DNA of 63,825 nt, filler included, from Fonticula-like sp. SCN 57-25 (taxonomy: Eukaryota), in assembly GCA_001724245.1 (NCBI GenBank). It is 3 parts of 3 records of this genome, joined end to end, with 100 filler letters (N's around TTAATTAATTAA, not from the genome) between each part and the next. Parts side by side here need not be neighbours in the genome. Positions count along the whole stretch, not along the records: positions 23,062 to 45,983 come from MEDX01000073.1; 2 more parts are not named here. One strand, 5' to 3'. Under the pieces are notes generated by a model, which made no database searches, had not been told where the DNA came from, and worked only from the letters and a program-made list of their open reading frames with translations. This document shows, one piece after another, positions 1 through 63,825 of the stretch. Within the stretch, counting starts at the first letter, position 1, and the number at the start of each line of letters is the position of its first letter. Both the position numbers and the translations under genes were made by a program.

Positions 1-280
1 GTCGACACAAACAAAAGCTGGGCACCGTGTGTTGGCCGAAAAGGAATCCGACGGTTAACAGTCGGTCTTGGTCGGTTTTGTTATGATTTATGAAACCGAT
101 CCGAAACCGACTTTGATCAGGGACATTTGCCCCATATGTGTGACACTCATTGTTATACATAAAATGGAAAAGGGCTTTTAACAGGTAAAACTTGGAAACC
201 TGAATAGCCAAACTCGTGCGTAACTATGTATTGTTATATAAATGTACGTACAAAAATGACAGCGTCTGCGCCTTTGCTCA

Positions 281-1831
281 TTAATGGCGGCGCTGCAAGG
301 CAGCAGTCGCAGCGGCAATCATATCAAGCAGGACCTTGGTGCGCACTCTATCGAGGCCGCCAAGAATGCGCTCAATCTCCACCTCGGTGGTCTCGAACGA
401 CGGGCGTTCTGCCGATGCAGGCACAAAAGTGTATGGCGCAGGTGCAGTGGTCGCAGGTGCGGTGGTCGCAGGTGCAGGTGCAGTGGTCGCAGGTGCAGTG
501 GTTGCAGGCGCGACAGAAGCAGGCGCGGCAGAAGCAGGTGCGGCAGCAGCAGGCGCGACAAAAGCAGGCGCGACCGTCGCTGCGACAGGTGCGTTAGTAG
601 CAGACGCTGCGACAGGTGCGGCAAAAGCAGGTGTGGCAGCTGGCGCCGTAACAGCAAGTATATCAGCAGCCGTCGCAGCAGGCGATGCAGAAGGCACCTC
701 TGCCTTTGTACCGGTCGATGCGTCGGCCTTGGCAGCAGACACGTCCACTACCGCCTCTGCCGCTTGAGACTTTACTCCACCCTGCAATTTCTGCTTGAGG
801 TGAGAAACATCGAGCAGGTTTGTCGGAATGGTCGTGTTAAACACAGTCGAAGGATCCCGCCCGGCGGTCCACTCGTTGCGCACACGCTCCTGCAGCTCCT
901 CCGCCGTAAAGAGACTGGGGAATGTCTCCTTCAGGCTGCCACGAACACGAGGTCAGCAGGGCAGACACGCGAGGATGAAGTGAGCGTACGATGAATAGAC
1001 GGCGGCGGCAGAGGCCTCGTCCGGGTAGGTGGCCACGCAGAAGCGAGTGCTTGTGATGGGGTGGAAGTTGACGAATTTCAGCACGCTCTTGATGCGCTCA
1101 AACGTGACGCTGACGGGCCGGTGCGGAATCGAAAAAAGGTTCTATCGGTGGACATCAGAGACGCATTAGCGCAGATTTGAGGAAAAGAGGCGTACGCGAA
1201 AGCGGGAAATCAGTCTTTCCGGTCTTTCGCGGCGAATTGCCTCCTCAAATATGCCGCAAAGGACGAGGGTGGTGCGGGACGCCGGCGGGCAGATGCTACT
1301 CAGGATAGCCGGGTTGCTCAAACCGTACTCGGCAGCGACGTCAACAGACTCTGCAAAGAGAGGTGGCCGCAGCAAATGTGCCAAGTAATCAGCAATAAGG
1401 CAATAGATAAAAAGGCCGCACCGCTGGGCAACACGACGAACTTTGGGGCGGCAAAGTTCTGCTTGGTGTCGGATAGGCTCTCGACAACGTACGTAGCCTC
1501 CTGCTCGTCGCACTGGAACGTAGTGACGCCTTCGTAGCGATCCCCAACGTGCACGTGTGTGCGCTCGGTAAAAGTGGCAAACTCGCTCTCAATAAAGCTC
1601 TCGATGGGAGCAAATCCATACTGATTCGGCAAGTACCCGTAGGCAACCACAGTCACTGAGCAACGTGGAAAAGATAAGCAAAAAGAAAGGGAAAAGAGGA
1701 AATAAAATCACACCTTGACCTCCCTGAGTGCGCGGACGCTCGGTGCTACGCGGAGCTTGTGGCTGAGAGCCCCTGTTACGGACTCCCGAACGGTGGCGTC
1801 CACCGCCGCGGTGATGCCCTTCGCCCTCCAT
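281..1831 (-). CDS. Multi-exon hypothetical protein: basic N-terminus, possible RRM-like folds, Ala/Pro/Thr-rich C-terminal repeats
   Basis: ATG at 1831 (MEGEGHHRGGGRHR). A GT-AG intron at ~1660-1712 splices into VTVVAYGYLP. Further exons lead to ORF 281..883 with PATTA repeats. Internal exon boundaries are approximate. Confidence 0.55.
418..660 (-). repeat. Coding tandem repeat (~15-nt units, PATTA/PAxxA)
   Basis: Repeated gcaggtgcagtggtc / gcaggcgcg units on the + strand. Confidence 0.8.
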
Positions 1832-2036
1832 TACAGGAACAGGACCAGAAAGAACTTTCCCGCCAATTTACGAAAGTGTGCCACAATAATGTGGCGACGA
1901 TTGGTCTTATCATTGTGGACAATTACCCACAACCCATCCACAGGTCGTCCACAGGTTGTTTGCCTTGACGATGTCGTCGCCGTCGCGCTCGATACCAGTG
2001 CCGGTGCGCTCGACCGGCGAGTCGCATCGGCGCACA

Positions 2037-3840
2037 ATGAGCGTCCCCGAGTCGCCAAAGACAGATCGCACCGAGGTGCGCACTTTTCACCCATCGCAAT
2101 CGTTTGTTTGACCCCTTTGTTTGGTCCCTTCTTGAGCAGACGACGCGCCGCCCTGTCGCGTCCCCCCCTTCGCGCCCCCCGATGCCCGAGCCCGATCGGC
2201 ACAGCACGCCGTCGCGGCGGCACCTGTTTTCCTCTTCTCCTTCTCTTAGCAAGTCGTTTCTTGGCGGTCTCGCAACGGCGCTGTCGGATCTTGTCAAGAA
2301 GGACGTGCCCGTCGTGTTCAAGCCGCGGCAGCTCATAGACGTTCTGCGGAATCAGACCGCTGTCATGTTCCTCATTGATTTTGCCGAGCAGCGGAATTGC
2401 GACGCGTATGTACACTATTGGCTCATGATTGACTCTTTCCGCGAGGTGAGTCTCCTGCACGGCCGCATGGACGACCTGGCGAGCGACGCGCGCAACATGT
2501 ACCATCGATTTCTCGCCGACGACGCGCCGCAAAAGATTGACATCTCGGACGAGTCGCGCGAGAAGCTAAAAAACCTGCTGGCGACAGGCGCCGCGGCCGA
2601 CGTTGTCTTTGAGTGTCTCTTTATGATTCAAAAGGAAGTTTACGGCGTGATTGACCGCACGCTCTACGCCGCCTTTGAGCAGTCGAGCTTTTACAATGAC
2701 ATGCAAAAGGCGGTCGATCTCTTTGCAAAGGACGAGCCGGGCGCGTCGACGGGGCCGCCACCGCTACCCGCGCGCTCCTTGTCCACCGGCGCGACGCCGT
2801 CAGCGACGTCAGCGGCTCCAGTCTCGTCGCAGTCGTCGGCCGCGTCTGGGAGAGTGAGGCGCGTGCTCGGGCCTAACGCCTCCCTCAGGGACTTTTTGGT
2901 GGACCAGACGGGCCTCTTTTACTTTATGCAGTTTATGGAGAAGCGCCAGGCGGCGCATTGGGTCAATTTTTGGATTACTGTTGAAAGGTACTTTTGCCAC
3001 CATTTTATCCTTTTTGTGCTTGCCCGATTCTTACACTTCCTCGTTCTTAGCTACAGCGACAACGTGAATGCGACGATTGCGGCGGGCGGCGTTGCCGACG
3101 ACGACCTTCTTCGGCGCGATGCCGCGACGCTGTTCTCGCAGTACTTTGCGCTCGACGCGCCGTTCCCGCTGCGCCTCCCGCCCGCCCTCGTTGCGCAGCT
3201 CGCTGCGTACTCGAATGCGACCGACCCCCAGCTCACCTTTGAGGTCGTCCTTCGCGCGCAGAAGCAGGTCTTGGAGGCCATGCGCGCAAAGCATCTTAAA
3301 AAGTTTGTCGAGTCGCCGCTCTACGCGCAGTACCGCCGGGAAGCGGGCGCCCCCGACGCGGGGAGTGGTGCTGCCACGGGCAGTGCAGGCGGTGCCGCGA
3401 CACCATCTCTGGGCAGTGCCGCCGCGGCCGGGCAGAATACGTCGTCGGCGATGCTGCTGCCGCCGGGGGCGCCCGTATCGTCGTTTGCCGCTGCCACGTC
3501 AGCCTCGGGCGGTACTGCCACGTTGGCCGCAGCATCTACAGGGCTGTCGCCGTCGCCGCTGCTGCTCGGCCGGATCGACGACCTGGGCTTTTACGTGAGC
3601 GAGGGCGGCGACGAGGACGGCGGCGTCGACTCGTTCGCAGAGGAAATTGATGTAGTGAGCGGGCGGGCGGCGCCGTCGGGCCTCGCGGCGGTCTTTGGCT
3701 CCGGCGGAGAGGCCGCCGCCGTGGACCACATGGAGGAGGAGCGCCAGGCGAGGGAAATCGCACGGCACATCCTTCAAGAGATCTCGATCGCCACAAATAC
3801 AAGGGACGACTTGGTATACCTGCAGGCGGACGGGTTATAG
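2037..3840 (+). CDS. AKAP10: A-kinase anchoring protein 10 (D-AKAP2)-like: two RGS domains plus C-terminal PKA-docking helix
   Basis: RGS motifs LIDVLRNQTAVMFLIDFAEQ..VHYWL and LRDFLVDQTGLFYFMQFMEK..VNFW. LGRIDDLGFYVSE and EERQAREIARHILQEI resemble the AKAP10 C-terminus. Exon 1 is 2037-2075, intron 2076-2139, second in-frame intron ~2988-3050. Confidence 0.8.
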
Positions 3841-3991
3841 TACGAAATATCAATAAGTACACAGACGTATACTGTGTACATAATGCCAGCAATTTGTACA
3901 TGTTTAATGGATGCTTTCTACATTACCGCAATATGTAACCCCGTCGCTGGTTTGGTGACAGTCAGTTTGCAGTTTGCATCTAGCATCGCGA

Positions 3992-5178
3992 ATGGCGTTG
4001 CAGGTGTGGGATGCGGCCGAGTCGGCCCGGCTGGCGCTTCCCTTCTCCGTAACCGAGGCGGTCATTTGGGGTGTCTTTCTGACGCTTCTTTTCATTATCG
4101 GCTTTTTCATTGTCAAGGAGCCCGCGAAGCGCACCAATGACGATCGCGAGGTGATCCTGCAGCGCATGGCGTGCGTTGCAGTTGCGTGCGTGATCGCCCC
4201 ACTTCTTCTATACTACATGCTGGGCCACCGGTTGGTGCTGTCGCACTTTTCAGTGCCATTCCACGTGTGGCTTGGCCTGCCGTTTGTGGGCGTGCTTCAG
4301 GCCCTCGCTCTCCCGCTCCTCCTCACAGCCATCCTGTTTGCAGGACCGCTCCTCCTCTGCTACTTTGACCAGGAACTCGTATTTCAGCAAAACTTTTCCT
4401 TCCAGCGAGATGTCGTTGCTGTCCTCACGTCGCCCATTGGCCTGAGGAACATTATTGTGGCGCCCGTCGCGGAGGAGTTTATGTTTCGTGGGTGCCTCGT
4501 ACCGCTCCTCTTCCTCGCCGGCATCCCTCGCGGCGTCATTGTGGCCACGTGTCCGCTCTTCTTTGGCATTGGTACGCGCGGTCTCAATGTGGTCGCAGTG
4601 GCTAACGTACCGGAAACAGCTCACTTGCACCACGTGCGCGACATGTACAAGAAGGAGAAGCTGCGCGGCAAGCACGAGTACATCTCGATCGGACCGATCC
4701 TTCTCCGCGCAGGTACGTGCTGTGTGTGCCAAAGTGCATGTCGACGACGACGTATTGTGTGGTCCACTGCTAGATATTCATATCACGCTGTTTTACGTTG
4801 AACTCACGTTGCGGCGTAGGCTTCCAGTTCCTCTACACGTCGGTATTTGGTGCCTATACCACATTCTTGTTTCTCCGCACAGGTGCGCCACGAACGCCGT
4901 CTCTGCGTCCGCGCGACTAATGCCGGTCTACAGGCCATGTGCTTGCCCCCATTGTATGCCACATGTTTTGCAACACGATGGGCTTCCCCGATTTTGACCG
5001 CATTTCGCACTACCCGCGCGCCGCCATCTGTACGCCAACCATCTTTGCTGAAATGGTCCTAACGTGTTTCCCGGCAGTCATCTGGTCGGTCTTTGTGCTC
5101 GGCCTGGTGGGCTTTGCCGCGCTGCTGTTCCCCTTGACGGACCCTGCGCTCTACGCGAGCGCCTATTGGATCCACTAG
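3992..5178 (+). CDS. RCE1: CAAX prenyl protease 2 (Rce1)
   Basis: LRNIIVAPVAEEFMFRGC, PLFFGI..AHLHH and HMFCNTMGFPDF motifs; multi-pass membrane protein; several short introns. Confidence 0.92.
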
Positions 5179-5382
5179 GCGGCGACTTCTCGACTTGCCC
5201 TCACTGCAATATGTACATTAGCATGCAACGTTCTGTATATAGCAACCATTTTTAACGTATTTACACGCTTTGCGCATTCTTTTTCGCACTCATATGTTCA
5301 TTCACAATGTCCACCACACAATACAAAAGGGCAAATCATCAGCGTGCACTGCTGCAAATTATGTCACATGCAAACTGCAAAC

Positions 5383-7723
5383 TCACTTCATCTCCCTCCT
5401 CGACTCCCTCAGCTTGCAGACGAGCCTCCAGTTCTGGCTGACAATCAGTCTATAGGCGGCGGTTAGCCCAGCTGTGCAAAGAAGCCACCAAAATGCGTAC
5501 TTTACGGGTACCAGGCCCACGTGCATCGTGTAGAGCTCGTAGCAGCGGACGTTGCGGATGGTCGGGAAGAGGGCGCGCGCAGTGTCGCGGTAAAAGTTGC
5601 GGTCAAACGAGAGCCGCGGCTGCTGAATTGGCGAATCAAGTGGCAAACTGCAAAGAGAGCGTCAGTACGCATTCACGCTGGTTCGCCTGAGCGTACATGT
5701 TTCCTTCGCCGTCTTCGAACCACAGATTGTAGAAATACGCCACACCGTCCTTCTTGACCGTCATGCAGGTGAACCCCTCGGCCAGCCTCTCCTGTCCCAT
5801 GAACACCAGCTCCCACACGCGCTTGCGCATCTCCTCTATATGACGACGCTGCGAGCGGTCGTCGACCTGGCGTGGCCGCGCTCCCTCGCCACCATCACTA
5901 CTCCGCAACCAGTCAGTACCGTGCAATGAACGCACGAGCGACAAAACAACACGCCAGACTCTGCCCCAACCCAATTGGCTGCCCGCCGTACCTCTTGTTG
6001 TGCGGGTCATCCTCGGCCTGGAGGGGCACGATCGCGGGCGCAATGACCTGGTGCGCGTACCGGTCGATATAGATAAAGTGGATGAGGCCGGGAAAGTGCG
6101 CCACAAAGGAGAGCATGGTCATGTGCGTGTGCTCCTTGATGAGCAAAAAGTCGATAAAGTTTGAGAGCGGCTGACGGATGCTGTGCTGAAGCCGCGAAAG
6201 GAGCTCGCTCTGCGCCGGGAACATGGCTTGGTCAGCATGCAAGAGCAAATCGAGAGATTTAAGTGTACGCACGTGTTTTTCCTTCTCACCCTCCGGCACG
6301 GGGTCCGATATCACGACCATCGTCATGTTCTGCTCGACCTGCCCCGCGTAGAGGAAGAACGGCTGCAGCTGCCCTCCGCTGCCCCTCAAATAAACAGTCT
6401 CGGACAGCGTCAGCTCAGGCGCGTCATAATAAAAATCGTCCTGCGACTCTGCCGCCGACGAGCTCGTCGACGCAGACCCTGCCCGACCGCGCGGCGTGCC
6501 GTCTCGTACAGTGTGGGACCGCGATTCGTCGTGCTCGTGCTCGCTGTCCGTGTGCCAGTTCTCGCGGGCGTCCTGGAAAACGTCCTCCTTGCCGCCAGCG
6601 CCGACACTCGACGCAAACCTCGCCTCCGACTCGGCAGACTTGCTCATTTCCTCCGATCCAGTCGATTCCCGGTCGGACTCGGACGTCACACCAACGGGGA
6701 TCGACGTCGCCGCAGGCGTCGTCCTCTCCCGCTCCGCATCATCTTCGGCGTGGTTCGCAGACGCGCCGTCCTTGGCGCCGTTGGACTCTGACGAAGCAGC
6801 GGCAGCGGCGGCAGCAGCTGCGGCGGCGGCGGCCTCCCTTGCCACTTGCGTCTGCTGGTCCTGCATCGCCTTGATGTAGAGCGCGATGAGAAAGATGTCG
6901 GGTGACGTGAGCTCCACCGCCTTTGGCCTCGCGTAGTGCACGACCAGCTTTGTCCCAACGAAAAGAAGAATATGAATTGGCGAGGTGGAGTGCGGGCGGC
7001 CTGCAGTCCAGTGGCGGTGCAGGGCGACGGCCTCTTCCAGCGCGCGCATGCAGCGCATACGAATGTCGTCGTTGATCTCCAGGCGCTCAATCGACTGAAC
7101 GAGGTAGCTCTGGTGCGAGTTACCGAGATGCGTCATCGTCGAGATGAGAGGCCGGAGCGTGTTCTGGGGCTTGTACTGGACACGATGCGCCTGGCGGCCA
7201 AACTAATAAGCAGAGAAAAGTTAGCACAATTGGTCGACATCACAAGGCAGGATCAAGACATGAACATCACCAGATATTGGATCCACAATCAAACAAAAAG
7301 CAATATACAAAAGCACTGAGATAAAACAACGCGGACGTGATGCCCTACATAACTGCGCATATAGCACGAGGCCCAAACCTACTCTCGCCAGAAACGTACG
7401 TTCACGTTGGGACCAAATTTGAAGAGTATCATCTCGCTCAGCAGCTGAAGCTGCCTCCTTAGAAATGGGACCGAGTCCCCGTCGCTCGAGCTCACCATAA
7501 AAAACAAGTAGTCCTCCTCTGTCTGCATCATCTGCGAGAACACGAATATTGTCCCGTCGGCGTATCTGACAGTGGCAAAGCGCTGCCCAAACGCCTCTTG
7601 AAGCATGCTTTGTGCGGTCGCAAAGGGAAGACACATCATGCTCGCCCGCTCGGGCTCCAGGCCGGGGATGTTGTCAACAAACACCGCATTCCCGATCTCG
7701 TCGCACACTAGAAACCGCTTCAT
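5383..7723 (-). CDS. HPS1: Hermansky-Pudlak syndrome 1 protein (BLOC-3 subunit, tri-longin)
   Basis: N-terminal MKRFLVCDEIGNAVF. FPGLIHFIYIDR..QVIAP, YNLWFED and CYELYTMHVGLVP match HPS1 signature segments. Multi-exon. Confidence 0.85.
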
Positions 7724-7866
7724 TCTGTGCGGCCCCTGTGCACTTGCCCACGGCTCGGCGATGCCCACCGACTTGCCGCCAAAGTAAACAATGCGGGGTG
7801 TACACCCCCGTCTCAAATCTGGGATGTGCACTTCACGTCCCCCTCCGCTCCCTACACGAGACGGCA

Positions 7867-8515
7867 ATGGCGTCGGTGGGCGGCCTCGCGCTGCTCGCGT
7901 TTGGCCTGCTGCTAATGTTCCACGCTGCCTTCTCCGTCGTTGAATGTGCGCATTGCTGCGCTTGCACACGCCTGAGCCGCGTCACTTACCCAATTTGCGG
8001 TAGACAAGGCGTATCTGCTGACTGTTGAGCGCGTCGATCACTCCCTCCCGCTCGATGTACGTACAGGGAGATCTGGGTAGGGAGGCAGATCGTGTGTAGA
8101 GTGACGTGCAGAGGAGAGATTACGTCGTGTGCTTGACGTGGTTGCCTCTCTGATCGCATCATTTGGTCGAGGCCGCCCTGCGCCTGCGCCTTTATCAATA
8201 ATTGAATGTGGATTTGCGTCGTGTTTTTCGCCTCTTTTCGCCTCGCGGCATTGTATTGTGTTGTTCTTGCGTACTCACGCGTGGTTTCAGGTGGTGTTTG
8301 AGTGCCTCGGCGGCGCCCTCTTATCGTTTGTCGGCGTCCTTATGTGGGGCACATCGCTTGCCCCGATTGACATTACCCATGCCAGCCGCGACAAGTACGC
8401 GCACCCGGCGAGTGACGCTGTATTGCTAACCCAAACGCCGTGCAGGACAATTGACACCTGGGAGAAGCGCCCTTCGTCTTTTAGAGTGTTTGCCCACCGC
8501 GGCGCCGCGCTCTAG
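7867..8515 (+). CDS. EMC5: ER membrane complex subunit 5 / MMGT1
   Basis: GLLLMFHAAFSVVE..LPLD..FECLGG..RPSSFRVFAHRG across about 4 exons. Confidence 0.85.
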
Positions 8516-8804
8516 ACTATTACGCATTGCATTGCTATCCATGATTGTACTATATAATAAAGGCTACGATATATGCAGCATGCGAAAGCGATATGAAAGG
8601 GGTGGGTGAATACTGTTAACATTGCGCAAGTACAAGAAAAAGAAAGGCGCAAAAGAGCAAGAAGCAAACGAAAATTAAAGAAAGCACTTGATAGAACGCG
8701 GACCGCGCCGACATGAACTCCAAGGCCTCTAAAGCATACACAAAGATATCAAATATGTATAAAAAATTGTATCCACTTGCAAGTATAAGTAGCAGTCTAT
8801 CTAT

Positions 8805-11800
8805 CTACTTGCCGCCGCTGCCCTTGCCCTTCTTGGCGTTCTTCTTGTCCTCCGCCGCCTTCTTCTTGTCCTCCGCCTCCTTCTTCTTCTTGTCTTCCGC
8901 CTCCTTCTTTTGCCTCCGCTCCTCCTCCTTCTTCTTCTGCTCCATCTCCTTCTTTGAGAGCTTGGGAGGCTCCTCCTTCTTAACGTCCTTCTTCACGTCC
9001 TTTTTCGTCTCCTCCGGCTTGCTCTTGACGTCCTTCTTGTCATCCTTTTTGTCGTCCTTCTTGGGGGGAGCGCCCTTGGCGGCCTTTGGGTCGTCCTTGA
9101 TCGACGGCTTGGCCGACAGCGGCGACGACGGCGCGGGCGATGAGGACTGGCCCGCGGGCGCCTTGTCAAACGACGCCCTCAGCCCAGACACGCTCGATCC
9201 CGACGACACCACCGCGGCAGCAGCAGCAGCGGACGGCGCAGTCGGCGATGTAGGGGGCGTGCCGACAACCGAAAGGGGACGCGACGCCGACGGCGACGAC
9301 ACCGCGCCGGAAGCCGACGACGACGAAGGGGTAATCGCGGTCGGGGTGCCGTCCGCGTTCAGCGGCGCGGGCGCCACGTGGACGTTGACAAAGAGCGACG
9401 ACATGTGCAGACGCGAGTTGGTCTTGTCGTAGAGCGGCACGTGGCGGAAGCCCATTCCGACCATCGTGGCGGGCACGATGACATGGCCCAGGTAGTCGTC
9501 GGTCGATTCATCATACGCGAGGAAGCGCAAAAAGGCAAAGTCGGGCTGGAGAATGTCAAACGTCACGCTGCGATGCCACTCGGGGTTGAAGCCATTGTTC
9601 TAATGCAAGAAAGCGTCAGTAAAAAAGGCGAGGACAGTGCCGGAAAAGGCGCCAGATATGATTCGCACCTTGATTGTGTTTGTCTTTAGCTTCTTGCCCG
9701 AATCCCCTTCGAGCCCAATCACCTCCACCTCGACGAAAGGGTCGATGATGCCTCCCTTGCCCTTGACCTTTGGCAGCTGCTGCCCGCTAATGATCTCGAG
9801 GTCGATTCTCATTGGCGGGGTCTTCTTTGCATTCTTGCCGACGGTGCCGCCGCGGATGTGCGCGGGCTTGAGCAGGTAGCCACTGCGACCGTTTTCCTCG
9901 AACCGAGCCATGTTGATGAGCATGGGCATGTCGAGAGTCTGAAAGTTGAGCGCGACAACCTGGCAGCCCGCCTGCCAGTGCGCAATCGGGTCATAGTTGG
10001 ACGAGTCCACGCGGGAGCCAGCGGGGTACACGCGAGACATGGTCTTGTTGTTGTGCTCCTGAAAGTCGGCCATGTTGCGCGTCAGCAGGTTGAGCGACTT
10101 TTTCTCGCCGAGCGAATTGACCTGGTTAAACTGCGGCGGGGTCGACGACTGGAAGCCGCGAAAGTGCGCGCTGCGAAAGTACACTACGATGTCGCTCAGC
10201 TCCTGCGCCACCTTGGACTTGCGCTTCGGCTGCTGCTTGGGCACGCTCGACTTGCGTGCTCCCGCAACATTGGTCGACCCGGAACTCTTAATGTCCGAGG
10301 ACGGCGACGTCTGCATTGAAGAGGACGCAAGGTCGCGGCTCGTGCTCGAGAGCGACTGGTCGTCGCCGCTGTCGTCGTCGTCATCGTTGTCATTCGGCTC
10401 GTACACCTCGTCGTCGTTCCTGCTCTTGCCCTTGACAAGAATCTTGTACTTGAGCTGCTCGGGGCTCGGCATCTGAGTCTCGCGCTCATTCACCTTCTGG
10501 GTCAACAAAAGGTCACCGAGAATCGTCCTGAGATGCTGCACAAACCTGTCAGTATCCAAATGAGATTCGGGCAACGGATCACGCACTTTGGCCATCACGC
10601 GCTGCTGCTCCTCTCCGCAGTGCACTTCCAGCGACAGAATGACGGGGTACGGCGACGTCTTGAATGCGTACTGCTGAATCACCTTGATTACCTCGCGGAA
10701 AGAGATCCTGCGCGTAATATCGTATTAGAAACAGCAACGTGCGACAGCAGCGGCGCGCTCGCGTACCTCGAGGTGAGCGTGCGCCCGTGGTAGATGACGG
10801 GCTCCTTGTCGGGGCCGTCCCAGCAGTCGAGCTCCACACAGCGGCACCCCTGGATGAGTGCGCGCACGTATGCCTCCACGGACGACTTGCTGCGAAGCTG
10901 GTCGCCCATCAAGTATGTGTTGTGCGACGAGTTGATCCAGTAGGACGTGAGCGGCTGCGTCATGTCCTGGTACACCTGGCGCTGGTGAAAGTTGTGGATG
11001 CTGTTAAAGTCCGACTCGAGGAAACGCGCAAAGCCGTCCAGGCTCATCTGGTGAGAGCTGTTGACGAAACGACGCATAACCGATTCATACTGATGAACGC
11101 AGTGTCAGATATTCACACAAAGTGCATATGTGGAGGCAAGTACCTCCCTGTCGCTCGCAAAGTGGATGCCCTGGGTCGTTGTGAGCCAGTCGCGCAGCGC
11201 CCCTGTTGTGATCGTTGACCACGCGGCCTTATTCAACTGGGTGTAGAGCAGCTTGACCTCCTTGCGATAACGAAGCTCCTGGTAAAAGTCGACAAACTCT
11301 TGAAGATCGAGAACGCCGTTTCCATCCTTGTCGGCCTCGACGATGAGCTTTTTGAGAATCTTTCGCTCAATCTTAATATTCAGTGTCGCAAGCAAGTTGT
11401 AAATTTCGCGCTGGTTGAGTCGCTCGTCGCCGTTCTTGTCGGCAGCTCTAAATGCGCCCTCGATGACCCGCTTGAAACGAACACTCTCGTTCTGCTCTAC
11501 GTTCATCAGGGTTTGCAAGCCAAGGACCCAAGTCTCGCATTCCTCAATTGTATCGCAAACCAGATCAATCGTCGTAAAATTCTCGTCAAAGATCACCGAA
11601 AAGGAGCGATCTGCGGCCTCGGCGAACTGGAAACGATTGAACCTAGAGTCACGATGAGCCAAGATGTACGCGAGGCGGTCACGCTTTGGCGCACCCTTCC
11701 GTTTGCTGACCAGCTCTCACTTCCTTGATATTGTCAATGAAAAAGCTGCGGTGGTACGCGCGCGAAGACACCTTCTTATCGGCGGCGGGCTTCATCCTGG

Positions 11801-12067
11801 CCCAACAGAGAATGCGGCTGTCATAGTCCACCCAGAACCAGCGGTGGTGCGGCATCGACCCTCCATTCTTCACATACTGCCAGGCACAAGTGGTCAGCGC
11901 GTCGCTCAGAATGCAATGTATAAGCGCACTTTCAAGATCTCAAAAGGGGTCTCGAGTGGCCGTTCGCCCGTCGAGGATACGCTGCTGGCGCTGTTGCCAC
12001 CCTCCTTCGGCTTGGCCCCCTCTTTCGAGAGCGACCGCGCAGAATTCTTCGCGCTGCCCTTACCCAT
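8805..12067 (-). CDS. Phosphoinositide-specific phospholipase C (PH-EF-X-Y-C2, delta/eta-like) with Lys/Glu-rich tail
   Basis: X box [26 protein letters not shown] box [18 protein letters not shown]2 [18 protein letters not shown] hands DKNGDERLN and [11 protein letters not shown] region SFSVIF..IDLV. Start at MGKGSAK (12067) is inferred. Confidence 0.93.
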
Positions 12068-12797
12068 TGACGACCGGCGTGTTCAGACCGCACAGAGCGC
12101 AAACCAACCGTCGATCGAGAGAGAACTTGACCTTTCGCGCGGTATCGCCTGAAACAGTGTGCCGCCGAGTCGCCCTGCTAGGAACGGCTTCCTTTGGGAT
12201 AAATCGACCAATCAAAACAATAATTCTGTCGAATTTGGAAATGCGGAACCAATCACGAATGAGCCCAATCGCGCCACCAATGATAGGCACACATTGACAT
12301 GCGCGCGACACCTCTACCACTCTATGGCTATACTGTCACAATTATTGCAATGAATAATTTATAAAGGGGATGTAGCAAACCGAGGGAATACCTTCATAGC
12401 CGTACTTTACTGGAATGGACATCAGCTGCACAGGAATGCATACCAGCAACCGTGATACAACCCTCATTTCTGTAGCAAGCGAGTTCTTTGAATCAGCAGC
12501 ACGCGCGACGCCCAATATAATATAACCCTCTTTTTCATGGACACAGCATTCTTAGTGACAAGGAGTATTAAGAGTCGACGTAGGGGCATTTCCGGTATCA
12601 TTTATCGCAAACTTTATTTTCGCTTACCGCCGACCCCAGCCCACACGCTTTGGACAATGCGGCGACTCGCACCTGATTTGCTGCCGTCCGCAGTAGACGC
12701 GAGATGATTGGTTGATTTACAAATCGACAAATTGTTCGTTTGACCACGTTGACCCCTTCGAAAGTTTTTTGTCCGATCCCAACCACGAACGGCTGAG

Positions 12798-13961
12798 ATG
12801 GACGATACTATTCATAAGGAGGCCAAGATGCGCAAGGAGAAGGTACGCGGCCATTTCATGTTTAGAAAAAGAGGGGGAGGCTATTTGCTGTATTATTTGC
12901 TTGATCGATCGGATGCTAAACTTTAAACCCGCTTTTTCTTTAATGCTTTTTAGAAGGGTGGCAAGAAGGCCAAGCTCGAGCAGGTTCTGAACCTGATCAA
13001 GGTGCAGACTGAGGTGGAGCGCGCTATTGCTGAGATGACGGAGGCGTCTTACCAGGCGGGCGTTTCCATTGATCCCGAGACCAACGACGCGTTCATTGTG
13101 CAGGAGGAAGTGCGCCAGCTCGAAGCCGCTCTCAACGACTCCCATGTCCACCTCGCCCGCCTTGATCAAGAGGCGACCGAGCTCCGTGATCTCCTTGGTG
13201 CGTATTTTGGCTTCATAATTGAGGCACATTGAGGGCTATCGAGTTGATTTTATTGATGCTGTGATTACGATTATTTGTGCTGCCTGGTGGCCTGGTCGAA
13301 GATGTTTCACTTTGTTGCTGCTGATGACATCCGCTTTGCTTTTTTCTGCTTCTAACGTTTGCGCTGTAGAGTCCTACAAGGACTACTTGAACCGCCAGTC
13401 GGAGGCCACGGACCAGTTCCAGCACGAGCTCAGCGAGTACCGCTCGCAGAAGTCGGAGCTTATGATGAAGCGCGAGGAGGAGCAGCTTGCCGCCAAGTGT
13501 ACGCAGCACGCATTTGTTTTCCACAGAGGTGATACTAACGTGGCGCTACAGTGGTGCGCCTTGCCGAGGCTCAGCGCGAGGCCGACGACCGCAAGAAGGA
13601 TGCCAACGACCAGCTCGCTCGGTACGCTTGCCGCCGCCGAGTTTGCTTTCATTCGTTGGCGCTGTTCTGACACGTTCTTTGGTTTTATAGCCTTCAGGCT
13701 GAGCGCATTCGTGTCAACCGCCTTAAGCGTGAGGCGGTTGAGAAGCAGCGCGAGGAGGAGGAGCGCCAGCGCCGCGAGGTTGCTCGCGCCGAGATTGCCA
13801 AGGTGATGCAGGAGGAGGGCATTGATGAGAGCACGATGGACCGCGACTGGATTAAGAAGATGCAGCAGTACGGTGCCGGCGCGCGGACCATCCGCGCTCA
13901 GGTCGAGAACAAGAACCCCAGCGTTCTCAACTTCCGTGAGAAGATGCTCAAGTTCATGTAA
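12798..13961 (+). CDS. Coiled-coil protein of unknown function (about 5 exons)
   Basis: Spliced reading MDDTIHKEAKMRKEK|KGGKKAKLEQ...ENKNPSVLNFREKMLKFM*; E/K/R-rich heptads; strongly biased codons. Confidence 0.75.
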
Positions 13962-14312
13962 TTATGCTCTTCCCCTTCATTATTTGCGCGTCCCCCCATC
14001 CATTGTGCATTTTGCTTTCATTCATCCTTCTTTTTCGTTTGGTGCTTTTGCGACGAAAGTCGGCTTTTGTTAGTGCGGATGCTGCGCGTTGTGACAACCA
14101 TTTCGCCCTGTCCCGCTCCTTTTCTTTCTTATTTTGGGTATCCTATTTGGTTATGCGCATGCCCATGCGCTTTCTCGCGGTTTCTTTCGGTAATATACGT
14201 ACTCGTTAAAACATTTTTACGGCCATTTTATTATACACAATTGCTGTGGCCGACCGGCCATAAAAAAGCACATTCAGACGAAATATAATACAAAGTACAC
14301 TGGGAGAATTAG

Positions 14313-14791
14313 CTATTGGGTTTTCGATTTTGCCTTTGCGGCGGCTTTGAGCTGCATAGCCTTGACCTTTGCCATCATGGTGGCCATTCTCACAAGAAAG
14401 AACGTCTATAGCTAGTGTTAGTTGGAGTCGAGCAATAATCTGGAGAGAGTCATACAAGGAGGATGAGGAGGTTCACGATGCAGGGCAGGCCGACAACAGA
14501 GCCAATAAAGACGCCGTTCGCGTCAAAGTAATTTTGGCGAGAGAACTCTCGCCAGTGTTGCGCCCCCATGCTGTTCAGCGGCTGCAGACACAGTCCAAGT
14601 GCGCAGAGCGACACCGTGAGGGCGATCTGCACCGACTGGCTCTTGCGCGTCAGGACGATGAGCATAAACACTACAACATGAAACGAAACAATTGCCTGAA
14701 TCCACCATTCGTCCCAGTCAACCGCGCCATAAAATGCCTTTAGGGACGACAGCCACAGCGAAAGCGGATCGCTCGCTCCTTCGAACGACAT
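14313..14791 (-). CDS. TMEM18: Transmembrane protein 18
   Basis: VDWDEWWI..FH, LN..GAQHWREFSRQNYFDANGVF; basic C-terminal exon ending KAKSKTQ*. Confidence 0.88.
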
Positions 14792-14910
14792 GTTCAGGTA
14801 CAGCAGGACAGGATGGCGGGAGACAACGATTCACTCGAGGGGCAGTAGATTGTAGGGTGTTCATGTATTTTATGCAAACACAAATATTTCCATAGTACAA
14901 GAGCAAAATA

Positions 14911-16806
14911 TTAATCGTCATTCAAGCTGTGTAGGTTAGGAATAGTGCATATCCAATTCTTGCCCGCTGCCATTGCGTACATCCCCTTGGTGCCCGGCAC
15001 ATGGCACGACGCAGTGACCACTGCCTCGGCGGCGATGACGCGAACCAGTTGACCGCTGCCTGCGTCCAGCACAGCTACCTCGGGACGCCCCGGAGAGGGC
15101 GCGATGACGTGCGCCCCCGTGGTATCAAACATCGGATGCGTAATCGTCGACGTCCTGTAGGCACTGGCGCTCGGAGCAAAGGCTTCGAACCAGTCGACAG
15201 CGCCGTCAACCGTGCTGGGCGAAAGATTGCTAGTGCTTATGACGCCGCCGTTCACATGCGCCTGCGTCGCCATACTAATCCGCTGTGCGCGAATGTCAAA
15301 CATCGCAAGGATACCGTCAAACCCTGTTGAGAGGACGCGCGAGCCGCAGGGACTGAAGCTCACGCTATTGACAGCTCCACCGTGCGCGCGGTACGTGGCG
15401 ATCGGTGCGCTGACGGTGGATACGCGCGCGTCAAAGAGACGCACCAGCTGATCATTACCGCAAGCAGCAACCACGTTGCGGGAATGCTTGTCCCAGCGCG
15501 CGCACTTTAACACCGACGACGAGGCGTGCGGAATTGTGCGGACGATCTGCAGCGCCGACTCGGCGACTCGCAGAAAACCAATACCGCCGTCCTTGGACGC
15601 CGTCACAATGTCATGCCCTGCACTGTCCAGCGAAAAAACACCCGCTTCGTGCAACGCGCCGCGGTCAAGGCGAGAGAGCGGCGTCACTGACACGCTGCCG
15701 TCATCTTCACTGTCCTTCAGGAACGCACTCGATAGAAGCACCGTCCCGTCGTCTGCGCAGGACACAAGGAGATGCTTGGCGTCACTGCCGGCCGAATGGT
15801 CGCTAAGAAACTGCGCTTCGCCAATCCAGCGCGCGTGCAGCTTGGCAGAACCCGCATAGGCGCCTCCTGCTCCATCGCTGTCAGGTGCCCGGAAAAAAGA
15901 CACACTGCCCTGCCCGCCCGCGGCTGAGAGCCACTGGCCGTCCGGCGATGCTGACAGCGAGTACACCGCGTGACGGTGTCCACTCAACTCCACGGCGCCG
16001 TGCGCGTTGGTTACGGGAAAGCGCGAAAGGCCATCCAGCCACTGGTCGCGCGAGCCCACCGCAATAGCGTCGCCCAGCGGCGCAACCACGGGCCGAGCAT
16101 GCTGGTCAGCGGCATCCCACTCTATCGACGGCGCCGAGCTGCCACCAGCGGTACCGCCGCTGGTGATGCTGTCTAACCGCGAGCTGCGGCGCAGCGGCAT
16201 TGCCAGCGCCGGTGAAGCAAACACGGTGCGACGAGCTGGGCGACGAGGTGCAGTAGAGGCCGCGGCCGAGCCTGACATTAGGGCTCCTGCGCCCGGCAAA
16301 AGACCGAGGCTACGTAACATCTCATTATTCTTCTCGATATTAAGCTGACGCTCGCGTTCATAGTCACTTTCAAGCATTGCTGAGCCGCTGGAGCTCGAGT
16401 TGACGTCGGCGCTGTTGTCATCAGGCAGCTCGAGGCGGCGAGATGCAGCCGGGCGGCGGGTCACGGCGATCGACACAGGGGAAGCGGGGGAGGCGGGAGA
16501 GGCGGGCGACACGGGCGAGGCGGGCACGGCGGGCGAAAGAGGTAAACGCCGCGGCGACCTCCGCGGACTCCTATCCTGATCGCCACCTCCCGTCTTGGCG
16601 CTCATCACACGAGGCGATCTCCGGGTGGGCTCCTGGCTCAGACCTTTCTCTGCGACCGGATCCTCGCGCACTCGCTTGCGCAGCGGTGCAGCAACAGGCG
16701 TCACGGGAGACGTCACAGAAACGGGTTGTGGCACTTCATTTGGCGTGGGCTTGACCGACGCAGCCGTCGAGCCGCCGCTCAGCCATCGATCGAGCAGGGT
16801 CGACAT
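14911..16806 (-). CDS. WDR76: WD40 repeat protein, WDR76/Cmr1-like
   Basis: SDYERERQLNIEKNNEMLRSLGL N-terminal motif followed by a WD40 propeller; single exon. Confidence 0.65.
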   Translation of the reverse strand: MSTLLDRWLSGGSTAASVKPTPNEVPQPVSVTSPVTPVAAPLRKRVREDPVAEKGLSQEPTRRSPRVMSAKTGGGDQDRSPRRSPRRLPLSPAVPASPVSPASPASPASPVSIAVTRRPAASRRLELPDDNSADVNSSSSGSAMLESDYERERQLNIEKNNEMLRSLGLLPGAGALMSGSAAASTAPRRPARRTVFASPALAMPLRRSSRLDSITSGGTAGGSSAPSIEWDAADQHARPVVAPLGDAIAVGSRDQWLDGLSRFPVTNAHGAVELSGHRHAVYSLSASPDGQWLSAAGGQGSVSFFRAPDSDGAGGAYAGSAKLHARWIGEAQFLSDHSAGSDAKHLLVSCADDGTVLLSSAFLKDSEDDGSVSVTPLSRLDRGALHEAGVFSLDSAGHDIVTASKDGGIGFLRVAESALQIVRTIPHASSSVLKCARWDKHSRNVVAACGNDQLVRLFDARVSTVSAPIATYRAHGGAVNSVSFSPCGSRVLSTGFDGILAMFDIRAQRISMATQAHVNGGVISTSNLSPSTVDGAVDWFEAFAPSASAYRTSTITHPMFDTTGAHVIAPSPGRPEVAVLDAGSGQLVRVIAAEAVVTASCHVPGTKGMYAMAAGKNWICTIPNLHSLNDD

Positions 16807-16926
16807 GACAGAGTGGCGCACCGAGAGCGAGTGTTCAATTTTTGGCGCGCTTTCTGGCCGATATCACGTGATTATCGCTTGCATATGACAGCAGGTGCGT
16901 TCGTCAACCTTGATCCACGCACGAGA

Positions 16927-18120
16927 ATGCAGCGGAAGCGGGATCTCAGCAAGGTAGAAGAACACAGCGACCACCGTCGTGTTCGCAGTTTTGACAAGAA
17001 AGTTTCTCGGAAGGTGTGTTTTATGAGAGGGTGGTGAGTGTTACTTACGTTGCTCTTAATGTAGGTTCGTCACCTGCTGACCTACGACGAGCTTGAGCCA
17101 TGGCGTCGCGATAATGAGTGGATTCTCACCGGATACCGTGTGTCTGAGGGGACCTATGCCGCATGCGTTGAGAGTTTGTTTTACATTCATAATGAGACCG
17201 GCAACATCATGAGCCACTTGATAGGCGCCGGCATTTTCGTTGCACTTTCCTTTTACGTATATGGCTGGCTTCTTGCGGAAGCCCTTTTGTGGGACAAGAT
17301 CATTTTTATGTTTTTCCTGCTGAGCGCCATCGGGTGCATGGGTATCAGCGGCCTTTTCCATCTTTTTTCGTGCGGATCGCTGCTGGCGCCCACGACTACC
17401 AACTAACAGTGTGACTTTGCAGATCGCATTCTGAGGCGACGTGCGCGGTGTGGAACCGCGGCGACTACCTCGGCATTGTGATGCTTATCGTCGGCTCGGC
17501 CTCGCCGTCCATTTACTACTCGTTTCACTGCGAGCCGTACCTCCAGTTTGCGTATATGGCGCTGATGTTGGTGCTGGGTGCGGCCGTGGTTCCTTTTATC
17601 CTCCTCCCTCGGTTCAACACGCCGCAGTACAGAACGTTCCGCGCGACGCTCTTTGTCCTCCTCGGGAGCTCCGGCATCATCCCAACAATCCACTCGGTTC
17701 TTTCGCTTGGCTTTGTCGAGGCGACCAAAGCGGTACGCGAGGCGCGTGCTTTTAGCCGAAGAGGCGCCTGACGTCTTGGCTCGCTTTTAGGGTGCGCTCG
17801 AGCATATGGCGACTATGGGTCTCTTCTATCTTGTCGGCGCGTGGCTCTACGCCGCGCGGCTTCCTGAGCGACACTTCCCGGGCGCATTTGACATCTGGTT
17901 CCACTCGCACCAGATTTTCCACTACTGCGTGTTTGCAGCGGCCGCAGTGCACTTTATCGGCCTCATCACTGCGTTCCAGTGGCACCGCGAGAACTCGTGC
18001 GAGATGCGATCGGAAGCAACCGCCGCTCTTCTCAGGAATATTCAGATTCTTGCTCACGACGCCAAGGATTTACTGCACGAGGCAAAGGACACATTCCGCG
18101 ACATGACCCATGGCGCATAG
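16927..18120 (+). CDS. PAQR / adiponectin-receptor family 7TM protein
   Basis: DNEWILTGYR, HNETGNIMSH, SGLFH, DYLGI, PERHFPGAFDIWFHSHQIFH motifs; 3 introns. Confidence 0.93.
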
Positions 18121-18697
18121 ACCTTCAATGCCAACGTGGCCGGGGACAGCCTGGGCATTGCTATTTTGGTATTTTTGTAAGAAACTTTTGCACTTTGTCA
18201 CAGATGACGTCGTGATTTGGCTCGGGCCACGTTATTGCACTACAGTATATGACTTATGCGCTCTATGTATTGCTGCTTACTACTCCTTTCATGATCAACT
18301 ATAATACAGGCCTTGTGAACACTATCCATACCTTAAGAGACGCACAAGTTTCTGAAATTGAAACGGCGTCGTTTTATGCACCGATATGGCTAAAGCGACC
18401 CATATCGGCAAATTGGCACACAGCGCCCCAAAAACGTTTGGCTACAATTCGTGCATGGCATCTTCTTGCAACGATAAGCTTTGCAGGTGTCGCATTTGTG
18501 TGCGGTCAACGGAAAAGTTCCAACCGGTAACACGTTCATTTTCATCCGATACTCTGTCCTGACTCCATGTCTTTATCACAAGGTTACGATGACAAGCATA
18601 CGAATCAGGGGTGTATAACTTCCACCAATCACGGCCGACTTGCATCCGACAGATTGACAAACAGTTGGAACTGCCAGGCGAGCAAATCACTGCAAAC

Positions 18698-19593
18698 ATG
18701 TCGCCGCTGGTCTGGCAGCAGGTTGAAAGCGACCGCCCCTTGCACTGCCTCGTCGTGGCGAATGACGGATCAAATTGGGCCACAACTCCCAACGACCAGA
18801 TCCTGTTTCGAGAGACCGCGACATCCCCGTGGGTTGTGCTGGATGGCGCCTGTGTTACCGTCAGGGTGTCCTCTGGCGGTAACGTGTTCTGTCTGAACCG
18901 CACGGGGAACCTTTACTACCGCGAGGGCATCAGTTATTCTTGCCCTCAGGGAAACCACTGGGCGCCCATCACTGGCAGCCCGACACTGCTCGACTTCGGT
19001 GTAGCCAATGGCGTCCTCTGGGTGATCGACACGGCCCAGCGCATCCTCTTCCGTGAGGGTATCACTATGGAAAACCCCAAGGGTACGCAATATCGCATCC
19101 AATACGGCTGAATGTATAACCATACGCTGGCTCTGTATAGGAACAAGCTTTTCGGCAATTGACGGTTTGGTATGCCGCGCGGTTTATTCGCGAGACTGGC
19201 ACTAATCGCCCATTCGTAGCTGACGCGTATTGCTGTCGGAAGCGACGGCCAAATGTACGGCATCAATCAGCAGGACCAGATTTGGCACCGTGCTGGAATT
19301 ACACGCTCCTCGCCAAAGGGGACAAACTGGGCTCCTGTGCAGGGATCCTTGACTGCCATTGCCGCTGGGCGGGGGTTCGCGTTTGGCGCTGATGCATACA
19401 AGCGCCTGTGGCGCATCAGGCAAGGTAATGTTTCCATGTGGCCGGTATTCTTGCTAACGGGGGGTGTGTAGGTAACCAGTTCACTGAGCTGCATGGACCG
19501 GTACGCAGCGCGCTTCAGATCAACGATATGTCCGTCATTGTGGGCAAAGACGAGGCTCAGCGCTTTATGTGGGCGAAACTGCCCACTCAGTAA
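18698..19593 (+). CDS. Tectonin-type beta-propeller lectin-like protein
   Basis: Repeated blades: VFCLNRTGNLYYREGISYSCPQGNHW, LWVIDTAQRILFREGITMENPKG, MYGINQQDQIWHRAGITRSSPKGTNW. Two short introns; no signal peptide. Confidence 0.8.
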
Positions 19594-19701
19594 GTGTTGT
19601 GCAATTGCTACGATAAACCTTGTTAAAGCAATTATACTGCTATCCATGATACCAACAAATACGAAATGCTATACAAATAAGCCGAGTAATGTTGTGCGAG
19701 G

Positions 19702-21340
19702 CTAATCAACGGCGTAAAGGGCCGGCGGCAGGACACCGGAGATGACGCGGGCGCCCTCGAAAAAGTCGAGAACCTCGGGAGGCGCTGCCGGTGCTGTGAA
19801 CACGTCGTCGGGTCCGATGAGTTGAAGGCATAGTCGGAAGAGTGTTGCCGGTTGCTGGCCGTCCAGGACTGGTGCGGCGTCGGTCACATCCACAGAATGG
19901 ACGTGCCATAAGAATTGAAACTGCTTCGTTCCCGGCATTCCAAGGCCACTCGCGTCGTTCACCACGCGGTGCTGAAAGCAGTACTTTGGAATCACTAGTC
20001 CAGTCCTCTCGTCAATATCTACGCAGTTGATCAGATGAAACAATTCGGTCTGCAACAGCGCATCGCACCGCCGTCCGCGGGGTGCCCAAACCCATGACCA
20101 ATCGAAGCCGTCGAAGGTGACCATGCAAATATGCCAAAACCAAGCTGCATCGCGGGTGGCCAAAATGGTGGCATGACTCCGCGCCCAGCAGTTGCCATGT
20201 GAACGCGCCCGGCGCCAATAAACTTCCAAACTTTGCCCAGAATGCCTCGTTTGAACCCCACATTGTCGATGGGGCCCCGCAGTGCCTTGTACCTTTTTGC
20301 AAACGGCGGTAACACGGCTTCCTCTTGATAGCCAAGAGTAAGCACGTTGGAAGAAATAAATGAATGGATGTTGCGACCGGATGGCTGAAAGCGTTGCATG
20401 CGAAGTCGTGTTACAGTGTCTCTTGCTGCCCGCCCGATACTCACTCCAGTAAGCAACGACAATGCGTATCGAGATTCCGCAAAGTACACATGGCCGTTGT
20501 GTACACCGGATGAAACCAGGCGACCAGCAATTCGGATTCGCGATAGATCACAAGGTGGCACGGGGCAGGAAGTGAGGCAAGCACGCGGCCAGATTCCCGG
20601 GCTAGCAAGCGGCGTTGCTGCAGCGCAAACAGTCAGTCTAGAGTACACATTTGCCGCTCCTGGATAAAAACTCCCAAACGTACCTAAAGAGGACAGAAAA
20701 TGATAATCGTGAGTTGTACTTGCAGGAAAGGGTTCATCCGTTGGGTTCGAGGACGGCGCGGGTCGGCGGGGCGGCAATACTGGAGGCACAGTGTGGAGTC
20801 CGAGGAGAACGTCCAATGCCTGCCAGCGGCACCCATCAAACAGCGCCAGCAAATGACGCCAGGTCACGCTCCTCGCTTCGATTGTCTGGTTTTCACCTCC
20901 ATAATCATCATCATCGAGCTCACGCGACAGTAGTGGCAGGCGCCATGCTTGCGTTGTAAGGCCGTCCAGTGGAGTGTTCGGTGAACGAAGAAGACATTCA
21001 ATAGAGGGTGGTTCACGATATATTTGCCTGGTCCGCGTGCATGTTAGCAAGAAGTGGAACGGGAAGGTGGGGCGCACTGTCCAGATAAGCACCGGTACAG
21101 AACCCACAACAAGTGGTTCGTCAGCATCGACTGTGCAGTCCGACATGTTGCGCCGAGACAGCTCATTGACCGAGCATCCATAAACTTGAACAGCGTCCAT
21201 AATACGAGGTCTGGAAGATGTAGGAGAAAAATTGACGAACTTGGCGTTGTTGAGCGGCCGCGAAGGCGCGGCAGAGTAAGCCCGCGCCGTGATTTAAGCG
21301 TCTGCGCTGACGAGCGCTCGAAACGCTTTGCTCCAGGCAT
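19702..21340 (-). CDS. F-box protein with uncharacterised C-terminal region (multi-exon)
   Basis: LLHLPDLVLWTLFKFMDARSMSCLGATCR..LW is an F-box consensus. It splices into QIYREPP and later exons ending at 19702. Internal boundaries are approximate. Confidence 0.65.
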
Positions 21341-22961
21341 GAACAAGGCCGCAGACACTTTATAACAAGACCATCAACAAGCAAAGAAGTGCATAACCAA
21401 ACAGCGACAATGAACGACAGCGATCGTCGCAGGGAGCTGTTGGCGATCACGTCATGTCGTTCAAGGGGCTAAGGACTGTCGCCCTCTCGGCGTGTTGTGC
21501 TGACATGATGAAAGGTGTTGATTGGTCGTTCCGACTGTCAGCTAAACGATTATGACATACCGGTATCTCGCGTACCTGTCGTATACCTGTCGCACCTGTC
21601 GTGTACTGACCGTGTATGGTAGGCATGGGTACAATAGACTTGAGAAATGTCATGCATGCATAACGGTTAACATGATTACGCTGTGATTATGGTAATTCTG
21701 CTATGATACCCTGCGGCGCTTGTAATCTATTCGTATGACCTTTTGTATTATGCGATCTTGTCGAGAACTCCTGCGTACAACAGTCAAGTGTGACGCTATC
21801 AAGCTCAAACTTCGCTCTCGCATTCACATACTACCAAACGTAGTTGAGCTACATCGAAGCATACCTATCTGCTGCTTCGAGAACGCAGAGTACAGGAGCC
21901 AGTCCGCGTGTACCTTTTGGATTGCGCAATACCCCGTGCACTCGGAGGCAATGATTCAAGGCGCACGAGCGTTGTTGGCATCATCTCTTGCCATTATTGA
22001 ACTAGGCCTGATCATCGACAGTTATTAGCTGTACTATTCCACTGATATACACTAAAAGCGATACATGTCGGCTTCATCGAGGTGTTTCCGTAGCAGATTG
22101 CTCGGGGTCCGGGGAGAACGTCAAATGGACATTAGGGTGGTGTTTGAAGCCCATGTCGACAATTGCGATGCACTTGCTAGACGGTTCTCGTAGGCTCCTA
22201 TGGTTCTTTTCAACCGTGCAACGGTGCTAGTCCTGTCAGTGCGGGACTGCTTAAAGTTGGGCATTCGCATGCAATTGCGGATGCTGCTTGCACTGTACAG
22301 CGCATTAAACTGCGCGACCCAGCCTGCTCATTGTTTAAGCGTCGCTGGTTGCTGGTAAACCGCTGTGTGGGGTGCTTGGCAGGCGAAACCTTCTGGCGAG
22401 CACTGCAATATCATCATAGCTCTAGGTTTAGTGAATCAATGTACATAATTGTGATTGCGCAAATTTTGTGAGTAGCTTAGTTTATGTTATTAGTAGTAAT
22501 ACTGTGCAGCGCAAAATCGGAAATTGCTGTACAGTGTTTGGGTAGGCCCGGCGCACTGGTTGTGAGATACCGGGGTGTTCAAAGGTGGTATAGTACTGCA
22601 TCCGCTGCTGTTGTGTTGAAGGAGGGGGCGCGGCGGATGCAATGATTGCAATGAGCGCCTTGTGGCCAGTCAGATGTGCAACGCATCACACTGTCAAGGA
22701 GAAGCGACGATGGTGGTGGTGGTGGTGGCATTGAATTCGTGTGGTCAGCGCTATGGTGTAGTACTTACCATGCGCGATGCATTGATCCCGTCCCATGGTG
22801 TATAAGTACAACAGTGCGCGATGCATTTGACAGTATGCCGAGCTTGTATTGCAACGTTAAGGAAAGAACACAAGAGAACGAGGTGCCACGAGGCAATTCA
22901 CAGCATATATACAAAAGGCCCAGCCAGTCGGAGATAAGCTATGAGGCGTTACGCTGTCCTA

Positions 22962-23061
22962 NNNNNNNNNNNNNNNNNNNNNNNNNNNNNNNNNNNNNNN
23001 NNNNNTTAATTAATTAANNNNNNNNNNNNNNNNNNNNNNNNNNNNNNNNNNNNNNNNNNNN
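22962..23061. other. Artificial contig-joining spacer (N44-TTAATTAATTAA-N44)
   Basis: 100 nt with a six-frame stop linker at 23006-23017. Confidence 0.97.
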
Positions 23062-23392
23062 GTCGCCGGCCACCACAACCTTCACGGCGGGCGACTCTGA
23101 CGTGCAGACAACAAGATGCTCGCCGGACGGCGACCAAGCAAGGCATGTTACCTCAGTTTCACCTGCAGACACTTCATATAGAGTGGTGAAAGTGCCTGTC
23201 TTCAAGATCCGCAGGGTGCCGTCGGCGCCGCCAATGGCCACACTCGCTCCATCCGGCGCGATGGCGCAGCGCACAACCTGTAACGATTCGTGAGTCTCCG
23301 AGTTGTGAGAGAAAATAAAGTCGCCTTACGTTCATCCCAAGGTCTCCATACGTCTCCGTGCCTTCCGCAAGACGCTCTGGTTTTCGTTGCAT
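23062..23392 (-). CDS. WD40 repeat protein, 5' part (truncated by contig end)
   Basis: MQRKPE..GMN|VVRCAIAPDGASVAIGGADGTLRI..VTCLAWSPSGEHL. Confidence 0.7.
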
Positions 23393-23539
23393 TTTGACTG
23401 CCACAGTGCCAGGAAGTTCAGGAACGAACCAACAATCGAACAACAAAATTTGAAACCAATCGACAAAAAAAACCAAACAATCGATGGAAAGCAATCAAAC
23501 AGTCATCTTTCAGCAGAGCGAGTCTTATCAAGCCCATTA

Positions 23540-24504
23540 ATGTCGCGGTCGCCGTTCATCATTGGCGTCGCGGGCGGTACGGCGTCCGGCAAGACGTCCG
23601 TGTGCCATGCGGTCATGTCGCAGATCTCGTCGTCCTCGGGCGGCGATTCGTCACAGGTGGTCCTCATCAGCATGGACAGTTTCTACCGCGTGCTGTCCGA
23701 GGATGCCCTCGAGCGCGCGTACGCGGGCGAGTACAACTTTGACCACCCGGACGCCTTTGACTGGGACTTGCTGTACGCGGCACTGGACGACATTCGGAGC
23801 GGGCGGCCGACGCTTATCCCGACGTACTGCTTTGTGACGCACAGCCGCCTCGAGACAACGACCCTGGTCAGCGCGCCGTCCGTCGTCCTCATCGAGGGGC
23901 TACTGATCCTCTTTGACAAGTACGAACGCGTTATTTTGACTATTTGTCAAGTCTTTTAGGGCTTTTTTGTGAGTTTTATGTAATTCTTTGTTGTTTTTTA
24001 AGTATGTTTTCATGTTTGGAATGCCTGTGCTGACCGTCAATCTGCAGGCGGATCCGCGACATGCTCTCGATGGCCATCTTTACCGACGAAGACTCTGACA
24101 CGCGGCTCGCCCGCCGCAGTACGCCCTATTCCCTTTTTCTTGCTCTGCTGATCTCCCGCTCGCAGCCAAGCGCGACCTGACCGAACGCGGCCGCGACGTC
24201 GCCTCCGTCATCAAGCAGTACCTCGCCTTTGTCAAGCCCGCCTTTGACGAGTACATTTTCCCAACAAAGAAATATGCTGATGTCATTCTTCCGCGCGGAA
24301 AGGAGAACAATGGTGCGCCACCTGGCCGCTTTTCTTTCCTTCTCTGACCCCTTTGCAGTGGCGATCGACATCATCGTGCAGCACATTGACGACGTCCTAA
24401 AGGAGCGCGCTGGCCCGCGCAAGGCCGTCGTCGACCCCGTGGCAATGCTCGCGCGCGTCGGCGGCAGCGTCAAGCAGCTCGAGTACGCCGAGATCTCGCA
24501 GTAG
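23540..24504 (+). CDS. UCK: Uridine-cytidine kinase
   Basis: [17 protein letters not shown]-loop, [32 protein letters not shown]; 3 introns. Confidence 0.95.
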
Positions 24505-24725
24505 CAGTGGCCATTTCGTGTGTAATATGTAATACTAGTCGTGTTTATTTGGAAATGCGAGCGCCCAAGTCGCCCATATTGGCCCAATTGACGAAACAAA
24601 AAAAAGTCTGAAGTCGACCTTTCACAGCACAAAACAAACGAAAACGCAAAGCCGGCGGGCCTATTCGATGAAACAACGCAAAAGAAAGGAAAAGAAAAAC
24701 AAACCCAGGGACAAGCCAAAAGGGC

Positions 24726-26462
24726 TCAGTCGAGCACGAGCGGGTTGAGGTGCGCGTCAAAGTCCTCGCCGTTGGTGGGCGCGTCGGGCGGATTGTCATC
24801 GGCCATCATGTCATATCTGACGCTCACGCCGCCCTTTACAAAGTAGACTATAATACGCAGTGTCAGCAACAGCGGAAAAGCAAAATAGTATAAGCGCACC
24901 TCTGTTGTCGATGGTGAACGCCGAGTCGACGCCCTTTGGCATGAGCTCGCCCAGCACCTTCCAGCCCTCCTTGATGAGCCGCGGGTACCCCGGGTCCTGG
25001 CAGTTGCGCGCCAGGTCAAACGCCGCGTAGCGCTCGCCGCTAAAGAAAAAGATTTTCTTGTTGCGCCAGTTGAAGCACGCGTCGATGCGCGTGAACGACA
25101 GGCCCGGCCAGCTGACGTCATCATCGATGCGCTTCGGGTAGCCGGGCAGCGAGTGGTCGGCGCACACGTCGTACTTTACAAACTGCGAGCCGGAGAAGAA
25201 GCAGACGTGCTCGTTGGGCAGGTGGCAGGCGGCGTCGATGCCGCTCGGAAAGTTGCCGGGCCAGTTGCCGAGCGTGCGCGGGTAGCCGGTGTCGGGAAGG
25301 CGGCGCTGGACGTCAAAGCGGCGGTAAAAGGCGCCGCAAAAGAGGTACAGCTTGCCGGTGAACTGGTTCAGGAGGAACGCCTTGGCGCCGCCAAAGAGGC
25401 GCATCAGGACCTGCGTCTGGCGGAGGTCGTCGAGCGAAACGCCGCGCTTCGTGATGCCGACCTTGATGCGCTCGAGCACGTCAGAGTCGACAGAGATCGA
25501 GCGGTTCTCGCAGATGGCATAGTCGATCTGAGAGTCAACGTCGAGAATCTCCTTGTTGAGCGCCTTGACGGTCGCCTGAAGGTTCGAAATGTAGTCGTAC
25601 GCGCACTCGAGAATCTGATTGCGGAAGGCTGAAAACAGAAAAACATGTCAGAAAAAAGAAGAAGAAAACGAAAAACCGTACGGCGCTTGGGAGTCAGACG
25701 CTCGATGCACTCGGGGACGACCTCGGCCAGGCGGTGAAGGTGCATGTCGACCTTGGTGCGGCAGCGGCGCTTGATGTCGGCGCTGCGCGTTATTTCGTCG
25801 CTCTTGGCGGCGCCGCGCTTGCGGACAACCACCGACGAAGAGGAGGAAGACGAAGACGCAGGCGGCGGCGACGGCGACTGCGGAGCAGGCACAATATCGG
25901 GCGCCCCAAAGGCGATGTCACGACGCACGTGGGACCGCTTCGGAATAGGCCTGATGGGCATCGTGTGGTTGGATGACGACGAGGGCATCGGCTCGAGCTC
26001 GATGCCGAGGGTCGATCCGACCGGCAAGTCAAACATGCCCGACGCGTGGCCGGGCACGAAGGAAGGCAGCGGGGGAAGCACAACGTGGTTGCTGGCGCCG
26101 TGAATGGCCGGGGCGTACATGGCCGCAGTCATGGAGCCGCTGCTGTACGCGCCAGGATGACCCGATACATTCACGCCGGCCGGGGCAAAGTGCCCCCCCG
26201 CAAAATGGACGGGGCCGTTGTTGTGGCCCCCTTGGTAGACAAAAGTCGGCCAGTTGTCGTCGTCAGACGGCGTCAGCGACGCGCTGTGCGTTTCGGGCGA
26301 CGTGGAGATGTCATTTGGGGAGAGAAAAAGGGAAGGCGGGGAAGGATGACCGGCGTGGAGGGCCGACGAAGGAAGGGGCCCCGCAGAGCTTGAGGCCGTA
26401 GCCAAGAGGCCCTCCCCCCACTGGTAATCATCAGCAGGGTAATCCCACAAAAAATACGCCAT
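24726..26462 (-). CDS. bHLH-leucine zipper protein fused to a four-bladed hemopexin domain
   Basis: Exons 26462-25682, 25628-24900 and 24847-24726 with GT-AG introns of 53 and 52 nt. bHLH-ZIP: RSADIKRRCRTKVDMHLHRLAEVVP..RPFRNQILECAYDYISNLQATVKALNKEI. Hemopexin repeats carry IDA/VDS, FFSG and GYP..WPG motifs. Confidence 0.85.
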
Positions 26463-26954
26463 CGCTGCGCCACTGAGCAGAAAACAAGCACACCCAGGCA
26501 GGGAAAACTCTTTTCCTAAACTCTTTCAGGCGCTGCGCTTGCTTCCGTTGGCGCCAGCTGCTCTCCACCCCGACGCCGACGTGACCAGCGCGAGAAACTT
26601 GGTTCTGCTCCGTTTTCACGAGCAATTTGGTCGGGGCGCGCTGATTGGCTCGATTGGTCGTGCCGTTATCGATCACTTGACCACATTCGATCAAACGTGC
26701 ACCATACGCACAGCTGATTGGTCGACCTATCTTCGTGCCCGAATCCGGGGTCGATTCCACGAATTCAGGGCATTTCGGCAGCCATCAACATGTTAACAAG
26801 GTGCATTATTATCACTGGTACGGTGGCAAATACCATACAAAACATACGCGGACACTACGGCCCAAATAAACAAACGCCTGTTCCTACACTCAAACTCGCC
26901 GCAAAACAACAAAAGAGGTATCAAAAGATGCGATAAAACATGAGAAAAAGAAGT

Positions 26955-28590
26955 CTACTTGCCGATGACCCCCGCGTGCGGCTTGTACGACAGCGGCTTG
27001 GCGAGGCTCGCCTTCAAGTCAAACTTTGGCCTCGGCGGCGGCGGCACGCGCTTCGGCGGCCCGCCAGCAACGAGCACCGGCGCGTCGACCGCCGTGGACG
27101 CCTTGGGCGACGGCGGGATCGCGTTGATGTCGAATTTGATGTTCTCCGCCTCAATGCGGCCGGGCGTGTAGAGGCCCCAGCGCGGCAGCGGCGTCTTGGC
27201 GGGCGTTGTCGCCTCGACCTTGCGCGGCGTCCGCGGCGCCATCTGCTTGACGACAACGGGGCGCAGCACGGGCGCCGGACGCGCAACAAACTGCTTGGCG
27301 GCGGGCGCGGGCGCAGCGCGGGGGGCCGGCCGGCTCTGAAGCGTCGGGCGCATCGTCACAGGCTTGGTGACAGCGCGGCCAGAGACGGCGACGGGCGGCG
27401 CAGGCTTGACGACCGGGCGCGGCACAGCGACCTTGGTGGCCATGCGGCTCGCCAGCGGCTTGGTGGAAGCGGGGGCGGGCCGGGCAAAAAAGGGAGCGGG
27501 CTTGGCCGGGGCAGCCGCCTTTGTTGCGAGGCGAGAAGCGGTGACCGAAGCGGGCTTAGCGGCGACCGAAGCGGGCTTGGCGGCGACGCGCGGCGCGGCA
27601 GCAGCAGTGGCGGGCTTGGCCGCTGAGCGGGCGAGCGACGATGTCGGGAGCTTGGAGGCCGTCAACGGGGGCGCAGTCACCACGGGGGAGACAAGCGCGG
27701 CGGGCGTCTTGGCGACGGCGCGGGACATTTGCGCCGAGCGGGACGGCGTCGCGGTGGCGGGGTGGCGTGAAAGGCGCGCGGTCAACGACGGCGACGCGGC
27801 GGGGGGAAAGGAAGAGGCAGTGCGCGTCGTTCCGGGAGTGCGGCGCGCAGAGTAGTGGCTGGCAATAGAGTCCATTCTACACGGTGAACGGTGAGGAAAA
27901 GAAATGGTAGAACCAATAAAGCGCACTGGTCAAAGCCGCGCGCGTGCGCCTCGTCCCAGTAGCCCTTGTCGCCAGGCTTGAGCTTTGACGGCGTGCGGTT
28001 CGCCACGGGCGTCGACGAAATGAGCGACGCGTACGCGCCAGACTGGACTGCAGCGATCGTTAGAACACTTTTACAGAAAGCAACTGGTGCGTACTGGCTT
28101 CCTGCACGCGGCGATCGAGCTCGTCCATGACAGCGCGCGTCGCGGGCGACCTTGTGGTGCGACGCAGCGCAGGCGACATGGAAGCGCGCAGCGTCGGGCT
28201 CGGCATTGTGTCGAGGCCCTGCGGCGCGCCCTGCATCAGCAGCGACGGGCTCGAGGCCGGGGACGGCGATGCCGCCGCCACTTCGTGAGCGAGGCTCGAC
28301 CCCTTGCGCGCACTGCGCATCGTCAGACCGCGGTTCGCAGTCTCCACGGCAAAGATGGGGCTCGCTTCAACGGCGTCGACCTCCATGGCGTCCGGCGTTC
28401 CATCACGCGACGTGGCATCCTCGCAATCTTCCTCCGATGCCGCCGCGGGGCCATTCTGCGCTACGTCAAGAAGCGCCTCAATCAAAAGTGAGTTCTTGGC
28501 GTTCGCCTTGATATTGTACGTCTTGCACAGCGCCTGAAGCTCGCGCCGGTCGAGCGCCTGCAGCGCACTCTCCGTCAGCTCCGTCGCCAT
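26955..28590 (-). CDS. NUSAP1: Nucleolar and spindle-associated protein (NuSAP)-like
   Basis: N-terminal SAP-like LDRRELQALCKTYNIKAN; central WDEAHARGFDQ|MDSIASHY; C-terminal FDLKASLAKPLSYKPH, the NuSAP hallmark motif. Confidence 0.85.
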
Positions 28591-28689
28591 GGTGTGATGA
28601 TGCGTCAAACAGCAGTTTGAAACGAACAATCTGATGTAACGGTCCAATCTGCAAACTGACATGCAAACTGGTCTGATGATTGCATAGGA

Positions 28690-28733
28690 GATTTCATCTG
28701 GATTTCATCAGGATTTCATCTGGATTTCATCGG
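28690..28733. repeat. 11-bp tandem repeat x4 (GATTTCATCNG)
   Basis: gatttcatctg gatttcatcag gatttcatctg gatttcatcgg. Confidence 0.9.
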
Positions 28734-28819
28734 GCAAAAGTGCGATAAATTGGGGTAAAACACGCGAAAAAAAGGGAAAAACTGGATTGAGACATGTACA
28801 AAATAGAAAATACAGCAGG

Positions 28820-30814
28820 CTAGTGAGAGTTGAGGTACGCGACGAGCTGGTCAACAAGATCGCCCTTGCGCGCCATTGGCTTGACGCGCACCCCCTGCAG
28901 AAACTCTTTAATGACGGGCACGGTCAACTTGCCCAGCTGCACCAAAACAGTCAGTAAAATAAACATAACAAAAAAAGGCGCACTGTTCCCGCCGCGTTCA
29001 TCTTTTTAAGACTCTCAAGCGAAATTTCCTCATTTTCCTCCTTGACCTTCTTTGCCGGCGCCGCCGCCTCGTCGCCCGCCGCGCGCTTTGCCGGCCTCCT
29101 CGCCGCCCCCCCCTTTGCGGTCGCCGACAGCTGCACGTACCCGTCCGGAAACACGGCCTTTTTAATATCCGCGAGCTCGCCGCCAACGCGCTTGAGCATC
29201 GCGTCGACCTTTGGCAGCGTGTGGTCGGCAAAGTCCTCTGGCACGTCCTGGTTGAGCGCGAGCGCCTGCAGGTTGGCATAGTGCCGCTTGAGCACCGGGT
29301 TTTCATAATCACTCGGCGAAAAGTCTTTCAGCTCGAGCTTTTCCACGACACGTCTTGCGCGGTCAACAAGCTCAGTTGGCGCGCGAACGACTTCCTCGGG
29401 CTTGGCGAGCTTGCGCAGGTCGTCTGAAAAAGGCAGGAAAACAAGGTGGAATCCCGGCGGCGCGACCTGCACGCCGTCCGCGTCGAACCGCTCCTGCTGC
29501 GGGATGAGCGCAACAAAGCGCGGCGCCGAGTTGCTGCGCGGCACAAAGCGCATGATAGCGACCTTGTCCTGAGCGCCGAGCCGCGCGAGCAGGGCGTGAA
29601 AGACGACCGAGCTGCCGCTCACGTCGCCGTCGTTCGGGTACACAAAGAGCGCATGCTTGAGCGCGTGCTTGCGCTTCAGCGCGCTGCGAGGCTTGAAGCC
29701 CATGAGGAAGAGGCCGGGTGCGCCATAGTCGCGCGCCTGCTCGAGCTCCTCGCGGTCAAAGACAACTTTTTCGCCGCCAAAAACGTAGTACGACTTCATG
29801 TCCTTGACCGACACGACCTCGCCGACGTCCGTGACGTACCGCGTGCTCGGGCGGACCTCTTCGTTTTGGCGCGAGTCGAGCCACACGTAGCCGCCGCGCT
29901 TGGCTTCGGAAATCATGTTGTACAGCCGCACGCCGATTTCCATGGTGCCCGTGAGGTGCATCGAGAGGCGGAGCATCGTGCGCTTCTTGTACTCTTTGCG
30001 GCGGACGCGCTCCATGAGCTGCTCAAAGTGTTCGGCGGCGGTGGGAAAGCGCGAAGAAGCGTCGTCGTCGTCGACGCGCACAATGTCAATGAAAAAGGTT
30101 TCAAAGTTGAAGCCAGAGCCGGGCTTGCTGATGCTGAAAAGCTCGACTTCGATGCCGAGATCGGCGAGATCCTTGGCGCGCGTCTTGGCGAGATCGCGCG
30201 CAACGGCGTCGTTGCGAAGAGGATCGTCTTCGTTTGTAAAGAGAAAGACGCGCTTGCTGCCGACCTTGACGGCGCTGTTGCCAAAGATCATCGAGGCGAC
30301 CCACAGGACGTTGCCAATGTTGGGCGCCACGTTCGGCTTGAGATGACCGCACAGCTGCACGATGCTCGTGCGGCCCGCGATAATGTCCTCAAGCTCAAGA
30401 ATGCGCTCGGCAGAGGGAACGTCAAGCTCTTGCAGAACGTAAATGTTGTCGAACCCAGAAACGTTCCGCTTCTTGTCCGTCGCGTACAGCATGATGCCAA
30501 GCAGATCGCTGTCGCTCGAGATGATCTTGTCCTGAAGCATGCTCGATGCGCAGCGGAGCGCCAGGGCAAAGGGCGTGTCCGTCTCGCCGGGCTGCTTGAC
30601 AAACATGTCTGCGCTGCAGTCAATCGCAAACAGGACGCTGTCCTTGTTAAGCCACCGAGACTACCGAGCGCGTCAGAAGAATTCACACAGCTAACCACCA
30701 TACCTCAACATCATCGGGCACGTCGTCCAACTCCTCCTCGTGCTCATCCTCCTCGCCCGTGCCTCCCCACGACGACGCGCCGGACGCTCCCCACGACCCC
30801 CACGACGACGACAT
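28820..30814 (-). CDS. XRCC6: Ku70 (vWA, Ku core, C-terminal SAP)
   Basis: DSVLFAIDCS, KRVFLFTNEDDP, LFLMGFKP, PPGFHLVFLPFSDDLR, YENPVLKRHYANLQALAL; SAP exon LGKLTVPVIKEFL. Confidence 0.95.
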
Positions 30815-30917
30815 TACCGAGTGTCCTCCCCCTGGGTGGCGCTACAACTGCGCGCCGACTGCGCGCCGATGATGACAAGCAGACAGTTTGCAGTTTGCAC
30901 CGAGCGTTACGGTCATC

Positions 30918-32129
30918 ATGGCGGCAGCGGCGGCCGCTGGGGCGCCCGCGCGTCGCAAGCCTTTTATAAGTATGCTCTAGCCGCGGTCTTGCGCCTCTTT
31001 TTTGTGTGCACAGTGCGCTAAGCCGTCTCGTTTTGGCAGTTCCGACGCCAGGAAGCCGACCTCCGGTGGTGACGCAGACGGTGACGGTGCTGCGCGTCAA
31101 GCGCCGACGCGATGAGGACCCGCTCGAGACGCTACGTGCGCAGCGCTGTCGCGTATTCTCCTCACTTCTGACCGTTTTCCAGTGATTGGCGGCGCCGCGC
31201 AGCAGCGCGCGAGGAGAGATCACGATGGTGATGACGACGAATCGGCCGAGAATGCCGAGGCGCCACGCGTGTTCCGCCTCGTCGACTCTGTCGGCCACAC
31301 TGGCTTCCGCGACCGCGACTCTTCCAAGGACGTGCGCGCCCGCCTCCGCCAGCGCCAGTTCAAGCAGATTGTGCCGAGCGATGAGGAGCGCCGCGCTGCC
31401 AAACTTCAGCGCCAGGCCGAAACCGATCGCCGCTCGCGTCTCCGCGTGGTCAGCCGCGCACGCGGCATGCTCGACGCCGACTCTTGGAGCGAGTTCCGCA
31501 TGTACGACCTCTCTCCCGACGGCCAGGAAGACGCCGCTGCCGCCGCCGAGGCGGAGCGCCGCGAGGAGCAGGAGGCGCTGAAGCGCGCCCTTCCCAAGAT
31601 GTCGGCCGCCGAGGCCGCCCTCGTGTGCAACTTTATGCCGCTCGTCACCGAGTACGTGGACGAGACGCCCAAGGAAAGCGACTACGTGTACGATCTCTAC
31701 TGCCAATTTCACGCGGGCAAGAAGGAAATGGAGTCATTGGGCGGCCTCTTTGGCCACGTCGAGTCGTTCAATGAGGAGCTCGTGTACGATGACGACCTGG
31801 ACGTGGCCCTGGGCGAGTACGACGTCGAGTCCGACTCGAACGACGAGGACAACTGGCGCAACGACTACCCCGACGAGCCGTCGTCTGACGAAGGCGAGGA
31901 CGAAGAGCGGCGCGCGTCCGACGACGAGGCCGTGGAGATGCGCGCCATGGAGCGCCACATGAAGCGTTTTGTGCTGCGCGACCGCATGGCCACGGACAGC
32001 ATAAAGCTCACGGGCGACGACGATTTTGTGCTCAGCTCGGACGACGAGGACGATATTGAGGAGCTCATGTACGGCATTACCATCCCGGAAGTGACCACGC
32101 TCGAGGACACGGACGACGAGTTTGACTAG
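30918..32129 (+). CDS. IWR1: RNA polymerase II nuclear import factor Iwr1/SLC7A6OS
   Basis: VLRVKRRRDEDPLETL, DYVYDLY, DSNDEDNWRNDYPDE motifs. The exact start is uncertain. Confidence 0.85.
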
Positions 32130-32329
32130 TCTGAATTGGCGATATAGATAATATTATGCATTGTACAAATGGTAGTCGATAGACAGGATAGAGACGCTGA
32201 GAAATCGCGTGCGCAAAATCAAAGGGAAAATCAAAGGAAAGAGAGGATAATGTACGAGGCAAAAGTGATAGAGCAACACAAATGCAAACAAACGTCGACG
32301 GATTACGATAAAAATGTCTATGTGATTTG

Positions 32330-33781
32330 TTACCCGCGGCCAAAGAAAATCTTGCTGCGGCGCTTGTTCTCGTCCTCCTCCTCTGGCAAGTACAGTTTCC
32401 TCGTGTCCTCTGGCATGTCGTCCGCGAGCACGTAGAGCGTCGACGTGAGCATGACGAGCTCCATCATCGCCAGCTCTTCTTTTTTTACAAGCACCTCGTC
32501 AAAGGGGCTCGCCGCCCTCTGCTTTGCGAGGTCCTTGAGCTCCGCCTTGAGCACGATGACGCGCTGCACCTTGTCCTTGAACGCGTCGTCCAGCTTGTCC
32601 ACAATCTCGTAGCACGAGTTCTCCTGCAGCTCCTCGCACACAGGGTTCTGGTGCATACCGGCCGCCTTGCAGTCCACGTGGGCGATCCGCGCGCACCGCT
32701 GGCACGCCACGAACCGCAGCGTCTTGATTAGCCCTTCGCACACGTAGCAGAAGGCGTCGGCGCTCGGCGCGAAAGAGCAGTCCGTAAAGGCGTGCCGGCG
32801 CTGAAGCTGCGGGTGCTTTGATCGCCGCGTCATGCGCTGCGCAATGCGCTCGCGGCCGCTCATGAACGACGGCGTCTCGCGAGCGACAAGGTGGTCGGCA
32901 GAGGCGCGCGAGCGCATCAGCGTGCCGCGGCGGCGCTCGATGGTCGCGGACGAGCCGGCCGTCATGGCAATCATGCCAGCCGACGCGGCGTGGACAAGGA
33001 AAGAAGATGGGAGGCTCGAGCTTGACATGGAAGCGGGCGGCGACGCGGACATGGGCGGCGGCGACGTTGAAAGACTCGGCGAGGGAGCAAGAGCATCGCC
33101 GGATGCCATCGAGCGATCAATGCGCGTCGATGCGGGAAGAGAAGAAGAAAGGCCAAAGTCGGTACCAGAAGAGTCGCGAATAATATCGATCGTCTGCGAG
33201 CGGATCGGCCGCGGGCGCTCCGCCGTCTTGATCGAGTCGGGGATCTTTGACGGGTCTAGAAGCGGCGGCGGGAGATTAATCGACATGAAATTGGGCACCT
33301 TGGCGGCCGACGGGAGGGGCTGCGGCACAGGCGGCAAGGGGTTCGGAAGCTTCGGGAGCGCCTTCGGGAGGCTGCCTAATGGGGGAGAGCTCGCTTCATA
33401 GATTGAAAGACGGCGCGCCTGCTCGACCAAAAGAGGGCTCGAGGGATCGGCGGGCGCGACGGCCGGCTCGGGCTCCGAGGGGGCGGCAGTATCGGGCACC
33501 GCGGGCGTCGAAGGCGCCACTAGCGTCTCGACCGAAGCATTATCGTCGCTGCTGTCGGAACCGGCCTTGTCAGCCTTTTCTGCAGCAACATCAGCCGGGA
33601 CATCCGAAACGGGAGAGGGAGCCTCTGGGGTGGCATCGCTGGCCACGATCTCGGTCTCCGCTGCTGGCTCCTCGCGGGCCTCTGCGATGTTCTCGGCGCT
33701 CGGCATTTTCGGGGCCTTGGGTAGCGCGTCAAACGTTATTTTGCGGCCGGCAGGCGCCGCAGTTGCCGAGGCGTCCGCCAT
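32330..33781 (-). CDS. Pro/Ser-rich protein with a single C1 (PKC-type) zinc finger and short C-terminal helical region
   Basis: HAFTDCSFAPSADAFCYVCEGLIKTLRFVACQRCARIAHVDC..C; single 483-aa ORF. Confidence 0.8.
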   Translation of the reverse strand: MADASATAAPAGRKITFDALPKAPKMPSAENIAEAREEPAAETEIVASDATPEAPSPVSDVPADVAAEKADKAGSDSSDDNASVETLVAPSTPAVPDTAAPSEPEPAVAPADPSSPLLVEQARRLSIYEASSPPLGSLPKALPKLPNPLPPVPQPLPSAAKVPNFMSINLPPPLLDPSKIPDSIKTAERPRPIRSQTIDIIRDSSGTDFGLSSSLPASTRIDRSMASGDALAPSPSLSTSPPPMSASPPASMSSSSLPSSFLVHAASAGMIAMTAGSSATIERRRGTLMRSRASADHLVARETPSFMSGRERIAQRMTRRSKHPQLQRRHAFTDCSFAPSADAFCYVCEGLIKTLRFVACQRCARIAHVDCKAAGMHQNPVCEELQENSCYEIVDKLDDAFKDKVQRVIVLKAELKDLAKQRAASPFDEVLVKKEELAMMELVMLTSTLYVLADDMPEDTRKLYLPEEEDENKRRSKIFFGRG

Positions 33782-34511
33782 CAGACCACTTTGCGGGCAA
33801 AGATGCGCTCAAAACGTGTTGGCTGACCCTCAAGTAGAAAATCGCATGCGATTTTAATTGGTATGCATGAAAGGAAATGAAAGGAAAATTGAAAGGAATG
33901 AAGTCAGAGTGTGGTCGATGGAGGTGAAAATTGTTAATGATAGGGACGGAATATAATAGCATGAAATAGCTGCTGTATAGTGGGCGCATGCGGTATTATG
34001 CTGCACTGCTTGAGAGGCCAAATTAAAGGCCTCGCCGCCCCTCGGCCACGCGACGCATGCATTCTTTTCTTTGAATGCACCGATTTTTGTCGTGTTTAAC
34101 CACACTTTGGCGTTTAACCAGCCCAAATTACATGCATCGACTTTACTCTGCGCAGTTAATAGTATTCGTCAACCTTGCTTGGCGATGTGCGATGATTCTG
34201 GCAGCATCGTCTGCATACCCGCACCGGCCCTCTGATTGGCTGATGTCCACCTCGTTGACCAATCAGGTGCAATTTTCGATTGCGTCAACCCTTTGATGAT
34301 TGTTGTGTTTGGTGTGCGTATCCATCCACCTGGGTCGCCCCGTGGTCTGGACGCATCCCTGCCGCTTCCAGCTTTCCCCTCGCATCCGCATCGCATCATC
34401 GGGCAGTTTCCTTGTCGCCCATCCGTTCATCCGCCACCAGAACACAGCTAGAAGAGAGATAGCCTCAAATGTCTGTCTGCGCGGTCGGTAAACGCCCCTT
34501 CGACTCGATGG

Positions 34512-35247
34512 ATGTCGGGTTTGGAAGCCCGCAGTGTGACCAAAACATGGGATTCCAGGGAGGCTTCATGGGCACGCCGCCCAAGCGCTGCCGGTGCGTT
34601 TGCTTTTATCTGCCAAAGGGTTCGCGCGGTTAATGCTGACTTTTTTGCTGTTTTTTTTCACATTAGTGCTGGATCGCCGACGTCGAACGGATTCATGGCC
34701 GGTAGCCCGCAGCCCCATTTTGATATGGGATGCTCGTCGCCACCGCGCAAGACGCCCTTCAACCGCATGCCGCAGTCGCCCTCGCGCTATCTCCCCGCCG
34801 TCATGGCCCGTACGTTCATGCCCGTCGCTCGATTTCCCCTAGTCTTTCGGTTTGACTGACCGCGTGCGTTTGTTTTGTATAGCCATTGACGTGCTGTCGG
34901 TGATTGATCACGTTGCGCCGCAGCGCAAGCGTATCCGCTACCAGGAGGCCCAGAGCAGTGATGAAATGGGCCGCCCGATGCCGGTTGCCCCGCCGCAGCA
35001 GGAGGTTGTCTTCACGCTCGATCAGGTAACATCGATTGTCCAGCGTGCTTTGGACGAGAAGGAGGCTGCCATGCGCGAGGAGTTTGACGTGATCATTCGC
35101 CAGACGCTTGCCGAGCAGTTTGACATTTTTACCAAGGTTAACGAGGACTATATCTCGCGTCGTCTGCGCGACTCGCCCTACGACTGTGCGCATGATCATT
35201 CCCCTATTTTTTTTTGCTGACATCTTTTCCCTCTAGACACGTCGTAA
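34512..35247 (+). CDS. AKIRIN: Akirin
   Basis: VFTLDQVTSIVQRALDEKEAAMREEFDVIIRQTLAEQFDIFTKVNEDYISRR matches the Akirin C-terminal domain. The final micro-exon 35237-35247 gives DYTS*. Confidence 0.88.
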
Positions 35248-35561
35248 GCATCCCTCGGCAGGAACAATATTAAGCAAAAAAAATGTTTGTCCGAATGTTT
35301 GTCGCTCTCTGTTCATCGTTGTTGTTGTGTTGTGATCACTTTGGCATTCTGTGCGCCCCGGCGCGATATATTGCCAATGCTCTTGTTGTACATGCTTGTT
35401 CACCCGCGTTCCCATCGCATATTTATGATTGTGCACCTTATTGATTGAAAGACGAAATGTTGCTGAGCGTCTGCTCGGCTCTCTGTGTAAAGTTGTGATG
35501 AAATAAAGCTCTGTGTTACATACAATTCCTATATGCAGTATGATATTGTGAAAAGTACAAA

Positions 35562-38435
35562 CTATGCGGCGGTCTCGAGTATCCTCTCAATGTCCACGCT
35601 GACAATGCGCACCGACGCGTCGTCAGCCGCCACCGCGAGCTCCCACGCTCTCCTTTCGCCTACACTTGCCGGCAGCATCGCCTTGCGCGGGTACCGCCAC
35701 GCGAGCCGATTGACATTCGCAGCCGGCCACGTGCTGTGCGGCACACTCACATCCAGCCGCTTCACACTGACGCTTTCCCCGCTGTGCGTGACGGCAAAAA
35801 AGGCCGTCTCGCGGCCGTTCTCTGCACCGACAACGAGCAACATTGCGCCGCTCTTGTCTGTACACGGCGCAAATGCGACGGCCGTGGCGCCGCACTTTAG
35901 CGCCACGCTCGCCGCGCACGTGTCGGGTGCGTCGACGCGCCACAGCTTGACTTCGCCGTCGCGCGACGCCGTTGCGTAAATGAGCCCCGTCGGCGCCCAC
36001 GCGCAGCCCCAGATGATGCGCGCGTGCATCTTTGGGCGAGTAAAGTGGACGGCAAAAGTGCCGTCGGCGGCGCGGCGGGAAAGCGCAATGGAGCGGTCAC
36101 GTGAGACGCTGAGGAGCCACGTGTCGTCGGGCGAAAAGGCCATTTGGGTGGTCGTGAGGGTGTGCGCGCGGAGCTCGCCGGCGGGGAGCCACGTGGTTGT
36201 GTCCCAGAGGCGGATGGCGCTAAAGTCGGACTGGGAGGCTTTGCTGGCGGAGGCGAGCACGTGGCCGCTGTGGTCGGCGGCGACACTGAACAGCTCGTAG
36301 CCGTGGCCATATCTGCGCAGGTGTCAGATCAAAGTAAAAGGGAAAGACATAACAGAAGTGAAACTGGCAATTTGGGTACCAAAAGAGAGCACAAAAGTGA
36401 CATTTTCAGCACACAACGTATAAACACACAAAAAAGAAGTACTCAAAAACATCACTTTTCGAGCAAAGATACCCTCAACCGCCCAAATCTGCGCACAATT
36501 TCTCTGATTCCGCCCACAATGTCCCCTCCATCAGATTCTCCTCAAACGGCGGCTGCCTCATCACGAGCGTCTGCACCGCCAGCGCCACATCCTCCCCCCC
36601 CTCATCGTCATCCTCACCCCCCCCACCCTTCTTCCCCCCGCCGTGCACGACCGCCTTATTGGACAGCCCGAGCGCCGGCGTATGCGCAGTCAGCGCCACA
36701 ATCTCGCGCGCCGGCGGCTCCAGCGCTTGCCCGACAATGTTGGCGAGCGTCTCGAGGCAGCTCGTCGGCGCGTCAAACACGCGCAGCACTTTTTCTTCGG
36801 CGCCGCTCACGAATTGGTGGCTGCCGGTGAAGGCCAAGCACGCCATGTCGTGCCCATGAACTTGAGCGCGGCCCACTTCAAACCACGTGGCTGAATCTGT
36901 TGTATTTATGGACTTGTCCGATGCATCTGTCTTGTCAGACGCATCTTTCTTGTCAGACTCCTTACCTTCGTCCGCCCACGTGGCATCACGTGTGCGCCAT
37001 TGGGCAAAAATGCGCGTTGTTTGGTCGGCCGCCGCCGTCGCCAAGTACGTCGCCGACGTGTCCCATGCCGCGTCCACGACCGACCCAAAGTGGCCGCCAC
37101 AAATGACGCGCGGCGACCACCGCTCGCCCGCCTCTGCGCCCTCTGCGCGCCACAAGTGCAGCGCGCCGTTAAAGCCGAGCGCGACCACACTTTTGGCGTC
37201 GGGCCCAAAGTGCGCGGCGAGAAAGCCGAAATTGTTTTGGCCGCCGACCTCGCCGAGGCGCACGCGGGGGATCCAGACGCCGGCGTCGGGGTCGGGCTCC
37301 CAGATGACGGCGGTCTTGTCGGTCGAGGCGGTGAGGAGGCGCGGCGGCTGGTGGCCGGTGGGCGTGCGGGGGGACCAGTGGACGCTGCGGACCCAGTCGT
37401 CGTGGCCGGAGAGGAGGGCGTCGAGGCGGATGGAGTAGACGCGGCCGAGGGTGAATTGTGCGGTTTCGTGGTGGCGCATAAGCTCGCGACTATGAAAAGA
37501 TGTCAGATGCGTTTTAAAAGTGCGCCAAAACAGAGTTGATACATGGAAAACATGGGTGCACACAACCAACAAGTTGCCTTGAAACCCAATTACACGCAGT
37601 AAAATACACCCAAAAAGCACAGAAAATGAAATAAAAGCAACTTATCAATAATTGAATAACATGCGTACATTTTGGTGAGGAGGCTGTCAGCGGCCTCCTC
37701 CCCCTGCTCGGCATCGCGCTCACCGACGACCCACAGCCTGATCGCGCGGTCCTGCGATCCCGTCGCCAGCATGATGCGCCCGTCGTCCATCGTCGCAAAC
37801 TGCGCTGCGCTCACCCAGTCCATGTGACCCGGCAACACGCACGCGGCCGCGTATGCCTCGCCCGCCGCGGCGGCGTACAGGCGCACATGGCGGTCCACCC
37901 CGCCCACGGCCAGCAGGCGGCCGCCGCACGGGAGACGCGTGAAAGCGAGGCAGAGCGCGGGCTTGGTGCCAAGAGAAATGGTCTGAAGCTTGGTTGCGGC
38001 CCCGTCGGAGAGGGAAACACGCCAGATGGTCACGGCGGCATCGCCCGAGGCCGCGGCCACTTCGACATGACCATCGCCATCGGCGGCATTAAGCACCGCG
38101 ACGGCAGTGATGGAGGAGCCGTGGGGAAGAGGGGTAGATACCGCCGTCCACTCAAACGGATTCTCTGTTGCAAGCCAGATGCGCACGGTCGAGTCGGCAG
38201 AGCCGCTGATTATCGCGACATCGCGGCCTTGGGACGATATCATCGCGACGGCATTGACGCGATCCGCGTGGCCGGACAAAACACACCGTACACCGTTGTC
38301 AACAGGGTCCACTGGGTCGCGCACACACACATGTGAAGCAGAGCCATATGCAAGCACGCGGCTGCCCCAGGCCGCAGCGCGCGGCGTCTTGTTGCATGAG
38401 GCGCTCACAAAGGAGAGCCGCACGGATCCCTCCAT
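35562..38435 (-). CDS. ELP2: Elongator complex protein 2
   Basis: Double WD40 propeller with LSGHDDWV, RLGEVGG, ADQTTRIF, WFEVGRAQVHGHD, SGAEEKVLRVF, LGLSNKA, TLWAESEKL|YGHGYEL. Confidence 0.95.
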
Positions 38436-39587
38436 CGTGGCCACGTGGACAAGATGCTGTGCAGGCGGGGCTGCCAAGCACGCGTAGATGTCCTATTGCC
38501 GCTCACAAAAAGATAGTTTATTTGACCGCAGGAACGTGAATAAAAGGTTTATTTGTGTGTCTGCTGTGCTCTGCTCCCTCGCCTGCATGGAACGTGCATA
38601 GTCTTCACAATACCCGTCGCACATTATGATGACGTCACTGTTTTGTTTGCAGCTCTCGCGTGTCTGTTGTGCGCAGCCCCAGGGCACGCACGCTGCGCAT
38701 CGGGTCCATTTAAAAGAGCTGCCCGCGCCATTTGGTGCATAAATAATGTCTTTATATGACACGCTAGCGTGCACTGACCGCGCGTCATCCCTGCGCGTTC
38801 CCCATGACGTCGTGCATCGCCGCTCGGTCGCCCCTGGCGCGTCTGTGGGGCTGATCGCCCTCGGGTCGCCTGTCGAGTCGCGCTCGCTGAGCAACGGGAG
38901 CAGCGGCGCGTCGCGGGTAGGTGCGGGGGATAGTCTGGTGGAGCCACCACGAAGGGAAGGAAGGAACTGGAGCCCGCGTAAGAGCATCACGGCCCTCTCG
39001 GTACGATGCCACGTCGGAGCGGGCATGTTGATGCTGATGCAGGGCTGATAGAGCACGGCGCCTCCGCCACCAACGCCGCCTCAGCTGGCACCGGAGCCGG
39101 TTTCGCCCGTGGTGACAAGCGCGCCGAGCTCGCTTCCTCTTCTGATGCCGCATCAGGTACCGGCATCCCGGTACGAGGTCCGCGTCACACTATGAGCATC
39201 GCTATGAGAACATTATTTAGTTTGAACGAGAAATTACCCACTAGTATGTTTTATTGCTTTGTTTTGAATATTTTTGTGCCACTATTTGTGCCATGATGCG
39301 CCATTGCGTATACGTGTGCCATGATGATGTACCATCGCGCACCACTTTAGGGATCTCGATGGCACTTTTGCTGTTTCTGTGAACATCCGTGGGTATCATT
39401 AAGTAGGAGATACTGATCGATAATGCGTTTTATGCTTAATATAATGGGAATGAATACCTTTTCACTCGGCAAAATGGTTTTGGATCGCTCGCGATGTTTC
39501 CTTGCAACACTGTGTTGAAGTAAAATGGAAGTAAAGAAAGGATGGTACGCTCTGTGGCACAACATTACATTGAAAGAGAATAATACA

Positions 39588-39872
39588 TCAAGAAGTGAAT
39601 GAACGATACAACAGATAAAGAAGCGCTAATGTCGCAATTCCAAAAAAGTACATGACCTCCTGCGGCACAAATGCAGTGTGACCGCCGCCGAGCGGGACCG
39701 ATGTCCCCATGCCTCGCGGAAGACGCGCATCCAGAATCCTACCAAGCACGTGTACATTAGTCCCCACCATCAAAGTAACATGTGCGCACCGCTGCTTCTT
39801 GCGGTCGTCCACCGGCGGCGCGTAAAACTCGTCCGACGCCGCGCCGCCCGCCCCTCGCTGACGCACCTCCAT
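39588..39872 (-). CDS. Small single-pass (tail-anchored-like) membrane protein
   Basis: ATG at 39872; in-frame intron ~39741-39788; C-terminal hydrophobic helix VMYFFGIATLALLYLLY. Confidence 0.6.
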   Translation of the reverse strand: MEVRQRGAGGAASDEFYAPPVDDRKKQRCAHVTLMVGTNVHVLGRILDARLPRGMGTSVPLGGGHTAFVPQEVMYFFGIATLALLYLLYRSFTS

Positions 39873-39880
39873 GTTTACTC

Positions 39881-39905
39881 GTCACGTGATGAAAAGTCAC
39901 GTGAT
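39881..39905. promoter_or_regulatory. Tandem E-boxes (GTCACGTGAT x2) in a 61-nt bidirectional promoter
   Basis: gtcacgtgat at 39881-39890 and 39896-39905, between divergent ATGs at 39872 and 39934. Confidence 0.6.
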
Positions 39906-39933
39906 ATTCGATTTTTGTCGGTTTGCCGCAGCC

Positions 39934-42900
39934 ATGGGCGATCGCGGCCTGGTCACCTGGGTTAATGACCAGCTGCACAGCCTCGTCGGCTACTCTGAGC
40001 GTCAGACGGTCGATTTTGTATTAGCCTTGTGTATGTTTTACTCATTTGGCTTAAAATTTTTGTCCTATTTTTGCTTACGCGTGCGTGCTAGCCAAGCGGT
40101 CCACGAGCTCGTCGGCCCTCTACAATGAGCTGACGACGGCGTCATTCCCGGCGACACCGCAAGTGCGCGCCTTTGCCGAGGCGCTTTACAGCCGCGTCCC
40201 TCACCCCGTACGTCATTTATTACATTACGCTCTAATTGCTTACCGAATCCCTTCCCTTTCCTTCTGTTCCCATTCCCATCCCAGGCGCCACCCATGGCGC
40301 GTTCGGAGCCGTCAGCATCGACCTCGGCAGCGCGCCGTGACCTTAAGGAAGCGGCGTCGCTTGCCAAGAAGAACGCGTCGTACGCGCTGCTGTCGGATGA
40401 CGAGGAGCAGGCGAGCGCCATCTCAAAGTCTGGCGCGCTGGAGCGGGAGAAGAAGAAGCGGCATCGGGATCGCGAGTCCAGGAAGGGCGATGCGTGGGAG
40501 GACGACGGGACGTCCGCAGTGAAGCGGAAAAAAGACGGTTCGTCATTTTTTGCTTATTTTGTTGTTTTACCGATCTTTCCATTCCTAACACTTGCCCAGA
40601 ATCCGACTCTGCCGCCGATGCCGACGACACTGACCGCCTCGCCGACCTGGCCGCCAAGCAAGCCTTTGAAGAGCGCCTCGCCGCGCGCGACTCTTCCAAA
40701 ACGCGCCAGCTCGGCGCCGACAAGGTCACCCTCGACGCCGCCGCCGAAGCGCAGCGCCGCCGCGACATTGCCGCCTCGCTCGCCTCCGACGACAAGCGCC
40801 TGCTCCTCTCCGCCCGCGAGCGCTCGCGCTACGACTACCTCGCCAAGCGCGAAGAGCAAAAACTGGGCGAGCTCGAAGTATCGCTCGCGCGCGAAGAAAA
40901 GCTCTTTCGCGACGAAAAACTGACCGAGCGCGAGCGCGTCCGCCTCGACGCGCAGCGCACCGTTCTGCGGCTCGCCAAGGAGCGCAAGGGCATGTCGGCG
41001 GACGTCGGCGGGTACCAGATGCCCGCCGCCTACGAGGACGAGCGCGGCATGCTCGACAGGAAAAAGGCAGAGCAAGTGCTGACTGCGCGCTTGGGCGGCG
41101 ACGACGCGTCGGCGTTTGTGAGCGAGCAGGACGAGTGGGAGGCGCAGCAGATCCGGACGGCGCAGGGGAGGGAGGCGAGGGGGGGTAAGCAGAGGGGGGA
41201 CGAGTACGAGTACTTGATCGAGGAGGAGGTCGAGTTTGTGCTTGAATCGACGGTGGGGGGGACCATTAAGGATGAGGAGGAGGAGGGGAAGGGGAAGGAG
41301 GTGCATGTCAGTGCGGCGGAGAAAAAGGGTACGTTAAAAATGGATAGGAAATGGGAAGAGGAAGATGGGTATATATGGAGTATGGTGTGTATGATATGGT
41401 ATGACATGGTGAGTATGATAAGATGAACATGGCATGGTGAGTATAGTGAGTATGGTGAGTATAATGAGTATGGTCAGTATGACATGGTGAGTATGGTAGT
41501 ATGGACATGATATGGTAAGTATGACATGATGAGTATGACATGGTGAGTATAGTGAGTATGGTATAAATGATACTTTTTGGTCTATTCGTATAGATTATTG
41601 ATACTTACCATTCCTTTTCCATACCTTCCCATACACTTTCCTATTTCTCTTCTAACACCTTTCTCCAGCCATGAGCATTCAAGAAGTCCGCCGCTCTCTC
41701 CCCACCTATGCCTTCCGCACCCCCCTCCTCGACGCCATCGAGCAGCACCAAGTCATCATTGTTGTCGGCGAGACCGGCTCTGGCAAGACCACTCAGGTCC
41801 CGCAGTACCTCCACGAGGCCGGCTACACAAAGCGCGGCAAGATTGGCTGCACGCAGCCGCGCCGCGTGGCCGCCATGAGTGTCGCCGCGCGCGTCGCGGA
41901 AGAAATGGGCGTCAAGCTCGGGTACGAAGTCGGGTATTCGATCCGGTTCGAGGACTGTACGAGTGAAGGGACGATATTAAAGTACATGACGGATGGAATG
42001 CTGCTGCGCGAGTTTTTGACAGAGCCGGATTTAAAGTCGTATTCGGCGCTGATTATTGATGAGGCGCACGAGAGGACGCTGCATACGGATATTTTGTTTG
42101 GGCTGGTGAAGGATATTGCGAGGTTTAGGCCGGATTTGAAGCTGCTGATTTCGAGTGCGACAATGGATGCGGAAAAGTTTAGCAAGTTTTTTGATGGGGC
42201 GCCAATCTTTAACAGTACGTTGAGGGATTTTGGGAGAGAGGGGAGAAAGGGAAAAGAGTGGTGCTTTAGGTGAAATTTGTGCTTTTGGATGGTTTTTGGA
42301 TGGTTTTTGGTACTTTTATGATACTTTCTGTTACTTTTATGTTACTTTTATGCTGCTTTTATGATACTTTTATGGTACTTTTATGATACTTTTAGGTTAC
42401 TTTCATGTTACTTTTATGTTACTTTCATGTTACTATTATGTTACTTTATGTTACTTTTTTCTCCTTTCCCATATTCACTCACTCTTTCTCCAGTCCCCGG
42501 CCGCCGCTTCCCCGTTGACATCTTTTACACAAAGGCCCCCGAAGCCGACTACCTCGACGCCGCCGTCGTCACCACCCTCCAAATCCACCTCACTCAGCCC
42601 CGCGGCGACATCCTCGTCTTCATGACCGGCCAGGAAGAGATCGAAACGTGCACTGAAATCCTCCAGCAGCGCACGAAAGCGCTCGGCTCCAAAATCTCCG
42701 AGCTCATCATCTGCCCAATCTACTCGACGCTGCCGCCCGACCTGCAGGCGAAAATCTTTGAGCCGACGCCGCCCGGCGCGCGCAAAGTGATTCTGGCGAC
42801 CAACATTGCCGAGACGAGCATCACGATCGACGGCATCACGTACGTGATCGACCCCGGCTTTGTGAAGCAGAACAGCTACAACCCGCGGTCGGGCATGGAG

Positions 42901-43887
42901 TCGCTGATCGTGACGCCGTGCTCGCGCGCGTCGGTCAACCAGCGCGCGGGGCGAGCGGGCCGCGTCGGGCCGGGAAAGTGCTTTAGGCTGTTTACGGCGT
43001 GGGCGTACCACAATGAGCTGGAAGACAATACGATTCCAGAGATTCAGCGCACGAATCTGGGCAATGTCGTGCTCATGCTAAAGAGCCTGGGCATCAATGA
43101 CCTTATCCACTTTGACTTTTTGGACCCGCCGCCGGCAGAGACGCTCATCCGCGCGCTCGAGCAGCTGTACGCGCTCGGCTCGCTCAATGACCGCGGCGAG
43201 CTGACAAAGCTCGGGCGGCGAATGGCGGAATTCCCGCTCGACCCGATGCTGTCAAAGACAATTTTGGCGAGCGAGACGTACAAGTGCAGCGAGGAAGTCA
43301 TTTCGATATGCGCAATGCTGAGTGTGAATAATGCCATCTTTTACCGGCCAAAGGACAAGGCAGTGCATGCTGATAATGCACGTGATACGTTGGTGCGGCC
43401 GGGCGGCGACCACATGACGCTGCTCAACGTGTGGAACACGTGGGTCGAGACGAATTACAGCATCCAGTGGTGCTTTGAAAACTTTATCCAGCACAGGTCG
43501 ATGAAGCGCGCACGTGACGTCCGCGAGCAGCTGCTTGGGCTGCTCGACCGCGTCGAAGTCGAGCTCACGTCAAACCCGACCGACACTGTTGGCATTCGAA
43601 AGGCGTTCACGGCGGGCTTTTTCTACCACGCGGCGCGGATGAGCCGCTCGGGCGAGTCGTACAAGACGATTAAGACGCAGCAGTCGGTCATGGTGCACCC
43701 GTCGAGCGCAGTGTACAAGGACAAGCCGAGGTGGGTGATTTACTTTGAGCTCGTGTTTACGTCAAAGGAGTTTATGAGGCAGGTGTGCGAGATAGAGTCG
43801 GCGTGGCTGCTGGAGGTGGCGCCGCATTACTACAAGGCAAAGGACGTGGAGGACCAGTCAAAGAAAAAGATGCCAAAGGCGAGGTGA
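39934..43887 (+). CDS. DHX16: Pre-mRNA splicing DEAH helicase Prp2/DHX16
   Basis: N-terminus [54 protein letters not shown] and C-terminal KKMPK typical of DHX16. Confidence 0.95.
41369..41572. repeat. Intronic low-complexity repeat (ATGGTGAGT/ATGAC-based)
   Basis: Many degenerate atggtgagtat/atgacatg units inside a DHX16 intron. Confidence 0.75.
42287..42460. repeat. Intronic ~11-bp degenerate repeat (GTTACTTTTAT)
   Basis: Repeated tacttttatg units inside a DHX16 intron. Confidence 0.8.
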
Positions 43888-44023
43888 AGTGTGAAAAGTG
43901 TACCATACGGATTTCAATACATATTCAGCATGAAAAGTAAAAATAAGACCAACAGAACAGAAAAAATAACATAAAAGTGTGTTCAAAGAGAGTCAGAAAG
44001 ATATAAATGTTGACACTATATTT

Positions 44024-44064
44024 GAAACTGTACTGAAACTGTACTGAAACTGTACTCGAGACTG
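44024..44064. repeat. 11-bp tandem repeat (GAAACTGTACT) x3+
   Basis: gaaactgtact gaaactgtact gaaactgtact in the convergent intergenic region. Confidence 0.85.
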
Positions 44065-44144
44065 TAATTCAAATAAGTCATGTTTCGTGTATTCATCCAT
44101 AAAGTATACTTTATACACCACTATATACACTTTTCCACCCCACT

Positions 44145-45829
44145 TTACATCGTTTTTCCTTCACTCTTATTGAGCCCCTCGACAATCACACGCAGCCTCG
44201 CCGTCAGCGCCGTCACATTCTCCCCCCTGATCGCCGCCACCGGAATCACTTCCAGGTCCGTCCGCCGACGCAGCTCTTCCAAGTTGCGCGCCGTGATGCC
44301 GTCATTCGTAACGTCCAGCTTGTTTGCGACGACGACGGCGGGGCGGCGCGAAAGGCCGTCGCGGTAACGTTCGAGCTCGTTTTGGAGAATGGCGAGGTCG
44401 CCCCAGGGAGTGCGGCCGGGCGAGCGGAGAAGGGCGAGGTCCTCGTCGCTGATGGTGGGAGGGGGAGGAACGTACGCGGACTTGCGCTTGCCTTTTTTGG
44501 GAGTGGGAGGTGTCACAATTTCACTGGAAAGTGAAAGTTAATGAGGGGAAAATGAAAAAAATGAGACAAAAAGGGCGAAAAAAGAAAGAAAAGGGCAAAA
44601 AAAGTGCACAAAAATAAGAAAAAATACACAAATTTACACAAAATTACACAAAATTACACAAACACTCACAAAAAAGTAATATACACTCACAATAAGCACA
44701 ATGTAGCTACAAAATTCATATTCTCTTCGTACATGTTTGTCGGCATCTTGAATGGCGCGTTCTCGATCGTCTTTGCTGATGCGTCGACCACTCCGCCCGT
44801 GAGGTCCACGACGTACACGAGCACTCTGCTGCGCTCGATATGCCGCAAAAACTGGTGCCCGAGCCCCCTATTGAGGTGCGCGCCGGCGATCAGCCCCGGG
44901 ATGTCGGCCATGCTGAGCCTGTGGTAGTCGCGGTACTCGATGACACCCACGAACGGGTTGAGCGTCGTGAACGGGTACGGCGCCACCTTTGGGTGCGCGT
45001 TCGAGACGGCGCGCAGCAAAGTGGACTTGCCGGCGTTGGGGAGGCCGACGAGGCCAATGTCGGCGAGCGTCTTGAGCTCGAGCTGAAAGTGCAGCGGAGC
45101 GCGCGTCTCGCCGGGGGTCGTGTGGCGGGGGGCGCGCTCGGTGCTCGTCACAAAGCGCGCGTTGCCTTTGCCGCCTTTGCCACCTTCGGAAAGTAAAAGA
45201 GAGGCGCCGTCGTCGGCGAGATCGGCGATCTGCTCGTACGTCGCGGGGGAATCTTCGGCATCGCTCATGTCGGAATCGGATTCGGATGCAGGATCATCCA
45301 CACGGCGCATCACGACAGTGCCGACGGGGACGGAAAGAACAATGTCCTTGCCGTTGCGGCCGTGGCGAAGCTTGCCTTTGCCGCTCTCGCCGTTCTCGCC
45401 GCGCACGCGAGAAGGCACATTGTGAAGACTGGTCGTGTTGGCAGAGGCGCGCACGAGGACGCTCCCGCCGCGGCCGCCATCGCCGCCGGCGGGGCCGCCA
45501 TCAGGGCGGAACTTTTCACGAAGAAAGGCCATGCAGCCGTCGCCGCCTTTGCCGGCGCACGCCTCAAGGTAGGCAACGTCGGCGAAGCGGCGCGTGCGAT
45601 CAAAGAGCTTGGTTCGCTTCTTGGCTGGCGATCCTGTCAAAGAGCCGGGCTTGGCGTCAATGTCCGCATCGTCTTCATCGTCGCTGAACGATTCGTCGCT
45701 CAAATCATAGACAACTGCCCGCTCGCCCGAGCTGGACACTTCAACGCGGCCGACCTTGGCCGCCGAAGAGAGGCGCGCCGCTAAAACTGGGCCGCCGCGC
45801 CACAAGCACAGCCGCCGCGCCAGCAACAT
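44145..45829 (-). CDS. MTG2: Mitochondrial Obg-family GTPase (MTG2/GTPBP5-like)
   Basis: Gly-rich Obg fold (GGPAGGDGGRGG), GLVGLPNAGKST, YPFTTL, DIPG, NKLD; basic presequence-like N-terminus; one intron. Confidence 0.88.
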
Positions 45830-45983
45830 CGTGGCCACGTGGATTGTAGTGTGTCAGCAGTGGCGGGAAATGCTACTGAAACATGTGTCAGGAACCACCT
45901 CCATCACCCTTACACGTGCCACGCCCTTCAACATCACGTGTACCATCCCTTTGAGTGGTGTCATTCGATTCGCCTCGTCACGA

Positions 45984-46083
45984 NNNNNNNNNNNNNNNNN
46001 NNNNNNNNNNNNNNNNNNNNNNNNNNNTTAATTAATTAANNNNNNNNNNNNNNNNNNNNNNNNNNNNNNNNNNNNNNNNNNNN
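45984..46083. other. Artificial contig-joining spacer (N44-TTAATTAATTAA-N44)
   Basis: Same 100-nt design as the first spacer; linker at 46028-46039. Confidence 0.97.
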
Positions 46084-46119
46084 TTTTTTTTTGTTTCTCA
46101 TCGTATGTTTGACTGTAGT

Positions 46120-46515
46120 AAAACGACGCCAGAGCCAATGCAGCAGAACGTTTATTATCGCGCCGAGATTGATTTGGGTTTTGTAGCTTACGTATTTGAA
46201 CCCGGCCAACGCCTGATAATTAGAATGAGCGGCAACGTCATATCGCGTTTCAATGTCAATACAAACCTTTTGTACGTCGCCTCTATTCACTATGCATTGT
46301 CGTCACTAACTGCTTTGATTGATAGCGGTTTGATGCGCGACCAGTATGACTACCGTGATTCAACGGGACAGCTGGCAATCGGCAAGGTGGACGGAAACTT
46401 GACCACGCTGTATCTTCCTCGCGTGAATCTTACCGACATTCCGAACAATTACAAGCCGACCGGGGCATCGGCTTCATTCGGCAATTTCGTAGACGCAGTT
46501 GTGAATTTGTTCTAG
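46120..46515 (+). CDS. 3' fragment of a CocE/NonD (X-Pro dipeptidyl-peptidase C-terminal domain) hydrolase
   Basis: PEPMQQNVYYRAEIDLGFVAYVFEPGQRLIIRMSG..RFNVNTN..TTLYLP resembles the PepX_C jelly-roll. The 5' end is lost in the gap. Confidence 0.6.
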   Translation, partial: KTTPEPMQQNVYYRAEIDLGFVAYVFEPGQRLIIRMSGNVISRFNVNTNLLYVASIHYALSSLTALIDSGLMRDQYDYRDSTGQLAIGKVDGNLTTLYLPRVNLTDIPNNYKPTGASASFGNFVDAVVNLF

Positions 46516-46737
46516 TGCAAGTCTCGTAAACTAGTAGCTTACATTTTTGTTGAAGTAATAAATAAAAGACTTGGTGAATGCAAAACATGTATGGCTATCT
46601 GCATTAACTTGGTACTGTATTAAATCTTTGTCTCTTACAATTCGATATCAGCTTGTCGGCACGGAAAGCTCGCTTTCAATATAGATGTCTGTATTAACTT
46701 GGTACTGAAATTATCCGCTATGTCTAACTCTTCTCCA

Positions 46738-48935
46738 TCAGCTTGTCGGAACCGGAAGCTCGCTCATCGGAAGAGCTGCCGTCCACGACAATATCCACGC
46801 CGGCGCACCGCCATCTGCCACTTTCTTGCGCAAGCATTTCCTGATAACATGCAAAAACTGCGTCGCCTCTTCAAGGTTGTCCTTGAGCTTCGGGTCGCAA
46901 TCCAACAAAATCTCGACCGTCAACGAAGCGAGCGTCTCCCCACTCCAGCCCTTCATATCAATCTTAGGAAAGTTGATATTGTTCGCTTTCGCGTAGCTAT
47001 CGATATGATTACTGTAGATCCACAAGCCCTCATCGTAAGATGTTTTGCGACGCGGAGACCCTCGGACTCCAAGTCCATGCTCGCGCATGAAGACGGCGAG
47101 CAAAACTTTGCAGCATGTGTCAAGCGACAAGCCCGCCTGTTTCAAATCAAGCGCAGTCATATGCTGCATGACAATGCCGTTAAAGTCTTCCCCGAGTCCG
47201 ACCAGCGAAAAGTACGTCGTATCAACCTCTTTGACCGAGGCCACCAGAGCGCGCACGGCGGCGTTGCTAAGCGAGGCGAGCGGCAGTTTGCTTTCGTTCG
47301 CACGAGCGAGTTCGGCCATGGCGTCACGCTCCTCGGCGAAGTTGATGCAGCCGCGCTTCTCGCGCAGATCAACCTACCAATGGGTGAGCAAAACGTGAAC
47401 CGACAAAGCACGTACGGGCATGCGGAGATAAACAAACGAAAGATCCGGTCGACCATGTGCAATGAGCAGGCCCGTAGGGGCATGGTAGGCGAGCGGCCCA
47501 CCATAATCCTTTCATGAAAATAAGCACATCGATAAGAGGCAAAGTACAGCGTGGCGTACATCCATATTGTTTTTCCATTCCTTGGTCTCAGTGTCAAAGA
47601 AGAAAAGATAGTCCTTGCCGTCAGCTATCACGAGACACTTCTCGTCCGGTGTAAACATGAAGCGAGAGTCGTAATCGTCAGTGCCTTCTTCTTCAAGGTA
47701 GTCTTCGTCATCGTCCGGCCATTCAGACCGACACTCGGACATATTGACCACCCTTCTAAAGCGATTATCTGTTAGGAGCAAGAACCTACCCCTAGGGCTG
47801 AACAAAATGCGCTCAATACCCTACAGCAAACCGATGGCGTCAGTGAAAACCAAAAACAAAAGTAAAAACCACAATATCAAACTTACCAAAGATTCACCGT
47901 CCTCTGGGTGCTCCATGGTGAGAGTACCAAGACATGACCATTCGCCGTCGTCGTCCCTGCCATAAACACTGACGTTTTCATCGCAAACAACGGCAAACAT
48001 CGACCCGTCTCCCGACGCCTGAAAATGATGGCGCTTAACGCAAATGTCAGCAAACGAAAACATTCAGACCGCAAAGGCGCACTGCTTTGCCGAGATCGAC
48101 AAACTCTTCATCGGGCAGGCTCACGGCCTCGACTGCGAGAGTGTTCAAATTCACAAACCTGACGCCCGCAGTCGAGTAGAGCGCCACTCGGTCATCCGCA
48201 ACCAGAGCACCGCTGCAAGCCTACCAATACATGTCAGCAAGCGAAGAGAACGCTTGGTCATTCGCACAGCTTCATCGGCAAAGTCGTAGACGACCTGACT
48301 GGTCCACTCGCCAGTGTCGCCGGACGGGCGCGTCAGCTGCTGTACGCAAGTGTCGCTAACCAAAAACACACGCTGGTCATCCGCGGACCACCCAATGCTC
48401 TAACCGCAATGAAACGAAACGGTCAGTACGCCAATAATCGTATACCTTTGCAATCAAATCGTCGCACATAGCAAGCTGTCGCAAAGAGACGATTTACAAA
48501 CACGGACGTTCCAGATACGACGTCGACAACGTGCAGCGATGTCGAGTTGGGACCATCACCATTATGAAACCCGGCGTACGCGGCCATTGCAAAGAAGCGC
48601 CCGTCCGCAGACATGGAGCAGACATCGGGGCTCTCATTGCGCTGGCCAAAAGTGTTAGCATACAATATGACAAATGAAGCAACGGGCCGTACGCCGGTGG
48701 GATCGGGCTGAAGCTGGATAGTGCGTTCAATGTCGAAAGCAAACGGAATCCAATCATCTTCCTGTTCTCCACTGTCACTGTCGTCTTGTTTATCATCCTG
48801 GCTCTCATCGTGGCTTTCATCCTGGCTCTCATCTTGGCTCTCATCCTGGCTATCATCGTGGCTCTCATCTTGGCTCTCATCTTGGCTCTTGGCGTCGGCA
48901 GCCCGGGCCTCCGAATTTTCATGCTCTCCCGCCAT
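46738..48935 (-). CDS. Multi-exon protein: acidic QDES repeats, beta-propeller-like blades, C-terminal SAM-like domain(s)
   Basis: Blade-like segments MSADGRFFAMAA, WSADDQRVFLV, FSPRGRFLLL, FTPDEKCLVIA. FNGIVMQHMTALDLKQAGLSLDTCCKVLLAV is SAM-like. The single-gene model is inferred. Confidence 0.55.
48790..48890 (-). repeat. 12-bp coding tandem repeat (Q/H-D-E-S)
   Basis: ctctcatc(c/t/g)tgg units, about 8 copies. Confidence 0.9.
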
Positions 48936-49569
48936 CAACTCAAAAATCAGGTTACAACAGGGTACACCACAGGCCACACAATTCGCTTCTCTTTCGCTGC
49001 CTTCCTACGTTGAAAAGGTCGAAAAACAGAACTTGGGAAGAACTCGACGCAAACTGACAGCCTGACAGGTGTCAGGTGTATCGAAGCAACACAAACAAAC
49101 AAAAAAAGAAAAAAAAGGATTATTTTGATGTTGGTTTTAAACTGACCATCATCAAACGGACGCAGCTGTCAAGGACGGCCCGCGCCAGCTTGCCGGCTAG
49201 TCCGTGCGTCCACGCCATTCATTATGAGGTTGCTGGCTACGACCTGGGTTGCTTGAGCGTTTATGAGTATCGTTGGCTGTGTTATGTATTTCTACACCGT
49301 GCCGGCATGGCGCGCGCTGTATGCCACCTACGGCACTCGGTATTTTGATATGTGACTATAACGAGTCTGAAAGTGACAATCATGTTACATGCACTGGCTA
49401 TGGGGAAAGCGGCCCTTTCCAAAGCCTCATGGCAGCAATGGCAGCATATTCTCCCCCCCTCTCCTGCCCCTCTCTCTCTGCGCAAACGGGCACACTCGGC
49501 TCTTGTCTAATTGTTTTCTTTTTCATTTCCATTTGAATACAAAACACATATTATAAAAAAGGGTCCACT

Positions 49570-50467
49570 TTAAATGTTCTCGGCGAGAGCGGCGTTGATG
49601 CGCTTGACCTTTGACGCGACCGAGAGGTCGATGGTGCGGTCGCCGATCTGGACGATCATGCCTCCGAGGATGCTGGGGTCGACCTTGGCCGTGACCGTCA
49701 GCGTCTGCTTGGCCTCGATAAAGTTCTTCTTGAGCGCGGCCTCGAGCTGCGACTTGAGCTTGCCCTCGAGCGGGATCGCCGACGTCACAACGGCGGTCAC
49801 CTCGCCGCGGTGAGCGAGCATCAGCTGGCCAAAGGCGGCCGTGATCTTCTCCATCTCATTAAGGCGGCCATTCTCGGCGAGCGCGCTCAGCAGATTGCCG
49901 ACCTGCGACTGAAGCTTGAGCTTCTTCACAATGGCCTCAACCTGGAAGAGGAAAAAGAAAGAAAAAGGTGTCAGGGATGACCGACACAAAGAGGCGCGCG
50001 CGTACACCCTGGCGCTTCACAGTGGTCGACACGACGGGCGACTTGAAGAAAGTGTTCACGCCCTTGTCGCTCGCAATGGTCGCATTGAGCGTCTATTGAA
50101 CGGCGGAGTCAGTAAGCACGTAGCTATCGAGCAAGGCCGAAAAGTCGACCGCTTGTGCTTCATGGGGTGTGGTGCGCACCTTGAGATCAGCCTCGACCTT
50201 GTCAAGAGCATTCGTCTTGACGGCGGCCGAGTACAGAGCAGTCGCGTAGCGGCCGTCGATGCCAAAGAGGCGGACCGGGGGCTGCACAGCGGTCGCGTAC
50301 GAGCGCGCCTGAAAAGGTAACCAAAACGTGATTAGCACGGCGGAAAAAAGAGCAGCGCGGTGATGACAAGAGCAGAAAGAAAACAAGCACTAAAGGCAAA
50401 AATAAAAGGGAAAGTGACGTACAGCGAGGAGCGGCGCGCGCAGAGAGGCAACGCGAATGGCCGACAT
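49570..50467 (-). CDS. ATP5PO: Mitochondrial ATP synthase OSCP subunit
   Basis: PPVRLFGIDGRYATALYSAA, LAENGRL, HRGEV..VTSA, VDPSILGGMIVQIGD..DLS; 4 exons. Confidence 0.96.
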
Positions 50468-50686
50468 TGCTTTCTTTTGGCTCTCTCTTACTTTGAGCAG
50501 CAAGAAAAAACGGCCTTTTGTCCCACCGGGATCTCCCTCGAGGACACAAGGAAAGAAGAAAAGCACGGCAGATGAATTCGTCTCACGCTGAAACGTCTCA
50601 CCATCACGTGATGTTGGCCTTGGATCGGGCAGGACTCGGGGGTGGATTGGTATGATTGGTCACGTGTCACACACTAGAGCGTGGTG

Positions 50687-51007
50687 ATGGCGCGGTGGCG
50701 CAGCCCGATGGAGCACGCTCGCCTGTGGCGGATCGGCACTACAAAGTACCTTGCGTCGTGGCGCAAGCCTGCCGCTACCTCTAGCACTGTTTCTGGTGGC
50801 GAAGGCCCGTTTGATATGGATGCCCAGCGAAAGGCGATCGCAGGCATGGGCTCCGACATGCGCGAGATGAAGGATCGGATGGAGCCCGGCTTCAAGCAGG
50901 CGCTCGAGTCTCGCGTCGGCCTTATGAAGGAAACAGTCCGTGAGTTTGCAAAGGGGTATCGGGAAGGTCTTGCTGGTGGCACGGACGCCGACAAGAAGCA
51001 GATCTGA
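50687..51007 (+). CDS. Small hypothetical protein, possibly mitochondrial
   Basis: Single ORF with coding-like codon usage; amphipathic C-terminus ETVREFAKGYREG; divergent from OSCP. Confidence 0.6.
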   Translation: MARWRSPMEHARLWRIGTTKYLASWRKPAATSSTVSGGEGPFDMDAQRKAIAGMGSDMREMKDRMEPGFKQALESRVGLMKETVREFAKGYREGLAGGTDADKKQI

Positions 51008-51383
51008 TGCAGCCACGTTTATGTTCCTTTTAAATGATAGTGTACTTTTATTGCTCGGGTGAGGGCGCGGATAAAGATCACAGCACAACCCATGTGCACT
51101 GTAATACTGTAAACTGTAAACTAAGCCTTATGGCTGCATAATGTAAATTGGCATACCCCTTTGCTCAATATCGTCATTTTTTAATGTTCAATAGCGCTGC
51201 CCTACCCGGGCGTCTCCCAGCCTGCTCCCAGCCGCGTATGCATACAGTGTATATTTGCATGAATCGCATCAATGATAATACCATATCGGCAACACACCCC
51301 TCTACCAAAATCGCCCCTTTTTAATACAGAATCAATCGACAAAACATTTGAAGAATCCCTTTTTGCTCGCCGTCTATGCATCC

Positions 51384-52584
51384 TCACTCTAGCCGCTCGT
51401 GTGGCCCAGCCCTGTGGTGCCCGTCGTCCATGCCCGCGGCTACGCAATATGTCAGCCACCCAGTCAAAATTGCACACACTTTCTGTTTCCTCCCTTCCCG
51501 TGCGTACATGAAAAGAACCGCATTGCGAGCGTGTAGGTGAGCAGCGTCGCCGCGTTGGTCGGGAATGCGCGGACGAGCGTCGCGACGAGCCCTCGCCCAA
51601 ACACGGCGACGCCCTCGGCGCGGTAAATTCCCACGGCGCACTGCCACGTGGTCTTGTAATGCAAACCTCCTGCACTTTGCATCTTTGTTTTGATGACGTC
51701 GGTCGGGTAGGTGGAGATCCACCCGAGCATCCCGCTGATGCCGCCGGCAAAGAGGAGCCGCCCTGGCGGAAGCGCGTCGACGCTCTCGCCTGGCCGTGTA
51801 AGCGCCGCGCACAGCGCGTCGTACGACGCAAAGTAGACACCGTAGCTGGGCGTCTCGCGCAGTATCGTCGGCGTGATCCCCCGGAAGCACCCGGCGATCC
51901 CCCGCTGTAAGTAGATGCGCCGCAGGACGCCGATCGGCCCGCGATCGAGCGAGTGCGTCACAGCGCCGCCGCCGGGGCCGCGCACGCCCTGGTTCTGCAT
52001 CTGGATCTTGCCGAGCTCGAGCGGGCACGAAATGATCGTGTTGGCGAGGCCAGCCACGCACCCGGCCACGAACACGTGCGAGAGGGGGGAGCGGCCATCG
52101 GGAGAGGGATCGGGCGAGAGAGACTGAAGAGAGCGGATCGTCTGGCCGTAGATGCCAAAGAGGAGCGCGTTGATGAGGCCGACGCCGATCAGGGGAGACG
52201 TCATCCCTTTGTACAGGCCGTGGATCTGCGACAGGCAAAAGAAGGATTAGGCAACCTCATCGACACTACAGATGCACGCACCGACTCATTCTTGAGGATC
52301 GTGAGGAAGCAGTGAAAGGTGCCCGTGTAGAGATGCGGCGTGCCGGCGACGTACGGCTGGGTCTGCAGGCGGACCTTGACCGTGTCGGCGGGATACCCTA
52401 CCACGATCCCGGCGAGGCCGCCCATGATCCCAGCGACATAATCTGGAGAATGCAGGGAAAGGAAAAGAAAAAAGATACAGTTAAAATCGAAATTATAAAA
52501 AATAATGGAGAGGACAAGAAGGGAAAGCAGAAAGGACAGCGGCCGCGTTGACAAAGGCGGTGCGCCAGACATACCTGCCGCCAT
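51384..52584 (-). CDS. SLC25 mitochondrial carrier (basic amino acid/carnitine class, SLC25A29/A45-like)
   Basis: Three Px[DE]xxK motifs (PADTVK, PLELGK, PTDVIK); RETPSYGVYF; RAFPTNA; 10-nt first exon MAA|D. Confidence 0.92.
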
Positions 52585-52910
52585 GCTCGCCGCAAGCGTG
52601 GGAAGAAAGATTGGCCACGTGGTGATCGGGTGGTTTGGCGGGAATATGCAGAAATCCAACGTAGCACCGACAAAACTGTTAACTACGCGACGGGGAATCG
52701 CTGCGCTGCTGGGCGCGTAGGGGCAACTTGCAGCATATTAGGGGTAGCGAGAAAAAATGCTTTGATAGAAAAGGCCATTGCAGTGGTCAATACCCCTTAA
52801 AGTACGCAAAAGTGAATCCCGCGCTCAGCGACTGCTCAACATGAACATATTGTGAATTGTATTGAGAAAAAAAGGTATATGACGCCTAAAGTTCACTGAA
52901 TAATGTACAC

Positions 52911-53498
52911 TTACCACGTGGTCCCGCCGAAAGCGTCGCTTGCCGCGTGGTAGTTTAGGCTGTCTGGGTTTATCGCAAACGCCTCGAGCACCTGCTTGAG
53001 CGTCACCATGCCCGCGCTCTTTGCGCGCAGCTCCTCTGCGGCCACCTGCGCGACGTGCTGCCACTTTGAGCACAAGTCCATGAGCTTGTTCATCTCGTCC
53101 ACGTCAAGGCACTTTTCAATGAGCTGCATCCTGCGCACGCGCTCGTTGCTCTCGCGGATCGCGCCCTTGAGCTCGACGCGGCGGATCTGCAGAGCGGCCA
53201 GCTCGGGGTCCTGCACCTTGCCCTTGCTCGTCGACTGAAGCGCGGTGCCGCGGCGGAGCGGGCTACGCAGCGCCGAGTGCGGGGATGAGGTTGGCGCGGC
53301 GGGCGCGGATGCCGGCGACGATGACGAAACAGAAGGCGACTCGGAAGGAGACGCGAGAGCGCGCTGCTGCGAAGGCGACGGCGGCAGGCCCATGCGGCGC
53401 CGACGCATGCCTGGCGACGGCTACAAATAAAAAATCCAAGCAGTTAGAGAGGGAAAACACGCAGCGCATCATCGCCCATCCCGGTCGCGCACCAGCAT
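52911..53498 (-). CDS. SFR1: Swi5-dependent recombination factor Sfr1/Mei5
   Basis: KLMDLCSKWQHVAQVAAEEL..TLKQVLEAFAINPDSLNY..DAF fits the Mei5/Sfr1 C-terminal domain. The start is uncertain (6-nt first exon inferred; alternative ATG at 53408). Confidence 0.8.
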
Positions 53499-53580
53499 TT
53501 CGCGCGCACTGCTTGCACACTCTGATTGGCCCGCCCTATTCATCCTTTCCCGCCAACGCCACAGCCCTGCCACAATCGTG

Positions 53581-55629
53581 ATGGCGGTGCGCCTGCTCTG
53601 CCGCCCGTCGCTGGGCGCATCGGCGCGGTCGGCCCTGTCGCCGGCCCGCCTCTTCTCCGCCTCGATCGTCCCGAAGCAGGCCCCCTCCGCGTCCTTTACC
53701 TCGATCTCTGGCGTCCTTTCGCTCGCCGTCCAGCGCGCGCGCTTTCTCCCGCTCGATCCCGCGCTCATCCGCGTGGCGCATGCCGAGGAAGCCGCCCGCC
53801 GCTCCGGCGCCCTCGGCCCCCGCCTCGCCGTCAACGCGCACGGCCTCCAGCCGCGTGGTCCTGTGCGCGACTTGACCTTTTGGGAGCTCTGCCGCGAGCT
53901 TGTCGCTCTGCTTGATTGGTTCTGGCTTGGCGCGACGGTCGCCGCTGCCGTGGCGACCGCGGCGGTGGGCGTCGCTCTCCCTCGCGCGACCGGCCAGCTG
54001 GTGAATGCGCTGACGCGCCTCGTCAAGGGCGAGAGCGCCGAGCTGACCTCTGCTGCCCTTCGGATGGCCTTTCTCTCCCTCTCCAACGCGGTGCTCACCT
54101 TTGCGTACATTTCGAGCGTCTCGATCGTCGGCGAGCGCCTTGCCGAGCGCCTCCGCACGCGCCTCTTCTCCTCTCTCCTCTCCCAAGACATTTACTTTTT
54201 CGACTCGCACAAGACGGGCGATCTTCTCTCCCGCCTCACGAGCGATGTCCAAGAGTTCAAGCACAGCGTCAAGGGCCTCATTGGCCAGGGCGTCAAGGCC
54301 GTGACGCAGACCGCCGGCGGCCTCGCCTCGATGATGTCGCTCTCCCCCCTCATGACGGGCGCCCTCGTCGTGTCGCTTCCCCTCATCTACGCCGTCGGCT
54401 CCCTCTACGGCTCCTTTTTGCGCCGCGTTTCTGCGCGCGCGCGCTCAGCCGACGCCGAAGCCGCGGGCCACGCGACCGAGTGCCTTCACCACGTGCGCAC
54501 CGTGCGCGCCTTTGCGACCGAGCCGCGCGAGTCTGAGCGCTTTGCCGAGCTGACGGGCGTCGCCGCGCGGCTCCACGAGGCGCAAGGCCTTCACATTGGC
54601 GCCTTCCAGGGCCTCACCAACCTCTCCTTTAGCGGCCTCTTCCTCGGCATCCTCTGGCTCGGCGGCTCGCAGGTGGGCGACGGCCGCCTCGCCGCCGGCG
54701 ACCTCATGAACTTTTTGATGACGACGCAGAGCACGCAAAAGAGCCTTGGCGCGCTCGTCGCGCTGCTCGGCACGGCCGGCAAGGCGATGGGCGCCGGCGC
54801 GCGCGCGCTCGAGTACGCCGCCATGTCGCCGCTCGTCGCGCTGACGGGCGGCGCGACCATCCCTTCCGCGCAGCTGCGCGGCGACATTGTCTTTGACAGC
54901 GTCGACTTTGCGTACCCCTCGCGCCCCGAGCAGCGCGTTCTCAACGGGCTGCAGCTGCGCCTCGCCCCCGGCAAGGTGACCGCCCTCTGCGGCCCGTCCG
55001 GCGGCGGCAAGTCGACCGTCGCTGCTCTCATTGAGCGCTTTTACGAGCCAATCAACGGCGAAATTTCGCTCGACGGTCGCGACATTTCGCGCCTCGACCC
55101 TTCCTGGCTGCGCTCGCAGATCGGCTACATTAGCCAGGAGCCGGCGCTCTTTGGCACGTCGGTGCTCGAAAACATCCGCTACGGTCGGCCGGACGCCACC
55201 GACGAGCAGGTCATTGCTGCTGCGCGGCAGGCCAACGCGCACGACTTTATCAGCGCTTTCCCGGACGGCTACGCGACGCGCGTCGGCGAACGAGGCGTCG
55301 CGCTGAGCGGCGGCCAGCGGCAGCGCATCGCCATCGCGCGCGCTCTCCTAAAGGACCCCAAGATTCTCATCCTCGATGAGGCGACGAGCGCGCTCGACGC
55401 AGAGAGCGAGCGGCTCGTGCAGGCGGCGCTCGACAAGCTCATGAGGGGGAGGACGGTGCTCGTGATTGCGCATAGGCTGTCGACGCTGCATAATGCGGAT
55501 TGTATTGCAGTGATGCACCCGAGGGCAAAGAGGATTATCGAGACGGGGACGCACGCGCAGCTTATGGGGAGTGAGTCGTTTTATAGGAATTTGTATCAGC
55601 AGTGGAAGTCGGAAGATTTTGTCGAGTGA
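53581..55629 (+). CDS. ABCB8: Mitochondrial ABC-B half transporter (ABCB8-like)
   Basis: TMD + NBD: GPSGGGKST, LSGGQRQR, ILDEATSALD. RLTSDVQEFK and GDLMNFL..QSTQKSL favour ABCB8. Intronless. Confidence 0.88.
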   Translation: MAVRLLCRPSLGASARSALSPARLFSASIVPKQAPSASFTSISGVLSLAVQRARFLPLDPALIRVAHAEEAARRSGALGPRLAVNAHGLQPRGPVRDLTFWELCRELVALLDWFWLGATVAAAVATAAVGVALPRATGQLVNALTRLVKGESAELTSAALRMAFLSLSNAVLTFAYISSVSIVGERLAERLRTRLFSSLLSQDIYFFDSHKTGDLLSRLTSDVQEFKHSVKGLIGQGVKAVTQTAGGLASMMSLSPLMTGALVVSLPLIYAVGSLYGSFLRRVSARARSADAEAAGHATECLHHVRTVRAFATEPRESERFAELTGVAARLHEAQGLHIGAFQGLTNLSFSGLFLGILWLGGSQVGDGRLAAGDLMNFLMTTQSTQKSLGALVALLGTAGKAMGAGARALEYAAMSPLVALTGGATIPSAQLRGDIVFDSVDFAYPSRPEQRVLNGLQLRLAPGKVTALCGPSGGGKSTVAALIERFYEPINGEISLDGRDISRLDPSWLRSQIGYISQEPALFGTSVLENIRYGRPDATDEQVIAAARQANAHDFISAFPDGYATRVGERGVALSGGQRQRIAIARALLKDPKILILDEATSALDAESERLVQAALDKLMRGRTVLVIAHRLSTLHNADCIAVMHPRAKRIIETGTHAQLMGSESFYRNLYQQWKSEDFVE

Positions 55630-55906
55630 ATGTACAACAGAAAAATAAAGGAATGCTTGAAAAGAACAAATTTCGATATTTTTTTGCTTGTTTTTGCATG
55701 TTTTTGTGTGTTTTTGTGTGTTTTCGCGTGTTTTGTATGAACAAAACTTTTTCCAAAAGTACTCAATTTTATTCACGTTTTATTATCGAAACAAACGCGG
55801 TGGACTTTGCCCTCGCAAAACACCGACAATAATAACAAGACGCTTCCAGGAACGCAGCACACTCTTCCAAATACACACCTGCCATCCCCCTCTTCGCCAC
55901 CCTTTA

Positions 55907-55917
55907 CTAGTGCTGCC

Positions 55918-55954
<37 letters not shown>

Positions 55955-57296
55955 CTTTGACTTTGCACTTGGCGCCTTTGTCCTTGCCTCAAACACCTCC
56001 CCGATCGCCTGCTTGAAGCACTCAAAGTTATAGTCGATCAGCCCGTGCTTTTCAAAGTTGTCCTCCCTTAGCAAGCACACGAGCGCGAGGAACCTGTTGA
56101 CCTCGCGCAGGTACAGCACCATGCCGTTGTTGAGCTTGATGACGGCGTTCGAGTCGGCCGCGTCGGCCGCACTTGCTGCGCCCGCGGCGCCCCCGCCGGG
56201 CGACGGCGCGATGGCCGGCGGCGCCCCGGCCGCGCCGTCGTCCTTGGCGCTGCCGTAAATGTAGGAAATGTCAATGACGACGTCGATCATGTCCGAGCAG
56301 AGCTCGTAAGTCTGCATGTCGACCGGCGAAGAGTCCGTCCCGATGTAAATCTTGCTGACGACGTCGAAAAGGAACGCCTTTTCGATGCCGCTGTTTGAGC
56401 AGAGAATGTTGAGGAGGTTTTCGAGCGTCGGCAGCTGCGGGATCAGCTTTTGGATCACCTTGGAAAAGGCCTCAAAGATCGAGTGGTCGTAGATCGACGT
56501 CAGGTAAAAGGAGAGGCGGATCTGGTCAAGATGCGCGTCGGCGAGCTCGTCGCTCGCGCGCTGCTGAATGTCGCGCTGCGCTTCCATCTTGTGCTCGTCG
56601 GAAAGGCCATCGACCTTGTGGATGAAGACTTCAAAGGAGATGCTAGGGTTTACCTTGTACGCCTTGGTGACGGTCATGTGAAGCTTGGAGAGAGCCTCGA
56701 TGTAGTCGTCTTGGGCGTCAATAACAAATACAAGGGCGCCGCAGCCGCCAAAGATCATCTCGGAATCAAAGGCGGGATCGAAAAAGTCAATCTGGCCGGG
56801 GAAATCCCACACTTGAAACTGCACAAAGGAGCTGTTGGAAATGTCTGGAAAGACGAAAAAAAAGGGAAAGAAAAAGGCAGGTTAGTTAAAAGAAAAAATA
56901 AAAGGAAAAGTGACGCACCATTCTTGATCACCTTGGACGTGCTCTCGAGGAACAGCGTTTCGTTGGGCGACATTTTGTGGAAAACGACTTTTTGAATGGA
57001 CGACTTGCCGCTTCTGTAAATACATAAACGAATGAGAAACGCGAAATGAATGCGCTGCGAATGACGCACCGCCTAAGACCCATTAAAAGAATGCGCGGCT
57101 TATTATCATTGGCCGACGGCGTGTAGCCGTACAGCGCATCCGTCCCATATCCCATGTCCGTCGGGAAACTCGTCCCAAACTCGTCATCTTGATAATCCTC
57201 GTACGACTATTGAGGATAAATTACGAGAAGAAGGGGTAGGCGACAGGCGATGCGTTAGCAAAAATCAGCGTCAGGCCAAGTGCGCCGGCGCACCAT
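55907..57296 (-). CDS. RRAGC: Rag GTPase C/D (Gtr2)
   Basis: [60 protein letters not shown]. The first coding exon appears to be ATG only. Confidence 0.96.
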
Positions 57297-57703
57297 GTTG
57301 ATGTCGGCCCGCCTTTCTCTCTGCGTCACACAACCCAAACTATGACTCTGCCCCTGACAATGTCACACTGCTGTCACAACAGGCTGTGCGTGGAAACGTA
57401 TGATTGGTTCCTGTCAGAAATGTCTGCCATTTCTTCCAGAAGATACGGTCATCAGTTTGGGGAGGTGATTCCTGGGGTCTCCCACAAATTTAGATCATAT
57501 TGTCTCATGTTGTTGGAGGGGATGTTAAATGGTCTACCCGATATGACACACAAAATTCCTCCAAAATCGGCGCGCTCCCTCCAGCGGTTTCTGCCCCTCG
57601 ACCTGCCCTCGACATCTGCTCGACATACGCTGGCCGTTTTACCGTTTTACACCGCTTCTCTCTCGAAGCGTCCGTCCCCCGCCCCACCCCCCGCGCACCG
57701 TTT

Positions 57704-58609
57704 ATGCCCCCTGTGCGCGCCCGCGGCCTCGCCATACACCAGACTGTTTCCCGCGAAACAGCTCTTGCGGTTTGCGCGCTGGTGCAGCTCAATCCGAACG
57801 GCGAGTACATCTGCTGTGAGAAATCGTTTCAGCGCAACTCGCATATCCGCTCTCATTTGAGCAACGTTCATGAACTTCTTCCCTTTGTGTGTCGCTCGGA
57901 TGGCTGCGCTCAGCGGTTTAAAAAGATGGAGTCGCGCGAGAACCACGAAAAGGCCGACCATGCTCTCCATCGCCCGCCGAGCGACCCGCGCCTCCGCATC
58001 AGCATGATTCTTTCCCACGCCAGGTCTTTTATGGGCGACATTACCGTTGATGCCATCGTTCCCTCTACCGCGCCAGACGATCCGCCCAGCAATTATCCTG
58101 ATTCGCCTGGGTCATCGGATTCTGACTCGGGCGAGGTCCCTTTACCGACCGATACAAGCACCGTGGCGACCGAGTCTGCGAAAGAAGTGTATCAAGGTAA
58201 AGGTCAGGCGAGCCACGCAAAGGGTATTCAAGAAGGTCATCTCAATATCTTTGGTCAGCTGGAACCTTTCATCGAGACGGATCAGGCGGATTGTTCCCCT
58301 GGCGATGAGGTGCTGCCTCCTTTCCCTTCTACCGATGAAGAGATGAAACAGTTTTCTTCTAGTTGTGAAGAGAAGGACCTTTCCCCTTCTAGTTCTGAAG
58401 AGGCGGACCTTTCGTCTTCCAGCAACGATGTGATGGAGCATTCTCTCTATATGGAAGCTGTGCTGGAACTCTTCCCTTCTATCAACGAAGGAATGACACT
58501 TTCCAATGCCAGTTATGAAGTGATTCAACTTTGCCGTGCTGTTGCTCAACTTCCCGATCCTAGTTTGGACGGAACATGCTCAGATGCGGCAGATCGCTCC
58601 GGCTCTTAG
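57704..58609 (+). CDS. C2H2-type zinc-finger protein with acidic C-terminus (paralogue 1)
   Basis: YICCEKSFQRNSHIRSHLSNVH and FVCRSDGCAQRFKKMESRENHEKADH; intronless; start inferred. Confidence 0.75.
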   Translation: MPPVRARGLAIHQTVSRETALAVCALVQLNPNGEYICCEKSFQRNSHIRSHLSNVHELLPFVCRSDGCAQRFKKMESRENHEKADHALHRPPSDPRLRISMILSHARSFMGDITVDAIVPSTAPDDPPSNYPDSPGSSDSDSGEVPLPTDTSTVATESAKEVYQGKGQASHAKGIQEGHLNIFGQLEPFIETDQADCSPGDEVLPPFPSTDEEMKQFSSSCEEKDLSPSSSEEADLSSSSNDVMEHSLYMEAVLELFPSINEGMTLSNASYEVIQLCRAVAQLPDPSLDGTCSDAADRSGS

Positions 58610-59132
58610 ATACCACTTGGTGGCAAGTTCGCCTCAAGCAGCGGAGTGAATGCATACGCGCACGTGACCTCCGCCACATCTTGACACCGTACGACTGTTA
58701 TATCCATCGCCGCGTGATCAAGGTGTGGCTGGGGTCACGTGCTCGCCTGCTTTCATTCAACTGCACATTCCCTTCCTCTTCATAACTATCCATGTTTGTG
58801 TGCGGCGTTGATTGGATTGATGTGTGTCATATTTTTACGGGTATCTGTGGATTGTAAGGGCGGCGTACTGCGGTCACCACCCGGTCATAGCGCTAAATAT
58901 AGTATATAAAACCCCCTTTTCATATTGAGATACTGCGCAGCATCGCGCTACAGAATGGAATATGGTCATCGAGCACTGCAATCAAAGCCATAGGGGGGAT
59001 TGATTCACTACCCCACGGTCATACAACCGGGTAGACTTAATTAGTCACCCCATTCCAATCTTCCTTTTTTGGGCGAGCCCCGTTTTTTCCGTTTTTTTTG
59101 TGTGCCTCCCCTCTGCTCTCTGCGTCACCGCC

Positions 59133-59840
59133 ATGGCCCCCGAGCGCACCAATCCTCGGCGCAATCCTCCCCGCCCTGCTCCCGATCATTGCATGAAAGA
59201 CTGTCTTCGTCTTTCTGAGCTGGTTGAAGTGGTGGAGTTGGGCGGACAAAAATTCATACACTGCCGAGGCGACTTGCCGACATGCCGCTTGGTGCACGCC
59301 TCGCCAAACTCCAACATTCACTCGCACTATAGCAATGTGCATAAACTGTTTGGGTATGTGTGCCGCGAGAGCGGGTGCGACCTCAAGTTTTTCAAGATTG
59401 GGGAGCGCAAGAAGCACGAGACCAAGGCGCATCCCGGCAGAGTGTATGCCCGAAGCCCCAACAACGGCCTCAAGAAGCTGATTTGCCAACTTGCCGGCTG
59501 CGACCATGCCGATGGGATGCCTTTTGACGAAGAGATGAGCGGATCGGACTTTGGTTCTCCGCCGTCATCTGTCGATGGGCATGTTCCTCTTTCTGTTGTT
59601 GACGCGACGATCCCGGCTCTCAAGCCAGAGCATTTCAAGCAAGAGCATGTCGTCCCCGATCCCGATGATCATCATGCCGATTTCCCCTCTGATCTGCCCG
59701 ACCTGCCCGTCTTTCCCACTTTTACTAACGAAAGTGGTGTAGACGACGCCGATGCGGCCATCCCCCCGTCAGTCTATTCCCGATCCCTCGATCACTACTC
59801 TAGTTTTGATCTCGGGGTTCTCCTTATTGATGGCAACTGA
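59133..59840 (+). CDS. C2H2-type zinc-finger protein with acidic C-terminus (paralogue 2)
   Basis: CRGDLPTC..NIHSHYSNVH and YVCRESGCDLKFFKIGERKKHETKAH; intronless. Confidence 0.75.
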   Translation: MAPERTNPRRNPPRPAPDHCMKDCLRLSELVEVVELGGQKFIHCRGDLPTCRLVHASPNSNIHSHYSNVHKLFGYVCRESGCDLKFFKIGERKKHETKAHPGRVYARSPNNGLKKLICQLAGCDHADGMPFDEEMSGSDFGSPPSSVDGHVPLSVVDATIPALKPEHFKQEHVVPDPDDHHADFPSDLPDLPVFPTFTNESGVDDADAAIPPSVYSRSLDHYSSFDLGVLLIDGN

Positions 59841-60575
59841 TGCCTCAACGTGGAATGAGTGCATGCACGCGAGGTCTGCGCGTCGCCGCCGGACATGCGA
59901 AAGGGTCACTATAAGTGTGATCCTTTCGTGTGTCTGTCGGCGCCGCGCATCCCTCGCCTGCATACATTTAAACCTCAACAACACACAAAGAGACCTGGAC
60001 TTTCGAGTTCTTTTTTTAGTTTCGAACTGTTTCTCTCTATTGAGTTACGGTTCTTTTTTAGTATTTTTTATTGTTTTTAGTAGTTTTTTTAGTTAGGTAG
60101 TTTTTTTTAGTTAGGTAGTTTAGTTATTATGTAGTGACTCGCATGAGTGAGGGCGATAAACGCCTTTTGCTTTTTGCTTGAGTAAATATAAGATGACCAG
60201 TGAAGAGAACGAGAAATATGATAGCGAATTTGCTTAACATTATCAATTCAGAGCAAAAGAGCTGTTGAAAGATCGTTTTTTGTGCATCTCTGACATTGAA
60301 TCCCGCGTGATCTGAGCATGCTGATGGCCGAGGCGGCATCCATGATTGGCCTCACTATGCACTGTTTGTCATGCTGGAGCAGTCAAATATTTATATAATA
60401 TGTACCAAGGACCCTTATAGTATCCAACTGTACAGCAACTGTCTTTACAAACACTGCTTTTCGTGCGCTGACGTACATTGATCTTACACTCACATCGCGC
60501 ATCTCGCGCCGCCTCGTCCACGTGGCCATTATATAAATCTGAACAGCCTGCCACAGCCCTGTCACAGCCGTTACG

Positions 60576-61445
60576 ATGTCGGGGTCGGTGATCCTCGAGA
60601 CGTCTGCGGGCCAGATCACCTGCGAGCTGTACTGGAACGAGACGCCGCGGACATGCAAGAACTTTTATGAGCTTGTACGCTTATTTGACCTTCTTTTTCT
60701 ACTTTGCTTTTGCTAATACAGTGCTGTCTTGAACGAATATAAAGGCGCGTCGCGGCTACTACAATGACTGCCCTGTGCACCGCATCATCGCCGACTTTAT
60801 GGTTCAGACGGGTGATCCCACGGGCACTGGCCGTGGCGGCGCCTCCATCTACGGGTACGCAGCGACTGTTCATTGCTCTGGGGTGAAAAGGGGATGGCGC
60901 TGCACTTGCCGCAACGATCTGACACGCTGCCGACAGAGAAAAGTTTGAGGACGAGATCACGCCGATGCTCAAGCACACCGGCGCCGGGATCCTTTCTATG
61001 GCCAACGCCGGACCGAACACGAACGGCAGCCAGTTTTTCATGACACTCGCGCCGACGCCGTGGCTCGATGGTGCGCAGCATTGGGAAGGATCTGTGTGTG
61101 GGATGGGATGGGCGGCATGGAGGGACACGATTTAGATCATTATGATCATTCATATGATAGTTCATATGAAGCACAAAGAAAGACTGTTGAAAAGCGCAGT
61201 TTGATACATGTATTGCGTCGTGTTTCTCTTTCTACTGTGCTTTCTATTCAAACTGCCTCAATCACCTCATCCCCCAAACGGTGTGTCACCATTGTACTGA
61301 TGCTGATGTCGCAGGCAAGCACACTGTCTTTGGCCGCATCAGTGGCGGCATGGCCATTCTCGAGCGCCTCGGCCGCGTCGCGACGGACGCCAATGACCGC
61401 CCGACACAGCCTGTAAAGATCCTTCGCGCGCGCGTGACAAACTAG
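60576..61445 (+). CDS. PPIL1: Cyclophilin, peptidyl-prolyl isomerase-like 1
   Basis: Spliced [48 protein letters not shown]|..[26 protein letters not shown]. Confidence 0.93.
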
Positions 61446-62289
61446 ATGGGTTTTGCCTTTTGTATCCTTTTTTGACATTTGGTTTGTGGCAGCATCGCAC
61501 ATGGAATAATACACGTGTACATCCAAGCAGTTTGCAGTTTGCGTGTGTTCAGTTTGCAGTTTGCGGTTTATGGATCATGTACACTATGATGCAGTATGAT
61601 ACATACTTATAGGCCATAGTTACAAGATATGACACTGGACAGTAGTTGTGGCAAGGCTGTGCACAATATATAATCCACGTGGACAAATAGTGCCTTATTC
61701 TACTCTGATATCCGTACAGTACACAATATGATATCATCCACGTGGGCATTATTCCTTTCCCTTTCCTTTCTCCTTCTACTGTAAATTTGGCGTGTCACAT
61801 TTATTACTTACTGCCAATAGGTAAGATACAGATCGATAATTCACTGATTAATAAAATAATGCAAAAAAAGACTGAAAAAAAGCGCGAAAAACATTTCCCG
61901 CCACTTTTCCGCCTATTCAAACATAATACTCTGATACTCTCTTAACTGCAATAACAAAACATTTACCGGCAAAAGATGCACAAAACATCAACAAACTACT
62001 CAAGCATGCCTACAAAAACGCAACCATTTTCTACAAGAAAATCAGTCGGCCACGTGGTCCTACGATGTTGCAGTCAAGTAAATACTTGATAAAAAGATGC
62101 TTATACCATATCTGGAAATGGGAGGATAATATGGAGATAAAGTAAAGAAAGAGAATAAGAAGCATGAGAAAGTATCAAATCTGCCCCTGAATCTGCCCCT
62201 GAATCTGCCCTTGCATATCAAAAACAGACCTAAATCTGCCCTCAATCTGCAATGCAATCATATCAACAGCATAATTCACCAGATTCTTC

Positions 62290-63825
62290 TCATTCAACAA
62301 CACTTTCACTCCCCTGACTCACCCCCTGATTCACCCCCTGATTCACCCCCTGACTCACCCCCTGATTCTGCATCTGCATCTGCTGCTGTTCCCACCTTCG
62401 CCGCCACACGCCCTCTCGACCGCCCGCGGCCGGCTCGCCATCAGCAAAAGATCCGATCGGTAAAAGTGTCGGAACGATGACGTCATCATTGTCCACGTGG
62501 ATGTTGTCCATGTGGTTGTCCACGTGGGTGTGTTGTGGGCGGTGTGCGCCTGGGGCGAGGCTGAAGGGGGCAGTGTCGGCATAGCGGGGGGAAATAAGCG
62601 ACCCTTTCGGGAAAGAAGAGGATTGGTGCACGTGACTTTGTGTCACGTGATTCTGTGTCACGTGATGGTGTCCATAAAAGTGTCCTTGTTGCTGCACATG
62701 TTGACCTTGTCCTTGTTGCAGTACTTGTGTCATATGTTGACCTTGACCTTGTGTCACGTGACCTTGTTGCATTTGATCGAATATGGGACTGATAATTCCA
62801 CCATGAAACACGTCATTATACCTCGGACTCTTCCCATTGGCCGGCGCACTATTCGCCGACAGCGGCGCCGTTGACGCATTCGACGTCGCAGACATTGGCT
62901 GATTATTGCTCTGATTCTGCTGATTGCTCTGATTTTGCATCATTCCACTCATCGGATACGTCCACTGTTGACCAACTTGATTATGATGTTGAATATGAAC
63001 TTGACCTTGATTATGATGTTGAATATGACCTTGATTATGAAGTTGACCTTGATTCATATGACCTTGGTTCATATGACTCACGTGACCTCCACCAATCAAC
63101 ACACTCGGATCCACTTTAGCCGAATCACTTTGCGCCCTCCTCGTCCTACTCCTCCTCTGCCTCCTATGCCTCACCACCCCCTGCCCCTGATTGGCCAATT
63201 CCGCCTCATCAAAATCAAGTCCGTTTAAATCCCACCCACTCTTCACCGCCACTCTTTCCAAATCATCTTTCCATTCATAAAACCTTGCCATATCACGCCG
63301 CGCAAAACACCCACTCAGTATTGATTCCTGAATCAATCTTAATAGGGAAAAAAGTGATTCCGGATCGGGTTCGCCAACAGTGACATAGCAAAGTGCCTTG
63401 AATATCATTCCCAAATACTGCTCACTAAACTCAGCTAGCACCCCACACGTGGCCAACTGATCCTTGTACGTCATCAGCACATCACGAAGCGCATCAACAG
63501 CATCAACAATCTGACCATTCTGTAGCATGTCACGTGACACACTCGTCATCCTGCCACACATGCTCACATTGCACTTTATAGCAAGCAACAACTTTCGACG
63601 TGCCCCTTGTGCTGACACACCAAGTGCTGACAAATCAGAATCATTAAGCTGACTCAGCGCTTTAAGATCAAGATGAGATAGATTGTCTGTGTACTTGTGA
63701 AGGCGAAGGGAGCGAAGCCACCCTGAAGTTGTTCCAGACATATCAAGTGGATCAGCAGAAGAAGAAGAAGAAGTAGTTGGCCACGTGGATGATCGTGGTG
63801 AAGTGGCGGCCAATGGGGAGAGAGG
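62290..63825 (-). CDS. SAMD4: Smaug/SAMD4-like RNA-binding protein (SAM + PHAT-like, Q/H-rich tail); 5' end outside the window
   Basis: [16 protein letters not shown] is the Smaug/Vts1 SAM signature. The following helical region ([24 protein letters not shown]) resembles the PHAT domain. Confidence 0.85.

What the first reader, a model, noticed from the sequence alone, without database searches (positions are those of the whole stretch)
24726..26462. bHLH-zipper transcription factor fused to a hemopexin beta-propeller: candidate new ligand-sensing regulator
Seen: the ORF track splits this gene into three frames. Removing two canonical introns (25681-25629, GTACGG..TTTCAG; 24899-24848, GTGCGC..TATAG) gives one continuous protein. 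It has an acidic/aromatic N-terminus (MAYFLWDYPADDYQW), a P/S-rich linker, a basic patch (RKR), a bHLH (helix 1 ..LHRLAEVVP, helix 2 RNQILECAYDYISNL), a zipper (QATVKALNKEILDV), then four hemopexin blades (KLYLFCG..GYP..WPG; GIDAA..FFSG..GYP..WPG; RIDAC..FFSG..GYP; GVDSA..YFVKG). There is no signal peptide, TM segment or HExxH. Known: hemopexin domains are typical of secreted MMPs, vitronectin and hemopexin, plus stand-alone plant albumin-2 and microbial proteins that bind haem or polyamines. bHLH factors normally sense ligands through PAS domains. I know of no bHLH-hemopexin architecture. Inference: a one-component sensor analogous to bHLH-PAS, responding to haem, polyamine or metal, or using the propeller as a cofactor platform.
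Basis: partly seen in the sequence, partly recalled or inferred. Interest (0 to 1): 0.92.

Follow-up and report, generated by a model that had tools for sequence, protein, structure and literature searches.

The report
HLH-zipper protein with hemopexin propeller
An unidentified single-celled eukaryote carries a spliced gene that joins a helix-loop-helix-zipper dimerisation and DNA-binding-type module to a hemopexin beta-propeller, a combination also found in a second, very different protist and not found described anywhere else.

Summary
Removing the two proposed GT..AG introns (53 and 52 nt, each with a CTGAC branch site) gives one 1632-nt reading frame of 543 aa.

**Hemopexin part: firm.** Pfam Hemopexin E 1.3e-23. 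PDB vitronectin/MMP-2 hemopexin domains E 2e-16. The AF2 model has mean pLDDT 85.6, with blade blocks mostly above 90, and its best Foldseek matches are hemopexin domains.

**HLH-zipper part: likely, not proven.** It has no HMM support. The domain is split by intron 1, and the spliced protein could not be handed to the outside tools. It fits a recalled bHLH pattern that occurs in 0 of 200,000 shuffles. Language-model neighbours are all bHLH clusters, but at lead level only. Its basic region has Lys where E-box binders have Glu.

**New evidence.** An AT-rich eukaryote in metagenome contigs (L002/L003) encodes a collinear orthologue. It has the same phase-1 intron between helix 1 and helix 2, with 49-59% identity in both modules.

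No other protein examined combines HLH with hemopexin. Four paper searches found none.

Ligand sensing is untested. Verdict: a real, conserved and apparently undescribed architecture, interest 0.62.

The parts
25824..26462 (-). Exon 1, residues 1-213: acidic/aromatic N-terminus followed by a Ser/Pro-rich region, probably disordered (candidate activation region)
   Evidence: Composition is S36 P31 A22 G19 of 215 residues, and net charge is -6 in residues 1-60. In single-sequence AF2, residues 4-163 are one continuous stretch below pLDDT 50. The 10-residue block means stay at or below 53 up to residue 220, and there is no secondary structure before residue 219. No homologue was found.
25713..25823 (-). 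Exon 1, residues 214-250: basic patch, atypical basic region (KRRCRTK) and helix 1 ending in V-V-P
   Evidence: AF2 predicts a helix at 219-256 with block pLDDT 83-97. 19 columns are invariant with L003, including all seven of KRRCRTK. The Atlas features of residues 200-260 are nearest to bHLH clusters, score 0.79, a lead only. The A1 profile aligns in register with the ARNT bHLH, E 7.5, not significant.
25629..25681 (-). Intron 1, 53 nt, phase 1, inside the HLH loop
   Evidence: It reads GTACGG...CTGAC...CAG. The orthologue L003 has a 70-nt phase-1 intron at the same codon position.
25510..25626 (-). Exon 2, residues 262-300: helix 2 (starts FRNQIL) running on into a short zipper
   Evidence: AF2 predicts one helix over P0002 residues 2-40. 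Hydrophobic residues fall at 3-4 spacing (positions 6, 9, 13, 16, 20, 23, 27, 30, 34). 17 of 32 columns are invariant with L003.
25372..25506 (-). Exon 2, residues 302-346: linker with two predicted helices
   Evidence: AF2 predicts helices at P0002 48-60 and 65-78, with pLDDT 65-76. Identity with L003 is 17 of 53.
24798..25371 (-). Residues 347-520: four-blade hemopexin beta-propeller, interrupted by intron 2 in blade 4
   Evidence: Pfam PF00045 gives E 1.3e-23, 83.1 bits against a cut-off of 21.3. PDB vitronectin gives E 2.1e-16. AF2 block pLDDT is 87-97 over P0002 residues 81-240, mostly above 90. Foldseek's top hits are hemopexin domains, E 3e-10. Blade 4 in the orthologue scores Pfam E 0.0029.
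24848..24899 (-). Intron 2, 52 nt, phase 1
   Evidence: It reads GTGCGC...CTGAC...TAG. The orthologue's coding sequence is continuous across this point and aligns without a gap.
24726..24797 (-). Residues 521-543: acidic C-terminal tail, plus the stop codon
   Evidence: Net charge is -6. Identity with L003 is 7 of 26.

Best explanation
This is a real three-exon gene of an unidentified eukaryote. It encodes a 543-aa intracellular protein made of five parts:
1. a disordered acidic/aromatic and Ser/Pro-rich N-terminal half;
2. a divergent basic-helix-loop-helix whose helix 2 runs on into a short zipper;
3. a two-helix linker;
4. a four-blade hemopexin beta-propeller;
5. an acidic tail.

The most likely working model is a dimeric HLH-zipper transcription regulator. 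The HLH-zipper pairs two chains and places the conserved KRRCRTK basic regions on DNA. The target is probably not a canonical E-box, because Lys replaces the E-box Glu. The N-terminal half would act as the activation region. The two hemopexin propellers of the dimer would act as the regulatory module, by binding either a small ligand or a partner protein.

**Shown:** the gene structure, the hemopexin domain, conservation of the whole architecture in a second eukaryote, and the absence of secretion or membrane signals.

**Inferred:** the HLH fold, dimerisation, DNA binding, nuclear location, and any regulatory role for the propeller.
For: **Gene model**
- One open frame of 543 aa appears after removing two canonical short introns.
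- Coding-like sequence upstream of the first Met of the exon 2 frame can only be expressed if it is spliced to exon 1.

**Orthologue**
- Metagenome contigs L002/L003 (27-29% GC against 57.5% for L001, the window's own stretch) carry the same order of modules. Their six exons all have GT..AG introns.
- Identity to the window protein is 18/37 in basic-H1-loop, 17/31 in H2-zipper, 17/53 in the linker and 102/172 in hemopexin.
- The intron in the HLH loop sits at the same position and phase in both.

**Hemopexin**
- Pfam E 1.3e-23. PDB phmmer E 2e-16 to 3e-15 for vitronectin and gelatinase A.
- AF2 mean pLDDT 85.6. Foldseek ranks 1-30 are all hemopexin-fold chains.

**HLH**
- A two-helix pattern written from the recalled bHLH consensus matches 2 of 2 orthologues.
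- The same pattern matches 0 of 337 other stored proteins (208,311 residues), nothing else in the six-frame window, and 0 of 200,000 shuffles.
- The Atlas rows shown for residues 200-260 are all bHLH clusters (PF00010, INO2/INO4 types), score 0.79. All ten of the ten best hits with a family share one family or clan.
- AF2 gives a confident helix at 219-256 and one at P0002 2-40.
- The heptad spacing continues from helix 2.

**Intracellular location**
- No signal peptide, TM segment or HExxH.
- No Cys lies in or after blade 4, so the blade 1-blade 4 disulfide of secreted hemopexin domains cannot form. The disulfide rule is recalled, not tested here.
Against: - No HMM or significant sequence match supports the HLH. 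Pfam gives no HLH hit at E up to 10 on either half, in the window or in L003.
- PDB searches with the halves give only ARNT at E 7.5 for helix 1, and nothing bHLH for helix 2.
- The Atlas score of 0.79 is below the level the tool treats as more than a lead. The second Atlas query (helix 2 to linker) gave no usable hit.
- The pattern test used a pattern written after seeing the sequence.
- The basic region lacks the Glu that contacts CA in E-boxes (Lys instead). It has acidic residues just upstream, so DNA binding is not assured.
- There are no RNA data, no localisation data, and no ligand or partner evidence.
- Blade 4 is weak by HMM: none for window exon 3, and 18 bits for L003.
Confidence: 0.6

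Rival explanations
1. It is a non-DNA-binding dimeric hemopexin protein. The HLH-zipper-like helices serve only to dimerise, or to trap other HLH factors in the manner of Id/Emc-type HLH proteins. The protein acts in the cytosol or nucleus as a ligand carrier or scavenger (haem, polyamine, metal) or as an inhibitor of other bHLH factors, not as a sequence-specific regulator.
For: - The basic region is atypical: Lys stands at the E-box Glu position, with acidic and Ser residues just upstream.
- There is no HLH HMM hit.
- Stand-alone plant hemopexin-fold proteins bind spermine or a haem analogue (passages of PMC6934871). These plant proteins match the window domain at E 2e-5 to 3e-4.
Against: - The seven-residue basic motif KRRCRTK is invariant between orthologues that share only about 40% identity overall. 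That argues for a selected contact surface, either DNA or importin.
- It holds 5 basic residues in 7.
- The long disordered acidic/aromatic N-terminal half fits an activation region better than a carrier protein.
Confidence: 0.2
2. The fusion is a gene-model artefact. The HLH-containing upstream ORF and the hemopexin ORF would be separate genes, with the hemopexin protein starting at the Met just before blade 1, or the locus would be an unexpressed pseudogene.
For: - No RNA evidence could be obtained.
- The only database entry for this locus is a prokaryote-style ORF call of 222 aa that covers only the hemopexin part (P0071).
- A Met lies 12 residues before the hemopexin match.
Against: - Helix 2, the zipper and the linker lie in the hemopexin exon's frame, upstream of that Met, with no start codon of their own. 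They are conserved in L003 at 17/31 and 17/53.
- The continuation of exon 1's frame past the donor site is Arg/Ser/Thr-rich, as off-frame sequence would be.
- In L003, helix 2 is a 98-nt internal exon without a Met, flanked by GT..AG. It can only be expressed as part of the larger transcript.
- Both frames are intact with a single stop.
Confidence: 0.06
3. The helical region is not an HLH at all. It would be an unrelated coiled-coil or helical oligomerisation module that happens to fit the consensus, making the protein a hemopexin-domain scaffold of unknown type.
For: - There is no significant HMM or PDB sequence match for either helix.
- Single-sequence AF2 draws one continuous helix through the supposed helix 1 and the start of the loop.
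Against: - The fit to both helix signatures, with a loop of the right length, occurs in 0 of 200,000 shuffles and 0 of 337 unrelated proteins.
- A Pro conserved in both orthologues ends helix 1.
- All Atlas neighbours shown are bHLH families.
- The one PDB hit that is a bHLH aligns in the correct register.
Confidence: 0.14

Closest known systems
bHLH-leucine-zipper transcription factors (Myc/Max, USF, MITF/TFE, SREBP types; Pfam PF00010)
   Same: - The order is basic patch, helix 1 ending before a Pro, a short loop, then helix 2 with the characteristic spacing, continuing as a heptad zipper.
- A disordered activation-like region lies N-terminal to the HLH.
   Different: - No HMM support was obtained.
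- Lys stands at the E-box Glu position and the conserved basic motif is KRRCRTK.
- The zipper is short, about four heptads.
- The C-terminal hemopexin propeller was not seen in any bHLH protein here.
bHLH-PAS factors (ARNT, AhR, HIF, CLOCK)
   Same: - The logic would be the same: an N-terminal bHLH followed in the same chain by a folded domain that could take a ligand or partner.
- ARNT is the only solved bHLH that the helix 1 profile touched, in register at E 7.5.
   Different: - No PAS domain is present, as Pfam finds only Hemopexin on exon 2.
- The sensor-like domain is a beta-propeller, not an alpha/beta PAS fold.
- No ligand is known.
Fungal INO2/INO4-type bHLH (PF23179, PF23181)
   Same: These are the nearest clusters by language-model features for residues 200-260, with scores 0.77-0.79.
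   Different: - The scores are below the tool's level for more than a lead.
- Pfam gives no hit to these families on the exon halves.
- These fungal proteins are small and carry no propeller, according to the cluster rows.
Single-domain hemopexin-fold proteins of plants (LS24, CP4, chickpea and Dolichos albumins)
   Same: - They share the four-blade hemopexin fold without a protease partner.
- Sequence E is 2e-5 to 3e-4. Foldseek gives E 2e-8 to 7e-7 for CP4 (3oyo), the chickpea albumin (3v6n, 3s18), the Dolichos albumin (6ix1) and LS24 (3lp9).
- Ligand binding (spermine, a haem analogue) is reported for this group (passages of PMC6934871).
   Different: Those are stand-alone seed proteins with no HLH, no zipper and no long disordered N-terminal half.
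Hemopexin domains of MMPs and vitronectin, and bacterial hemopexin-repeat proteins
   Same: - The best solved-structure matches are vitronectin, MMP-2 and MMP-14.
- The best database matches at 36-49% identity are bacterial or metagenomic hemopexin-repeat proteins.
   Different: - Those are secreted or surface proteins fused to peptidase, CAP, kinase or other domains.
- Here there is no signal peptide and no Cys pair that could tie blade 1 to blade 4.
- In a quick tree, the two protist domains form their own clade (SH-aLRT 99) apart from vertebrate MMPs, inside an unresolved bacterial/unlabelled group.

Membership tests
Hemopexin repeat (Pfam PF00045) | Profile match above Pfam's gathering score | tested here: met
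   The match is 83.1 bits against a cut-off of 21.3, E 1.3e-23, with three stretches on exon 2. L003 exons give E 2.4e-17, 9.3e-8 and 0.0029.
Hemopexin repeat (Pfam PF00045) | Four-bladed beta-propeller fold | tested here: met
   The AF2 model of exon 2 shows three full blades and the start of a fourth, with block pLDDT 87-97. Foldseek ranks 1-30 are hemopexin-fold chains. The rest of blade 4 lies in exon 3 and could not be modelled together with exon 2. Its L003 counterpart scores 18 bits.
Secreted hemopexin domains (MMP, vitronectin, hemopexin) | Signal peptide, and a disulfide tying blade 1 to blade 4 (rule recalled) | tested here: not met
   The N-terminus is not hydrophobic and there is no TM segment. 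Cys residues are at 234, 252, 269, 300, 358, 395, 403, 416, 445 and 470, with none in or after blade 4.
bHLH (Pfam PF00010) | Profile match to the HLH model | tested here: inconclusive
   There is no hit at E up to 10 on helix 1 or helix 2 pieces of the window or L003. The domain is split by an intron in both organisms, and the spliced protein could not be given to the Pfam tool.
bHLH (Pfam PF00010) | Helix 1 - loop - helix 2 signature positions (recalled consensus) | tested here: met
   The pattern matches both orthologues. It matches 0 of 337 other proteins and 0 of 200,000 shuffles. The pattern was written after seeing the sequence.
bHLH, E-box-binding classes | Glu at the CA-contacting position of the basic region (recalled) | tested here: not met
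   In the register given by the ARNT alignment, the position is Lys in both orthologues. The Arg four residues later is kept.
bHLH | Dimeric four-helix bundle | not testable with these tools
   No model of the contiguous spliced domain, alone or as a dimer, could be computed here.
bHLH-zipper subclass | Heptad repeat contiguous with helix 2 | tested here: met
   Hydrophobic positions fall at 6, 9, 13, 16, 20, 23, 27, 30 and 34 of exon 2. AF2 gives a single helix over residues 2-40.
bHLH-PAS | PAS domain(s) after the bHLH | tested here: not met
   Pfam finds only Hemopexin downstream of helix 2.

The most novel reading that the evidence does not exclude
This would be a previously unrecognised class of one-component eukaryotic transcription regulators. 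In it, a hemopexin beta-propeller takes the place of the PAS domain as the signal-receiving module of a dimeric HLH-zipper factor. It would couple binding of a small molecule such as haem, a polyamine or a metal ion directly to promoter occupancy. The propeller may have been recruited from a bacterial-type hemopexin repeat. The family would be old enough to be shared by protists with 29% and 57% GC genomes.
Probability: 0.2. Interest if true: 0.82.

Novelty: new variant of a known kind. Interest (0 to 1): 0.62.

Why it matters
Both parts are textbook domains, but they belong to different worlds. bHLH factors are nuclear. Hemopexin propellers are known almost only from secreted proteins and seed albumins.

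A conserved fusion of the two would show that the hemopexin fold has an intracellular, probably regulatory use. It would add a new sensor or docking domain to the small list of domains attached to bHLH factors (PAS, Orange, zipper).

It also gives a concrete experiment: ask what the propeller binds and whether that binding switches DNA binding. The answer would bear on how hemopexin domains recognise ligands in general.

The finding also shows that unannotated protist contigs in metagenomes hide domain architectures that prokaryote-style gene calling breaks into fragments.

Tried and rejected
- **RNA evidence:** no RNA holder was listed for window 24500-26700.
- **Own genome and earlier notes:** no whole genome is held for the window.
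- **HLH by HMM:** Pfam on exon 1, on exon 2, and on short pieces of the window and L003 gave no HLH hit.
- **HLH by solved-structure sequences:** P0001, a 60-aa helix 2 piece, and the two-sequence profiles A1 and A2 gave nothing significant. ARNT came up at E 7.5 only.
- **Atlas:** the query on P0002 residues 1-75 gave no usable hit.
- **Complex prediction:** helix 1 pieces x2 with helix 2 pieces x2 scored 0.23 and 0.21 against a mark of 0.34. That is no verdict, and it was not used as evidence either way.
- **Local profile libraries:** none exists in the script box.
- **Homologue search with exon 1:** none of 5695 candidates scored E <= 0.001.
- **Scans for more HLH exons:**
  - Genome contigs with A1 gave one locus, L004 (a Bryobacteraceae MAG). 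It shares only the pattern-selected ten residues, with no HLH continuation and no hemopexin, so it was rejected as chance.
  - Genome contigs with A2 gave none. Viral contigs with A1 gave none.
- **Rfam on the window:** no match.
- **Unspliced readings:**
  - A 353-aa unspliced exon 1 ORF was rejected, because its tail is off-frame-like Arg/Ser/Thr sequence.
  - A separate hemopexin gene starting at the Met before blade 1 was rejected, because the conserved helix 2-zipper-linker lies upstream of that Met in the same frame with no start codon.
- **Origin of the propeller:** the quick tree leaves the protist clade in an unresolved star with bacterial and unlabelled rows. The rows were chosen as best hits to the window. 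No donor can be named.
- **Taxon:** the best named Ku70 matches are only 41-46% identical (cnidarians, echinoderms, Balamuthia, Capsaspora, Mucoromycota). The organism stays unplaced.
- **Supplements:** paper supplements were not consulted.
Full report
**1. The observation**

The region was read on the minus strand and the frames were listed.

The proposed exons were joined in a script:
- exon 1, 26462-25682 (781 nt);
- exon 2, 25628-24900 (729 nt);
- exon 3, 24847-24726 (122 nt).

This gives 1632 nt, or 543 aa, with a single terminal stop. Intron 1 (53 nt, GTACGG...CAG) and intron 2 (52 nt, GTGCGC...TAG) each carry a CTGAC branch-site-like motif near the 3' end. Both are phase 1. An in-frame stop lies 66 nt upstream of the ATG.

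There is no HExxH. The highest 19-residue hydrophobicity mean is 0.92. The N-terminus is not hydrophobic, and the window holds no second copy.

Two facts in the window alone argue that the exons belong together:
- The exon 2 frame opens just inside the intron and has no Met for its first 73 residues, yet those residues look like real protein.
- Exon 1's frame past the donor site turns into Arg/Ser/Thr-rich sequence, as off-frame sequence would.

**2. The hemopexin half**

- Pfam gives Hemopexin at E 1.3e-23 (83.1 bits, cut-off 21.3) on exon 2.
- phmmer against PDB sequences gives 18 hits. They are led by vitronectin (2.1e-16) and gelatinase A (about 3e-15), and include plant hemopexin-fold albumins.
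- An AF2 model of exon 2, made with an alignment of 116 sequences, has mean pLDDT 85.6. It shows one helix at residues 2-40, two helices at 48-60 and 65-78, and then blades with block pLDDT 87-97.
- Foldseek ranks 1-30 are all hemopexin-fold chains, best E 2.9e-10.
- The fourth blade is split by intron 2, and window exon 3 alone gives no Pfam hit. The orthologue's unsplit fourth blade scores 18 bits, E 0.0029.
- Cys residues are at 234, 252, 269, 300, 358, 395, 403, 416, 445 and 470. None lies in or after blade 4, so the blade 1-blade 4 disulfide of secreted hemopexin domains (a recalled rule) cannot form. That fits an intracellular protein.

**3. The HLH half**

This is the weak point. Intron 1 lies in the loop, so neither exon carries a whole domain.

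On the halves, the results against the HLH reading are:
- Pfam gives no HLH hit at E up to 10, in the window or in the orthologue.
- phmmer of exon 1 or of a 60-aa helix 2 piece against PDB gives nothing relevant.
- The helix 2 profile finds no bHLH.
- The second Atlas query (helix 2 to linker) gave no usable hit.

The results in its favour are:
- A two-sequence profile of the helix 1 exon touches the ARNT bHLH in the correct register, but at E 7.5.
- ESM-Atlas features of residues 200-260 have bHLH clusters as every row shown (HLH, INO2 and INO4 types), at 0.77-0.79. The tool rates that as a lead only.
- Single-sequence AF2 of exon 1 gives block pLDDT means at or below 53 up to residue 220, with residues 4-163 continuously below 50, and then a confident helix at 219-256.
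- Hydrophobic residues of exon 2 follow a 3-4 spacing from position 6 to 34, within the single helix.
- A pattern written from the recalled bHLH consensus (helix 1 ending in Pro, loop of 5-30 residues, helix 2) matches both orthologues.
- That pattern matches 0 of 337 other stored proteins (208,311 residues), only this gene in the six-frame window, and 0 of 200,000 shuffles. Helix 1 alone matched 140 shuffles and helix 2 alone matched 2. The pattern was written after the sequence was seen, so the count is indicative only.

In the ARNT register, the E-box-contacting Glu position is Lys in both orthologues. The seven residues KRRCRTK are invariant between them.

**4. Relatives**

*Protein searches*
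- A word-based search with exon 2 among longer proteins gave 67 hits. All carry hemopexin and 0 of 67 list PF00010.
- Exon 1 gave no hit among 5695 candidates.
- A full HMMER scan of 1.84 billion representatives gave 2095 hits at E <= 0.001.
- Of the 150 listed, only P0071 reaches into the query before residue 76. P0071 is a 222-aa prokaryote-style ORF call of this very locus.
- phmmer of spliced residues 205-346 against all 338 stored proteins found only P0071, at 5.3e-17. The next best was E 1.2.

*Domain partners.* A Pfam scan was run on A3 (116 sequences): P0002 plus 115 of the 148 other stored representatives. The 33 longer than 646 aa were left out to stay under the size limit.
- All 116 sequences hit Hemopexin.
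- The partners were CAP, several peptidases, a kinase and others.
- None of the 25 of 57 families shown is HLH.

*The metagenome scan was decisive.* Of 121 pattern matches, 3 encode a relative:
- L001 is identical to window 23349-26078.
- L002 is identical to part of L003. At 27-29% GC, against 57.5% for L001, they come from a very different eukaryote.
- tblastn of the spliced protein on L003 finds the helix 1 exon (57% identity), the helix 2 exon and the hemopexin exons, in order.

A partial L003 model has six exons, all with GT..AG introns, and gives a clean 336-aa frame ending in a stop. Its identities to the window protein are:

| Segment | Identity |
|---|---|
| basic-H1-loop | 18/37 |
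| H2-zipper | 17/31 |
| linker | 17/53 |
| hemopexin | 102/172 |

The intron in the HLH loop is at the same codon and phase in both. The window's intron 2 is absent from L003, and three L003 introns are absent from the window. Each organism's continuous sequence therefore confirms the other's splice junctions.

Short fragments P0186, P0221 and P0220 cover blades 1-2; P0186 is 65% identical to the window. P0186 and P0221 break off where L003 has an intron. They point to further lineages, but their contigs are too short to show an HLH.

**5. The organisms**

The window is eukaryotic, with Ku70, RGS, a DEAH helicase, an ABC half-transporter and WD40 proteins. The best named Ku70 matches are only 41-46% identical and are spread over cnidarians, echinoderms, Balamuthia, Capsaspora and Mucoromycota. 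The host is therefore an unplaced protist without a close annotated relative.

In a quick tree of hemopexin domains, the two protist domains form a clade (SH-aLRT 99). That clade sits apart from the vertebrate MMP domains (98), inside an unresolved group of bacterial and unlabelled sequences. The rows were chosen as best hits to the window, so no donor can be inferred.

**6. Mechanism**

The best-supported reading is a dimeric HLH-zipper regulator with three working parts:
- The disordered acidic/aromatic, Ser/Pro-rich N-terminal half would serve as the activation region.
- The conserved atypical basic motif would contact DNA, probably not a canonical E-box.
- The hemopexin propeller would be a regulatory module that binds a small ligand or a partner protein.

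Ligand binding is plausible by analogy with plant hemopexin-fold proteins, for which spermine and a haem analogue are reported (passages of PMC6934871). Nothing here tests it. The gene structure, the propeller, the conservation and the lack of secretion signals are shown. The HLH fold, dimerisation, DNA binding, nuclear location and the role of the propeller are inferred.

**7. Novelty**

Four full-text searches returned no paper describing such a fusion:
- hemopexin + bHLH + domain architecture: 2 papers, both unrelated;
- hemopexin + helix-loop-helix + unicellular: 2 papers, both unrelated;
- hemopexin-like, intracellular, beta-propeller, transcription factor, fused: 8 of 315 papers listed, none relevant by title or abstract;
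- hemopexin fold + spermine: 3 papers.

Only listings and abstracts were seen, apart from passages of PMC6934871. Supplements were closed. Together with the protein searches above, this supports a new variant of a known kind: a bHLH-type factor with an unprecedented C-terminal domain, conserved in at least two distant protists.

**8. Verdict**

My confidence estimates are:
- about 0.9 that the fusion is real;
- about 0.75 that the helical module is an HLH;
- 0.6 for the full working model;
- about 0.2 for the ligand-sensor reading.

Interest is 0.62.

Noticed in passing
window 24099-24504 (+): Two ORF pieces with uridine-kinase-like sequence end at 24504, convergent with the HLH-hemopexin gene. 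The 3'-3' spacer is only 221 nt. An AATAAA lies on the minus strand about 170 nt after the stop. The uridine-kinase name is my reading of the sequence and comes from no search.
   Followed up: no
window 28951-30660 (-): A Ku70 gene (Ku_N, Ku, Ku_C) lies in one 569-aa open frame. Its best named relatives are only 41-46% identical and are scattered over animals, Amoebozoa, Filasterea and Mucoromycota, so the host has no close annotated relative.
   Followed up: partly
window 2041-3840 (+), 42322-43887 (+), 53431-55629 (+), 62290-63825 (-): Other genes of the window are an RGS-domain protein, a DEAH-box helicase C-terminal half, an ABC half-transporter and a SAM-domain protein. They are ordinary eukaryotic neighbours with no evident link to the finding.
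   Followed up: no
L003 5121-6938 (+): About 730 bases downstream of the orthologue lies a 605-aa intronless ORF. It has a long Glu/Arg/Leu-rich repetitive helical half and a C-terminal Peptidase_C101 (OTULIN-like) domain, E 3.6e-20.
   Followed up: no
P0186, P0221 (112 aa), P0220 (64 aa); short ENA/JGI contigs: These fragments cover hemopexin blades 1-2; P0186 is 65% identical to the window. P0186 and P0221 end in junk exactly where L003 has an intron. They are probably exons of the same gene family in one or two further eukaryotes. Their contigs (about 0.65-1 kb) could not be fetched.
   Followed up: partly
window 24798-25371 and L003 3669-4391: The protist hemopexin domains group with bacterial and metagenomic hemopexin repeats rather than with vertebrate MMP domains, in a quick and poorly resolved tree. 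Named best hits are bacterial. A bacterial origin of the propeller is possible but was not tested properly.
   Followed up: partly
P0071 (database ORF call of window 24811-25476): The public protein collection holds this locus only as a 222-aa prokaryote-style ORF. It starts at an internal GTG and runs into intron 2, and it is seen on 7 contigs. Gene calling of this kind hides the fusion from protein-level searches.
   Followed up: yes
L004 2416-2532: A Bryobacteraceae MAG contig shares a ten-residue string with the basic region but nothing else. It is a chance match picked out by the search pattern.
   Followed up: yes
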